DNA of 63,072 nucleotides, the filler included, from Stramenopiles sp. TOSAG23-3 (taxonomy: Eukaryota), in the NCBI GenBank assembly GCA_900128585.1. It is 12 parts of 12 records of this genome, joined end to end, with 100 filler letters (N's around TTAATTAATTAA, not from the genome) between each part and the next. Parts side by side here need not be neighbours in the genome. Positions count along the whole stretch, not along the records: positions 57,922 to 63,072 come from LT643598.1; 11 more parts are not named here. One strand, written 5' to 3'. Shown piece by piece: positions 1 through 63,072 of this stretch; within the stretch, counting starts at the first letter, position 1, and every line of letters starts with the position of its first letter. The notes beneath the pieces are model-generated. The model saw only the letters and a list, made by a program, of their open reading frames with translations. It searched no databases and was not told the DNA's origin. The position numbers were made by a program, and so were the translations under genes.

Positions 1-55
1 TTCTACTATTTTATAATAACTTGAAGGAAGTTCAATAATAATCAAAAAAAAAAAA

Positions 56-1473
56 GTGGTGAAAAAGACGGGTGGGAAGAAAAAGGTGAGGCGGCGAAAA
101 AAGGCCGCCGCCGCTGCCCCAAAGAGCAAGTTCACGTTCCAGGCCTGGCCTGTGACAACCTCCTCCAGCGGCGAAAGTTCCGCGCCTTTGTCCGGACGAA
201 AGTTGGCAAGGGTGTCGAACCCCGCGAACGAAACGAACGACGAAGAATCAGGGGTGTCGGTTAAAATGAGCGACCTGGGCCTCCGAAACCAAGGGGCCAG
301 CGTCGCCGTCGCCGACTCCTTTGCTCGTGAGGCCTTTGGCCCCGGCCTCGACGACGTGGAAGAAAAGAAGGAGGACGCGGGGGAGCAAGGGACGGTCCCG
401 TTCCCCGAAACGCTACGCGCGGAGGAAAATCCCGCCACGCAGAAAACTGGAGCCGGCACAAGGAAACGGAGAAAGCTGAAGGCAAAGAAGAAGAAACGGC
501 CGGCTGCCTCTGGAACGTTGATGAAATGGAACCCTTCGATAGCAGTTGGTAAGTAACCCACGGACCTCTCCCTCCCTTCTACCACCCCAACCGCACATAC
601 TAACCCAAATCTAATCCATCAATAATCACCGCAGAAGACAAAGGGAACGACCAAATCAGCAACTGGAGCTCCGCATTTGGACCAATGAAGTACAAGCTCG
701 GAAAAGCAAAAGCAGCCATCCAAGTCTATCGAACCCAAATAGATGAAAAGGACAAAGAGAAGGGCAAGGTAGCCCGCAGGCTGTCGTCCGAGGAAAACGA
801 GCACGACTACACGCGCATGAAATTGCTCGCGCAGGAGTACTTGTTCGTAAAGTGTCTAGAAATGTGCAAAAAATTAGAGCTCGTCGGTCGCGCAGAGGGC
901 ATGGGAATGCCCGCAAGTGATCGTGCAGCGTATGCCGCCTTGAACGCCGAAGACGAGGTTCGGGCAGCCCTTCGCAAAACGTGCATCGGTGGCAGCGTCA
1001 AGGACGTCGTAAAATCTGCCGAAGTCGTGGCTGTGGACATCGTCGGCGCACTAGAGAAAACGATCGCGAGCAAGCAGGCGGACGTGGACGCCGCAAAGCG
1101 GTCGTACGATGAGCTCAACAAGCGATTGGAAGCGTCAGCACGGGAGAATCAGAACCTCACGAATTTGTTATCTCAAATGACAGGGGCCACAAAAGACTTA
1201 GAAGACCGCCTCGAGCAAGAAATGAACGAGAAGGACGCGTACTTTACAGAAATCAATGGCCTGAAGACTCAGATGGAGCGGATGGCGGAGGAGAACGCCA
1301 CGCTACGGAAGGCGCTGGGCGGGCAGTCCAAGGAACTGGAAAAATACGTCGATACCCTCGTCGAAAGCATCCGGAAACGATTCGGGTACGTTCCACCTCA
1401 GCTGAAGTTGACCGCATTTTTTGGCGCCCCAAGCTTTGCTCATTTGAGCAAAGAGTTCTGGAAGGAGCCATAA
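56..1473 (+). CDS. Two-exon gene (56-548 + 635-1473): basic N-terminus and C-terminal coiled coil, function unknown; start codon uncertain
   Basis: Removing intron 549-634 joins ORFs 56..556 and 685..1473 in frame (...SIAV-E-DKGNDQISNWSSAFGPMKYK...). The C-terminal half is heptad-like and E/K/L-rich. The 5' ORF opens at GTG 56; the first in-frame ATG is about 70 codons later. Confidence 0.8.
549..634 (+). other. Spliceosomal intron, 86 nt, phase 1
   Basis: Donor GTAAGT at 549, branch point TACTAAC at 598-604, acceptor CCGCAG ending at 634. Removal restores the frame. Confidence 0.92.
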
Positions 1474-2041
1474 GGTCAGGGCAGAGGGAGCAGAGGATAT
1501 GTGTAAAGGTTAAGAACCATGGCGTGGTCGCTGAGAGATATCAAGCGAGCAGAATAGCGGGAAGAAACATGAATGATCGTAATAAATCCTCGTTTAGTTT
1601 GACACCATATTGGACAGTACATGGGTGAAAAAAGAGAAACAAAAAGATAATTAAAAAAGTAAGAACAACAATATAAGCTTATCAATATTGGTCCACAACA
1701 CACTGCGCGCATGGTACATATTTTATATATTTTTTGTTAAAAATAATAAAAAAATCAGATGATGATGATGACGATGCCACAGCCCTCAGCCCTGAGCCGT
1801 TTCATTCATGAACCAAATACAATGCTGTGTTTATGTATAATATAATCCAAATCCATATTAGAGTATAAAAACAAAAACTATATAGCTATAGCAGGACAAC
1901 TCAATCTATACGAAATATAATTAATTCTTCCTATTATAAATAACTATAGTATACGATATATGTACTATTCAACATTCTACATTAATTTATACTTATTACT
2001 ATACTAATTATAGATAGAAGAAAATATGAAGAAGAAAATAT

Positions 2042-2149
2042 GAAGAAGAAAGAAGAAGAAGAAGAAGAAGAAGAAGAAGAAGAAGAAAGAAGAAGAGAGA
2101 GAGAGGAAAAAGAATAACCGTTACCACCACCACCGGCCGATAGATCTGA

Positions 2150-2192
<43 letters not shown>
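2042..2192. repeat. (AAG)n and (AAAG)n microsatellites
   Basis: Visible purine tracts. Similar tracts lie at about 4320-4368, 5302-5332, 10381-10457, 36741-36798 and 52669-52711, several at contig ends. Confidence 0.95.
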
Positions 2193-2193
<1 letters not shown>

Positions 2194-2520
2194 GAAAGAT
2201 GAAAAAAAAGAAGATAGAAAGAAGAAGATGAAAGTGAAAGTTTGAAATTTTTCGATAAAATAAGTTGATATTTGCTTATTCATCAATCATTTTCTTTCTC
2301 TCTCCCTTTATCCTTTTCTTTCTGTTGGTTTGTTGAAGAGGTATATTGAATCGGGGGGTTGTTGTAGTAGTTAGTGTGTATTGCGTACATTCGCCGGAGA
2401 CAGTGAGTTCACTTTGAGTTCTTTGGTGAGCAGGTGTGATATAGTGGGTCTGTAAGTGTGAACGTGCCTGCGTCTCCTTCTCTTTCCAGTCTTGACGAGG
2501 GTTGTTGTTTGTGGCTAATC

Positions 2521-3835
2521 ATGGCGGCAGCGAAAAAGTACGGAGAAGGGTCAGCGTTTTCACAGTCGTTAAAGGGCGTGAACTGGCGGTTCTTGAGGGA
2601 AGTCCCGGCCGAACCAACCGAGCCATTTTGGGCCAGCGGAAACAATGGAGGCTCATCACTCTCCCCACCAAACGCTGTCACACACGGCACTACGTTTAGG
2701 GGATCTCCGCGCGGCAGTTTCCCCAGCGGATTTGCCAACGACGAAGACGCGGAGAACTACAACAAGCAAAGGATGGAGAGGGTCCGCCAACTAGAAAGCG
2801 CTCTCACCCAGAGCGAGTTTCCTTCTCAGATTCTAAAGTACCTCGCCATTTCTGAAGAGGACGAAACGGACCGTTTGATGGAGCTTAGCGAGGAAAAATC
2901 AAGGCAGTGGGGCAGGGAGGACATGTCCTCGAGTGCCTTGCAAGCGAAACACCAGACCGACCTGCAGCAGGAAATAGAACAGCGCACGAACGTCGACCAC
3001 CTGTTTGACGACGACGATTTGGCGTACCCTGGGGCGATCGACGAGACCAAAATGGAGCTGAACGGGGAACAGAGGGAGGAGCGGGAGGTAGGCGTGTACA
3101 GCGAGGACGACGGCTCCGATTTCGAGTCCGACCACTCGCGCTCCCCGTCCCCGATTATAATCTGGAGACCGGCCGCGAGGGTAAAAGTTGCCACGGACGT
3201 CCCCCCGGAATTACTAGAAGACTTGCTCGAAGACGACGACAGCGAAGACGAGGTACCGCAGGCGGCGAAGAGGAACAGTTTCATAAAAAAAACCAATTCC
3301 CCAGCAGGAGGCGGCGAAAAAAGCCGTGCTAAAGAAAAGCAAACGCCTATCAACGTTTACAAGCTCTCACAAAACGAAAGAAAATCCGAAACGGCCCAAG
3401 CCCGTCAAGAAGAAGACGGACGGCACGAGGCGCCCGGACGTGCACAGGCCTCTTACAGACGCAGAGAAGCGAAAGAAGAAAGGGATCGATTTGAAGCGGA
3501 ACTATGGGGCTTGGTACATAAAACCGGAGCTGTGGAAAGATTGCGCGGAGGGAAAGGGCGAAAAGGTGCTGAAAACGAGAGAGGCAACGACGTCGGAGAC
3601 AGAGAAAATGCGCCAGGAAATGACCAAAGAATTGGACAACAACGCGAAGGAGCTGGAAAAGAAGATCCCAAAACTCTTCATTACGGACCAGTACCGAAAG
3701 TATCTGATGGCCCAGAACAAGCACGCCCATTCCGAAGCATTGCCTTTGCCGCACTATTTGCAGTACAACGAGGATGCGGCGGAGGCCAAAATTGCCGCCG
3801 CCTCCAAGACTAGTAGGAATAGGGGGGGCATATAA
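2521..3835 (+). CDS. Hypothetical protein whose frame switches by +1 near 3285-3305
   Basis: The frame from ATG 2521 is protein-like up to ...KRNSFIKK. The +1 frame then reads KPIPQQEAAKKAVLKKSKR...YGAWYIKPELWK...IPKLFITDQYRKYL...LPHYL to the stop at 3835. The +1 frame has a TAA just before the A8 run, so the switch lies in or after that run. Confidence 0.7.
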
Positions 3836-4481
3836 GCAACACGCCCCGTCGAAAAAGAACACTACCGACCGAAGGAAGAAAAAGTAACCCCCTCCCGCCC
3901 GCTTGATGGAGGAAATTGTCGACCATGTGTAAGAGTCTGTGTCCTCTCTAAGACCTAGCTTAAAAAAATAGCTTGCCCGTCTCCTCGTGACAGCAAAGAA
4001 AGAAAGAAAGCATGAGGAGGTATGTTCACAAATGTGTGTTGTAAATATATATTGCAGTAAGGATTCTTATTGAAAAAGAAAAATGAGATGATATATCTCT
4101 CAAAAATATTTCATTTTTTATTAATAAATTATATTATTTTATCACGAATATAATAATTACGAGGAGATTATTACGAGTAGGTAGTAGTAAATTATATATT
4201 AATACATACCTATATAATTTATGTATACAATACTACTAATAAATACAAGAATACCCATAAATAATGTTGTAGTATAAAGTATAAAATAAAGAAGAAGAAA
4301 TAGAAGAGAAGGAGGAGGAAGAAGAAGAAGAAGAAGAAGAAAGAAGAAGAAGAAGAAGAAAGAAGAAGCCCAACTTTGAAACTTTGATACCCACTGTTAA
4401 GAATCGGAATGGAAATGGAAAGGTCGTTCACACGGTAACATTGTGTTTTTTATGCATATGATATACGTATGCACCCTTTCT

Positions 4482-4631
4482 CAATAGTCGCAAATACTAG
4501 ATCATATAATTAAACTGCATACAATTAAGTCCCAAGTCCATATAAAATAAACACTCCAATAGTCGCAAATACTAGATCATATAATTAAACTGCATACAAT
4601 TAAGTCCCAAGTCCATATAAAATAAACACTC
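4482..4631 (+). repeat. Perfect 75-bp tandem duplication abutting a start codon
   Basis: CAATAGTCGCAAATACTAG...AAATAAACACTC occurs at 4482-4556 and 4557-4631. ATG follows at 4632. Confidence 0.97.
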
Positions 4632-5180
4632 ATGGGACAAGTCCACCCGCGTGGACCGAACGTGGTACGTCTTACCCAGAGGGGGGGCCGGCAAGAACTG
4701 CGAGTGCGGTGCACCTTACTTTGACGAGCATGAGATTGCGTCGGATGCGCGCTTGACGCAACTTTTCCCGAATCAAGAAATAATTCAGACTGTCCAAGCT
4801 GCAAACATTGCAATGAAAAAGGTCTATAAGAATATTCTCCCGGTTTTCATTTTCTTGATTATCATGGCTTCCGTTGTCCCGAACGTTCTGTTCAGAGTAT
4901 TGCCCGAGGCGGAGGGAGCCATGATTTGCCGTACTACAAAAGTTTGCCCGGTGCTGAACATATCGTTGGAAGATTCAGATAGCGGTTGCAACGATGGGTG
5001 TCAGATCAAATGCTGTCGGACACAAAAGTCCGCTCGTGTAAGGGAATGCTCGCCAGAGTTCGAAAAACGCAATGAGTACACTAAAAAGGTTCAGAGTGGG
5101 AAATCGGTCGAGTTCGGGGAGAAGTGCTGTCTCCCAGAGACCAGCAACAGAAATCAGCACCTAGACAACTGCAAGGATAC
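4632..5180 (+). CDS. 3'-partial membrane protein with a Cys-rich segment; needs a +1 shift at G7 (4681-4687) if ATG 4632 is the start
   Basis: ATG 4632 gives MGQVHPRGPNVVRLTQRG. Dropping one G continues into AGKNCECGAPYFDEHEI..., a hydrophobic helix ILPVFIFLIIMASVVPNVLF and a Cys-rich region running into the gap. An alternative start is ATG 4813. Confidence 0.6.
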
Positions 5181-5280
5181 NNNNNNNNNNNNNNNNNNNN
5201 NNNNNNNNNNNNNNNNNNNNNNNNTTAATTAATTAANNNNNNNNNNNNNNNNNNNNNNNNNNNNNNNNNNNNNNNNNNNN
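5181..5280. other. Artificial contig-joining linker (first of 11)
   Basis: 44 N + TTAATTAATTAA (stops in all six frames) + 44 N. The same linker occurs at 10458-10557, 15731-15830, 21001-21100, 26270-26369, 31536-31635, 36799-36898, 42058-42157, 47314-47413, 52569-52668 and 57822-57921. Contig lengths fall monotonically: 5180, 5177, 5173, 5170, 5169, 5166, 5163, 5159, 5156, 5155, 5153, 5151. Confidence 0.99.
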
Positions 5281-5786
5281 GAACAAGACGAAGACTAAAA
5301 TAAAAAGAAAGAAAGAAAGAAAGAAAGAAAGAACCCTATTCATAACATTAATATAATACACCCACTTACCACCTACTCCTCTTTACCTCTTCTTGTATAG
5401 TTTTGTTTTATTATTATTTATTATTATTTATTATTATTATTAATTACTCCAACCCTCCTCCGATTACCATTGTAATAGGAAGAAGAAGAAGAAGAAGAAG
5501 AAGGAGAAGAAGATCGATGGATTGATTGATTGATCAACGAACACAGAGATTCTTCATTTTAGATATATATCAAATTCATACATAACGAAGTATTGCAAAC
5601 ACAACAACAACAACAACAACAAATCAATAATCTAAGAATATCTTTTATTATTCAATATTTAAGTGTTCTGTGTGTGTGTGTGTATATATATATACATAAA
5701 CCAAGGAAGGCCTTCCGTTTTTGGTAGAAACAGAATAGGTAGAGAACCACCCCCACCGCGCCGGGCCTCCCTCCCTCCCTCGCACC

Positions 5787-8132
5787 ATGGTCTACCCGCC
5801 CTACCGCGCGTCGACGGCTTCGAGCGCCGCCCGGCCGCGTTACGGTAGCGGAAGCAGCAGGGTCCGCGGGGCTGCCCCGAAGCAGGGCACCATTCGGGTC
5901 AAAAAGGTGGCCAAGTCCAGGTACACGCCCCGGGCCGCGTCGAGGGCGTCGGCGAGGCCGGTCGCCAAGGCCGCCCCACGGGCCCGGGCCTCCTCCCGGG
6001 CCTCCTCCCGACGGCACCCCTCCTCCTCGAAGGTCCCCCAGTTCTCCCGCAACCGGAACAAGGGGATGACGAAGTCGACGACTGTTGGACAGTACGTCGT
6101 CAGCAAGTCCATAGGCCAGGGAACGTTCGGGAAGGTCAAGCTGGGGATCCACACCATGACGTCCGAAAAGGTCGCGATCAAAGTCCTGCAGAAGAGCAAG
6201 ATAAAGGAGGCCGCGGACGTGGAGCGCGTGTCCCGGGAGATCGCCATCTTGAAGAAGGTCAACCACGACCAGGTCGTCCGCCTCTTCGAGGTTATCGACA
6301 CCCCCCAGGCGATCTACCTGATAATGGAGTTCTGCGAGGGGGGCGAGCTCTTCGACTACATCGTCAAGCACACCCGGATCAAGGAGACCGTTGCCGTCAA
6401 ATTTTTTCACCAGATCATCGACGGGATCGACTACCTGCACAAGACCCACGTCATCCACCGCGACTTGAAGCCCGAGAACCTCCTCATGCAGCGAAGGCCC
6501 GAGGGGTGGCACATCAAGGTCGTCGACTTTGGCCTGTCCAACACGGACGAAGGAAACCGCCTCCTGAAGACCGCGTGCGGGAGCCCGTGCTACGCCGCGC
6601 CGGAGATGATCGCCGGGAAGAAGTACAAGGGGCCCCTCGCGGACCTGTGGAGCGTGGGCGTCATCCTGTTCGCCATGGTCTGCGGGTACCTGCCCTTCGA
6701 GGACAACAACACGTCGCAACTGTACAAAAAAATACTCCGCGGGGCATACAAAGCCCCAAAGTTCATCTCCCCCCAGGTCAACGACCTCATCGCCCGAATC
6801 TTGAACACGGACCCGAACCACCGGTACACCGTCGCAGACATCCGGCGGCACCCCTGGATGCTCCAGAGCGCGGCCGCCAACGTCCGGGCGAACAAGCGCG
6901 CGGCCAAGGCGTCGGCGCCCGCCGCAGAGGCCGCGGGCGGCGCCGCCCCGGCCAGCAAGCCCAAAAAGGTCGCCGTCGTCAGCGGCGCCGTAGGGGCCAC
7001 CGTGACGGGAAGGCGCGGGGAGGCGGCAACTGCCGACGGTCGCCGGGCCCGCGACGACGCGCTCGCGAGCATAGACGAGACCGTCCTGCGGCAAATGGCC
7101 GACCTCGGCTTCAACGCCGCCCAGGTCATCGACAGCCTGGCCACGGGGAAGCACAACCAGATCACGACGGCGTACCAGCTTCTGGTCACCCGGAAGAAGA
7201 AGATTGCGGCGGCCAAGAAGAAGCTGCAGGAGGAGACCTTGGCGAAGGAGAGGGCCGCGGCCGCGGAGAAGGCGCGGAAGCTGAAAGAGCTGCAGGACGC
7301 CCAGAAGGCCAACCTGAAGGTCGTCGTCAAGCCCACGAAGCCCTTGCCCGCAGAGGCCCGCAGCGCAAAGTCCAGCGCGGTGCGGACCCCCACCAACCCC
7401 GTGAAGGCGGCCCCACCGCAGCGGCCCAAGGCGGGCCCGGCCGCGGGCTCCCCGAACCGTGTCAATAGTAATAGTATCAGCGGTGGCGCGCCCGGCAGCA
7501 ACCCCGCCGGCCGCGGGGGGCGGCGCATCGTCGGAGCGGCCCCGAAGCAAACGGGGGGGGTCCGCCCGGCCCCGCCCACCTCCAAGCCGCCGGCCAAGGA
7601 TTCGAAGGCCAAGTCGGTCGCGACGGCGGTCACTGGGACGTTGAAGCCCATCGCAGCCGGGTTCGGCGCAGCCCCGTCCCCCAAAGCCGCCGAGAAAGGG
7701 GCGAGGCCGTCCCCGCCGCCGGCGCGCCCGCCCCGCGTCGACGCGGGCGCGGCGAAGCAGGACAAGGTCAGCGCGCCGTCGTCCACGGGCCCGCAGGGCA
7801 AGGCCTACCCTACTGGGACGAGCACGAGCCCCGACCGCGAGGCCAATTTGAAGACGTTCCACGGGGTCTTCGACCCCCTGCACACGTCCACGAAAGACCC
7901 GACCGACATCTTTGGGGACATGAAGCGCGTCCTGGCGCTGAACCGGATTCCGTTCGCGGCGACCGGGGCCTACGCCATAACGTGCCAATCGAACGATTGT
8001 AGGTGGAAACTAGAAGTTTGTAAGCTGGAAGACGTGAAAAAGGTCTACGTTGTTCGTAGGCAGCGACTCGCGGGGGAAACGTACGCTTACGAAGTCATGA
8101 GCAAGCGAGTGATGGAGCAACTTCGGCTGTGA
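5787..8132 (+). CDS. SNF1/AMPK/MARK-related (CAMKL) Ser/Thr kinase with UBA-like and KA1 domains
   Basis: Kinase motifs GQGTFGKV, VAIK, HRDLKPEN, DFGLSN and TACGSPCYAAPE. UBA-like IDETVLRQMADLGF...HNQITTAYQLL. KA1-like C-terminus LEVCKL...RRQRLAGETYAY...EQLRL. Confidence 0.95.
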   Translation: MVYPPYRASTASSAARPRYGSGSSRVRGAAPKQGTIRVKKVAKSRYTPRAASRASARPVAKAAPRARASSRASSRRHPSSSKVPQFSRNRNKGMTKSTTVGQYVVSKSIGQGTFGKVKLGIHTMTSEKVAIKVLQKSKIKEAADVERVSREIAILKKVNHDQVVRLFEVIDTPQAIYLIMEFCEGGELFDYIVKHTRIKETVAVKFFHQIIDGIDYLHKTHVIHRDLKPENLLMQRRPEGWHIKVVDFGLSNTDEGNRLLKTACGSPCYAAPEMIAGKKYKGPLADLWSVGVILFAMVCGYLPFEDNNTSQLYKKILRGAYKAPKFISPQVNDLIARILNTDPNHRYTVADIRRHPWMLQSAAANVRANKRAAKASAPAAEAAGGAAPASKPKKVAVVSGAVGATVTGRRGEAATADGRRARDDALASIDETVLRQMADLGFNAAQVIDSLATGKHNQITTAYQLLVTRKKKIAAAKKKLQEETLAKERAAAAEKARKLKELQDAQKANLKVVVKPTKPLPAEARSAKSSAVRTPTNPVKAAPPQRPKAGPAAGSPNRVNSNSISGGAPGSNPAGRGGRRIVGAAPKQTGGVRPAPPTSKPPAKDSKAKSVATAVTGTLKPIAAGFGAAPSPKAAEKGARPSPPPARPPRVDAGAAKQDKVSAPSSTGPQGKAYPTGTSTSPDREANLKTFHGVFDPLHTSTKDPTDIFGDMKRVLALNRIPFAATGAYAITCQSNDCRWKLEVCKLEDVKKVYVVRRQRLAGETYAYEVMSKRVMEQLRL

Positions 8133-8678
8133 GAGGACGGGGGGCGCAGACAGAGACCCGCTCCTCCCTGCTCGGTAAAAGCGGCGGCGAACTGCGTTGT
8201 TTAAGAACGTGTGCGCGTTTGGATAAAATGTACTTCGTATTTTCGTAAGAGCAAAGCCAAAATATGTATGTTGCTCATTTTAGATATTATTAAATTTCGA
8301 ACACAACCAGACGAGATGGTATGATACGCGAAGTTTTGAAGATTATGATTGGGAACTGGGTCGAATGATACGATATCGTAGGAACGACAAAGGGGGTACC
8401 GACCGACTTTAAGTGATATGAATTTTAGCAGTTGCAAATTACATCAGTTCTACAATTGGGATAATCTTGAGAGTCTTAAAACATACTATATCATTAGTTT
8501 TTTTTTTAATTTCGAAATTGTACACAAATATGTGTTTGTTTTACTCCAGGGATATCTTTAATAATGATATTCATTAAAACTGAAAGTGCACACACATCCC
8601 CTCCCCCCCACACACACACACACACACTTTTTTACATGCTTGTTTTCTCCCGTGGCACCGCCGGCCCTTCGTGCGGCT

Positions 8679-9923
8679 TTACACGCCAATGCTCTGCTCG
8701 TAGTTTGGCATTCTAACGTGTTTTGGGATTTCCGAGCCCCCCTTTCCGTCCGTCCACACGTCGGTGAACAGCTCTTCCATCGCGGGCTCGGACCCGGCCT
8801 TGGCCTTCTTCGCCGCCGCGTTGACTTCCTTGGTCACCTCCTTGGCCATGGCCTTCAGCTCTGCCTCCTCGGCAAACCCGGCTTCGATAAGGTAGCGCTT
8901 TACTGTCTCGATCGGGTCCCGGCTCCCGCGAACGTCCCCGATTTCGGTTCTATCGCGGTACGTGGTCCCCGGGTCCGACATGGAGTGGCCGTGGTACCGG
9001 TACGTGTTCAGCTCGACGTAAATCGGGCCGTTCCCTTCCCCGCAGTACTGCTTGACGTACTTGAAGCATTCCCGGACGGCCAGGTAGTCCATCCCGTCGC
9101 AGCGAATGCCTGGGATGGCGACGCCGCCCTGCTTGAAGTAGTCGGTGATGGAGGAGTGCCTGTCGACGGAGGTCCCCATCCCGTACTTGTTGTTCTCGCA
9201 CACCAGGACGGTCGGAAGGCCCCACAGCTTGGACATGTTGGCGGCCTCCCAGTTCTGCCCTTGGTTGGCGGCCCCGTCCCCGTACAGGGTCACCCCGACG
9301 TTCATCAGCTCGCCCTCTTTCTGTTTGTACTTGGCGGCGAACGCGAGGCCGGCCCCCAACGGGACCTGGGCCCCCACGATCCCTGCGCCCCCGTAAAAGT
9401 TGGTCTCTTTATTGTACAAATGCATGGACCCGCCCTTCCCCCCGGAGCAGCCCTCTTTGAAGCCGAACATTTCGGCCAAAATTCCCTCCACGGTGCCGCC
9501 GCGGACGAGCTGGTGCCCGTGGCACCGGTAGGTGCCGATTAGGGCGTCGTCGTCAGTCAGGGCGGCGCCGAGGCCGGACGCAATGGCCTCCTGCCCGTCG
9601 TACAGGTGGCAGAATCCACGTATGTACTGCTCCTTGTAGAGCTTGTCGGAGGTCAACTCCATCCTACGTATGGTGAGCATCTCCCTCAGGGCGTGCATAA
9701 GCTCTTCCCTGGTGGCGGTGGGCTTCTCGTTGGGCATCTCGCACGGATTCTCGCAGTTTCCGAGCTCGAATGGATCGTTGTGGACTTCGAATTTTCCCGA
9801 GATGTCGTAGGTGTGCTCCGCCGAGGCCACGGCGTTGGAGGACGTGAACGTCCTGAGCGCAGCAGCGGAGAACACGGCGCCCTGCCGACGGGCGGCAAGG
9901 TTGGTAACTTGGCGAAGGAACAT
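8679..9923 (-). CDS. PDHA1: Mitochondrial pyruvate dehydrogenase E1 alpha subunit
   Basis: IRGFCHLYDGQEA, GKGGSMH, TPP-binding GDGAANQGQ...CENN and phospho-loop YRYHGHSMSDPG. Arg/Ala-rich transit peptide from ATG 9923 (MFLRQVTNLAARR). Confidence 0.97.
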   Translation of the reverse strand: MFLRQVTNLAARRQGAVFSAAALRTFTSSNAVASAEHTYDISGKFEVHNDPFELGNCENPCEMPNEKPTATREELMHALREMLTIRRMELTSDKLYKEQYIRGFCHLYDGQEAIASGLGAALTDDDALIGTYRCHGHQLVRGGTVEGILAEMFGFKEGCSGGKGGSMHLYNKETNFYGGAGIVGAQVPLGAGLAFAAKYKQKEGELMNVGVTLYGDGAANQGQNWEAANMSKLWGLPTVLVCENNKYGMGTSVDRHSSITDYFKQGGVAIPGIRCDGMDYLAVRECFKYVKQYCGEGNGPIYVELNTYRYHGHSMSDPGTTYRDRTEIGDVRGSRDPIETVKRYLIEAGFAEEAELKAMAKEVTKEVNAAAKKAKAGSEPAMEELFTDVWTDGKGGSEIPKHVRMPNYEQSIGV

Positions 9924-10389
9924 TTGGGTAGGACGTTGTATGTCGTCGTTCAACTTTTTTTTGTCTTTGGAGAGAGGAAGATTGATTGATAGACAGATAC
10001 GTATATCAGTGGTGTGAGATTAAAAACAGTTACACAATATTGATGAACCCTTTCATTCCTAGCGTTGTTAAGAGGTAGAAAGAACCGTGTATTCTTTTAT
10101 CGGTGACTATGCATGTGGGAACTAATACTAAATAATCTAAATAATAATTAAATGGTTTGAGAGAGAAGGAAGAAGAAGAAAAGAAGAATGAATGAATGGC
10201 TTCTTCTCTTCTTTCGTTATTTACATACTATGAACATTATTATATCATATATATAATTGTATATTATATAATTATAATATGTATTAAACATTATTATTAT
10301 TAGAAATACGCAGATGAAATCGAAGTGATGACGAGGTCAAATTAAGAATAAAATATAGAATAGAATGTAATATAGAATAGAAAGAAAGA

Positions 10390-10457
<68 letters not shown>

Positions 10458-10557
10458 NNNNNNNNNNNNNNNNNNNNNNNNNNNNNNNNNNNNNNNNNNN
10501 NTTAATTAATTAANNNNNNNNNNNNNNNNNNNNNNNNNNNNNNNNNNNNNNNNNNNN

Positions 10558-13500
10558 TCCTCATATCTTGCAGGCTGAAGTTGGAAGTATCCTTCTGCGG
10601 TTTCCCATCACACCCAATCGATACAATTTCGTGGCCGTTGCGGATTTTTCCTGCTCGCGCAGCTGCCTTGCCAGGGGTAATTTCGGAAAGGAACGGGGCT
10701 GTGCCGGGCTTGCCGGGCTTGTCTATGACTTTGAATCCAAACCCATTCGAGGGACACGTAAAAGTTACCGAGTAAACAGAGACCTTTTCTTTGCCGTTGT
10801 TGAGCCATGTTTTCAATCGGTGTTTGCAGTACTCTGCGTACCGTTTGGCCCCTAACCACACCACGTCTTCACAAAAAATTAGCGCCAACCCAATGACGAA
10901 TACCGACACCGTAATTAAAATGATAGCCCACTCCATAAAGGCATCCTCGTATATTCGATGGTCGGAGTTATCGGTCTTGAGGATGAGGCCGCACAGAAGC
11001 GTCAGCACCAACTGCAAGCTCGAAAACGTTTGAAGCCAGTCGTCCGACTGGTCAAGGTATGGGGTTGACCTTGTCACGTTGAGGAGGTGAAAAAACCCGA
11101 CCAAGAACCCAGACAAGATTTGCGCCGAAGTTCCCTCTCGAAGCCACACCAGGCCGCCGGTCAACAGACACTTCCGGGCCATTTCAAATATTTCCCACCA
11201 CCACAAATGGTCTTCGTAACTTGCAAACAGGTCTTCCATTTGGATGCTAACGGACGCTTTGATCTCATCGCTATAGACGTACACGTGCTGCTTCGATTCG
11301 GCATCGAAAACCCTGGTTTCCCTTTTCTCAAAAGTGTAGAGGTGGGGTAGACACCCTTTGCGGCCTTCGTCCTTCTGGGTGTGCTCGTTCGTGTGAATAA
11401 GCCCCATGGAACCCCCTCGCTTAAACTTTAGAACATGATGGTGCTGCACTTCTGCACCCATTTCACGCTGCTGCTTGACCAACTTTCGTATCTCCAGGGC
11501 GTGGGCGTACTTTTGAAGAACTATTATTCTTCGGTAAGAGTCCACGGACTGTTCTTTGTAGTGTTTGACGACCGCTTGGAGTTTCCTGTCCTTGTCTTCG
11601 TTAATCGCTTCGATAACGTGACGGTACTTCCAGAGGCGCCAGTACATGACAGCAGGGATACCAAAAACGTAGAGGAAAATAAACAAAATCGCCCATGCCA
11701 CGGCATTGTCGTGCTCGACGGAAGCAAAACACTTCACGCTCATGTCGGCGACTAAATACAACTCTGGCCGGGGCGCGAACGTTCGGCATTGAAACACACG
11801 GAATACGCGCACAGTCAGACCAGGGTATGTAAAGAAGCAGAAGAGGAACACGTCCTTTATCAGGTAATCGACTAGCGTCCGCCACAGCTCTGATTTGCGA
11901 GATTTGCTTGCGTTTGCGGACCGGCGCATGTACACGATCGCCATAGCGACGATCTGTACGAGCACAAAGCATGGCGGTATCATCATGTGCGTGTAGAATG
12001 CAGTGAGAAACGAAACTTCCATGAAGCACGTGTTGATGCCATGAAAGATGGCCTCCAAGTCAATGTTCAAAAACGTAAACCACGCAAAAAAGTTTCGAAC
12101 TGCATTTGGCCACGGAACATCGAACGTTACGTCTAGGTAACTAACGATTTGAACGTACACGACCATTATTCGAAGCTTGTGCAGAATAGATCCTGCGCGT
12201 ATGCGATTCACCAGGTTTGATCGACCCAGTGCACCGGTATCTTCGACTGTGCTGTCAAGCTTTTCCATGGGGTTTTCGTCGTTAGAAGCAATGCCCTCGA
12301 GCATGTTTTCCGTTTGTTCTTCTTTTATCTCATCCGCAAGCTCTTCATTGATTGCTTTACAGGTGGGCTCGGTCCCCGAGTCCGCGCCGTCTTCTACGCC
12401 CCCCTTGGCTTCTGTGCCGCCCTCGGCTTTCTCTGCCGGGGGCTTCGTGATGTACATGAACCTACCAACCGAACAAAGAAAAATGAATACCACGATGAGC
12501 ACCCAGCCCATGCTAAACCAGGTCGCGTATTTTGAACTGGGGCAGGAGGTGCACCGGTAGTCGTCCCCTTGGCGAGTATAACCTTCTTCGCACACCGAGC
12601 AAAGTGGCCCCGTGTGAAACTCCCTGCACTGCGACTTGTTCAAAGCAATTCCTCCAACGCAGTCCGATTCTCTTGTGCAACGATGGAAAATGCCCGTTTC
12701 AAAATCAGTTCTCCATTGCCCGTTGCCCGATCGCATACCTTGAAGCGTGTTCCCTGCCCCCTCGCATGACCCCCCTTCGGGACACTTTGTGCAAACGCTT
12801 CCCGCTTCTTGCAAATTCAAAAAACTATCGTCCTGGCAAGGGCAAAGCAACGAATTCCATTCGCCAAGGTATTCCCTCTCGCCGCACCCCTTTGAAAGGA
12901 CCTTTAACTCAACGTTTTGGGAGGGGATACCATCGTACGCCCCACCGGCAGCACTGGATTCTACGCTGTGGTGAATTGTGCACGTGCTTACTGTGTTTTG
13001 GGTTGACACTGCATATATCTGTTTCGGGATTGGGGGCCACTGCAATCGGATTTGGATCCGCACGCTTTGCATTGACGCGTAATTCTCGGTAGAAAATTCC
13101 AGTAGCTGTGAATTTGCATGGACCGTGCAAAAAGAGTCGTTTGACATCACACTGACGCTCACGGCTCCAGACGGTGCCATCGCTGGGTCCAGTCGAATGT
13201 TGTACGAAAACTCGCTGCCATCGAATGATTCTGGCAGCTCTGGGAGTCCCATGATCTTCCCTTTGTCTACCAGGCGGCAGGCAGTTTCTCCCGTTTGGTT
13301 TCTGGTGTCCGAGCCGTTCTGGCACGCCATGCAGTCGTTCGCAGCTCCAACGTTGGGTTGATACTTTCCAACTGCGCACAATTTGCACGTGTTTGCCCCT
13401 TCGACATCGCTGTATGCACCGGGGTCGCACCGTTTGCAATCACAAAGGTACGATTGTGCGCTTTCCGTGCCGTACTTTCCGGCCGGGCAGTTAAGGCAGT

Positions 13501-14356
13501 GGGTGGAGGCGTACTTTTCGGCGTACTGCCCCGTTTCGCATTCCATGCAATTGTCTACGGATATATGATTCTGTGCCTGTTTGCCTTTGTCCGCAAGGTA
13601 AAACCCCGTTTCGCACGCTGCACAGTCGTTCCCTTCGTCGTGGGCAGTAGGGTCGGAACCAGGGTCAGAGAGGTACCGCCCCCCTGGGCACACGAAGCAG
13701 GACGCCAGCCCTGTCCCATTTGCAAACGTTCCCGCTTTACAAATGTCGCACGTTGTGCGGTTCTCTCGATCGCCGTACTTACCAGCAAGGCACTTGATGC
13801 AACTGAATTCTGCGGCTTGGTCGATTTGATCTTGGTATTTTCCGGCGGAACACGCCACCCTTGCGTCTGCCCCGCTGCAGTAATGCCCAAGTTCGCAGGT
13901 ACGGCACGACCCTGCGCTGGCCTGTCGAATTTGATCGCCGTACTTTCCTGGCGGACAGCCCTGTCTGAAGGCAACGCCACCGCAGTAGTACCCTTTTTCG
14001 CACACTACGCACGATTTATTGCTGGTCTGCCCCAACGACTTTTCCTGGTACAATCCTGGCACGCATGCGTCGCAGTCGTTGACATTGTCGTGAAGCGCGG
14101 GGTCGATCCCGTCGTCCGTGAGGTACATGCCATCCGGACATGAAGTGCAAACGTCAGTAGCGGTACGATTGGTGTATTTTCCAGCTTCGCAGACCTTGCA
14201 CGCGCTGGAACTGGACATTCCCGTTCTGTTGTTGTACTTTCCTACTGCGCAAAGGTATGGGCAGGTGGTCAGTTGAGAATTGGACTTGTTTTGAAAGCGC
14301 CCTGGCTCGCTCCTCAACAGATTATACAAGGCGAGAAAAGAAAGTAAGTGTTTCAT
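10558..14356 (-). CDS. 3'-partial multi-pass membrane protein: Cys-rich (ephrin-receptor-like/GCC2-GCC3) repeats, Ig-like domain, about 7-8 TM helices, C-terminal PDZ-like domain
   Basis: Repeated CxxCxxGxY units, then GPLCSVCEEGY, then a TM block with RIMVVYVQI, FDVPWP, YLVADMSVKC and WWWEIFEMARK. GFGF...ITPGKAAARAGKIRNGHEIVSI lies just before the gap. Confidence 0.85.
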
Positions 14357-14473
14357 TTTAATTTATTTACATTCTCTTTAAAGCTGACAAAACGGTTGAT
14401 AACAGTAATTCTATCTACCGAAGTCCTTGCGTGGTTGTCGAACGGCCGTTTGGGGGTTTTTATCTGATCGAAC

Positions 14474-15370
14474 ATGTCGAACATTCCGTTCGAACGGCTC
14501 ACCGTTCAGGCGGCAGTTCGCGTGTCCCCTGCGGACTTGATGCAGCCAAGGAAGGCGATACTGAACGAGCTGAACAGGCGTTTAATGCGGTACTACTCCA
14601 AGTTCAAGGGCGTTCTTCTGGCGCACGACGAAGTTATAATAAAATCCCGGGGGGAAATTCAGTGGGACATGCCCTATATCCTGACAAATTTTTCTTTCAA
14701 AGGCCTTATATTTCGACCCCAAGTGGGCACCGTGCTGTCTGGGCGGGTGAACAAGATAGGAGAGGACGATGTCCACATGCTGCTGTTTGGAATTTTCAAC
14801 GTGTCCGTCGCGGCCGACCGTATGCCACCCAATTTCGAGTACAAGGACGATACCAAGACGTGGTGGGACGACGAAAAAAATTATAACCTGAGCGTCGACG
14901 ACAGTGTGCTGGTGCGAATCGACACTGTGAACACGGACAGCGGCTTGTTGTCGCTGAGGGGAACCCTGGTGAACGAGTCGAGTTTGGAAGAGCAAGGGAT
15001 GGCGTTGAACGCGGACGGGAACGTCGTTTTAGCGAGTAGTATAGATGCAGCAAACGAGAGTTCCGGGGGGGGCAACGTGTTGGATATGCCGGAGGGCATT
15101 GTTTTTGACCTAGACGAGGACGACGAAGACGACGAGGGGGGCGGGGCGGGGATCGATTCAAGCTCCATGATCAGCGCGGGCGAAGGTGCGGACAAAAAGC
15201 GAAAGCGCAGGCCGTCCTTTTCCGACAGTTTTTCTTCTCCAAATTTCAACGGTAAGAAGCCGCGGACTGCTGCAGAGAACGCCGATTGTGCTGCTGTGGG
15301 CGAGGACAAAAAGAAGATGAAAAAGAAGAAGAAAAAAAAGAAGAAAAAGAAGAAGGCAACAAAAGGTTGA
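14474..15370 (+). CDS. RPA43: RNA polymerase I subunit RPA43 (Rpb7-like)
   Basis: LNRRLMRYYSKFKGVLLAH, FRPQVGTVLSGRVNK and LLFGIFNVSV, followed by an acidic then poly-Lys tail typical of A43. Confidence 0.85.
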   Translation: MSNIPFERLTVQAAVRVSPADLMQPRKAILNELNRRLMRYYSKFKGVLLAHDEVIIKSRGEIQWDMPYILTNFSFKGLIFRPQVGTVLSGRVNKIGEDDVHMLLFGIFNVSVAADRMPPNFEYKDDTKTWWDDEKNYNLSVDDSVLVRIDTVNTDSGLLSLRGTLVNESSLEEQGMALNADGNVVLASSIDAANESSGGGNVLDMPEGIVFDLDEDDEDDEGGGAGIDSSSMISAGEGADKKRKRRPSFSDSFSSPNFNGKKPRTAAENADCAAVGEDKKKMKKKKKKKKKKKKATKG

Positions 15371-15971
15371 AATAGACGCTGGTAGGACGGTAGGACGGCA
15401 TTACTACGAGGGGGTGGTGGTCCACTTTCTTTTTTTTAAGAGTGTGGTGTAATAAATAGTCGTCTAATAAATACCAAGTCTGTTTTGTTTTCTTAAACAC
15501 TTTGCTTTAAACTTCTTCATGAATGAATTTTGCGCCCCTTCTCCTCCTCCTCCTTAACCCTATTATCTTCTGCGGCTATATAATATTATATAAAGCAAAT
15601 AATTAATAAGGCGGTGGTGGTGGCTGGCTGCGTTAATATTTTAATAATTTTAGCAAGCGAAGAAGGTTTTATTTCCACCACTACTTCGTATTTATTACAA
15701 AGAAGCAACAAAAATAAACACAACAAATATNNNNNNNNNNNNNNNNNNNNNNNNNNNNNNNNNNNNNNNNNNNNTTAATTAATTAANNNNNNNNNNNNNN
15801 NNNNNNNNNNNNNNNNNNNNNNNNNNNNNNTGGGTCGGTGGTGTGGTGTGAATCTTTCACATTGCTCGCTACAAGAAGAGGAGAGTAGTAGAATAAATGA
15901 GCAGTGATTAATGCAACGATCAATGCAGGATTCCAATGCAAGAAAGTTCAAGTAGAAAAATTACAAGACGA

Positions 15972-16934
15972 CTACTCGTTTGCAAATGTTACCATTTGTG
16001 GCTGTAACATTGTTTGTTGTCCTATTACCATCTGCGGTTGACCATTGGCATGTCCGTTTCTCAAAATTTCGACACAAAACTTCTCAATAACGTATCTCGT
16101 ACCTGTGCCTGCTATGCCACTTTTCCTTCTTCCGAAACTTCCCGCTGGAGTCCAGCTTATCTTTACCTTTCTACTAAAAGTGTTCTCGTGTACTTCTTTG
16201 AGAACTCTCCACATTGGCTGCGTACGCATTATTTCCCGCCCCCCCATTAATCTAGTGAGCACACAAAGAAGACCTATGAGGTATACAATTGTAAGTATAC
16301 CAAAAATAGTCCCTACCACTCCTTTAATGCTTGAGAGACCAGCTAATAGAAACAAGACGAGAACTGCACCAATCTCACGTAACAGCCTCTCTTTCGTCAA
16401 CAAACAAAAATAATTATTTGAATCGTAATAAGTTCGCCAAGCTGTGTTAATCTTTTGTGCACCTTGCACCCATTCTCTATCAGTTAATATGCCATTCAGC
16501 AAAGCGGGCAAAACATACGGAATACATGGTTTCAAACGGTCAGGGCCAATGTAGTTAACCGAACCACCACTAATCTTATGTGCAATTTTTTCAATAGAAC
16601 CATTAATATTTGAAACAAATTTACTAGCGTCATCGTGTCCTGTTAATTCAAAATCTTGCAGAGGGAAACGGGACACAATAATAAATGATACGTTGCTGAT
16701 AGGTGCACCATTACCAGCAAACATGCCCATTGAAGAAGGATGCACTCCTTCCGAATCAACCGGCCATGCGTTTGGGCGAATTTTGTCGTAACAAAAGCTG
16801 ACTTGTTTCCCTCTTGGATTGAACCAACCGTTAAGTGGTTTCAGTATTATTTTTGCATTCTCAAGTAAAAAGACTTGCACTTGAGGTTCGCCATCAAGCA
16901 AACCGTACGGGTCAGGTAGACCATAGCCACTCAT
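15972..16934 (-). CDS. Hypothetical membrane protein with two TM helices
   Basis: 320-aa ATG-initiated ORF with two adjacent hydrophobic helices (IGAVLVLFLLAGL; TIFGILTIVYLIGLLCVL) and a Q/P/M-rich tail. Confidence 0.7.
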   Translation of the reverse strand: MSGYGLPDPYGLLDGEPQVQVFLLENAKIILKPLNGWFNPRGKQVSFCYDKIRPNAWPVDSEGVHPSSMGMFAGNGAPISNVSFIIVSRFPLQDFELTGHDDASKFVSNINGSIEKIAHKISGGSVNYIGPDRLKPCIPYVLPALLNGILTDREWVQGAQKINTAWRTYYDSNNYFCLLTKERLLREIGAVLVLFLLAGLSSIKGVVGTIFGILTIVYLIGLLCVLTRLMGGREIMRTQPMWRVLKEVHENTFSRKVKISWTPAGSFGRRKSGIAGTGTRYVIEKFCVEILRNGHANGQPQMVIGQQTMLQPQMVTFANE

Positions 16935-17648
16935 GTTTAGTATACAGTTCGATGTTCAGTTTGGTTGTTACTATGAGTATGAGCAGCATATGTATCGTTT
17001 TTGGCGCTTTCAAATATAAAATAAAAGTAATAACCTGAAAGGAATAACCTTTATATGATTCGTATGTGGTTTGTCGGTAGTCTAATAATATCAGCACCAA
17101 CCCCCCCCCCCAACAATCATTGAATTTTAAATAAAATTATTAATAATAAATAATAGAACTTTTTTTGGTTTAATAAAAAAATTATATATAAGAAGAAGTT
17201 TTTTCGTCATTTTAGTAGATGTTATTATATTCAATGTTATTTTGTGTATTAGACTAACACTATAATAATAATATTAATAACTCCCCCCCCCTGCTACCTG
17301 CTAGTTATTTTTAATTAAAAAAAAGTTCACACCACACCCCTCCTCTCTGGAGGACACAGCAATCTATAACAACTCTCATACATAATTAAGGCAAAAATTA
17401 AATAAAAGGTTTCAGCTTTCTTTCAGCTTTCTTTCAGCCCAAACAAGAAAATTGTAATTGGTGCTGCCAATTATTTGAATAAACGAACAATTGTTTTGAA
17501 GTTCTGAAAATCCCAAAAGTTACATAAACTTTCCGAGTACGTAAAAAGGTATGTTCCTGTAGGGAATAGTTTTTTGGCGAGCAAAAAGTATCGTGCCGAT
17601 CGTGCTGTAGGTGGAGGTTTTTGGGAGTCAGTCCAACTAATAAGCGAC

Positions 17649-19328
17649 ATGCAGTCCAACGAGAAGGCAAGCAAAAGGCTCCGCGCTCGAGTTCTGCCTG
17701 CGGCTGTAGTCACGGCTTTGATTTTTTTCGTGCACTGCTGCCTAAGGATTGCTTCTTCCAGTTATTCTTTCTATGGGACATTTTCCTTGGATCTCCGCTC
17801 GTTGGCCGCAGGAAGAATCTTGCTTGGGGGTATAGTGCTGAAAGATCTAGTAAGTTTTCGATTTTCCGTCGTTGAATTTATGTACACGGGGTTTTGGAAA
17901 AGAAAGTATGTAATGGATGAGGAAGACCCGCAAATTCAGGTCGATGATTTTTCTCCGTACCTGGCCGTTGGGGGCGTGGCGGGGATGAAATCATGCTTTG
18001 GTTTAGTTGGCCTGGCCGCTGTGACGATGATGGTGGGTTGGCACACACAAGTGTCCGTTTTTATTTGCTGGTTTCACACCCGTGCCGTGCATTTGCGTTC
18101 GTCTGGGACTGCGCAAGCAGGCGATCAACTGCTTCGGCTGATCCTGTTCTGGATGATATTTCTCCCCTGCGACAAGAATTTTTCCGTAGACAGCCGATAT
18201 CTTCCCACAACTGGTGAGGGATTGAATTCTGATTGTAGCATCGCAAGTTTTGGATTAATGCTGCAGATAGCGATCATATACCAATTCTCTTCGATGTTCA
18301 AGGTGCACGAGAAATGGAAATCAGGGACTGCGGTCTACTATGTTTTGCAGAACTTTGGGTTCGCCTACGGCCCCGTGGCGCAGCCGCTCTTGGCCTTACC
18401 ACGGATGTTTCTTTCCGTATTGACGCACGCAACGGTAGTAGTGGAGACCGTGTGCCCACTATTTATGTTTTTGACGCCGTACCTGCGCGGCCTGGGGGCC
18501 ATCACCTTTATTGGGTTTCACGCGGGGCTCTATTTTTCAATGAGATTGGGCTCTTTCCCATTAATCTGCATATCAGCGTGGGTGATGATGCTGCCGAGCA
18601 TATTTTGGGACGATGCAAATGTGTTTTCGCGCCCTTCGATTGTCCCGAAGAGCGGTGCGTCATGGGACGTGTTCCTCTTGTCCACTTTTATTCAGCTGTC
18701 TGCGATATTTTTTACTATACTGTGCAACGTAAATACCCTTCCGCAGGTGCACAACTCGGCGTTGCAGACTTTGAAACTCTCTGAGCGTGGGTACAAGGCG
18801 GCTAGGGCCTTGGGGATGCAGCAGCAATGGTTCCTTTTTGATAAACCTATGAACAATAGCTTTTGGTTTCGAATAGTCGGGCATTTAAAAGATAGCAGCA
18901 CGTTGCTCGATCTTCACCAAGTCATGATTCACCGGAACGACAAGGATGACCAGGAGTACGAAATAAAGTATGCACCTTTTACGGGCAGGGAAATGCGCCG
19001 ATGGGCCGAATGTTACACGAGCCACCGGTGGAGAAAGCTGTACCAGCGTTTGGCCGATAAAGGAAACAGGTACAAACCGTTTCAGTCTCATTTTGCTGAA
19101 AGTTTAGTTGAATTATGGAATGCTTCGAAATACAGGGGTGAATTTGGGACTATTAAAAGGGTCTCATGCATCGGGGTGTGGACAAAAATTCCAGACATGC
19201 ACAGCCAAGAAAGCATGACTACAGAGTGGGTACCACCGTTTTCCGCGGAGGCGTGGGTCGTTGACATGGATAAGGAGGGAAGACCCCTTCAACGCAGCGC
19301 TGAAGGGAAAGAGAAAAAGAACCAGTAA
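17649..19328 (+). CDS. HTTM-domain (vitamin K-dependent gamma-carboxylase-like) polytopic membrane protein
   Basis: SLDLRSLAAGRILLG, AGDQLLRLILFWMIFLP...FSVD, QIAIIYQFSSMFK...WKSGTAVYY, FIGFHAGL...LGSFP, LGMQQQWFLF and HRWRKL. This pattern is recalled from bacterial HTTM proteins. Confidence 0.8.
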   Translation: MQSNEKASKRLRARVLPAAVVTALIFFVHCCLRIASSSYSFYGTFSLDLRSLAAGRILLGGIVLKDLVSFRFSVVEFMYTGFWKRKYVMDEEDPQIQVDDFSPYLAVGGVAGMKSCFGLVGLAAVTMMVGWHTQVSVFICWFHTRAVHLRSSGTAQAGDQLLRLILFWMIFLPCDKNFSVDSRYLPTTGEGLNSDCSIASFGLMLQIAIIYQFSSMFKVHEKWKSGTAVYYVLQNFGFAYGPVAQPLLALPRMFLSVLTHATVVVETVCPLFMFLTPYLRGLGAITFIGFHAGLYFSMRLGSFPLICISAWVMMLPSIFWDDANVFSRPSIVPKSGASWDVFLLSTFIQLSAIFFTILCNVNTLPQVHNSALQTLKLSERGYKAARALGMQQQWFLFDKPMNNSFWFRIVGHLKDSSTLLDLHQVMIHRNDKDDQEYEIKYAPFTGREMRRWAECYTSHRWRKLYQRLADKGNRYKPFQSHFAESLVELWNASKYRGEFGTIKRVSCIGVWTKIPDMHSQESMTTEWVPPFSAEAWVVDMDKEGRPLQRSAEGKEKKNQ

Positions 19329-19994
19329 AAGAGCAGTGGGGGGCGTGTACATTTGTTATTTTTTCAAAAGATAAATACCGATACCGGGGAAGAAGAACAA
19401 TAAATAATAAGAGACAGTGCGCGGCGTGAATAATGTTTGCGCTTGAAAACGTTTCTTACAAACGTCATACGACCGGACGAGATGTTAAGAAATAAGAATG
19501 CATTTAATGGTGAATATGATTATTTTTAATAAAAAATTATAAAAAAAGATTTTATTATTTTTTTCTGAGAAGATGAGTGTGCTTTGAAATTTAAAAAACA
19601 CACTGGAATAAATTATTCGTCCTCATCCTGGGGGAGAGGGGGGGGTGGTACGGTTCTCAAGGTGAAACCGATTATGCTAAATTTAGCTGTGTGAAAGAAG
19701 AAGAAGAGAAAAAAAAAAATGGAAAATTTTAATACTATGTCCATATTAATAAATATCTAGAGTAAGAAATGAGAAATGAATATATCACCGGATGATTTGT
19801 GTGAATGAGTAAAATATATATTGACTAGTGATAGTTAATAGTAGTATTACAGTATTATAATATTTCCAACAAACAACTAGACGAAAGAGACGTTATGCTT
19901 ATTTTAACTCCTTTCTTTTTCTCATTTTTATACGAGAAGTAGTTAATGTTATTTATATGTAAAATATACCGGTAATTAATTCATTCGCCGGGGA

Positions 19995-20050
19995 GGGGGC
20001 CAGGGGGCCAGGGGGCCAGGGGGCCAGGGGGCCAGGGGGCAGGGGGGCCA
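19995..20050 (+). repeat. (GGGGGCCA) x7 tandem repeat, potential G-quadruplex
   Basis: Five perfect and two variant units embedded in an AT-rich spacer. Confidence 0.95.
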
Positions 20051-20460
20051 TTAAAAAATATCCTTGTGAAATATATAGTAGTATAGTATAGAAGCAGAAG
20101 CAAAACAAAAGTATAACAATATAAAAAATTATAATAGGAATATATGGAAATCTTATGCTATTTATATGTTATTTATTATTTTACCTAGGTTGGCACGTTG
20201 TTTTTTTAATATAAAAGGGATAGAGTAAGGGGGGATACAAACTGTATTAGAATATATATTATGTTTTGCAATCAATGTGGTGTATGATTGTGGTTGAGCC
20301 AATTGAAAAAGTTATGATCATACGTTTCCTGAAACTTTATCCTCCTTACATTTCTCAGTTCTACAGCGTTTGCAGTCCTTAAACCCAAGGGAAAGTAGCT
20401 GCGTTTTGCAACAACGGCAACAAAAGTAGAGTTTATCCTTGGAGGTGCAGCAGTCCGAGC

Positions 20461-21000
20461 ATGGAATCTTCCGGTAAGGGTTCTTCCAAAGTGTCGCCGG
20501 CGAGTCTCGTTGAGGCCCCCAAGCATGAAATTGGGGTCTTGGGAAATACTGTCGGCATCCTGCAGTCGAATGAGATGCTGAACCCCAAGCCATATGGTTC
20601 ACGAATGATTGGTGGAAAGAAGCCTTATAACATAGACAAATACAGACAGTACGAAGCCACCTCGTACATTGTACCGGACACTGCAGACCAGGAAAGCCAG
20701 TACATGCGGATGACGCCCAAAGATTACGCCCGAAGGCGGTTGCTGATGTGGGTGCGCTATGCGTTCACTGGTGTGGTCGTCTCAATTGTCATTAGTGGCG
20801 CGCTTTTCCTGACCAATATAATCGAGAAGTGGAGGGTGAAATCGACCACCAAGATCCTCGACAACGCGGACATTGGGGGGGCATGGATGTTTTGGGTCGG
20901 GACATCTGTAGGTATGAATCTGTTCGCTTGCACGCTGGTCCTTCTGAATCCCGCCGCTGCATCGTCTGGTATTCCAGGCCTGATTGCATTCTTGAACGGA
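20461..21000 (+). CDS. 3'-partial CLC chloride channel/antiporter
   Basis: Two TM helices, then PAAASSGIPGLIAFLNG, matching the CLC GSGIPxxxxxLNG motif. Truncated by the gap. Confidence 0.8.
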
Positions 21001-21470
21001 NNNNNNNNNNNNNNNNNNNNNNNNNNNNNNNNNNNNNNNNNNNNTTAATTAATTAANNNNNNNNNNNNNNNNNNNNNNNNNNNNNNNNNNNNNNNNNNNN
21101 GGATGAAAGAAAGAGTGTAAATCTCAAACAAATCAAACAGAGAGATGATGACCAACAACAACAAAAAAAGAACAACAACTACAAGTAAAAAGAAAGAAGA
21201 GAAGAAGAAAAGAAGGAAGACCCATTATTTATCATCATAATTCATCCACTTGTGATGAAATAATTAACAAAATAATTATTATAATAATATTACATTGTTT
21301 CAAACGAAAATAGTAAAGACTGGGAATTGTATTTATGCGCAGTTTCATAATATCTAGCTACACTAACTGGAATTGAATTCCTCGGTCCAGTATAGTGTCC
21401 CATAAGGTGAACATTAAGTCAGTCCTCAGGCAAGCCTTCCGCTCAGTTTTGTTGCTTGGCCGTATTGAAA

Positions 21471-23123
21471 ATGAAATTTCGCTGTCTTGCTGCCGTTTAT
21501 TTGGTGCTTATTGCTACCAGCGCAAATATTTTGCCAGCAGCAGGATCAATACTCTTGCCGTCAACCTATGGCTCAAATATGGTTCTAAAACATTCTACCC
21601 CACAGACCTTTTGGGGTATTGCTGGTAAAGGCGATAAGGTAACACTAACAATTAGTGATAAGAGCTACAGCGAGACGACCGCGGCAGACCCCGATACTGG
21701 ACGGTTTTCTTTCGTGCTTCCATCCCACCCTCCAACAAAAGCAGGAGACCCGGTAGTGAACATTACTGTTTCTTCCTCGTCGGATGGTGCCGTTTCTCTT
21801 ACGGACGCTGTATGGGGCGAAGTCATACTTTGTGGAGGCCAGTCAAATATGGCTATCAGTGTTCAGATGGCTATGAACGCCAGTTGGGAAATAGAGCATG
21901 CAGGACATCCAAATCTTCGACTTCTTCAAGTGGCAAATTTAGACAGTTTTGCGCGGCAGAGCACCCCTTTGGAAAACACTACTATGTCCTTGACGTGGTC
22001 CAAAAGTGCACCTGATACAGTGCCGTTATTTTCGGCCGTTTGCTACTATACTGGGGTGAACGTCTTGGACAGCATCCTGAACGACAGAATGCCCCTTGGG
22101 CTTATAGAATCGTGCTGGGGCGGAACTCCTATTGAAACGTGGATGCCACCTTCTGCGTTGGAAAAATGTGGCAAGGGAGAGCACAGATTGAACAAGCAGC
22201 GCATGCAGCTGGAAATTAAGACACGGGATATGTTGAGTCATATGCCGCCTTACTTGAGGAAGGCATATCATCTCGGTGGCCCGCATACTCCGTCGGCATT
22301 GTATAATGCAATGATTCATCCACTGCTGAACACTCGAATTTCAGGTGTGCTTTGGTACCAAGCGGAGAGCAACGTTGGCCCTCCACCGGCTGCAGCACAA
22401 TATGCGGACTGCTTCAAAGAACTAATTTTAGATTGGCGGTCAGAATTTGCGGGAAAGGCTCCATCGGAATTGAAACTGCAAGAAGACGCTGACTTTGGTT
22501 TTGTTTTCGTACAAATAAGCGACTGGCCCTACGACGGAGATCAAATAAGTGAGATGAGATTTGCCCAGACAGCTGCCCTTGCGCTGCCCAAAACGGGGAT
22601 GGTCGTTGCTGCCGATATTGGTGATGTAGCGTCCCCAAACAATAACATACACCCTGACAACAAGCAAGAAGTAGGACGCCGCGCCTCTTACGTATTCGAT
22701 GGCGTTGTTTTTGGGAACGATAAAACCACTTACCGTGGGCCCCGACCTATTGGTATTAAAGCGTCAAACTGGCACCAGTCCTGGGGTAACTTCCACTCTG
22801 GAACGGGCGAATATGGTTATTGCAATCTGACAACTGTTGTTCGTTGTGTAGGTATCGTAATCAACTTTGACCAAAACGTGTACTCAAGGAGACTCCTGAA
22901 CCCACAAATGCGTTCAGGTTTTGAGCTCTGGGTAGGAACTTTATGGCAGCCAGTCAGTATGACTGGTGTGATTAATGAAACGGCTATCCAACTAAATGTG
23001 ACGGCTGATGCTGGATTTCCAAGACCATTACGGTATGGATGGGGCATGTACCCATACATGCACTTGTATAATGACCTTGAGTTTCCCGTAGCCCCATTCA
23101 ATATCACAATAGATCCTCAATAG
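21471..23123 (+). CDS. SIAE: Secreted sialate O-acetylesterase-family (SASA/SGNH) esterase
   Basis: Signal peptide, then LPSTYGSNMVL, GEVILCGGQSNM, FSAVCYY, WGGTPIETW, LYNAMIHPL, GVLWYQAESN and DIGD...IHPDNKQEVGRR. Confidence 0.92.
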   Translation: MKFRCLAAVYLVLIATSANILPAAGSILLPSTYGSNMVLKHSTPQTFWGIAGKGDKVTLTISDKSYSETTAADPDTGRFSFVLPSHPPTKAGDPVVNITVSSSSDGAVSLTDAVWGEVILCGGQSNMAISVQMAMNASWEIEHAGHPNLRLLQVANLDSFARQSTPLENTTMSLTWSKSAPDTVPLFSAVCYYTGVNVLDSILNDRMPLGLIESCWGGTPIETWMPPSALEKCGKGEHRLNKQRMQLEIKTRDMLSHMPPYLRKAYHLGGPHTPSALYNAMIHPLLNTRISGVLWYQAESNVGPPPAAAQYADCFKELILDWRSEFAGKAPSELKLQEDADFGFVFVQISDWPYDGDQISEMRFAQTAALALPKTGMVVAADIGDVASPNNNIHPDNKQEVGRRASYVFDGVVFGNDKTTYRGPRPIGIKASNWHQSWGNFHSGTGEYGYCNLTTVVRCVGIVINFDQNVYSRRLLNPQMRSGFELWVGTLWQPVSMTGVINETAIQLNVTADAGFPRPLRYGWGMYPYMHLYNDLEFPVAPFNITIDPQ

Positions 23124-23613
23124 AATATTCAACGACTAACGTGGCGAGTGGCGAGTGGCGAACAATTTATATATATTCAGTGCTATGTATGCTGTAAAGC
23201 TCTTCTCGTTGTAATTAATAGACTGAATGAATGTAACAATACCTAAATTCGCATACAACTACACTGCACCGAAACTGGAGTTTTTTTTGGCAACTACAAG
23301 TACAGATCGTCGTATTATTTTCGAAAACCAAAGCCTATTTGATTGGCATCGATAGAGAATAGGCAAAACACAGCAGGAAGAACGAATTAGACTATTTGAT
23401 TACTGTACTTCGAGTCTTGCTCATAGCACAATATGCGAAAACTAGGGACACTACTCTTTTGAATTACTATATTGGAATGCAAATTTACCGAACATACACA
23501 CTTCAAATTTAATCAATACATCGCACAGTTGCTCAACTAAATTCTTTTTTCGCGAAGACCATCAAAATATTAAATCAAAATGCTCTTTATACGATCTCTG
23601 TTCACTAGCGCAG

Positions 23614-23715
23614 ATACTAGTGAAAGACCTGACTGCGGGTTATTATCATACCTGTGCTTTGCTGGACGATGGAACTGCCAAGTGCTGGGGTAAAGTAGAT
23701 AATTGTACACTCTAA
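23614..23715 (+). pseudogene. Orphan single RCC1/BLIP-II repeat fragment
   Basis: Translates ILVKDLTAGYYHTCALLDDGTAKCWGK, a textbook RCC1-type repeat core. No start codon or further repeats nearby. Confidence 0.7.
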
Positions 23716-23968
23716 ATTTTAAAATCAAGACTGTTCCTAGATAATAAATTATAATTTAGAACCTCGACACTTTATAATCGTGGCCATGCATTCAAAAATC
23801 CTTTTCAGGCATTAAATACGGAACACGAACGACGCCAGTTTTCTCCGTCATCGGGGGGGGACTCTCACCCAGCTAGGAATTAAAATAAATGTGGTTCTTC
23901 TCTTGCACTACGCATTCAACGCATTTATAGCATTGCAGAAACTCCCATCAATGCAAAAATACTCACCA

Positions 23969-25777
23969 TTACGGACCAAACGGCACCAGTGGATGCTCCA
24001 ACCAAACGGCACCAGTGGATGCTCCAGAGGCGGCCGTGGTGGTGGTGCTTGGTGCTTCTGTTGTTGTCGTTGTCGTTGGATTTGTGTCAAGTGTCCATAT
24101 GTTGCCACCATATGCGACAATCGCCGCCATTCTCGTCCCATCTGCCGACATAGTGATACCTGACCATTTTTTCGTCGCACCAATGGAGGTATCTTCCGTC
24201 CATGTCACACCGCTGTTGTTGGAGGTCCATATGTTGCCTTGATGAGCACACGCCGCCAGCTTTGTCCCGTTTGGCGACATAGTGATACCACTCCAATGTT
24301 TCACCACACCAGTGGTGTTAAAAAGCGTCCAGTTCGCACCGCTATTGCTGGAGATCCATATGCCGCCACCCTCCACAGTCTCCGCAGTCGCCGCCAGCTT
24401 CGTCCCGTCTGCCGAGGAGGTGATATCAGTCCACTCTTTATCCAACGCACCAGTGGTGGTAACTTCCGTCCAGCTCGCACCGCTGTTGCTGGAGGTCCAT
24501 ATGTTCTCTTTTGATGGATGGGTTTGGGTACCCGCCGCCAACTTCGTCCCATCTTCCGAGGAGGTGATTCGATTCCATTGTTTCGTCGCACCAACGGAGG
24601 TACTGGTCCAGGTCGCACCACTATTGCTGGAGGTCCATATGTCGCCACCCTTCACAGTCGCCGCCAGCTTCGTCCCGTCTGCTGAGGAGGTAATCCCATA
24701 CCAATTTTTCGTCGCACCAGTGGTGGTAACTTCCGTCCAGGTCGCACCACTATCGTTGGAGATCCAGATATTGCCCTGAAGCACAACTGCCGCCAGCTTC
24801 GTCCCATCTGCTGAGGAGGTAATCCTCCACCAAGTTTTCTTCGCACCAATATTAGTGACCTCCGTCCAGGTCCTACCGCTGTCGCTAGAGGTCCATATGT
24901 TGGTAGCCGCGTAGGTAGAAGATAAACCAACCGCCGCCAATTTAGTCCCGTCTTCCGAGGAAGTAATATCAGTCCAGAATCTTGGATCAATAGAGGTTAC
25001 CTCGGTCCAAGTCGCAGCAGCAGATATGTGGCCTGCGCTCGAGGCTGCGGTGCTGGTTGTTGGTGCTGCTGGGGCGGCCGTAGTTGTAGTTGTTGTAGTT
25101 GGGGCGGCCGTAGTTGTAGTTGTTGTAGTTGTGGCGTCCGTCAGAATAACATATACTTGTTCTCCAACATTAGCATTAGTGGTTGCTTTACATTCTCTGA
25201 TTGCCATCACCGTGTAGTTTGTATTGGCCCACGTCAATCCGGCGACATTTGCAGCGCTACAACCAGTAGCGATGGGAATATCAGTAATAGTCCCAGCAGC
25301 GGCGCAAGTGGCAGGACCAATTGCCATGGTTTTAGAAACTGACCAGCACAAGTGGTTTCCTGTTGTAAGGCCAGTTACCGTAACCTCGGACCCTGGGGCA
25401 ATAGTCTGCCGTAATGTAATTTCGATTTGCTGCGTCAACACCGTTGCGACTGCCGATCCAACAACAGTGGTACCTCCTCCTACACATTCTATAAACGATA
25501 CGTGGGTATTTGCTACGGTCGTCCAAAAAGGGCGGGCATTGTTTAGAGCACCACATCCAGTGGTACCAGCATCAGTGGCAGTCCCAACTCCAGTGCAAGA
25601 CGTTGTTTCAGTCGCTGAGGTTGCAGCAGTCCAGCACAGATAGTTCCCGGATGTTAGGCCGGTTATTCCGACAGCTTCTCCTTTCTTAATGGTTATTGTG
25701 GCACCATCGGTCACTGAGATTGCGGCGGATGCACTGCTCAGGCAAGTGCACGCAAGAAAGAGTAAAAAGGTTTTCAT
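23969..25777 (-). CDS. Secreted/surface protein: two Cys-containing N-terminal repeats, Thr linker, Asp-box (BNR) beta-propeller, Thr linker
   Basis: Signal peptide MKTFLLFLACTCLSSASA. Six to seven repeats of about 43 aa, WxxITSSADGTKLAA...IWTSSxSGATWT. The C-terminus is frameshifted by a 26-bp duplication; without it the stop would be at 23925. Confidence 0.88.
   Translation of the reverse strand: MKTFLLFLACTCLSSASAAISVTDGATITIKKGEAVGITGLTSGNYLCWTAATSATETTSCTGVGTATDAGTTGCGALNNARPFWTTVANTHVSFIECVGGGTTVVGSAVATVLTQQIEITLRQTIAPGSEVTVTGLTTGNHLCWSVSKTMAIGPATCAAAGTITDIPIATGCSAANVAGLTWANTNYTVMAIRECKATTNANVGEQVYVILTDATTTTTTTTAAPTTTTTTTAAPAAPTTSTAASSAGHISAAATWTEVTSIDPRFWTDITSSEDGTKLAAVGLSSTYAATNIWTSSDSGRTWTEVTNIGAKKTWWRITSSADGTKLAAVVLQGNIWISNDSGATWTEVTTTGATKNWYGITSSADGTKLAATVKGGDIWTSSNSGATWTSTSVGATKQWNRITSSEDGTKLAAGTQTHPSKENIWTSSNSGASWTEVTTTGALDKEWTDITSSADGTKLAATAETVEGGGIWISSNSGANWTLFNTTGVVKHWSGITMSPNGTKLAACAHQGNIWTSNNSGVTWTEDTSIGATKKWSGITMSADGTRMAAIVAYGGNIWTLDTNPTTTTTTEAPSTTTTAASGASTGAVWLEHPLVPFGP
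23975..24026. repeat. Perfect 26-bp tandem duplication within a CDS 3' end
   Basis: ACCAAACGGCACCAGTGGATGCTCCA at 23975-24000 and 24001-24026. Confidence 0.97.
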
Positions 25778-26033
25778 TTTAATAATTTGATTTTGTTTGA
25801 GTGGCAATGGAGTTTTCTGAAAAAAGAAATTTTAAATATGCGGTATTAGATATTTGGCTTTCAATGTATCGCCTTCAATGTATGAATTGCTCTCTGTTTC
25901 GTTTTATTTCTCTGCGCGTTATGTGAGACGTTCCGTGGCGACAAAATCCCAACAACTACGGTAGCAGCCGGTTAAATATTTGATCGATTACTTCTTATTT
26001 TTAATGCCTAGACGACGACTATATGTTCATTAC

Positions 26034-26187
26034 GTAGACACAACAAGAAATTGGTGACTCACAGTAGTAGAAAGATAACAGTATTGTTTTTGGATTTTTT
26101 TTTAAAACTGTGTTTTTTATGTAGATACAACAAGAAATTGGTGACACACTAGTAGAAAGATAACAGTATTGTTTTTGGATTTTTTTA
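26034..26187. repeat. Imperfect direct repeat of about 70 bp, two copies
   Basis: GTAGA(C/T)ACAACAAGAAATTGGTGAC...TAGTAGAAAGATAACAGTATTGTTTTTGGATTTTTT starts at about 26034 and 26121. Confidence 0.9.
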
Positions 26188-26369
26188 ACTAGAGACTATA
26201 GACTATATAGATATTTTAAAAGTTTTTGATGTATCAAAGTTGGGCTTCGTCGATGATAATTGTTTTAATNNNNNNNNNNNNNNNNNNNNNNNNNNNNNNN
26301 NNNNNNNNNNNNNTTAATTAATTAANNNNNNNNNNNNNNNNNNNNNNNNNNNNNNNNNNNNNNNNNNNN

Positions 26370-26586
26370 CCTCCAGCATGAATATCCACTTGGTCTTTCC
26401 ACCCGACGACGTGGCAGGTTTGTAATAGAACCCAGATGAACTACCGTCCAAACATTTCGACGTAGGAATGCCCGATAGAAGGGTCAGCGTTGCGTTGTTA
26501 TTGGCCGCCGCAACAGGCACACGCACACTGCTGCAAAGGAGCAGTGTGCGTGTAAGCAAGAAAGCCACCACTGGAGGAATTTTCAT
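26370..26586 (-). CDS. 3'-partial secreted pectin acetylesterase/Notum-family esterase (CE13)
   Basis: Signal peptide, then SKCLDGSSSGFYY...KWIFMLE, matching the CLDGS...WxxxLEGGG start of this family. Cut by the gap. Confidence 0.8.
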
Positions 26587-27190
26587 TTGTTGTTGTTGTA
26601 AGAAAACGCGTTTCTATTATAAACTTATTTAACGTTCGAAAAAACGGAAATATCGTAAAACGTTGTGATTTTCAATCAATTGTATTGAATTGCTTACGAG
26701 TATACAACACATTTACCATTCTTCTTCATTTTAGCATTCAACAATTCAACATGCAACTACTCTACTTTTTAAAAAAAAAAATAGACAAAAAACCACCTCG
26801 TAATACTAATAATAATATAATAATAGAGACTAGCGTATTACGGTAATAAATAATATTAATATTAATGTACAATTTAAATCATCACATCATCATCATTCGA
26901 TAATACGAGAAATTTTTAAGAAGAAGAAAGAGGAGGGGGAGGAGGACGGCGATCGCGTCGTCGTATTATTATTATTATCTTTTTTTAAAAAGAGAAGCCG
27001 GAGGTGTCCTGCTTATTAGACCTCTTGTTATTGCATGGTTCTATTCAATGTATTTTAAGAAATAAAAAGGATTGGAGTTAGTTGAAAGACGAATCGTTTG
27101 ATTGTTCTGATTCATGAGTCAGGTATTTGATTTAAATCTCAAGGTTTTACTGTTTTGTTTGGAAGGAAAGTAATTGATAAGTTCACGAGG

Positions 27191-29434
27191 ATGATGCAGA
27201 CTTTGATACTGGCGTGGTGCTTCTTGATCGGCGTCTCCCTCGCGGACACGCGGGTCGTTACGATAGACAACACCAAGCCCCGCCTGGACGTGAACGGGGA
27301 CATTATCAACGCCCACGATGGTTCGTACCAAAAATATGGAGGGTATTACTACTACCATGCTGCAGAGTACGACTTATGCAAAGAGCCTTTGAAGAGAGGG
27401 TGCGACCGAGAAGTAAAACCAGACCCAGACTGTGGTTTTCGGGATGACCATAACGTCAGCATTTGGAGAAGCCAAGACCTTTCGTCCGGGAGTTGGGAAA
27501 AGTTGGGAACGGCCGTCGAGTGCCAAAAACTACCAGGGTGCGGTGTGTTGTACCGGCCCCATTTGGTGTTCAACCCAAACACAAAAAAGTACGTCCTATT
27601 CGTCAACTACGTTGGCAAGGGGCAGGGCGAAGGAAAAGAGTTGGGAGGGCGTTACAAAGGCTACGCTGTCTACAGTTCGGACTCACCGGCCGGTCCGTTT
27701 GCATTGGAGAATCCCGAAATGAACGTGACTCGCCTGTGTCCGGGCCCGGGCGCGCCCGGCCCTGATTGTGGAAAGTCCCAAGGCTCGTGCGGTGACTTTA
27801 CCATATTCGTCGACAAAAAAGATGGGCAAGGCTACATTATGTATGGGTGTAATTATTATATGGGCATTGAAATGCTCACAGACTCTTACTACCACTCCCT
27901 TGGCATTTCAGAGGGTAACAAAAACGCTACTGCGCCCGGGGGGTACTTCAACGGGAACCTCTTTCCGGACTACTTTGTCGAAGCGCCCGTTATGTTTGAG
28001 CGGGGAGGCATCTACTACACCATGTACGGCCACTGCTGCTGTTTTTGCTACCAAGGGAGCGGGATAATTGTGTACACCGCAACTTCGCCAATGGGCCCAT
28101 GGAAAGAGAGCGGTGGCAATCTTGCCTGTGTTCCGCCGGGAGAGGTTACAATGCCTACGTCTGCCCTTGGCGTAAAAGGGGCACCAACCCCGGGGCAAGG
28201 GTGCCTGTACAATGGATCAGACTATGTATCGACTACGAAGGCACAGCAAAATTTCGTCATTGAAGTTCCGAACGCTTCGGGTGAGTCTACGTTTGTTTGG
28301 ACCGGTGATCTCTGGCAACAAGCGCCAGATGGTATCAAAGGCCACGAAGGGCAGTTTTGGTCTCCCTTGAAATTCGACAAAATGGGCCGAATAGGGAAGG
28401 TAAAGCACATATCTTCCTTCAAAATCGAGATCGAAGCTGACGGATTTCCAGTCTATTGGAATGTCGACGAAAACACAAGCCCTGCAATCGACGTAACTAA
28501 GTACGGCTTCCTTGCTCGAAATTACACACAAGTTGGAGGAGGGTGCACCACACCAGGATGCAAATCTTGGTCGCAAGGGGTTTGGCCTACTTTGTCAAGT
28601 TCAGGCAAAATTGTCAACGGGGGGGTGCCACAAAATGGGAATTTGGAATTACACTTGAACACTATTGCAAAGACGTTGCCATTGTGGATTCCAGATTCAG
28701 AATGGGACGGGAACGCTGTTTTGGATTTTGAGGCGTGGACAACCGTATGGGACTTCAACGAAGGGCAAGGCGACTGGCATTCGAAGCGCTACCAAAATTA
28801 CAGCATTGAAATCGTCAAAGCAAAGCACCCAACATGGTCACCTGCGAAGATTGTCGAAGCGGCAAAAGCAGAGTTTGAGTCTGCAGCAACCAATTGGTTT
28901 GTAAAGACGTTAGAAACCTGCAAAAAACTGCGGCCGAAGGCGAAGTGGGGCTTTTACGGTCTCCCGCTCAACGACGCAAATTGCTCGTCTGACGTTTGTG
29001 GGTATGACTTGCCCGGCCCTGCTGGAGAAAAGTTACGAAATTATTCCGATCAGCAAAACCCAATTTGGGAAGCATCGACTGCGCTGTACCCTTCCATATA
29101 CATTCCTACTCCAATGCAAGGGGAAGATGAGAGAGCAAGGGCGTACGTTCATTCTACTGTGAAAGAGTCCCTAAGGTGCGCAAGCAACCAGCCTGGGCCA
29201 ACCCGCCCTGTGTATCCCTACGGATGGGACCATTACCACGATGGGCTTCATGTTTTAAGCACCGATGCTTTGAAGAGTCAGTTGGAGGTGCCATGCTCCT
29301 TGGGCGCAGCCGGTCTGGTCGAATGGGGAGATTCAAAACAGGCGACGAACAAATCATACTGGGAATGGTTTGTGAGTAAGGATGGGAGTGGGACAATCAC
29401 AAAGAATTTTATTTGCGACAGAAACGATTCTTAA
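27191..29434 (+). CDS. Secreted two-domain glycoside hydrolase: GH43 beta-propeller fused to a GH56 hyaluronidase-like TIM barrel
   Basis: GH43 part: NGDIINAHDG, LYRPH, GDF, VEAPVMF, KAQQNF, WTGDLW. GH56 part from about 28442: FPVYWNV, NGGVPQNGNLELHL, AVLDFEAW, AKAEFESAA, LRPKAKWGFYGLP, WEASTALYPSIY, GAAGLVEWG. Confidence 0.88.
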   Translation: MMQTLILAWCFLIGVSLADTRVVTIDNTKPRLDVNGDIINAHDGSYQKYGGYYYYHAAEYDLCKEPLKRGCDREVKPDPDCGFRDDHNVSIWRSQDLSSGSWEKLGTAVECQKLPGCGVLYRPHLVFNPNTKKYVLFVNYVGKGQGEGKELGGRYKGYAVYSSDSPAGPFALENPEMNVTRLCPGPGAPGPDCGKSQGSCGDFTIFVDKKDGQGYIMYGCNYYMGIEMLTDSYYHSLGISEGNKNATAPGGYFNGNLFPDYFVEAPVMFERGGIYYTMYGHCCCFCYQGSGIIVYTATSPMGPWKESGGNLACVPPGEVTMPTSALGVKGAPTPGQGCLYNGSDYVSTTKAQQNFVIEVPNASGESTFVWTGDLWQQAPDGIKGHEGQFWSPLKFDKMGRIGKVKHISSFKIEIEADGFPVYWNVDENTSPAIDVTKYGFLARNYTQVGGGCTTPGCKSWSQGVWPTLSSSGKIVNGGVPQNGNLELHLNTIAKTLPLWIPDSEWDGNAVLDFEAWTTVWDFNEGQGDWHSKRYQNYSIEIVKAKHPTWSPAKIVEAAKAEFESAATNWFVKTLETCKKLRPKAKWGFYGLPLNDANCSSDVCGYDLPGPAGEKLRNYSDQQNPIWEASTALYPSIYIPTPMQGEDERARAYVHSTVKESLRCASNQPGPTRPVYPYGWDHYHDGLHVLSTDALKSQLEVPCSLGAAGLVEWGDSKQATNKSYWEWFVSKDGSGTITKNFICDRNDS

Positions 29435-29472
29435 AGTGTACCGCGCTTAATTTTTTATTTATTCTCTTTTTT

Positions 29473-29494
29473 AAAAACAAGAAAATTGGCTGTT
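29473..29494 (+). repeat. Dispersed motif AAAAACAAGAAAATTGGCTGTT, single copy
   Basis: About 40 nt after the stop at 29434. Identical or near-identical copies occur on four other contigs. Confidence 0.9.
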
Positions 29495-29603
29495 AAAATT
29501 AGTGTACTGCGAACTTATTATATGTATACTGTGTTGATGTTAATATTTTAATCAATATATAATATACCCTCTGTTTTTTTATAATATACCCTTGTCACTT
29601 TAG

Positions 29604-29915
29604 TCTTGGCTATCATGCTCAGATGTCAGATGGGCAAATGCTAACCCGCTGCCAGAAGGAGTTTTGTATGATGTTGGCAAGTACAACGAGCGTAGGACTA
29701 ATATGTATGAAATAGATTTGTTTCACGACACTGATAACGCTGTTGCTGGGTATCAAGGTAAGCGGGACATTCATATGGGAGTAGACATCGGGGGGCCTGT
29801 TAATACAAATCTGTATGCATTTTGCGATTGCGAAATCTTGCATTTTAGATACAACGAGCCCAAGGGAGATTACGGGCATATCATAACCACCAGTCAAACA
29901 GAATTTTTTCTGTAG
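29604..29915 (+). pseudogene. Truncated M23-family peptidoglycan endopeptidase fragment
   Basis: YDVGKYNERR...RDIHMGVDIGGPVNTNLYAF...YNEPKGDYGHII contains the HxxxD zinc motif but stops before the HxH motif. No ATG precedes the conserved region. Confidence 0.75.
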
Positions 29916-29920
29916 AACGC

Positions 29921-31535
29921 TCAACGCTTTTCTACCTTCAGGTTTTCAATGTACGTTTGGTTTTTCTCGTTGTTCGCACAGAGGTTTCGAATGGCCAGTA
30001 TTCCCCATTCTCGGAGTAGAGGCCGTTTTGCATCTAAATGAGCGAGACTTAGGATGACGGGAATGGCGCCTATTTCGCGGATTTCGTCGCGCGCTTTCAT
30101 AGAATTAGCAAACAGGTTTGCCAGGACTCGCAACGACAGGACTGCCGATATCGGCGAGTTAGGACCAGGAGTCCCTTTCGTGGCCGGCTCGGCGATTCCC
30201 AACCTGCTGGGGTTCGCCAGGCACAGAATAACGAATTTCAACAATTTCGTGTCCTCGGCAATCGTCTCCCTTGCTGCATTCGAGCCTTGTATGGTCAGAT
30301 CCGCAAATAGTTCCAGCACTGCCGTGATAGCGTCGACAAGAAATGACCTCCATGCTTCTGCTTTGCATTCGTCCGCACCGCTCCGGTCCCCGTCTTCGGA
30401 GACGAGGCCGTGAAGCATGTCAATTAGCGCTCCCGCATCCCTTCCCGTAAGCTTTTGCAACATGGCATTGTTAGGCTCAGCGCTGCCCTCGCTTTCGTTG
30501 CTGTCGACTAGGCAACAGCGGGACAAAAATGCAATTAAGACCCGTTGCTCCATTGATATCTTCACAGGGCCCTCCCTGGCTGGCTTTACAGACTCAAGCG
30601 CTGGACCAAACATTCCCGTGTCAAGTATTGCTTCGAATAAAACCTCTCCCCACACAAAGCCTGGGTCATCTTCTTTCTCGGTGACTACATGCAGTAGAAT
30701 AGACGAGAGGACCGTATTCTTCACACGGTCTTGCCGAACGATTTCATTCAGGCGAGTCATATGTTCCACACCGGTGCTGCCGGTTTCCATGGCATGGCAA
30801 ATACAATTGTACACTATCATAACAACCGTGCCGTAAATGTTTCGTTCCATTCGTGCCCCTACCACCACCATCTCAGAAAAATAGTCCGTCTTTATGCAAT
30901 GTTCCCAGACCAGGCTCTGGTTTGCATCGCACATGACAATGCCGTTGCCGACAAACTGCAGCGCACTCCGAATTGCCCCGAGGCCCATGTCGCGCCAGTC
31001 CTCACCCGCATCTGCTGCAAAATCCGCCTCGCGCTTCCGCATCATCGCGAGGACAAACTGCAGGGCGGTCAGCAAGGCGCCTGACGTCGCGGCAATCCTT
31101 TGGCTGCTTGGGGCGTTAGCGCAGAGGTTTCTGTATCCCAAAAAGGTCAACTTTAAAATTCTAAGGGCGACGATTTCAGCTACTCCTGTGCTGAAAGACT
31201 TGGAATGAACAAATACGGACGCGAAGAAGGCGAGAACTTTTGCCATGCTCTCCCCCAGTCCCGACGAAGCCGCCTCGCACCGAAACTGTGCGTTCTGAAA
31301 CGACAACGTCTTGATCTTTGACACCAGCTCTTCCACAGCGTCCGTGTCGTTGGTCGCAATCGTTTCCTCTTCCGCGTTCTCTGGTTTGACGAACATGCGG
31401 CCCAAGTCGTGGCGCAGCTGTGCAGCAATTAAATGCAACCCCCACTGCGCATAAGTATCCTCTAACCGTTCCCGCACGCGATCACAAAACTCTTCCCGGC
31501 TGGGTGTGGCGGCGGCGGCGATCGACCCTGCTTCT
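29921..31535 (-). CDS. ATXN10: 5'-partial ataxin-10-like ARM-repeat protein
   Basis: LRVLANL...RDEIREIGAIPVIL...DAKRPLLREWGILAIRNLCANNEKNQ. The frame is open up to the gap. Confidence 0.85.
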
Positions 31536-31826
31536 NNNNNNNNNNNNNNNNNNNNNNNNNNNNNNNNNNNNNNNNNNNNTTAATTAATTAANNNNNNNNN
31601 NNNNNNNNNNNNNNNNNNNNNNNNNNNNNNNNNNNTTTTTTTGGGGGGGGGGGATTTTTGTTGGTAAAAAGGAAAACAAGCATTGATAATTGTGATGATA
31701 AATAGAAATGGAATAGTGTTTAGAATAAAGAAAAAGAATACACATCGAAAAGTTTTCAATTTGAATTGAACAAGAGTAAGTTTTTGTAGTTTGATCTTGG
31801 GTCGATAGGATACGTTGGCTATAATA

Positions 31827-34103
31827 ATGTCTGCTTCAGAGACCAACAATGCCTCTGGTGAAGAGGGGGAACCTGCGGCCCCTAAAATAACAAAACTTAT
31901 TGCGCCGAAGTTAGCCGCGTGCATAATTGAATCAGTTCACGGCGTTGAAGTGGATAAAAATGGTCGGTATGAAGGGAATGGAAAGGCGATTTTCCGTGAG
32001 GGAAACGTGTACCAGGGGGACTGGCTGAGCGGGCTGATGCACGGCAAGGGAGAGTATAAGTGGAAGGACGGAAGTCAATACGTTGGTGACTTTAAAGAAA
32101 ACGAGATTACCGGCAAGGGGAGCTTTCAGTGGTCGAATGGTAGCTCGTATGAAGGAGAATTTGTGCGTGGAATACGCCACGGTACGGGGGAAATGATCCT
32201 TGCTACCAGGCAAGCGTACGAGGGAGGCTGGCAAAATGGCAAACGCCACGGAGAAGGAACACTGTACTACGACGGTGAGCAGAAGACTAGCTACTACCGC
32301 GGCGGGTGGCACGCGGGGAAGCGGTGTGGGCGTGGAAACATAGTATATGCGACGGGAAACTCTTACGATGGGGAGTGGAAAGACGACAAGAAGCATGGAA
32401 TGGGTAAAATGCTGTGGGGAACGTCAAATGAGGCGTATAATGGTGAATGGGCGGACGATAAGCCCCATGGCCAAGGGGAGCACGTGTGGCTGGGCGAGCG
32501 TACAAAATTTGCTGGGACAGAGCGACAGATGTGCAACAGGTACGTTGGCAACTTCGTAGCCGGCAAACGCGAGGGTCAAGGGTCATTCTATTTTTCCAAT
32601 GGCTCTCGCTACACTGGCGAGTTTAAAAACAACCAAAAGCACGGTCACGGAGTGTACACGTTTCCAGACGGCCGGGTCTACGAAGGCCCGTTTGTGGAGG
32701 ATCGCATGGCGTACACTGACGTCGCGTTGGAAGAGAAAAGTCCAACGAAAGGTCCGATCAAGTCCCCTCAGAAAAGTAAAGGGAAAAAGAGCAACTCTGT
32801 CTTGGCGGGTACTTCTAGAAACGTTCAATTGAATGTGTCTGACCTAATGCCAAACCTTGCTCCGCTGGAGCTGCTGAAAGAAAGGCGTTCGATCGACAAT
32901 GTCGTCATGCGCTGGAACACTGACCTGAAGCGAATCTACAACGACTACTCCACCAAAGTTGTTGGGCCGAACGCTGCTTCGGCACCCAACACTTTTACGA
33001 TGAGCCTTGCCCAATTTTGGCGCTTTTCCCGTGACTGTGATTTAATCTCACGCCCTTTGCCACTGACCGTCATCGATCGCTGCTTTCATGAGACCAGGGT
33101 CCAGCTAGCAAGCGCCGTCGTCATGGCGAGGCGCAGGCGTGAAGCTGCCGAACGAGGAGTTCCAGAAGACCAAGTGCCAACAACATCTGATTCATTGTAT
33201 TTAGAAGACGAAAGCAACATCCATGCCCCAGAGCACCCTATTTTATTCCGAGAGTTTGTCGAAGTACTGGCTCGTATTGCACATCGTATTTATGACAACG
33301 TGAAGCCATTGCTCTCTGAAAAATTGCAGCTGCTGCTAAGTACGAAAGTTGGGCGAGAGCGCACTCCGGCCACGGAGGAAATTACGCGCGACGATATTAA
33401 CGGAGACTTGGTAAGACCGAACAAAAAGATGACATCATTCTTGCGGAAACATGATGCTTATCTAAAGGACCTGTTTGATAAATACTGCCACGATGGAATT
33501 GAGATAGGAAAGGCTGATCGATCTATGTATGTGCGAGATTTTGCGAAAATGTTGCAACACTGTGGTATTGTGTACACCCAAGACATATCAAAATCAAGAG
33601 TCGACGCCACCGAGGAAGAAATTGGCAGGCGCCAAACGATTTCCATGACGACTGCCACTCAGGAATACTTGAAAAGCCGATACGCGACACCGGACCTGTC
33701 GTCCAGGAATGACCCAGAGACGGAAAACATGATTATAGGAAGTGGCGAATCAGTCGATATAGTGTATGAGTTTGACGAAGAAGATGACGAGTCGAACTTC
33801 GATTACGAGTTACTGTACTCAGAATTTTTGGAAAGTTTGTCCCGCGTAGGTTTTAAGTGGCACGAAGCTCGCTTGGTCGAGCAGGCCAGGCTGGAAAAGG
33901 AAGACGAAGAGAAAAATGCCGCTGAAGCAGGGGAGGAACAACAGGAGGACGGAGAAAAAGACGCGGAAGCAGAAAGCAAAGAAGTGGAGGCTGCAAAGCC
34001 TAGTGAAAAGCCCAAATTGCCGGCAGTCAGCCGCTTGTCTACTTTGGGGTCTTTGCGACGAATACTGGAGGACGGCATCATGCCAAAACTAACAATGGCA
34101 TAA
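31827..34103 (+). CDS. RSPH10B: Radial spoke head 10 homolog B-like MORN-repeat protein
   Basis: About 10 MORN repeats (YxGxWxxGxxHGxG), followed by NTFTMSLAQFWRFSRDC and HAPEHPILFREFVEVLARIAH. Confidence 0.85.
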   Translation: MSASETNNASGEEGEPAAPKITKLIAPKLAACIIESVHGVEVDKNGRYEGNGKAIFREGNVYQGDWLSGLMHGKGEYKWKDGSQYVGDFKENEITGKGSFQWSNGSSYEGEFVRGIRHGTGEMILATRQAYEGGWQNGKRHGEGTLYYDGEQKTSYYRGGWHAGKRCGRGNIVYATGNSYDGEWKDDKKHGMGKMLWGTSNEAYNGEWADDKPHGQGEHVWLGERTKFAGTERQMCNRYVGNFVAGKREGQGSFYFSNGSRYTGEFKNNQKHGHGVYTFPDGRVYEGPFVEDRMAYTDVALEEKSPTKGPIKSPQKSKGKKSNSVLAGTSRNVQLNVSDLMPNLAPLELLKERRSIDNVVMRWNTDLKRIYNDYSTKVVGPNAASAPNTFTMSLAQFWRFSRDCDLISRPLPLTVIDRCFHETRVQLASAVVMARRRREAAERGVPEDQVPTTSDSLYLEDESNIHAPEHPILFREFVEVLARIAHRIYDNVKPLLSEKLQLLLSTKVGRERTPATEEITRDDINGDLVRPNKKMTSFLRKHDAYLKDLFDKYCHDGIEIGKADRSMYVRDFAKMLQHCGIVYTQDISKSRVDATEEEIGRRQTISMTTATQEYLKSRYATPDLSSRNDPETENMIIGSGESVDIVYEFDEEDDESNFDYELLYSEFLESLSRVGFKWHEARLVEQARLEKEDEEKNAAEAGEEQQEDGEKDAEAESKEVEAAKPSEKPKLPAVSRLSTLGSLRRILEDGIMPKLTMA

Positions 34104-34140
34104 ACATTTCCTCTTTTAAAAAATTACGCGTATGATAATT

Positions 34141-34301
34141 AAAAACAAGAAAATTGGCTGTTATTTAAAACAAGAAAATTGGCTGTTGTTATTTAAAAAC
34201 AAAAAAATGGCTGTTATTTTAGAGTAATTAAAATTTAGCTTCCTCATTTACCAGTACATTAATTTTAATTTACTTCAATAAAAACCAGAAAATTGGCTGT
34301 T
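34141..34301 (+). repeat. Four copies of the AAAACAAGAAAATTGGCTGTT motif plus a TAATTAAAATTTAGCTTCCTCA module
   Basis: Copies at 34141, 34167, 34195 and 34280. The second module at 34225-34246 is identical to 38852-38873. Confidence 0.92.
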
Positions 34302-34561
34302 ATATAATAACAGGGGGAGCCAATTGTTTGTTATTTTTGGGAATCTTCTTTCAATCTACTACTGCTGCTCGTCTGGTGGAAACCCTTCGTAAGCATCCTC
34401 TCTCCCTGAATTTACAATACCCATCACTTTCTACATTCGACCCATATCGTTTTCGTTTTCTCCCGTTAGTCTTTCGTACGCTTCGATCAAATCCTGCGCC
34501 GGTGTAATATTTAAACAAAATCGAAAGAATTTTCAAAAATGTTTAAGCATTTTTAAAACTG

Positions 34562-36253
34562 TCACAGGTACGCCTGCTTGATAACTCTGCCTTCAGAGTG
34601 CGCTAGGGTCCTTATCCTTCGATAGTGATTTGCGGCCGATATTGCTGCAGCGATCGTAGCGACACCAAATTTTCCCATCTTACCACTTTCTACCAAGTCC
34701 GACTCTCGTGGTATATCACTATCACCGCCCTGCCTTCCACTCCTCCTTTGTACGTATTTTTGAGACCTTGACTTTCTTAACTTCATCATAACTACAGAAG
34801 CGCTGTCGCCAATATCACTGTCGAGATACGAACCCCGTCGCCTCAAACGCCCAGCAGATTTTGGACGATTTAATTTCATCATTGCCACGGATGCACTGTC
34901 ACCAAGATCACTTTCTGCATCGCAATCGTTTCTAGCACTACCAGGACGAGACAAATTCTGCTCGGGCCGATCCTTAGGTATTCTATTTGCTCTGTGGCTT
35001 ACTGAATGTTTGCTTGATGCAACGCTGGCGTTGCTGGTGCTCCTGCTTGCTATAATTTCTCCAGGTTGTGACATCTTGATCGTACCCATGTTGCGCCTGC
35101 GGATGGATGAAGAACATGCTGATTTGGGTCTCCTTTTCTTCTTACTCCTACTGCTAGTGCTTACATTGGATCGAACAACAGAACGTGCCGACTGCGGTTG
35201 GGGCGCAACCTCACTTTCAGCTCTATCTTTGGTCCCATCCTCTCGCGCTTGCAAGGGTATCGATTTGATGCTCCTCTCCGTATACTGCGTCGATTTACTC
35301 AAGCAGCTTCTCAAAGACGATGCCGTTCCCCACGACGACGTGCTCAATAAAGATGCCAAATCGTCAGCGGAAGCGTTGTCACGCTTGGTTTTACTTTTAG
35401 CTTGGTTCAAAAACGTCGACGAGGACTGCGCGTTACTAAAATTGCTTTTGACTTTCTTCTCCTCCTCTTTGTTAGAAAACAGCCTTCCCAAATCAATGCA
35501 CTTAAACATGTCTGCAAACTTGAGTGTGCCTTTGCAATCTCCTTTGTGAATCTCAAGATCAAAGAGGCGAAAAAGTGCGTCGCATTCGGCATCAGTTGCT
35601 GGCAACCTAAACTTTCGCTGAATGATAGGCCGCAGGGTTTCTTGTGAGACTGTCAGACCCGAATTGTTGTTTCGACCCGTTTGCATCGAATAGTACTTCA
35701 AAGCCACAGGAAAGCCGCCGCCTCGAAGGATCAATGTTTCGCGCATTCGATTGTAAATCTTCCTGACTCCCCATTTATGTTTTATTTTGTAGTTCATCAC
35801 TCTCCTTGACCGGTCAACATTTGCATGCCCAAAAATTGTGCCAGAGCGATCCAGAACGGACCGGCTACTGGGGAGCCGGTAGTCCTCTGGCATCAACTTT
35901 GACATTAGTGTATGAAACGAGATGCGGCCTTTGTTTTCCTTATCGTAACGTTTCCACAACGCGCGCGTCTGGTTCACCGACACGGGCACGAGCAATCGAC
36001 CGATTACGGCATCGCGAAATTCTTTCCAGTGTATACCATCTCGTGCGCTTGCCCCAAAGATTGCAATGGCTTGCCTGCATTGGTCTTCCCTTTTGGTACA
36101 GCGAGAGTTCAGTTTTTCTTGAATCAAGCGCTCGACTTCAATGGTTGACCACTTTTTCCAGGACCTCTGAGGCCTCCGAAGAACAAAGCGGTACTTATCC
36201 CTCCGCTTCTGAAGGCGCTCGAGTTTCAGCGGATCGATCTGCTTGCTGTTCAT
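34562..36253 (-). CDS. Degenerate EF-hand protein with a Ser/Arg-rich disordered tail
   Basis: EF-hand-like loops LWKRYDKENKGRISF and LFRLFDLE...GTLKFADM. RPKSA/RPGSA motifs in the tail. Probable start ATG 36253; the ORF is open from 36400. Confidence 0.7.
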   Translation of the reverse strand: MNSKQIDPLKLERLQKRRDKYRFVLRRPQRSWKKWSTIEVERLIQEKLNSRCTKREDQCRQAIAIFGASARDGIHWKEFRDAVIGRLLVPVSVNQTRALWKRYDKENKGRISFHTLMSKLMPEDYRLPSSRSVLDRSGTIFGHANVDRSRRVMNYKIKHKWGVRKIYNRMRETLILRGGGFPVALKYYSMQTGRNNNSGLTVSQETLRPIIQRKFRLPATDAECDALFRLFDLEIHKGDCKGTLKFADMFKCIDLGRLFSNKEEEKKVKSNFSNAQSSSTFLNQAKSKTKRDNASADDLASLLSTSSWGTASSLRSCLSKSTQYTERSIKSIPLQAREDGTKDRAESEVAPQPQSARSVVRSNVSTSSRSKKKRRPKSACSSSIRRRNMGTIKMSQPGEIIASRSTSNASVASSKHSVSHRANRIPKDRPEQNLSRPGSARNDCDAESDLGDSASVAMMKLNRPKSAGRLRRRGSYLDSDIGDSASVVMMKLRKSRSQKYVQRRSGRQGGDSDIPRESDLVESGKMGKFGVATIAAAISAANHYRRIRTLAHSEGRVIKQAYL

Positions 36254-37116
36254 GCCTGTATATGAATTAAAATGCGTGAACGTTCCTTGGTGTTTATCAC
36301 AGGCAAACCAATAAATAAAAACAAACGAACGATCGTTCAATACATACAATAAATGGTGACTATTTTTTGAGTTATTCTGTCGTGTGGGTTGTTCGTACAT
36401 GAAAGGAAGGGTGAATTAAATGAATTTAGATTTTGTATATTGCTTCTTATATATTTTACCCGCCTTCTTCGTTTATCTTCTTCCCTCTCCGGTGTATTAT
36501 ATTATGTATTAAAATTATATGTAATATATTTATTCCTCACCTCTCCTCCTCCTATTTCCATATCGAGAGAAGAGAGGCTATTATAAGATATAAGACTAAT
36601 ATTTTCCACTATTATGACGACGACGTATCTTGGTTTATTTATTGCATCACAACGGTTATATTGTAATATCACGAAATAGATCTCTCTTAAAATAATTGAA
36701 TTTAATATTAAATACGAGGCCATAATAATATGCAAAAAAAGAAAGAAGAAAGAAGAAAGAAGAAAGAAGAAAGAAGAAAGAAGAAAGAAGAAAGAAGANN
36801 NNNNNNNNNNNNNNNNNNNNNNNNNNNNNNNNNNNNNNNNNNTTAATTAATTAANNNNNNNNNNNNNNNNNNNNNNNNNNNNNNNNNNNNNNNNNNNNAT
36901 ATATTATTATAGCCATCCACACCATTAGTCTAAGCAAGTCATCGTCAACTCAACTCTTTCTCATATGTGTGTGCGTGAGTGACCGTAACCCGATTTCAAT
37001 TTAAAAACAAAATAGTAAGCCTCTTCCTCGAGTGAGAGAACGAACGTACAAAGAATATTTAGGAGAGTGAAGAACCACCAAAACCATAGGCATATTAGCA
37101 ACGGAACCTAGGAAGG

Positions 37117-38277
37117 ATGGAAGTTCAGATGGGCACGGCAAACCCTTTGGGGAAAACTAAACGGGAATTTGTTCCCGTCCAGACCCGCTCGTTCGACTCT
37201 GCACTACAGCTAGTGATACATACGGCGTTGATACAGTCGGAGGGGGAGGCAGAGTTTGCACGGGCGAGCGAAGTCGGCAACGAGTCGGTCGTCGGTCGCT
37301 CTGGTATGATCGGCACCGGAAACACCGAGAGCACCATGGAGAAGATCCATAAAATATTCGCCAAGAACGAAAAGTTCGTGGACCTTCTGGACGTGTACGA
37401 CGAAGATGACTTCACCGTGTACGAAGTAGAAGGCCTGTACTTGGACCTCCTGCTGATCAAGCGGAGCATTACGGAGGTGTTGCCCGCGGCGGTGAAGAAG
37501 GCAATCGAGTCCAGGAAACAGATACAGAAGAAGCGCATTGGGTGGATGGCCGCGCCGATCCCGCCGGCGTACTTGATCAGCCACCCCATACACTCCAGAA
37601 CGAAGGAAACGGAGAAGAATTTCGCGAAAGCCTCCGAGCAGCTCTCCAAGAAGCGGTTCTCGACATTCGACCAGCGGCAGGAGCATCCCTTGAAGACTTA
37701 CATTTTCAAACGGATAGTGGAATCTGGCATCAGCGGGAGCATTTGCGACCCTTATAGTAAAATGAAGATTTTGTACACCGTGTTAGACTCCGAAATGGAT
37801 CTGGAAGCCGACAAGGAACCGGAGGACGAGACGTGCGTCCTGCTTCATGGCCACCCAGACCGCCGGGCAAAGGAACGGAAGGGTGCCTTTGAGGGCTTCA
37901 AGTTCGACCATTTCCGGTTACGGTCGTGCGATTCGATCGAATTGGAGCAGGGGCTCCTGACGATGGAGCTGGGGGAACGAGCCATTTTTAAATGTGTCAT
38001 CGACGAGAACGACAACGATTTCGTGTTAATTGACGTTCGCTTCTCCGAAATGATGTACCGAAAATCGAAATGCTGCTGCTTCGGTTTTATTGAAACGGGC
38101 GAGATGTTTGTGAAAGGGGAAGATAGGATGAAGCGCGACGTTATGCAGACCCTGTGCTGCGGCAAGAACCAATCGTACAAGTCGTGCGGGTGCCTCATCC
38201 GGTTCATCGGCTGCTTCGTAGGAACCATTCTGTTGATACCGGTCCTGCTGTGTGCAGTGTTAGGGAACATGGACTGA
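37117..38277 (+). CDS. Hypothetical protein with a degenerate FKBP-like segment and a Cys-rich hydrophobic C-terminus
   Basis: LEQGLLTMELGERAIFKC and VLIDVRF resemble FKBP strands. KCCCFG, LCCG and a terminal TM helix follow. Confidence 0.6.
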   Translation: MEVQMGTANPLGKTKREFVPVQTRSFDSALQLVIHTALIQSEGEAEFARASEVGNESVVGRSGMIGTGNTESTMEKIHKIFAKNEKFVDLLDVYDEDDFTVYEVEGLYLDLLLIKRSITEVLPAAVKKAIESRKQIQKKRIGWMAAPIPPAYLISHPIHSRTKETEKNFAKASEQLSKKRFSTFDQRQEHPLKTYIFKRIVESGISGSICDPYSKMKILYTVLDSEMDLEADKEPEDETCVLLHGHPDRRAKERKGAFEGFKFDHFRLRSCDSIELEQGLLTMELGERAIFKCVIDENDNDFVLIDVRFSEMMYRKSKCCCFGFIETGEMFVKGEDRMKRDVMQTLCCGKNQSYKSCGCLIRFIGCFVGTILLIPVLLCAVLGNMD

Positions 38278-38431
38278 CGAAGGGCCGTCCAGGTTGCGTG
38301 GGGCTGAAACGGCGCGTTCCTAGTAAATGAATGTGGGGGCCGTGTGATCCCCGGTATGTTTTTAGTGTGGGGGGGGGGGGAATGGGTTGCTTTTAATTTT
38401 CCCCGAGTTAGATGGGGGAAATTAAATTGAA

Positions 38432-38873
38432 TAAGAACACAAAATAATGGCCTGTTATTTTTTTATGGGAGTAAGCTGAAGAGGGGTGTACGCATTTAAA
38501 ATTTAAATTTAAAGCAAACAAAAAATTGGCTGTGTTATTAAAAACAAGAAAATTGGCTGTTATTAAAAACAAAAAATTGGCTGTTATTTCTTAGTGTACT
38601 ATATATTTTGGTTAAAACATACTATATAATTTGTTTTTTTTCTATAAAAAAACACTAATTATATAGTATGTTTTAAGACTCTCAAGATTATCTCAATTGT
38701 AAGGTCAATTCGTAAGGTCAATTTTTTTTCTATATATTTTGGTTTTTCTTAGTGTAATTTTAAAAAAAAAACAATATATTGTATATTTAGTGTATGCTTG
38801 TTTTATACTATATAATTTGTTTTTTAGTGTATGCTTTAAAACTCTTAGTGTTAATTAAAATTTAGCTTCCTCA
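38432..38873. repeat. Composite AT-rich dispersed element: three or four GAAAATTGGCTGTT motifs, a 65-bp hairpin and shared modules
   Basis: Motifs at about 38516, 38540 and 38565. Inverted repeat 38612-38676. Segment 38646-38701 is the near-exact reverse complement of 8451-8505. Module 38852-38873 equals 34225-34246. Confidence 0.88.
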
Positions 38874-38961
38874 CATATATCGCGAAAACGAATCTACTCA
38901 ACTCTTTTATCCTTCAATCTTCAGCAGAAATAAATTAGCGGATGAAGTGCAATGTTTTCGT

Positions 38962-40048
38962 TTATAGTGCCTTAGGCATTTGAAAGTCCTGGGGCCTGCC
39001 GTTGACAATTTTGTAGTTTCCGTGGTCATGTGTGAAGGATACGCCATAATTAGCCTGAACATAGGCAGCATCGCACTTGTACAGCTGAGGGTAAAGCAAG
39101 ATGCAGTTTTCGATTTATTGTTGTTAGCGAGTCTGTCGTGGAGAAGGAAAGACTGGGCATCAGTGGGGGGTAGGGGTACTTACTTCTTCGAGAGAGATTG
39201 ACCCGCTAGCGTCAACGTCGTACAGCCGTGCGGCGTGCTGAAGCTTTTCTGGCAAGGAGCTAACAAGGACGTGGTCCTTTAAAGCCCCAGGCTCAACACT
39301 TTCATGCACAATGGTATTGATCCCGGCCGCCTTGAGCTCGTTTATAATTTGGTGGGAATGCAACCATTGGACGCCTGTGTATTGCCCCACATCGTGCTGA
39401 CGCTTCAGTATTTCTAGGCAGACATCGGATCCTTCGACTTTGGGGTAACTGAGCCAATGCGCATGGTCTTCGCTGTGGGCCCCAATCTTGGCGTCCCGCT
39501 TGGTCTCCTCAGTCCCCCAAGTTATGAGCGTGGCGACGCACCTGGCGTTGCCGTTATGGGTGTTGAAAACGATCGGCGTCATCCCTTTCGTTAATTCCCT
39601 TTGTTCTATGCCATTGTGTCCACTGAGCAGAAGCAATGCAACGACCCTGCCGTCGCTTGCTACATGAAGGCCGTTCTGTCCAGTTCTGCGGTAGGGGAAG
39701 AGGGAGAGTAAAGGCGGGAGCGTTAGCTAGAGTGTGGAAAGCATGAGGGCGACGGGCATCGGTTACTTACTGTGGGTGGCTCCAGCTAACGTATTTGATG
39801 AACTCTTCGTCTGAGGAACAGTACTTTCGCAAGAGCTTCAAGATCACCATCGTCTCCTTGTACCCCCTTTTGCACGCCTCCCAAAGCATGGTCGTATGGT
39901 GGTCCGGATCGGGATCAATGATAATCCTGGGGTTCAGCTGAATGCAGCGATCCGCTGCCCGATCGAGGTCGGACGTACCGCCATGAGCGCCGGCCATCAT
40001 TACACTATGATGAAGCCCTCGGCTTGCTGCTGACGATCCTGCTCCCAT
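38962..40048 (-). CDS. Three-exon gene (40048-39771, 39685-39184, 39084-38962): N-myristoylation-like start, ankyrin repeats, EF-hand
   Basis: Starts MGAGSS. Ankyrin-like TMLWEACKRG and, after splicing, HPQTGQNGLHVA. Splicing completes a canonical EF-hand YDVDASGSISLEE|L. The last exon reads LYKCDAAY...MPKAL*. Confidence 0.85.
39085..39183 (-). other. Spliceosomal intron, 99 nt, phase 0
   Basis: GTAAGTACCC...GCTAAC...CCTCAG on the minus strand. It contains in-frame stops, and its removal completes the EF-hand. Confidence 0.85.
39686..39770 (-). other. Spliceosomal intron, 85 nt, phase 2
   Basis: GTAAGTAACC...GCTAAC...CCGCAG on the minus strand; removal joins two ORFs in frame. Confidence 0.9.
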
Positions 40049-40737
40049 CCGATTGAATTGAGTGTATTGGGAAAGAAAAAAATTGTTATGTAGCTTGTAT
40101 ATGGTTCTTAATTCGGATGGCAGTGAAAAATGTGGTTGTAGTAAAAAATACAACTTCTTTGGGTTGTTTATTTGATTGATTTCATTTGAGATCTGTAATC
40201 ATCAAATGTTTGGCAAACTTTTAAATTTATTATTATTATTTTTATTTTTTTTTTTTGATGGTGATGAATGAGAGATACAATGATGCTGTGTTAATGTTAG
40301 TCGTCTAATAACTTATTAATAAAAAAATTGAATTTTTTTTATTATATTTTTTTTATGAAACGGTATCTTCTTAATAGGTATTAATACCAAGTGATGTGAG
40401 CTGAGAAGCTGAGAATGATGTATGTTGAATGAAATATATAATAAAAAACATGATGTTAAAAATAGGAATCGTTACATAATTAAAATAGAATACAATTTAA
40501 AATATAAAACCAAAATATATAGTATGAAATATATACTTAAATATAACAGCCTATTGTATTTAAAGACTATGATGTACATACTGTAGAAAGAGATATAGTA
40601 AGGGCAGTAGGGCGAGAAGAGTTGATGAGAGTCTTTTTTTTTATTATACGACTACAAAAGTATTAATATGATATTTGGGGGGGGGGGGTGTATTTTGTAA
40701 AAAATAAAACAAAGTACTTGGTCGTACTATGCGAGAT

Positions 40738-41697
40738 CTATTCTTCGTCTTTTGATGTCTCAATCGTTTCCGTTTCGGTGGGGGGTGCCTTTTCTGCTTC
40801 CGTCGCCGCGGGAGGGGGGGGGGATGGCCCCAGTGCTGCTGCCGGTTGATGTTGTTGCTCCTCCGAATGCTTGTGCAAAAGTTCGGAGATCGCCTTTGCC
40901 TCCGTGTCCTTTTCGGACGCGTTCCCCCAAGAGGGGTGCTTCCAGATTACTTTTTTTAATCCTATGTGTCTCTCCGAGTATGCCGTCTCAGCCCTGACGT
41001 CCCGGTAGTCAAGCTCGCTCTGTGTGATTGCTTTTCGGGAAGCAAAAATCTGGTCGGCAGTCTCCTTGGCAGAAACATTGTGGCGGTTCTTGGCCTCGCA
41101 ATCGGCCCCGTGGTCCAGTAGAATGCGCACCATTTGGGAATGAGAATATGTACATGCAACGTGAAGCAAGGTGTCCCCGGAATGGGGAAGGTTGTAGTTT
41201 ACGTCGATAATTTTCCCTAGCTTCAAGAGGATCCTGACGACGGGGGCGTTGTTGCTAACGACGGCGCACTCTAGCACGGAGTGGAGAACGGCGCGGCTCC
41301 ACTTCGTTCGGTGGCCGCTGAAAAATAACAAAAACGTATCCCCGCCCATCTGTGTCTGCATTGCAGCCAGGTGCACTAAACGCGTAAAGTCTACCGTGTT
41401 CTTAATGGTCTGGGCGTTCTCCTTAAACAACTCCATCAGCACCTCGTCCCTGTTCACAACCATAATTTCTAGCATAAACAGCACCGATTCTGCGTCCCCA
41501 CGCGCCCTGGCACCGGCAAAGTCGCCCGCGGTCGGGTACCTGTTGTGCTCGTACAGTACCGCCGTCTCCATCACTATTTCTGCGTACTGCGTTGGCCACG
41601 GGTTAAGCCCAATCTCTGCCTCAGTACTGTAATAACTACCCGTGGGCAATGCCGGAGAGAACTCCGGCTTTCTCCCACCAGCACACATTTGTCCCAT
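40738..41697 (-). CDS. Ankyrin-repeat protein with an MG(Q)MC lipidation-like N-terminus
   Basis: GDTLLHVACTYSHSQMVRILLDHGADCEAKN and VLECAVVSNNAPVVRILL. ATG at 41697. Confidence 0.85.
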   Translation of the reverse strand: MGQMCAGGRKPEFSPALPTGSYYSTEAEIGLNPWPTQYAEIVMETAVLYEHNRYPTAGDFAGARARGDAESVLFMLEIMVVNRDEVLMELFKENAQTIKNTVDFTRLVHLAAMQTQMGGDTFLLFFSGHRTKWSRAVLHSVLECAVVSNNAPVVRILLKLGKIIDVNYNLPHSGDTLLHVACTYSHSQMVRILLDHGADCEAKNRHNVSAKETADQIFASRKAITQSELDYRDVRAETAYSERHIGLKKVIWKHPSWGNASEKDTEAKAISELLHKHSEEQQHQPAAALGPSPPPPAATEAEKAPPTETETIETSKDEE

Positions 41698-42209
41698 CTT
41701 TCCCAAAATAACCCCCTATAAATCCACGGACGCTGCGACACACACACACACACACACACAGCAACACTGAACTGTTTTCGTATTCACAAATCCAAACAAG
41801 ACAGAGATATCAAACCATGCACTTCTATGCAAACAAACTAAATTATCAACAACAGCAGCAGGGGGGTAAGAAAAGGAATGGATTCACAAGCATATCTTGA
41901 ATGAACATATAGATTACACTAATTATTATAATGAAAGAAGAAAAAAAGAGGAACAGAACAATTTATTGCCTTGGTGCATATTAGCTATATTGTGATCGAA
42001 GTGTCGAACCGTCGTCGTTTGAACTCACTACTAACTCTTTTTCTTCATCAATCACAGNNNNNNNNNNNNNNNNNNNNNNNNNNNNNNNNNNNNNNNNNNN
42101 NTTAATTAATTAANNNNNNNNNNNNNNNNNNNNNNNNNNNNNNNNNNNNNNNNNNNNTAAAAATAAATAAATAATAGTTCAACCAAATTACAGAAAGAAA
42201 AACCAATAA

Positions 42210-42530
42210 GAGTTCGTAGTATACAAAAAAAAAGAGCTTGCCAAGCATTACCAACGGGTCTCATGGGTCAAATTCAAAAGCAAATTTGTGAAACGTTACT
42301 CGCAATGGAAAGGTTTACAGGACCGTTATAACATGGAGTTCGACGGAGAGACTCGTAAAAGGCTGAAAGAAGACCTGGACGAGTTTACCCTCCCCCATTA
42401 TTCTTGGTTGGCCCCCGACTCAATCATGAAAGAAATGTCCTATCACGCCATTTCTCAGTGGCGCGAACTTTCCAGTCAAAAGCAAGCAGCCGTCACCAAA
42501 GAAGAAGAAGAGAAGGGGAATGGTAAATAA
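42210..42530 (+). CDS. Probable 3' exon or fragment of an unknown gene
   Basis: Protein-like frame EFVVYKKKELAKHYQRVSW...LPHYSWLAPDSIMKEMSYHAISQW... that begins after an in-frame TAA near the contig start. Confidence 0.45.
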   Translation, partial: EFVVYKKKELAKHYQRVSWVKFKSKFVKRYSQWKGLQDRYNMEFDGETRKRLKEDLDEFTLPHYSWLAPDSIMKEMSYHAISQWRELSSQKQAAVTKEEEEKGNGK

Positions 42531-43271
42531 CCCTAACATTAACACTAATATTCACCGTTTCAGCGAAGTAAAAAAACAAAACAAAAAAATGTTGTAGTGA
42601 ATTCTAGTTTAGATACTGTGATATATTCCTTTGTTGTTAATTGATGATGGATGGCCACCGAGACCCTAAATTCCATCGAATTATCCAATGTATATTCTAA
42701 TCCATCTATATATAGGAATAAATTGTACTTAGCTTCTTATCGCCCCAATTAATTGCGATGATGATGATGCAATGATGACGTATTTCAATAGGAAAAGTCT
42801 GGTTTTAAAATAATGTAAACTAACATTTAATTCTAAACCAATATAATGTTATTTTTATATAATAAATATGTTTAATTTAAGTGTAATAATAAAAAATGGT
42901 CAGAACCACAAACTTAAAGAAACAAGATTGTAAATTTTTTAATGCCGCTTCGAGGTATTAAATACATAGAAATAGCAGCTAAACTAACCCAAAAAAAAAG
43001 GGAAAAACGAAGGAGGAGGATGGATGGATGGATATTGACACTAACATCTACACATCATCATAATAGAAAAAAATCCACCAAGAGTAACACTAGAGTCACA
43101 CTTTTCACACTTTTTACTTCAATGACGTTTCATGTATGCGTGTGCTCGTTCAAACGAACAATGAAAAGATTGAAAGTGGAACGAACGGTGTTCCATTCTG
43201 AAGCTGGCTGTATCAAACAAAACAAAAATCTTATAAATTACTCAAACGATTACCAAAAGATACAACGAAAC

Positions 43272-44429
43272 ATGTCAACCTTTTTATTCACTTCTGAGTC
43301 CGTAAACGAAGGACACCCAGACAAGTTCTGTGACCGCGTCTCTGACGCAGTTTTGGACGCCTGCCTTGCCCAAGACCCGTACAGCAAAGTTGCTTGCGAA
43401 ACCTGCACCAAGACCGGCATGGTCATGATCTTCGGTGAAATCACCACCAAAGCTAAGGTTAACTACGAGCAAGTTATCCGTGACGCCATTAAATTCATTG
43501 GCTACGATGATAAAGAGAAAGGCTTCGACTACAAGGAATGCAGTGTTGTCGTTGCCATTGAAGAGCAGTCCCCAGACATTGCCCAAGGTGTACACGTCGG
43601 CAAAGCCGCCGAAGAGATCGGTGCCGGTGACCAGGGTATTATGTTCGGTTACGCCACCGACGAGACCGAGTCCATGATGCCATTCAGTCACGACGTTGCC
43701 CAGAAATTGGGAAAACGCTTGACCGACGTTCGCAAGGACGGCACCTTGGCCTGGGTACGCCCAGACGGGAAGACCCAGGTTACTGTTGAGTATCGCAACG
43801 ACAACGGAGCCATGGTCCCAGTCCGTGTCCACACCATTGTCATCAGTACCCAGCATAGCCCAGACGTGACCAACGAGCAGATCCAAGCCGACTTGAAGAA
43901 CGAGGTCATCAACAAGGTTGTCCCAGCCAAATTTTTGGACGACAAGACCATCTACCATTTGAACCCATCTGGAAAGTTCGTTATTGGCGGGCCACACGGC
44001 GACGCCGGTTTGACTGGCCGCAAGATCATCGTCGACACCTACGGAGGGTGGGGCGCCCACGGTGGAGGTGCTTTCTCCGGAAAGGACTCCAGTAAAGTCG
44101 ACCGCTCGGCCGCCTACGCCGCCCGCTGGGTAGCCAAGTCCTTGGTTGCCGCCGGCTTGGTACGCCGCTGCCTTGTCCAGCTCTCCTACGCCATTGGCGT
44201 TGCCGAACCACTTTCCTTGAACGTCGAAAGTTACGGCACCTGCAAGGAAGGCGTGGACGAAGCAAAACTGGTAGAAATTGTGAACAAGAACTTCGACCTT
44301 CGCCCAGGTTGCATCATTCGTGACCTTGAATTGACCAAGCCAAAGTTCATGGTAACCTCCGCCTACGGCCACTTCGGCCGCGACGAACCATCCTTCACCT
44401 GGGAAACCCCAAAAAAATTGGAATTGTAA
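43272..44429 (+). CDS. MAT: S-adenosylmethionine synthetase (canonical MAT type)
   Basis: [64 protein letters not shown] and AYGHFGR. The true ATG is at 43272. Strong codon bias. Confidence 0.99.
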
Positions 44430-44614
44430 TAAAAGTGTTGTGTGCAGGGGAAGCGTGCGCGTGAAATATACTTTTTTTTAAATTAGTTCTGTATTTATAA
44501 AACTTTCAACGTGAATGTAACAATAACACTATTTCTTTAGTAACAGTACCATTGATCGCATTTACGAGGCACGGCAAGCTTCACGTGCACTCTTCCTTCA
44601 ACTCCGCCAAGAAC

Positions 44615-46375
44615 TTAGTCCATCAGGCCGTCGTAAGACACGACGCTCTCCATGGCGTTGTCCATGACCCCCCCACCGGAAGAAAGCAGCGTTTCGCCGG
44701 CCCCGTCCAGCGCTGGCTCCCGCCGGTACTTCCTCGGTGTCAAGCATGGGCACCCAGTGCATGATTTTCCCAGGACCAAGAAATACGCCAACAACCAGCA
44801 CACGATGGCCCACGTCAGCCATAGCGTCGTCAGCGACATGGTCAGCCTTGGGTCGTGAAAACTGTCCGTAATTTTCCCGATCGCGATGGGGGACGGGACG
44901 TCCCCGAGTGCGTGGATGAACATGACGCTCAGCCCGATAGACATGGCCTGATTTTCCTTGGGCACCGCCCATAGCAGGACCCCATTCACGCCTGCGGTCG
45001 TGGTGAAAAGTAAGAAGCACCCTAACGCGATCCCTGCAAAAAATATGGGAGGCTTAGAGGACTGCACGGCAAGCACGCACACGGGCATCGCAATGAAAAT
45101 TTCGGCGGAGATCTGCAGCAGCGCGATCCGGCAGAGCTCCAAGCGCCTCGCGCTGCCGAGGGAGCTGACCTCCTCTGGGTTCACCGAGTCGGGCGCCGTT
45201 TTCCCTTTGAAATGATCTAAAATTTTCCCCCCCGCAACTGTCCCAAGAAGCCCCGTGGCCGCCACGATGCTGCCGAATATTTTGTCCGAGTCCAGCTGAG
45301 AGAAGTTCCACTCGTTGACGCAGTGGTCGGACGGGTCAGGGTGAATGCCACACGGGTTGTTTGTCTGCAGAAACTTTGGGGCGTAAAATGCGAACCCTGC
45401 CACCGTGGCTGTGTACGCGGCGTAGCCAAAACAGACACACAGGTAGATTGGGTTCGCAAGGAGCGATCGGATCTCTTGCCAGGCGCCCTTCACGGCCGGC
45501 TCGTCCTCCCCAACCATCATTTCCAGCGATTCGTCGCTGTCCGCGGATTGGGCCGCCTCGGGGCGAACGTCCACCGCGGGTTTCGGGTTACCGGTCAAGT
45601 TCAGGAAGAGAAAGGCAAAGGGCAGCATTAACGGTACTTCGAACAGAAACGCCCACTTCCAACTGTACAGTCTGGATATAAGTCCCCCCCATATAAACCC
45701 GAGGGCAGTACCGACCGGGATGGCACTAAAGTAGATGGCAAGGTACAGGCCAATGGACCTGCGCTCCACGACCTCATCCAAAATGGGAACCGAAATGGTG
45801 GCAAACGACGCTTCCCCGACGCCGCTGAGTATTCGCGCAAAGACCAACAGGTAAAAGGCACTGCATTGCTCCTCGCTCGGGTTGGCCATCGCCGCCTGCT
45901 GTGACTCGCACAAAATTCCGGACAAACCGCAGAGCAAAACGGCGAGGGTCCAGATCAGCAGGCCGACGCCCATGAGGCGAAACTTTGAAAAACGGTGCAC
46001 GGCGTTGCCAAAGAACAGTGCCGCCAAGGAGTACCCGATCATGAACGAGGCCTGGACCATACCTAGCTTTGTAGTGCCGATGGCAAACCCAAGCTGGCGA
46101 ATTTCATGGCTCTTTTCGTCGCACTGGTCCCCGCACGTCGCGACTGACTCGCAGTGGTGGCCGCACAGTGGGCACCGAACGCACCAGTCGGACGGCAAGG
46201 TCTGGTTCTTCACCAGCTTGGGGCAGTACTTCTGTTCGTCGTACACGCAGCCCTGAATGGACGTTCCGGCCCCAGGAATGATCCCCCGGTCGACATAATT
46301 AATAAAGTTAACAACGGTGAACAAAAATAGTGCAGTCTTTGGGGTCAATATTTTCTTGGCATCGCACGCAGGCAT
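44615..46375 (-). CDS. Spinster-family MFS transporter
   Basis: VNFINYVDRGII, ARILSGVGEASF, AIPVGTALGFIWGG and IHALGDVPSP. About 12 TM helices. Confidence 0.92.
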   Translation of the reverse strand: MPACDAKKILTPKTALFLFTVVNFINYVDRGIIPGAGTSIQGCVYDEQKYCPKLVKNQTLPSDWCVRCPLCGHHCESVATCGDQCDEKSHEIRQLGFAIGTTKLGMVQASFMIGYSLAALFFGNAVHRFSKFRLMGVGLLIWTLAVLLCGLSGILCESQQAAMANPSEEQCSAFYLLVFARILSGVGEASFATISVPILDEVVERRSIGLYLAIYFSAIPVGTALGFIWGGLISRLYSWKWAFLFEVPLMLPFAFLFLNLTGNPKPAVDVRPEAAQSADSDESLEMMVGEDEPAVKGAWQEIRSLLANPIYLCVCFGYAAYTATVAGFAFYAPKFLQTNNPCGIHPDPSDHCVNEWNFSQLDSDKIFGSIVAATGLLGTVAGGKILDHFKGKTAPDSVNPEEVSSLGSARRLELCRIALLQISAEIFIAMPVCVLAVQSSKPPIFFAGIALGCFLLFTTTAGVNGVLLWAVPKENQAMSIGLSVMFIHALGDVPSPIAIGKITDSFHDPRLTMSLTTLWLTWAIVCWLLAYFLVLGKSCTGCPCLTPRKYRREPALDGAGETLLSSGGGVMDNAMESVVSYDGLMD

Positions 46376-47413
46376 GTTGTTGCCGCTTCGACAAGATAGC
46401 CTCGACCGCTATTCCAACAACCAGACTATACAGAGGTGTCCTTCTTACCTTTTATTCTTCCCCACTCAATAGAACCAATAACGTGCACGAAGAAGAGGGA
46501 ACGGGGATAGATAGAAAGAAAGAAAAGAAGGAAAGTAAAACAGTCAACGGTTAAACTGCTTGTTCAACTCCTTTGCAATATGTCACGCGTACTTTTTCGC
46601 TTATTGGCCTCTGCAATGGAAAATAAAATAATAGGAAACGTAGGTGTCTTTTTTTTTTGTACCTTCTTCAACTTGAAACAAGACATATTTATAATAATAA
46701 ATAATAATAATAAATAATTAGAAGAAAAGAAGAAGAAGAAGATGAAAGAAATTATTTTTTTTATATTAATAGTTGTATTTTTTTATTATACTACCCTGGT
46801 ATGACTTTAGATTATAATAACAACGACTAAAATTAATATTTTATTTGAAAAAAGTCAGTCCTCCCGCGATGATGATTTTTTTAAAAACTATTATTATTAA
46901 TAATAAAATTATTGTTATTTTCTCCTCTCTCTTCTTCTTTCTCGTATAATAATTCCTTGTCCTATTAAATACTACTACTTTAATAGTACAATAAAATAAT
47001 TATAAAAACAGAAATTTGTCAGCGATAATACCGTAATGTATTATAATCAAATTTGTTTTCTTCTTCTTTCTTCTTTCTTCTTTCTTCTTCTTCTTCGCTC
47101 GTCGTCGTCGGTGAGATGATTATTTATTATTAAATAACAGCCAATTTTTTCTTGTTTAATATTTATTATTATTAATATTATTATTATAAATATTATTATT
47201 ATTATTAATAATAGACTAATAATAATATTAATCTTCAGGAACAATTTCCTACGCAAAAAGTAGGAAATTTCATATATAATGGTGTGTATATGTACATGAT
47301 AATATACATATACNNNNNNNNNNNNNNNNNNNNNNNNNNNNNNNNNNNNNNNNNNNNTTAATTAATTAANNNNNNNNNNNNNNNNNNNNNNNNNNNNNNN
47401 NNNNNNNNNNNNN

Positions 47414-50400
47414 AAAGAAGGACAAAAAGAAGGACAAAAAGAAAGGCAAGAAGAAGCAAGGCATAACGCCGTCCTCTTCAAAAGCCAGTTTGAACGGGGA
47501 CGAACCGAAGAAAGTCGTTAACGCCCCGGTAGACGCTCTGCAACGGACGCGACCGTTCGATTTGACACCAGAGGCCATCACCGAGCTGGCGAATTGTGCC
47601 TTGGCGATCGATCTGTTCTGCGGAAGTTCGCAGGACGCGGGCGAGGACCAACTTGTGGGGACAGGGTACGTTCACGATTTTGTTGACTCGCTGCACTCCG
47701 CGTGGCCTGAACCAATCGATGGCTTGGTCAAAATTAACGGCGATGCGTGCGGATTGTCCGCCCCAACCGTTACAGTGCAGGTTGTCCCAAGCGGAAGCCT
47801 TTCGACCTACCTTCGTGGGTCGCAGCTATTAAATGTTCACGTTGGCAAAGTCTCCAACGTCAACCTAGAGTGGCTGTGGAAGGAGAATCCAGACATGGTC
47901 ACAGGGGACGAAGAGGAGGCCGCATCGGCGGCCTTGAAAAAGGGCGGGAAAGGCAAGAGCGGCAAGGCAGCAAACGAGATCGAACCGTTTTGGACCGTTC
48001 CTACGTACTCGCTGTCCCTGAAGTTCTACAACGGCGTGGTAATGAGTGTACATAATGGAAAAGTCGACGGTGCGGCGCGAAAGCTTTGGAGTGACAAGTT
48101 AGACATAAGCCACGACGACCCAGAGGTAAAAGCAATTCCCGCCGATGCCTACGAAACGTGCCGAGACGTCGGATTCATCGCGTTTCCCGAAACGATGCCA
48201 AAGGACGTCGAAAGCATCGTAGAGCTAGGGAGCAGAACGTCCACCAGCGTGTTCTTTCCAAAGGAGGTCGTGGATGAAATCCGAGCGTCGGGCGACAGCG
48301 CCCTGACAACGGTGCATTTTGAACTCGCACGGTACATCCAGAAGGGGTACCCGGACTCGTTCGATATGGGCAAAATGTGCCCAAACACGGTCAGTGAACA
48401 GTCAACGTCGGAGACAGTGGGCTTTGAGGGCGTGGTGGAGATATACAAAGGGGCAATTAGCATAGACCAGCTCACGGAACCCGGTACCGTCGACAAAGTG
48501 TTCAAAGCGGAGGAAGGGACCGCTTTGTCGCTGCACAAGGCATTGCACTACAGTCCAGAGGGTAAGGCATGGCTCGACAGCGCAAACAGTGAGGAAATCA
48601 CCAAGGACAGGAACAACTTACAGAGCGCATCGGAACGGCGAAGAAAACGAGCTGCCGAAAAAGCCCGCTTGGACCCTGAGTATTACGAGTACGACAGCGA
48701 GGGAGAGAGGAACGACATTGAGATGGAGACCAGCGCAAATCAGGGGCTGTACAGTCAGCTGTTCCTTCCGTACGAAAACGGCGATCGCCCGATTCCGACG
48801 GTGTCCGTTACCGTCTCTATTTCTCGCCCCTTCGTGGTGAAGCATGGGTCAAAGGTTGAAAGCCAACCATCTGCGGTCGCGAAGGATGAGAACGCTAGGA
48901 ATTTTCTTGTAGACGCCGCGAACCGGGAAAGTGCAGAGATTGAGAAAGTGTCAAAGCTCGTCACGGCCTTGGGAGGGCTGGTCCTCCAAGGCCTGGGGCA
49001 TGAAGCGCAGGAAATGCTAGACTCAAATGACCCGAACCATGCCATTACCCTGTCGAATAAGTTCGAAAGCAAGGTTCAGTACAACGTGTTGCGTAAGCAG
49101 TTAAAATCAAACATGCTTCGCCTTGTGCACGAACGAGTCGCAAAGCTGAAAGGCACCTCCTGGCAGCCCGGAAAAGAGGAGATGAGGGCACTGTTAAATA
49201 GTATCAAACTCTCCGTAGAAGCGCAAATATCCACCAATGTGCTCGGGCAACCAAAACAGAAACCGAGGGGTCACAGTTACATACCCATGGACGTCCGCAT
49301 CGAGCGGGCGCGGCTGGGGGCATGGGAGGCAGAGGCGTGCAAGGAAACAAGGCGAGCGGCCATTTTCCACGATCGCCTCGTCAATTTAGCTAGAACGGTT
49401 CAAGACGACAACAAGACCCTTGCGATTGCCTGGAACAATTACGCATGTTTTTACGCCCGTGGCGGAAATTTTAATTACGCCCTTTCCTGCGTCGACAATG
49501 CAATCAGCGCGAACCCATCGCTGCGGTCTCCGTACTTGGTGGCGGGGTCTATACGAATCGAGCAAGGGCGGTACGAGGACGCACTAAAATTGCTGGCCCA
49601 GGGTGAACGGATACCTGAGGACAGGGCCGTTAACCCGTATTTTGAAGGGTACACAGAGGAAAAGGAAGACATAGAAGACCTTGAAGTGTGCAGGTCGCTG
49701 CAGGCGTTCGTGTACCGTAAAATAAAAGACGACGATCGGTGTATTCTGAGTATTAATCGGATAGGGAATGGTGACTATAACGTGGATAAAGAGGAGGCAT
49801 TAGACAAGGGCCTTGCAAGCCGGGAGTGGGGCTTAGAATCACCTGACCCCGCCGTCATTGTCGACGTGTTCTCTGTCGCCGCGACTTACTTGGTGGAGCT
49901 GCACCTTGGTCGTGGTGCAAACATTGCGTTGCAGCTTGCAGACGTAGAGGAACGGTTTCCTTCTAGCGACGAGATTGACTCGTACAAAGGCGTGTACGGA
50001 AATAGGAAAACCCGTTACGAAACGAAGCGGAAAATGATCCATTCCCGCAAAGAGGGTCTGATTTCCATGTGGGCAACCCAATTAATTCTTCGGGAAGTAA
50101 CCCGTTGGCCTAAACATGTCGAAGACGATGTGAAGGAATCCGAAGAGACTGTCGAACTTCTGTACGATCCCGAAGAATTCTTCGTCATGTCGGAATTTCA
50201 AAGAATGCACTACAACGTGCTCTGTGGCCGTTGTATAAATGTAGGCAAGGCAGCGACATCCAGTGTACAACTTGACGACACCGAAACGACAGCGACGCTT
50301 GCCGCGTACGAAGCGGTGCAAAACTTGTTCCAGCAAGTGATTGAAAAGGCGGAGAAAGCAAAAGACACCGTTGATATTTTGATTCAATCTCATCTTTACC

Positions 50401-50930
50401 TTGCAAAGGCACACTCTAACATGAACAATTTGAACAAAGCAACCGCATCGATAGAGGAAGCGTTGCGGATAGCGGGGGGCGCGCAAAATTTATTCTTTAA
50501 TGACCCAGCGGCTCTGTATTTGTTCGGAACCAACGCCGAGAACGCAGGCAAATGGACCATCGCCCGCTCCGCGTACCAGAATCTAGTGAAGGAGGACCCC
50601 CGGTTGGTCACCGCGAGGAGAAAACTTGGCTATACAAACATAAGAATTGGTGACCTTACCAAAGCCTCGAACAGTTTATGTAGCGCTGTGACGATCGATT
50701 CGACTGACTCCACGTCTTGGTTTCTACTTGCGAAGGTTTATATGCTGATCGAAGATGTTACCGCTGCCAATGCGGCCTTGGACCGAGCGCTGGCAAACGA
50801 AAGCAATTGTTTTGATTACGATTTGCTCGATGGGGTAAAAGAGCTGTACAAAGGTGTGAAAGGGGGGCACGTTCAAAGGCGGTTGATCGAGGAAAGGCTG
50901 AAGTTGGTGTCGGCGAGTCAAGAGATATGA
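47414..50930 (+). CDS. CFAP70: 5'-partial TPR protein, CFAP70/TTC18-like
   Basis: Open from the gap. Segments ISIDQLTEPG, VSISRPFV, YNVLRKQLKSNMLRLVHER and AWEAE...AAIFHDRLV, then two TPR clusters. The order resembles CFAP70 as recalled. Confidence 0.65.
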
Positions 50931-50963
50931 GTTGAAATGCACGCGTAGTTTTAAAACTTACAG

Positions 50964-51073
50964 TCTTTATCCTTGATCTTAAACGTATGATATGTATAAT
51001 GTTAAAACATACTATACATTTTGGTTTTTTTGTATAATGTTAATCTTAAATAATAGCCAATTTTCTTGTTTTT
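50964..51073. repeat. Copy of the dispersed AT-rich element between convergent genes
   Basis: TTAAAACATACTATA at 51002-51016 and minus-strand AAAAACAAGAAAATTGGCTATT at 51052-51073. Confidence 0.85.
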
Positions 51074-51132
51074 AATGTTAATCTTTAAACTTATGATCAT
51101 AAAATATCAGTATGATAGCTTAATAATTCTTC

Positions 51133-52568
51133 TTACCAGAAACTGTTTTGTAATTGGCTGCCCAATCTTGAGGCAGTGTTCATAACATTCACTTCATTGT
51201 TCCGAAGCTGCTGCTTCTTCTTTCTCTCAAGTATTTGTTGCTGCAAATTGTCAATTGTATGGTCATCGTCGTCGTCATCCCCATCGTCCTTGCCGCCGTT
51301 GTCATCCCCGTCGCCTTGCGGCCCGTCTGTACCAGAGCCTCCTCCCCTAGCAGATGACTCTGGCGTAGCATTTGCATCACCATCGGGCTTAGTAGTTTTC
51401 TCAGCAGACTTTTCCCCACCTCCAAAAATTTCTGATATAGAATCAGGGTCTTTCAACATACCCTCTGCTTTCGGTTCAAGAATGGTGGAAGTAGAAGTCT
51501 TGCTTGCGAACAGCGATCGGATAGATACAGGATCTTTTAATTGAGGGAGAGAAGGTGAAGACGAAGGCTCGGTTTCCGGCTTCGGCGCTAGGGCGGGTTT
51601 TGCACGTTTGCCGTTGGCAAAAAGCTGCTTCAGAATCTTTAACAAGAACTGTACGTCATTTGTTAGATCTTTCATATACGAAAATGCATCACCGATTCTA
51701 GGATATTTGGAGTCCATGTTCTCAACAGACTCTTGTAAGGCATTGGTTTCTTTCACTTGGTTAAATACTTTTTCGGCTGTCCCCATTAAACTATCGCAAA
51801 AACGTTGCTTCTCCTTTATTGCCATTTCGGTTCCGGGGTTCTCCGTCTTCTTTTGAATATTTAGGAGTAAACCGTAATGGGCAGCCGGGTAATTCCATTT
51901 CTCCCTTTTCCTGTGTTTTGAGTTTTGCTTGTGTTTGGTCATTGAATTTCCATAAACTGTCAGTGAAGATAGCGTATAGGCAGACAAGTGCCGTGCAAGA
52001 AACTTATCTGGGGAGCATGATCCATACGACGATTTTCCTTGAAACACGTTTGCGATCATATTATGTGTTGCATCGAACGTACAGTCACTGTAGGCTGTCA
52101 AATCTTTCAAATCTACAAACTTAGGAAAGCACGTTCGAATGCCTTCTTTCCCATAGTAATCGAAATTCCCAGTAAGCACAACATTTTTCCGCTTTGCTAG
52201 ATGCTTCCCCAAAAGCTCGCACAACCCTTGGTCAGCCTTCTTTTCAGAATTGAACTTGCTTTGTCGAGTAATGGTATGGAGACCGACGAGGGTAATTTTT
52301 CTAATACTTTCCAACTGAAACATGCCTGTACGGGCGTTTTTGTCTGTCGAGCAGGTGATGGACAAAAACGATTGCAACGGGGCGTTTCCACGGTGCAGTG
52401 GCTCGTAATAAAAGGCAGGCTTGCATGTAATGTGTTTTTTTCGCGCGACTACAATGAAGCCTTGATGGGAAAAATGATAGTGCCCAGAAAAGTACTGGTG
52501 CGTAACCAGTGATTCGAAAAATCCCCCGGGCGACCCCAGAGCATGCCCATGAAGAATTACTACGTCAG
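51133..52568 (-). CDS. 5'-partial degenerate EEP (TDP2-like endonuclease/exonuclease/phosphatase) domain protein with an acidic disordered tail
   Basis: Open to the gap. The motif order DVVILHG, LVGLH, VVLTGNFD, TFDATHN, PDKFL, YPAAHYGL parallels EEP DxxxLQE, H, GDxN, TFD, DR and SDH. Confidence 0.6.
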
Positions 52569-52896
52569 NNNNNNNNNNNNNNNNNNNNNNNNNNNNNNNN
52601 NNNNNNNNNNNNTTAATTAATTAANNNNNNNNNNNNNNNNNNNNNNNNNNNNNNNNNNNNNNNNNNNNCTTCTTCTTCTTCTTCTTCTTCTTCTTCTTCT
52701 TCTTCTTCTTCTTTTTTTATCTTTTTTTTTCTTTTTTCTGTTGTGATTGGATAAAAGATATATAAGTAATTAAATTTAGCTTCCATAATATATTTAGCGT
52801 CCTCATACCCTAATCCTAACTTGGTTCCGTAGTTTTGTTTCATTGTTGGAGCTATATATAGACGACTAGTAGCTATTATATTAAACTATCTTTTGG

Positions 52897-54114
52897 CTAC
52901 CACCAATGACCGGAACGCAGAAGCTGTGGCTGGGGATTTCCGTAAAACTGATTGTTTGCATTCCCTTGGGGGACGACACTACCCTGGGGTCGGAGAACGG
53001 GGGCAGAGTGGGGGGAGTGAAAGGGTGAATAGAATGATCCATGCGGAGAGCCCCATTCGGGTGGGTTCGCAGACCACCATGGCGGCGGATCAGACCACCA
53101 ATTGACCGAATCGCCTTCGGCGCCCTTCTTGTCTTTTTTCTCCTCCTTTGGTTTTTCCTGTTTCGGCAAGCTCGAGCCGTCTTCCATAGGCGCTAGGTCA
53201 GGGCCGCCGTTGGTTCCTGTGTCTTTTGCGTCCCCTTCTTTCGCGCCTTCTTTGTCCTTGACCTCGCCAGGTACACCGTTGTCCTGGTCGTCTGGGTCTA
53301 CTTCTTTGCCTTTCGAGGAACCACCTTCTGCTTTCTCGGACCCATGCCAACAGCTGCTGGTGAACCTTCGCGCCTGGTAAGCCGACCCGCCATACGACCC
53401 GGACTTCTTACTGATTATGACGCCCCTATCTCCCTTCTCCTCATAAGCCCAAAAACTGCCCCCCGGTGTACTGTCCCACCCTGCAAATACGATCACGTGG
53501 GCCCCAGGTTTGTTCAAAATATCCCCTGGTTGCATTTCTTCACGTTCAATACCGTATGTTTTTGAATTAAGCGTGCGTGTCGTTTCCCCTGGCGTTCTCA
53601 AACCAAGCATTGCCGAAGTTATTCCGGAACAGTCCCTTCGGAACCCCCCTACGGGTGCGCCTTTGTAGAAGAACTTAGACCCTGGATGGTTCATGGTGTA
53701 CACGACGTTCGGGCGGTCGCAGTGGTTCGTCTGATAGCACGCGGTCCTTGCACCGTCCCTGCATCTCTTGTAGTCGCTGTAGCTTTTGAGTTGGTGCCCG
53801 CCACCGTAACGGCAGTCCGTCACGTCTGAACCACAGTTATAATTGTGCCAACTATCCCCAACCGCTTTGATTGTCGACCAGCGCCGGCACCCGGGCGTGT
53901 TCGGTTCTACTGGCGGTGTTGGGATAGGGGCCCGGCCACCCCCGCAGTAACAACTTCCCCCACACTTGCCACTGCCTTGTAACGTTGCGTTTAGTGAAGT
54001 CTTGTGACGCAGCCCGCCCTTGCCGTTAGCGGCCAGGCTGTGGGCGACCGAGGGCGTGAAATACCTACTAAAGTGCAAGGCAACCAGCACGGGAAAGAGG
54101 CGAACGAGCCTCAT
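52897..54114 (-). CDS. Secreted NlpC/P60-family cysteine peptidase (putative peptidoglycan hydrolase)
   Basis: Signal peptide, then FRRDCSGITSAMLGL (Cys), MQPGDIL, GAHVIVFAGW (His) and WAYEE (Glu). Confidence 0.85.
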   Translation of the reverse strand: MRLVRLFPVLVALHFSRYFTPSVAHSLAANGKGGLRHKTSLNATLQGSGKCGGSCYCGGGRAPIPTPPVEPNTPGCRRWSTIKAVGDSWHNYNCGSDVTDCRYGGGHQLKSYSDYKRCRDGARTACYQTNHCDRPNVVYTMNHPGSKFFYKGAPVGGFRRDCSGITSAMLGLRTPGETTRTLNSKTYGIEREEMQPGDILNKPGAHVIVFAGWDSTPGGSFWAYEEKGDRGVIISKKSGSYGGSAYQARRFTSSCWHGSEKAEGGSSKGKEVDPDDQDNGVPGEVKDKEGAKEGDAKDTGTNGGPDLAPMEDGSSLPKQEKPKEEKKDKKGAEGDSVNWWSDPPPWWSANPPEWGSPHGSFYSPFHSPHSAPVLRPQGSVVPQGNANNQFYGNPQPQLLRSGHWW

Positions 54115-54904
54115 CTAGCACTTGCCTTAAGGAGGTACCACGACCGAACTATTCTCTACAAAAATACAAACAGACCAGAGTTTTGTGGCTGCGCAGTCTC
54201 GATTGCAAACACGACTGTTATTTTTCAAGGGCAATTGACTTCCTCGCCCATTTCTCTTCTTGCAGTAAACAATCGCCTGCATACATTGCTGAACAGACTT
54301 GACTAGTTGGTATACTTACTACGAGAGAAAGAATCGGCCAAAGACGATGAGATATGATGATGGATGATGTTGTTGATTGTACCGTACCACCTTCTTCGTT
54401 CTCTCTTCTCTCTCTCTTTCCGTCTCCCCCTCTTTCATGCTTTTCTCGACGACTACTACGAGTACCAGTACTTCAAGCAGCCAAAAACGCTTCTTTGCTT
54501 CGCAAATTAAGGATATGATGTCTACGAGAACACTTTTTTGTCGCTTCTTCGCACGCAGTTTTATTCGTAGTAATATATTATGTTCCAGGAAGTGATATAT
54601 ATGGGATGTCAAAAAGTATGCACCTTAACTATCGAAGAGAGGGGCGTAAAATCCGCTTCGGGTTCCTCCCCCCCCCCCCCCTTTCTCTTTTTATCCCGGT
54701 TTTCTGTCAAGGCATCGTCAAACAATTAGTACTTAAACACTTATAATTGTCCATTATTATACAATTACATAATGCGATGAATTAAGGTTTTTAATATATT
54801 CAAATAAAATAGTGCTGTATTTATAAATAGTAGAGAGAGCAAAACAACAACAACGAAAACAAGAGAAGTAAGAGAGAATTGTTTGAAAAAATAAGGACAT
54901 GTCG

Positions 54905-56332
54905 TCACTTTCGACGCGATTTCATACTTTCTGTTCCTCCATCGTTTTCAATTATTTCCCCCCAGTGCATTTTCCACTGCTCTTCTGGACTTAAACTGTT
55001 CAACCATTCGTCCGCCCAATTCTCTGTACGAACGCCATACTCTGTTACTTTCTTCCACAACTTCACCCTTGTGTCTCGGTCCGGAAAATTTTGTAGAGGG
55101 GGGGGCCTCGGAAACCAAGAGCGCAGGTACCGAAGAAGTTCTAAGAAAAGCCCTGGGTTCGAATCTAAAACAACAAACTTTGGAGCGCGAAAGTAGTCTT
55201 CCGAAGCTACACTCAACGCATCTGGGCTGTCTTTATCAAAAAAATTCGAAATTAGTGACCCTGGGACAACACATAGGGTTGGTTTTGAGGTCAGTACTCG
55301 TAGACGATGATTTCTTCCTATTTGAATTTCCACGGCAGAGTTCAACCGGCCCAAGTAGTCCCGGAGGACCGCTTTCTCCCCTTCAAATGCCTCGTTCGCC
55401 CGTCTGAGATAATCCTCCATCTTGTCCATTCGCTTTGATTCCATTTCCTGTCCCTGTTCCGATTTCTCAAGATAAAGGCGCTGGGCGTCAAACCGACGAT
55501 GCAGTTCAAACATCATGCCGTTCACATGCTCGTACGTGGCACTTGCGTACTGCATTACTGAGTTGTGGTCCGATAACTCTTCAGACTCTTTCAGGTACGT
55601 GCTGGCATCGGACTCATCATCTTTCTCCACCGGTCGGGCAGGTTCGACTATATCCATGCGTTCAGCGTCAATGTCTACGGCCTCTATGTCGATGTGCTCG
55701 CACTCTGTCACGGGGGCAAGGAAGTAGAGCATATCGTTCTCCATGTCGACGCTCGGCCTTCGTGGGATCCCGGGAAGTTTTTCTATTTTCTTTTCTATCA
55801 AGTGTTTCATAGTTTTTAAAATGGCTTTGAAGTTTTCTGGGTCGCGGTCAATAAAGTACTCGCCCGATGTCCCCAGCGTGGGGACCCTGTACCGTGTGGA
55901 AAATAGAAGTTCCAGCCTGGAACCACGGACAGCCCGCATTTCTCCAAGGGTGGAATCGAACCTTCGCCCACCAATATTCAGTACTACTTTTGTCGTTTCA
56001 GGCAACTGGCGAAACGGGTAAACTGCAAGTTGGCCCTCCCGTTCCGCTATCAAAAATGTTTGAAGTCGCGCCCAATCTTTTCGACGCTGCAAAAGCTTCT
56101 GGCTTTGGAATGAGAGCTTGGTGTAGCGCTCCTTGAAACCCATTCGAATCGATTCTAACCAAGACATGGACGCACATTTGATCATATCGCACGAAGTAAA
56201 AACAATCTCATCCAAGGACATGTCCCCCAGAGGTTTTCTTGGCGGAGCGGAAGATGGTCCCCTCTCCGCGTATTTTAACCGCATCGCTTCTTTTCTTGTC
56301 ACCATTTTGCTTTCTTCCAAAACGCGTTCCAT
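54905..56332 (-). CDS. KCTD-type BTB/POZ (T1) protein with two BTB domains
   Basis: First domain VVLNIGGRRFDSTL...GSRL...YFIDRDPENFKAIL. Second domain VEIQIG...TSKPTLCVVPGSLI...LDSNPGLFLELLRYLR. Confidence 0.85.
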   Translation of the reverse strand: MERVLEESKMVTRKEAMRLKYAERGPSSAPPRKPLGDMSLDEIVFTSCDMIKCASMSWLESIRMGFKERYTKLSFQSQKLLQRRKDWARLQTFLIAEREGQLAVYPFRQLPETTKVVLNIGGRRFDSTLGEMRAVRGSRLELLFSTRYRVPTLGTSGEYFIDRDPENFKAILKTMKHLIEKKIEKLPGIPRRPSVDMENDMLYFLAPVTECEHIDIEAVDIDAERMDIVEPARPVEKDDESDASTYLKESEELSDHNSVMQYASATYEHVNGMMFELHRRFDAQRLYLEKSEQGQEMESKRMDKMEDYLRRANEAFEGEKAVLRDYLGRLNSAVEIQIGRNHRLRVLTSKPTLCVVPGSLISNFFDKDSPDALSVASEDYFRAPKFVVLDSNPGLFLELLRYLRSWFPRPPPLQNFPDRDTRVKLWKKVTEYGVRTENWADEWLNSLSPEEQWKMHWGEIIENDGGTESMKSRRK

Positions 56333-56921
56333 CGTTGCAATGTGAATGTTTCGTTACAATTGAAAATTTAATCAAGAGCTTTCTCCGTACGTCTGAATTT
56401 CGATCTGGCATTATTTAGAACCTGTTCTTCTACTAAAATTTCAAATACTTATACTTCAAACATTTTATGTACCAAGGTATAAGAGAAATGAAAGTCGTCT
56501 ACTCTAAATACGAATTTATAATATTTTTTTTAAAAAATAATAATAAAAAATCATTTTTTTTACAAAACACATGCATGCACAGCAGCAGCATCAGAGGAAG
56601 AAGAAGACCAATAACTACCGTTATATATTAATTATCCATCACATTATTATATATTTTACAGACCAAGACTAAGGTAATAATTCGGAATTCGCATTAATAT
56701 GTCGAATAGAGTGTGTTGCGGATCATCTCTCTCACATTCATATATGCAATTAAGAGAGTACACGAGTAAGAATTCCTGTCATTAGAAAAGTCAAGGAAGC
56801 CGGTTTATAAAGATGTTGCAGATTTGGGGTAGGAAAAATCTACACGAATGAAGAATTGGATGGCAACAGCGGCTTAAGTTTTGATTTCGGGGTGTTTTGT
56901 TGTTGTTTGGAAGAAGTTATT

Positions 56922-57737
56922 ATGGAGGCGAGCACGGAAAATGGTGTAAATAAAGACGTTCCAATAGCAGAGTGGATCAAATCATTAACAACGAAGGCAG
57001 GGGATTTATCTGAAAGCATAAACAGCAACTTGGAACGGGCGGATGGAATTCATATGCGCATAACCCAAAGATCGCCGTCAAAAGCATCAGAGATAGGACT
57101 TGATGCCCCAAACCCAATAAAAGTTAGCGCCGGTGCTGCCACAAAACAAAGCAAACGGGTCAACGTTCAAAAACAATTGCGTATAGCCACGACCAGCGTG
57201 GAGAAAGGGGAAGTGGCATCCGCCCAAGGCTACAAGAATATCGCAAACGCTGACTTGTATGTTAAAACATTAAAGAGTGAAATTAAACGTTTGAGGAAGC
57301 AGTTGCGGAATGAACAGTCGAAACGAGCGGCTGTGATTGAAGAAAATAAACGGATTGGGTCGGATCTGAAGCATTGCGTGGACTATTTCGACATTGTGGC
57401 AAACGAGTACAGCAAAATAAAAGCGCGGAACGAGAATGTGGAAGATCTGATTCGGGAAAACGATCATAACCGGGATAGAATTAAACACTTGTTCGAAAAA
57501 ACCGTGTCATTGCAGAAACTAAATAGCGAGCTGGTCGATACCATCAGTACGGCAATCCACATGCAGGACAAGGACGAGGCGGAATGGCTTAGTGCAGAAA
57601 AACAAAAGAAAGAAGAAGAAACGGCAAAGTTGGCACAGCAGCCGTACATTGTGCCAAAAGACGCCTTTCTAATTACGCGCAAGCAAACCAAGGAAGGCAA
57701 AGGGAAGGTCTCTCCTAGGAATCATTCAGTAGAGTAA
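56922..57737 (+). CDS. Hypothetical coiled-coil protein
   Basis: ATG 56922. Heptad-rich central region YVKTLKSEIKRLRKQL...LQKLNSELV. Confidence 0.7.
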   Translation: MEASTENGVNKDVPIAEWIKSLTTKAGDLSESINSNLERADGIHMRITQRSPSKASEIGLDAPNPIKVSAGAATKQSKRVNVQKQLRIATTSVEKGEVASAQGYKNIANADLYVKTLKSEIKRLRKQLRNEQSKRAAVIEENKRIGSDLKHCVDYFDIVANEYSKIKARNENVEDLIRENDHNRDRIKHLFEKTVSLQKLNSELVDTISTAIHMQDKDEAEWLSAEKQKKEEETAKLAQQPYIVPKDAFLITRKQTKEGKGKVSPRNHSVE

Positions 57738-57921
57738 CACGAAACTCAAGTTCTGAAGAAATAATTCTTCTTTTTTCTTCTTCTTCCTCCCTTTATCCTT
57801 ATATGTTTCATACACAATATANNNNNNNNNNNNNNNNNNNNNNNNNNNNNNNNNNNNNNNNNNNNTTAATTAATTAANNNNNNNNNNNNNNNNNNNNNNN
57901 NNNNNNNNNNNNNNNNNNNNN

Positions 57922-60900
57922 ACGAAATGATCGGCGTGCTACAATTGATCAACAAATTGCACGGCGTCTTCAACGACGACGACATAGACATTATGAAGGA
58001 ATACTGTGCGATGATTTCGACGAGAATGTTATTCGACGATATGGAGGTAGGCGACGGGTCGTTTGGAGGGCCGGAGAAATTTGTAAACAATTGGAAACGT
58101 CAGCGATCGGAGCAGTTTGCGAAGGCAAAAAAGTATTTTAAGTTTTTACATGTTATTGTTGCAAATGCAAAGGAATTAGTTTATGCCACCGACGGCGCGT
58201 TGTTCTTGATGGATGAAGAAAAGGACGAACTTTGGGCAAAACTAGAAGAGGGGGAAGTGCCTAAGCGGGTTTCGATTGGCCATGGGATTGTCGGCATGGC
58301 GGGGAAACATAGAAAATCATTTCTTATTTCTGATACAACGACAGATACGGACTTTTTCAGAGGGGATGAAATTTACAAGACTGGAACGCGTTCAATGATT
58401 GTTGTTCCCGTAGTGAGCACCTCACTGGTTGGTGTCATCGTGTGCCGCAATAAATCGGGGGGGGCGTTTTCGAAATCCGATGTAGCCCTGATGCAGGAAT
58501 TTACTTCGTTTTTGAAAGATAAAGTTCACTTTAATGACATAGACCACGCAAACATTTCGGGTTACGAGGCGCAGGTCAATATGTGGAAACATTCGCGAAC
58601 TGTAGAAGCGGAAAATACCAAACTTCGGTACGACTACCTTCACAATATTTTAAATGAATGTAGAGATTTTCTAGGTGTGGACAGAGCATCTATTTTGTAC
58701 GCCAAAGACGACCGACAGCTAGAAGCACCGACTATGTTAGGGGAATCAGCCTTTGTCATTGCGTTTGGGGAGGGGCTGCTGGGAAAAGTGGCAGTAGACC
58801 AGGAGGCATCTTTTACGAACGACACGAGCCAGAATCGGATGTACAGTTTTCGCTACGATGTGAAGTATGGGTACCAGACCGACGAACTTCTTGTGGCCCC
58901 TATTCTTTCCAAAGATTCAAAGACACTCGCCGTACTGCGATGCGCTAACAAGGTATTGGGAAAGTTTGTACAATCAGACGTCGAAACCATTGCATCCTTC
59001 GCAAAATTCATCGCCCCATACATTCACTATAAAGACATTCACCTTGAAGACATAGCGGACATTATGAAACGAATAAGTGGATGGAAACTTATCCAAGGCG
59101 ATGAACGCGCAGCAATTACAAACCGGCAGTACGCAGCGTCAAAACTAAACACAATAAAGCGAAGGATAGATCAGAACATGTTGTACAGGGCATTTATGCG
59201 GTTTAGGTTGTACGGATCAAAAGCAGAAAACAAAGCGATTGAAAGAAAGGTGATTGAGTTGAAAGAACGATTGGAGACGGAAACGGTCGATGCCTCAACG
59301 CTTCAAGAAACATTGGACGCTTTAAGATCCAGTACAGACAATACAATAGCCGAGCAGGCCGCAGCAAACGAGAAATTAAAGCGTCATTACGAAACTGAAA
59401 TAACGAACCTTCGCCAAACCCAACAGCAGCATCTAGACTCCCTGTCCGAGCAAGTCAGCGCATCCGCGGCCGAAAGGGAGTTGGAGAGTACGTCTAAAAT
59501 GAAGGAGTACCAATCGAAAATGAAGTCTCTGAAATCAGCCCATGCTGAAACCGTCGTCTCGCTGGAAGCCCAACAGAAAGCCCTTATACAAAAGCACAGA
59601 AAATTATCCGGTGATCTAAGATCTTCCTTCGAGAGGAAAATTACTGCTTTACAAAATGAACTCACAACCAAGACAGAAGAATCGTCAGCAAGAAGCTTGG
59701 AGTTGCTCGGAAACAAAGACGTTGAATATCAAGCCATGGAACACCAGTACAAGAGTCAAATTGACAAACTCAAATCCAATTTCCAAGACACGTTGACCAG
59801 GCAGTCGGCACACAACGATGAATTGCTAAAACGGAAAGATCGGGAGTACAAAGATTTAAAGCAAGACATGCAACGGCAGCTTGAAAAGCAAAAAACTAAT
59901 CACAATGATATAATGCAAATGGTGGAGGAGCAGGGGAAGCTTGCCCTGAAAAACAACGATAAAAAATTAGATGAGCTCACAACTCACTACGAAGCAAAAT
60001 TGAAAGCGCTAAGCCAGTCACTCACGGACCAGGAGGCGTTGTCAGCTGCCCAGTCTGACATGACCATACAAAGACACCAGCAGAGCTTGGATGATTCCGA
60101 ACGGCAACTAAACAACAAGCTCAAGTTGATGAAAAAAGCACACGACGCTGCAATGAAAGCAGAGCAGGGCAAAATAGAAGCCTTAAAGGCCGTGATTCAT
60201 GAATTGGAGAGTAAGTTGACGCAAGAGCACCAACACGCGGAAGACATCATTTTGGAAGGAGACAAGAAAGAACAATTGCTTCTTAAAACGTTCAAGGTTG
60301 CAGAAGCGACATGGAAGCGGGAATGGCGAGATAAGGAATCCGGCATTCGCGCCAATCATGGGGCAGAAACAACCCGACTGTGCAATGTTATTGACACCCA
60401 ATCCACCGAGATTGACCAGCTGAAGGCCTCAATTCAAGAATATGCGGCAGACTACAAACAACAACTCGCGGAGAAAGAAGCAACCCTTACCGAGCTGCAC
60501 ATTATGGAAATGGCTTCCGTTCGAACGGCGCATGACCAAAAGCTAACCGAAATGGAATCCCAAAAGCAAGTGGCAGCGGAGAACTCAGAAATACAAATGA
60601 AAAATGCCGAACGGGTATGGCAGGCTACGCTTTCGCAAAAGGTGAATGCTGAACATGACCGTTATGAAAGTGAGATTGGAGACTTGAAGCTTGAACATCA
60701 ACAATCTGTATACGCGCTAAAGGAAAAATTGAATGGACTTACTACATCATTGAAATCACTTCAAGAGTCGTCAAAGGCAACACTAGGTTCTGTTCAGGCA
60801 CAACACAAGCATGAGATTGAGGCGATAACATCACATCATGAGCATGTTTTGACAAACAAACTTGCGGAGGGTATGTTGAAAACGAAAAGTGATTGCAAGA

Positions 60901-63072
60901 ACGAAATTATGCAGATGCAAGAACGGCATGAAACAGAGATCTCTAACTTAATTACGAAACATACCAAACATGTACTTGGGCTGGAGGAAATTCATGTTGC
61001 TCGCACGGAAAAAGCGGTGGCTAACATTCGCCAAAACGTATCCAACAGTTATGAACAGCAGATTGCATCCCTGACCCTAAGCCTGACACAACTAAGAAAC
61101 CACCAAGAGCTGCACCAAGCAGATTACGTAGACCAGGTCTCTAAACTATCCCAAGAAGTGCTACGCTTACAAAACGCGTTAGAAAAAGAACAGCACGAAC
61201 GCGAGAGCCTTGTGCGGGAGCACACATCGGCATTATTTTCGATAGAAGAAGCGCACAGGGTTAGTCGCGAAGAGTTGCGCACAGAGCACCAACGCGCCAT
61301 AGACGTGTCTGTCAGTCGTGCAGTTGAAAAAGTCCGTGTTGGCGAAAAGCGCTTACGGGACGAAATCGAAAATCAGCGAAATCGAGAACACAGTCATTTC
61401 ACGGAAAAAATGGAGACTTTGATCGTCGCACACGAGCATGAAATGCTAAACGTAAAAGCACTGCATTCGAAAGAGGTTCAACAACGAGAAAGTAGGCTGC
61501 AATCACTGAAAGAGTCGGCTATTAAACAGCTACAGGACGACAACGAAATGAATGCGCGAATAGAAATCGAAACCTTGAAAGCAAAGTATGAGGAGCAACT
61601 AGAACATCTACGAGGGCAACTGATTGATTCAAATCGTAAAATGGAGTTGACCATCCAAACACACGCCCAACAAAAGGCAGACGATTCGCGGCGGCATCAG
61701 ATGGCACTACGAGAAGCCGATGAAGTGAGGATAGAAGCAATAAACGCAACTGTGAACAAAAAAGACCAGCAGTTTGAAGAAATGCTCTATTTGGAAAAAC
61801 GAAAGTGGGAAAAACACTCCAGACTTGATGTGCAAACTAGAAGCAAAGATCACAATGATGAGATCCTTTCGTTGAAAAAGACGAGCCAGAACGAAATCCT
61901 AAATCTAGAAAATGCGCTATCGGAAATGATAGCACTGCATACCACCAATATGGACAAACAACATAATCACAACATAAAATACTCACGAACAGTCCGCAGT
62001 TTCATCGCGCGTTCTAGAAGCCAGATTAGCCATTATCTTTGCAGTCTTATGTTTCATCAGTGGAAGGGTAACGCGACTCAAAAGAAACATATGCGTGTCA
62101 AACTAAAACAAGCCGCTAACCGCCTTTTAATTACAAACCGAAGGTTGGCAATTCAAAAGTGGTTCAAATCAACCAGTTTCGAGGGTAAAAAGAAGTCCAT
62201 TTTATGGCGTATGACACTTGCCTTGAGGCGGAAATGTTTAGGGTTAGGATACAATACATGGAAGTGCTGCGTTTTGCGGCAGCGGAAGATTGACATATTT
62301 CGGTCTGCGTGCGTTCGGCATGCGCTGTCATGCTTGAAGTCCGAGACATTTGGCAAATGGAAACATATGCTAAAGGCCAACCGCCTTAGACATGTGGCAA
62401 GTAATGTCATCGAACGGGTAGCTACCACAAATGTGACATTTTCTAAACAGTTAACACTGCACCGTTGGCTGCTGCACATTGCAAAAAAATGTCATGCCAA
62501 ATCACGTTTAAAAAACCTAGTTTCAAGGGCACTGTTCTATAAAGCACAATTACCGTTTCAACATTGGCGCAGCGTGACGAAACGAAAGCGTCGATTGTTC
62601 CAGTTAACGCGGCATTTAATGCTCCGATTACAGCGGAAATTGGGACGCGAAACCTTCCAATGTTGGGCCACCAATGTAAGAAGTATTTCCCAGCAGCGGT
62701 CGGTGGTAAGACGTTTGACAGTCCAATTTCATAACCGATCAAAGTCTTACATATTTCGTTGCTGGCACAAAAACGTGAACAAACGACTCGGGACTCGTAA
62801 ACTGTTTTCTCGTGTCTTTTCCCGTCTTAGTTTGTTCCACCAAAAAGATGCATTTATTATTTGGAATGATTATGCTAGGTTATCTCGCAGCACGAACAAG
62901 TTAATGGCACGAATTGCGCTCCGTATGAAGGGGGCTACGTCACTATATGCATTCGAAACGTGGTACCATAATGCCAGTGAAATACGTCGTCAGCGCGGTG
63001 TTATGGCTCGTATTCGGTTTCGCATGAAATCAAGGGCGGCAGTAGCGGCGTTCAACAATTGGTGCGCCTTTG
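57922..63072 (+). CDS. Both-ends-partial giant protein (>1700 aa): tandem GAF domains, long coiled coil, Sfi1-like 33-aa Trp repeats
   Basis: The frame starting at 57924 reads EMIGVLQLINKLHGVFNDDD at the contig start and AVAAFNNWCAF at the end. The ORF track lists no terminated ORF in this frame, which implies it has no stop. Confidence 0.88.

Follow-up and report, generated by a model that had tools for sequence, protein, structure and literature searches.

An Sfi1-like tryptophan-repeat protein with a GAF-array head and a helical rod, encoded on a contig of Stramenopiles sp. TOSAG23-3

The window analyzed here is a 63,072-nt stretch of DNA from Stramenopiles sp. TOSAG23-3 (GCA_900128585.1), composed of 12 pieces that are joined by spacers of the form N44-TTAATTAATTAA-N44. 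The last piece is a contig of 5151 nt (LT643598.1, positions 57922..63072), which is occupied by a single open frame on the + strand that is cut at both ends; all features of this contig described below lie on the same strand. The ORF listing gives 57927..63071 (+), 1715 aa, with an open 3′ end; in the 5′ direction the frame stays open as far as 57924. P0001 denotes the translation starting at the ATG at 57927. An initial annotation had described one frame of about 1716 codons open across the whole contig, and 1715 codons with zero stops were obtained. The same annotation made its reading depend on the continuity of the frame between the GAF and repeat regions; an in-frame stop was looked for in the translation, and none was found.

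The N-terminal part of the visible protein carries a row of GAF units. Unit a (57924..58031) is cut by the contig start and is represented by its C-terminal end, which could be recognized from an alignment with the ends of units b and c. Unit b (58143..58511, aa 73–195) contains the best Pfam GAF stretch and unit c (58638..59030, about aa 238–368) the second; over these two stretches the family GAF (PF01590) was matched with an E value of 6.7e-21 and 75.6 bits against a cut-off of 22.4, and GAF_2 and GAF_3 were also matched. The alignment of unit b with unit c extends over about 180 residues, and the identity between units is low. The motif NK..F...D appears at aa 9 (aa 9–19 in unit a), 175, and 341, which corresponds to a 166-aa period. 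The three GAF-type signatures that had been noticed in the initial annotation were confirmed in this form, as two full units detected by Pfam and the end of a third recognized by alignment and motif.

Sequence matches in the PDB were GAF proteins in 15 of 15 cases, headed by CyaB2 (1.3e-10). PDE10A GAF-B (2zmf) aligned with aa 74–205 (unit b) at an E value of 1.2e-7, and the GAF-A chains of PDE6 and PDE5 aligned with aa 259–373 (unit c). An AF2 model of aa 40–400, which was of moderate confidence (pLDDT 63), was used as a Foldseek query and gave the tandem GAFs of CyaB2, PDE5A, PDE2A, and PDE6 as the top ranks (2e-13 to 1e-9; 1ykd at 2e-13). Six long GAF relatives were obtained, five of which are GAF-GAF-cyclases and one a eukaryotic GAF-GAF-PDE. 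These matches of sequence and modeled fold support a placement of the GAF units in the cyclic-nucleotide-type tandem-GAF lineage (PDE/CyaB). A word-index search with the whole protein returned one bacterial PAS/GAF kinase with 8% covered, and such a search with the GAF region at “near” lengths returned no match. As side observations, a JGI metagenome_contigs scan with the GAF region gave a single 29-residue match of 52% identity (L001), and the ESM Atlas gave bacterial GAF clusters, which are taken as a lead only.

The conserved residues of these units belong to the NKFDE motif as defined in the available parts of PMC11977230 and PMC4411481. According to the available part of PMC11977230, cGMP binding of PDE2 GAF-B is abolished by mutating each NKFDE residue. 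In the present protein, N, K, F, and D are found in all three units, and the E position holds I, V, and V, respectively. This replacement speaks for a reading in which the GAF array no longer binds a ligand and is left with the role of a dimerizing or anchoring head, i.e., a scaffold instead of a sensor. The visible 1715 residues, which exclude both ends of the protein, gave no Pfam match to a cyclase or PDE catalytic family, and this lack of an output domain points in the same direction; GAF tandems in PDEs and CyaB2 also dimerize. However, all three units have retained N, K, F, and D although their mutual identity is low, and the nearest relatives are cNMP-regulated enzymes. We regard the loss of sensing as a serious possibility that falls short of an even chance.

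The GAF units are followed by a proline-free, acidic, helical rod of about 950 aa (59094..61961), which was recognized from its composition, hydrophobic period, and heptad z and matches no Pfam family. Its composition over 910 residues is 0 Pro, 12.9% Glu, and 11% Leu with a net charge of −22, and its strongest hydrophobic periods are 3.61–3.67. Heptad a/d occupancy is modestly higher than in shuffles (z = 3.5), and a value of 6/8 was reached in 14% of the 28-residue windows. The coiled coil of about 900 aa proposed earlier is therefore shown in part: the lack of proline and the helix-like period of 3.6 agree with it, whereas the heptad signal is weak. The rod is probably a coiled coil. A complex prediction with two copies of aa 440–800 scored 0.00 and 0.03 against a mark of 0.32, which is uninformative either way on pairing.

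The C-terminal region contains eleven diverged 33-residue Trp repeats, strongly basic and Sfi1-like in appearance (61974..63071). Trp codons are located at 62061, 62160, 62259, 62358, 62466, 62565, 62664, 62763, 62862, 62961, and 63060, all of which had been listed in the initial annotation together with the 33-aa spacing and its single exception of 36; an additional Trp at 62205 had been left unlisted. Nine Trp pairs lie 33 residues apart; when the last 375 residues were shuffled 20000 times, the mean was 0.32 and the maximum 4. The residue at −3 of Trp is F in 8 of the 11 repeats and L, I, and Y in one each, so that [F/L]X2W is present in nine, and the residue at +1 is K/R in four and H in one. 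Net charge amounts to +76 over aa 1341–1715, only one Pro occurs in aa 1350–1715, and an AF2 model of the tail (pLDDT 73) predicts an almost unbroken helix, with helical segments spanning 2–123 and 126–266 of its 267 residues. The earlier description of the Trp residues as mostly FxxW in basic helices is consistent with these data. The repeats are mutually 9–24% identical, and no DNA-level tandem or direct repeats were found within 61800–63072; the units are old and diverged.

Comparison of the tail with Sfi1 gave a divided result. The Trp spacing of the tail agrees with the Sfi1 criterion of a conserved Trp at intervals of 23–36 residues (33 in human SFI1). The Sfi1 consensus AX7LLX3[F/L]X2W[K/R] is only partly kept, and position −7, which is Leu in that consensus, is non-hydrophobic in most of the protein's own repeats. 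The tail did not match Pfam Sfi1 (PF08457) even at E ≤ 10, and the Kilmartin scan pattern AX12[F/L]X2W[K/R/H] and the double pattern gave 0 matches in the protein. A search of the PDB by sequence with the tail yielded one chance match (E = 0.96), and a profile of the 11 repeats retrieved no Sfi1 chain from the PDB, only chance matches (bL20) at E > 3. In the ESM Atlas, the tail was placed near unnamed clusters at 0.92, 0.90, and 0.89, in the last of which Ciliophora are commonest; these are leads only. No centrin ORF was found in the window; the sole match to the EF-hand-loop pattern lies in a 188-codon frame at 39160–39726 (−), which is not a centrin.

The tail has many relatives, with 101 proteins at E ≤ 1e-3 and 16 at E ≤ 1e-10. 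None of 101 reversed and none of 101 shuffled control copies reached 35 bits (maxima of 8.5 and 4.3, respectively). A Trp spacing of 33 is the commonest or joint commonest in 78 of the 101 relatives, and position −7 is L, V, I, or M in 62% of their 1530 repeats. Only two of them passed Pfam Sfi1 (P0025 with 25.1 bits and P0093 with 27.6 bits; cut-off 22), and P0025 aligned with the present tail at 64.7 bits. By sequence comparison, the tail belongs to a large 33-aa Trp-repeat family that overlaps Pfam Sfi1. Hence, of the earlier assignment to Sfi1-like repeats, the 33-aa Trp period, the predicted helix, and the membership in this overlapping family stand, whereas Pfam Sfi1 and the Kilmartin patterns are missed. 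The heads found on the relatives are calpain (2), ankyrin (2), and PDZ, Sel1, and EF-hand (one each), and GAF was detected in 0 of 101. With calpain, ankyrin, PDZ, or Sel1 as alternative heads, the repeat tail looks like an address tag that can be reused.

It may be asked whether such a helix is a rail for centrin at all. It could instead dock a different partner, for example an EF-hand protein of the calmodulin-like or another type or an acidic surface such as tubulin tails, or be purely structural, considering that the strict Sfi1 patterns are unmet with K/R at +1 in a minority of repeats, that 99 of the 101 relatives share the lack of a Pfam Sfi1 match, and that a charge of +76 over 375 aa suits any acidic partner. 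In contrast, centrin-binding repeats are characterized by a Trp period of 33 aa, F at −3, and a continuous helix that is poor in proline according to the available parts of PMC2173958 and PMC5112337, and the two relatives that pass Pfam Sfi1 speak for the same assignment. A partner other than centrin or a purely structural role is considered unlikely on balance, though worth keeping in mind.

At its 3′ end, the contig runs into the start of a multi-copy, near-identical 297-nt unit (3 × 33 aa), which occupies 62955..63072. The depth at these positions is 2.3 to 4.9 times that of the neighboring bins in all four metagenome runs (X1 to X4), and both X2 and X4 contain a contig that “goes back 118, 179 letters between” at this unit. 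The protein P0007 is 67% identical to the final two repeats and has additional ones. The assembly broke at the start of this unit, and since the contig stops where the unit begins, the tail continues beyond the contig.

The gene was also examined in a metagenome search, in which 20 rows from 12 studies hold the whole stretch or part of it, and independent contigs cover the TOSAG23-3 contig at ≥99% identity. The gene recurs in the marine metagenomes of many different studies, so its organism is widespread in the sea. The contig covers only part of this eukaryote's real gene, which is much longer. Introns are probably absent from these 5.1 kb, because the metagenome contigs, tagged “DNA?” as a guess, show no interruption. 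The RNA rows hold small shares of the stretch (0.07–0.11).

These contigs also bear on whether a GAF gene was joined to an unrelated repeat gene by the assembly. Several features of X1 would fit such a chimera: its depth rises from about 5 to 24 near 59126, it has no contig over 58954–59125, and one of its contigs fuses pieces of opposite orientation. However, contigs from two other studies cross that point with 1–2 differences, namely X3 (58846–59734) and X4 (58881–59787), which bridge the GAF/rod junction, and X2 holds both 57922–59029 and 59148–62984. The rod/repeat junction is bridged by X1 (59186–62984), X2, and X3 (61055–62672). Both domain junctions, for which an assembly chimera had been named earlier as a risk, are therefore bridged by contigs from independent marine metagenomes; the junctions are real, and we consider a chimera extremely improbable. 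In single runs, bins without cover were seen in X1 (58954–59125) and X4 (58610–58781 and 61878–62049), which are evidence of nothing.

On the 5′ side, the X2 contig that spans 57922–59029 extends 604 nt further upstream, and other contigs of X1, X3, and X4 share 57922–58000 and then diverge. A catalytic domain (cyclase, phosphodiesterase, or other) might be located in the unseen N- or C-terminal part, which would make the protein a cytoskeleton-tethered signaling enzyme instead of a pure scaffold. All six long GAF relatives possess a cyclase or PDE domain, X2 adds at least 604 nt of upstream sequence, and tail relatives bear enzymatic or interaction heads. Nevertheless, PDEs and CyaB-type cyclases have their catalytic domain after the GAFs, a place that is taken by the rod here, and in a hand-translated 30-nt consensus, which is weak evidence, the branch at 58000 resembles another GAF unit more than a new domain. 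A hidden enzyme is accordingly rated as quite improbable.

The combination of a GAF array, a helical rod, and a Trp-repeat tail was not found elsewhere in the sequence and literature searches made. None of the 101 tail relatives and 6 GAF relatives combines GAF with Trp repeats. A literature search for Sfi1 with GAF domain gave only iRFP imaging in fission yeast; nothing was obtained for GAF domain with centrin, and nothing relevant among the papers listed for Sfi1 repeats with calpain and ankyrin. Within this scope, the architecture is as unfamiliar as the initial annotation had stated. Our verdict is that the protein represents an Sfi1-like scaffold with a GAF head.

The explanation that we favor overall, with a little more confidence than doubt, is a GAF-headed, rod-spaced, centrin-loading fiber protein of the Sfi1-like type. 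The protein is modular and fibrous, and its domains, their order, and their continuity are established: three or more GAF units of the PDE/CyaB lineage that recur every 166 aa, a proline-free rod some 950 aa long, and a basic helix with no fewer than 11 Trp repeats, which run on past the contig. By analogy with Sfi1, the tail would load one centrin-type EF-hand protein per repeat, and the loaded tail would be the backbone of a Ca2+-responsive fiber, for which the rod may be a spacer or pairing element. More tentatively, the GAF array might be a regulatory or dimerizing head that binds a cyclic nucleotide or other small ligand, and the ligand signal at this array might be coupled to assembly or anchoring of the fiber. 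The location named in the initial annotation, a flagellar root or a feeding apparatus, is nothing more than conjecture.

A bolder version of this explanation, a ligand-gated centrin fiber, can be speculated, though we think it improbable as a whole. The GAF array would sense a cyclic nucleotide or small molecule and, via the rod, control the assembly, anchoring, or contractile state of the centrin rail, while tails of 33-aa Trp repeats would act in general as a module that docks different heads (GAF, calpain, ankyrin, PDZ, and Sel1) on centrin structures. If true, cyclic-nucleotide signaling would be wired directly into the Ca2+-driven contractile cytoskeleton of an abundant marine protist. 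Sfi1-type proteins are the backbones of centrin fibers from yeast spindle pole bodies to ultrafast ciliate myonemes, and to our knowledge the regulation of such fibers other than by Ca2+ is largely unknown. An Sfi1-type member with a row of cyclic-nucleotide-type sensors would provide a concrete, testable link between second messengers and centrin structures, if the centrin and ligand readings hold.

Three groups of known proteins can be compared with this architecture. The tandem GAFs of PDE2, 5, 6, 10, 11, CyaB1, and CyaB2 resemble the head in that they provide the best sequence and fold matches, in tandem order, and in helical linkers, and the head keeps the N, K, F, and D of NKFDE. The head differs from them in having three or more units at a regular 166-aa period and a substituted E in every unit, and it is followed by the rod and Trp repeats instead of a cyclase or PDE domain. 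With Sfi1 (yeast Sfi1p and human SFI1), the tail shares the conserved Trp, F/L at −3, a period of 33 with an occasional longer unit, and a proline-poor continuous helix, as predicted here by AF2; human SFI1 is composed of nine 33-mers, a 35-mer, nine 33-mers, a 37-mer, and three 33-mers in the available part of PMC2173958. The present protein is set apart from Sfi1 as described in that part by the GAF array and the roughly 950-aa rod ahead of its repeats. The protist Sfi1-repeat families organize centrin fibers and basal-body structures according to the available parts of PMC5112337 and 10.1101/2025.08.11.669701, whose descriptions include no GAF head, and the Stentor repeats have gaps of 46 residues (10.1101/2025.08.11.669701, available part) in contrast to the period of 33 found here. 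Like Tetrahymena Sfr1-13 and the giant ciliate scaffolds PtCenBP1, Stentor Sfi1, and Spirostomum GSBP, the present protein and its relatives form a family with many members, which are long, helical, and rich in Trp repeats.

The initial annotation had described one frame open across the whole of the last contig (57922-63072). This was borne out by the ORF listing, which gave a 1715-aa ORF on the + strand (57927..63071) with an open 3′ end, and by a stop-free translation of 57927..63071. The frame is also open back to the first complete codon, 57924, indicating a protein truncated at both termini. The contig is present, in whole or in part, in 20 rows that represent 12 studies, almost exclusively marine metagenomes, and was compared with contigs of four runs (X1-X4); X1 is the likely source, and X2 belongs to another study. 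One X2 contig covers 57922-59029, extending 604 nt further upstream, and another covers 59148-62984. The junction between the GAF head and the rod is crossed by X3 (58846-59734, 2 differences) and X4 (58881-59787, 1 difference), while that between the rod and the Trp repeats is crossed by X1 (59186-62984), X2, and X3 (61055-62672). Since independent contigs cross both junctions, the GAF-rod-repeat fusion is real. An assembly chimera between the GAF and repeat regions, which had been raised as a possible flaw, would fit a depth jump near 59126 detected in X1 alone and one X1 contig linking pieces in opposite orientation; however, the two independent bridges of the GAF/rod junction outweigh these anomalies and make a chimera highly improbable.

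Both contig ends fall in repeats, so that the true protein is larger at both ends. In each of the four runs, 62955-63072 was covered 2.3 to 4.9 times as deeply as the neighbouring stretches, and contigs of X2 and X4 come back to 62955 after 118 + 179 = 297 nt, equal to three 33-residue repeats. P0007, a database protein related to the tail, has 67% identity to the last two repeats and continues into further repeats. At the 5′ end, the X1, X3, and X4 contigs are common over 57922-58000 and divergent beyond; a 30-nt consensus of the diverging path, translated by hand, looks like the corresponding stretch of a further GAF unit, though as evidence this is weak. Higher-order repeats, nearly exact and each made of several 33-aa units, are seen in the first 700 residues of the best tail relative, P0003 (2155 aa), paralleling the 297-nt multi-copy unit.

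The window (1-63072) consists of 12 pieces of approximately 5.2 kb, separated by 22 runs of 44 N paired around TTAATTAATTAA (N44-TTAATTAATTAA-N44 spacers), and is not one molecule. Features on different pieces thus cannot be treated as neighbours, and the companion pieces inform only on the kind of organism. They carry long eukaryote-type genes, including a MARK-like kinase with a KA1 domain (5787-8132, +), a GH56 hyaluronidase, an OATP transporter, and an Ephrin_rec_like protein (27155-29434, 44615-46375, 10502-14356), as well as MORN repeats, an ataxin-10 domain, S-adenosylmethionine synthetase, and sortilin/VPS10 domains. The hyaluronidase, transporter, and Ephrin_rec_like genes are animal-like in content, a hint that the source may be an unusual marine protist, perhaps a holozoan-like one. 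The kinase gene is GC-rich (66% GC at 6001-8000) within an AT-richer contig and is overlapped by long antisense ORFs (5652-7988, −), most likely by-products of the high GC. A 188-codon open frame (39160-39726, −) terminates in an EF-hand-loop-like motif; it could represent an EF-hand protein exon but is not a centrin.

The three GAF-type signatures noticed initially correspond to two full units (b, 58143..58511; c, 58638..59030) and the end of a third (a, 57924..58031), within which the protein begins. Pfam GAF matched two stretches (E = 6.7e-21), and GAF_2 and GAF_3 also matched the protein. An alignment matches the protein's first 57 residues to the ends of units b and c, which themselves align over ~180 residues, linker included. 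All three units carry the motif NK-x5-F-x3-D, which returns every 166 residues (aa 9, 175, and 341). All 15 matches in a PDB sequence search were GAF proteins, led by the CyaB2 tandem GAF (1.3e-10) and PDE10A GAF-B (1.2e-7), followed by PDE6, PDE5, and PDE2A. An AF2 model of aa 40-400, of moderate confidence (pLDDT 63), gave the tandem GAFs of CyaB2, PDE5A, PDE2A, and PDE6 as best Foldseek matches (2e-13 to 1e-9). Six longer GAF relatives comprised five GAF-GAF-(PAS)-adenylate cyclases and one eukaryotic GAF-GAF-phosphodiesterase. Together with the motif period, these matches clearly place the units in the PDE/CyaB lineage. The five-residue NKFDE motif is described in PMC11977230 and PMC4411481 as a marker of cNMP-binding GAFs, and mutation of each of its residues in PDE2 GAF-B abolished cGMP binding. 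Its N, K, F, and D are present in all three units, and the E position is I, V, and V. That the head no longer senses anything is a real though minority possibility, compatible with a scaffold role. A linker carrying the motif [V/I]-x-x-W-K comes after every GAF unit (58083-58097, 58575-58589, and 59073-59087; Trp at aa 56, 220, and 386, spaced ~165 aa). This motif formally recalls the centrin-binding repeat core, [F/L]xxW[K/R], but may be no more than a segment of the inter-GAF helix.

Judged by composition and periodicity, the rod (59094..61961) is a helical rod and probably a coiled coil. Residues 431-1340 contain no proline, 12.9% Glu, and 11% Leu, with a net charge of −22, and hydrophobic periods are strongest at 3.61-3.67. 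The coiled coil proposed initially is partly borne out, its heptad signal being modest: a/d occupancy exceeds shuffles (z 3.5), and 6 of 8 positions are reached in 14% of windows. No Pfam family matched the rod. Residues 431-1340 (59220-61946) are unusually His-rich (44 in 910 aa, 4.8%), with His often recurring every 10-50 residues beside acidic residues.

A full HMMER pass with the 61890-63071 region against 1.84 billion representatives gave 101 tail relatives at E ≤ 1e-3, 16 at ≤ 1e-10, and 2 at ≤ 1e-30. Reversed and shuffled copies of these scored at most 8.5 and 4.3 bits, far below the native minimum of 35, which shows that the matches are not a composition effect. Their other domains include calpain (P0017, P0097), ankyrin (P0010, P0041), PDZ (P0060), Sel1 (P0047), and a C-terminal EF-hand (P0067), suggesting that the 33-aa Trp-repeat tail is a reusable docking module under different heads. 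None of the 101 contained a Pfam GAF or matched the GAF region by phmmer at E ≤ 10, and full-text literature (open-licence and bioRxiv) yielded no relevant report of Sfi1 with a GAF domain or of a GAF domain with centrin. Within these searches, which returned relatives without names or taxa and whose word-index part is insensitive, the GAF and Trp-repeat combination is undescribed, in agreement with the initial impression of novelty. In all six long GAF relatives, a cyclase or PDE domain stands in place of the tail; a catalytic domain in the unseen part of the protein is, on our estimate, rather unlikely. We lean toward a fibre scaffold, in which centrin-type EF-hand proteins would load onto the basic Trp-repeat helix, with the rod as a spacer or pairing element and the GAF array as a regulatory or dimerising head. 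The main interest is that cyclic-nucleotide-type sensor domains would here be linked, in a testable way, to centrin fibres, for which centrin binding is inferred; a further one is the reuse of the repeat tail under different heads.

The tail (61974..63071) has all eleven Trp codons listed initially, plus a further one at 62205. Nine Trp pairs lie exactly 33 residues apart, a number never reached in 20000 shuffles of the last 375 residues (mean 0.32, maximum 4). The eleven repeats share a mutual identity of just 9-24%, and no DNA-level repeat was found within the tail. Trp is conserved in all of them, position −3 is F in 8 (L, I, and Y once each), and Arg occurs at −17 in 63% and at −13 in 54%. 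With a net charge of +76 over 375 residues, one proline, and AF2 helices at 2-123 and 126-266 of 267 residues (30 aligned sequences, pLDDT 73), the description as mostly FxxW repeats in basic helices holds. Among the relatives, the most frequent Trp spacing, ties included, is 33 in 78, at least three adjacent Trp pairs at 33 occur in 81, and 1530 repeats give the consensus R(−22), R(−17), R(−13), M/L(−12), L(−7), A(−4), F(−3), W.

The Sfi1 consensus is AX7LLX3[F/L]X2W[K/R] (PMC2173958; restated in PMC5112337), and human SFI1 has long 33-mer runs, broken by one 35-mer and one 37-mer (PMC2173958). Points of resemblance to Sfi1 are a period of 33 residues in which some units are longer, an invariant Trp with F/L at −3, and a proline-poor, continuous predicted helix; moreover, two relatives pass the Pfam Sfi1 cut-off (P0025 and P0093), P0025 aligning with the tail at 64.7 bits. 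In contrast, K/R follows Trp in just 4 of the 11 repeats and −7 is mostly non-hydrophobic. Pfam Sfi1 gave no match to the tail even at E ≤ 10, Kilmartin's two scan patterns gave none in the protein, and PDB searches with the tail and with a profile of its repeats gave no Sfi1 chain. The Sfi1 reading proposed initially is partly supported. A different partner for the tail is a plausible but less likely alternative. Given this mixed evidence, the tail is placed within a broad family of Sfi1-like 33-residue Trp repeats rather than treated as an orthologue of Sfi1, and it would most likely work as Sfi1 does, with one centrin per repeat.
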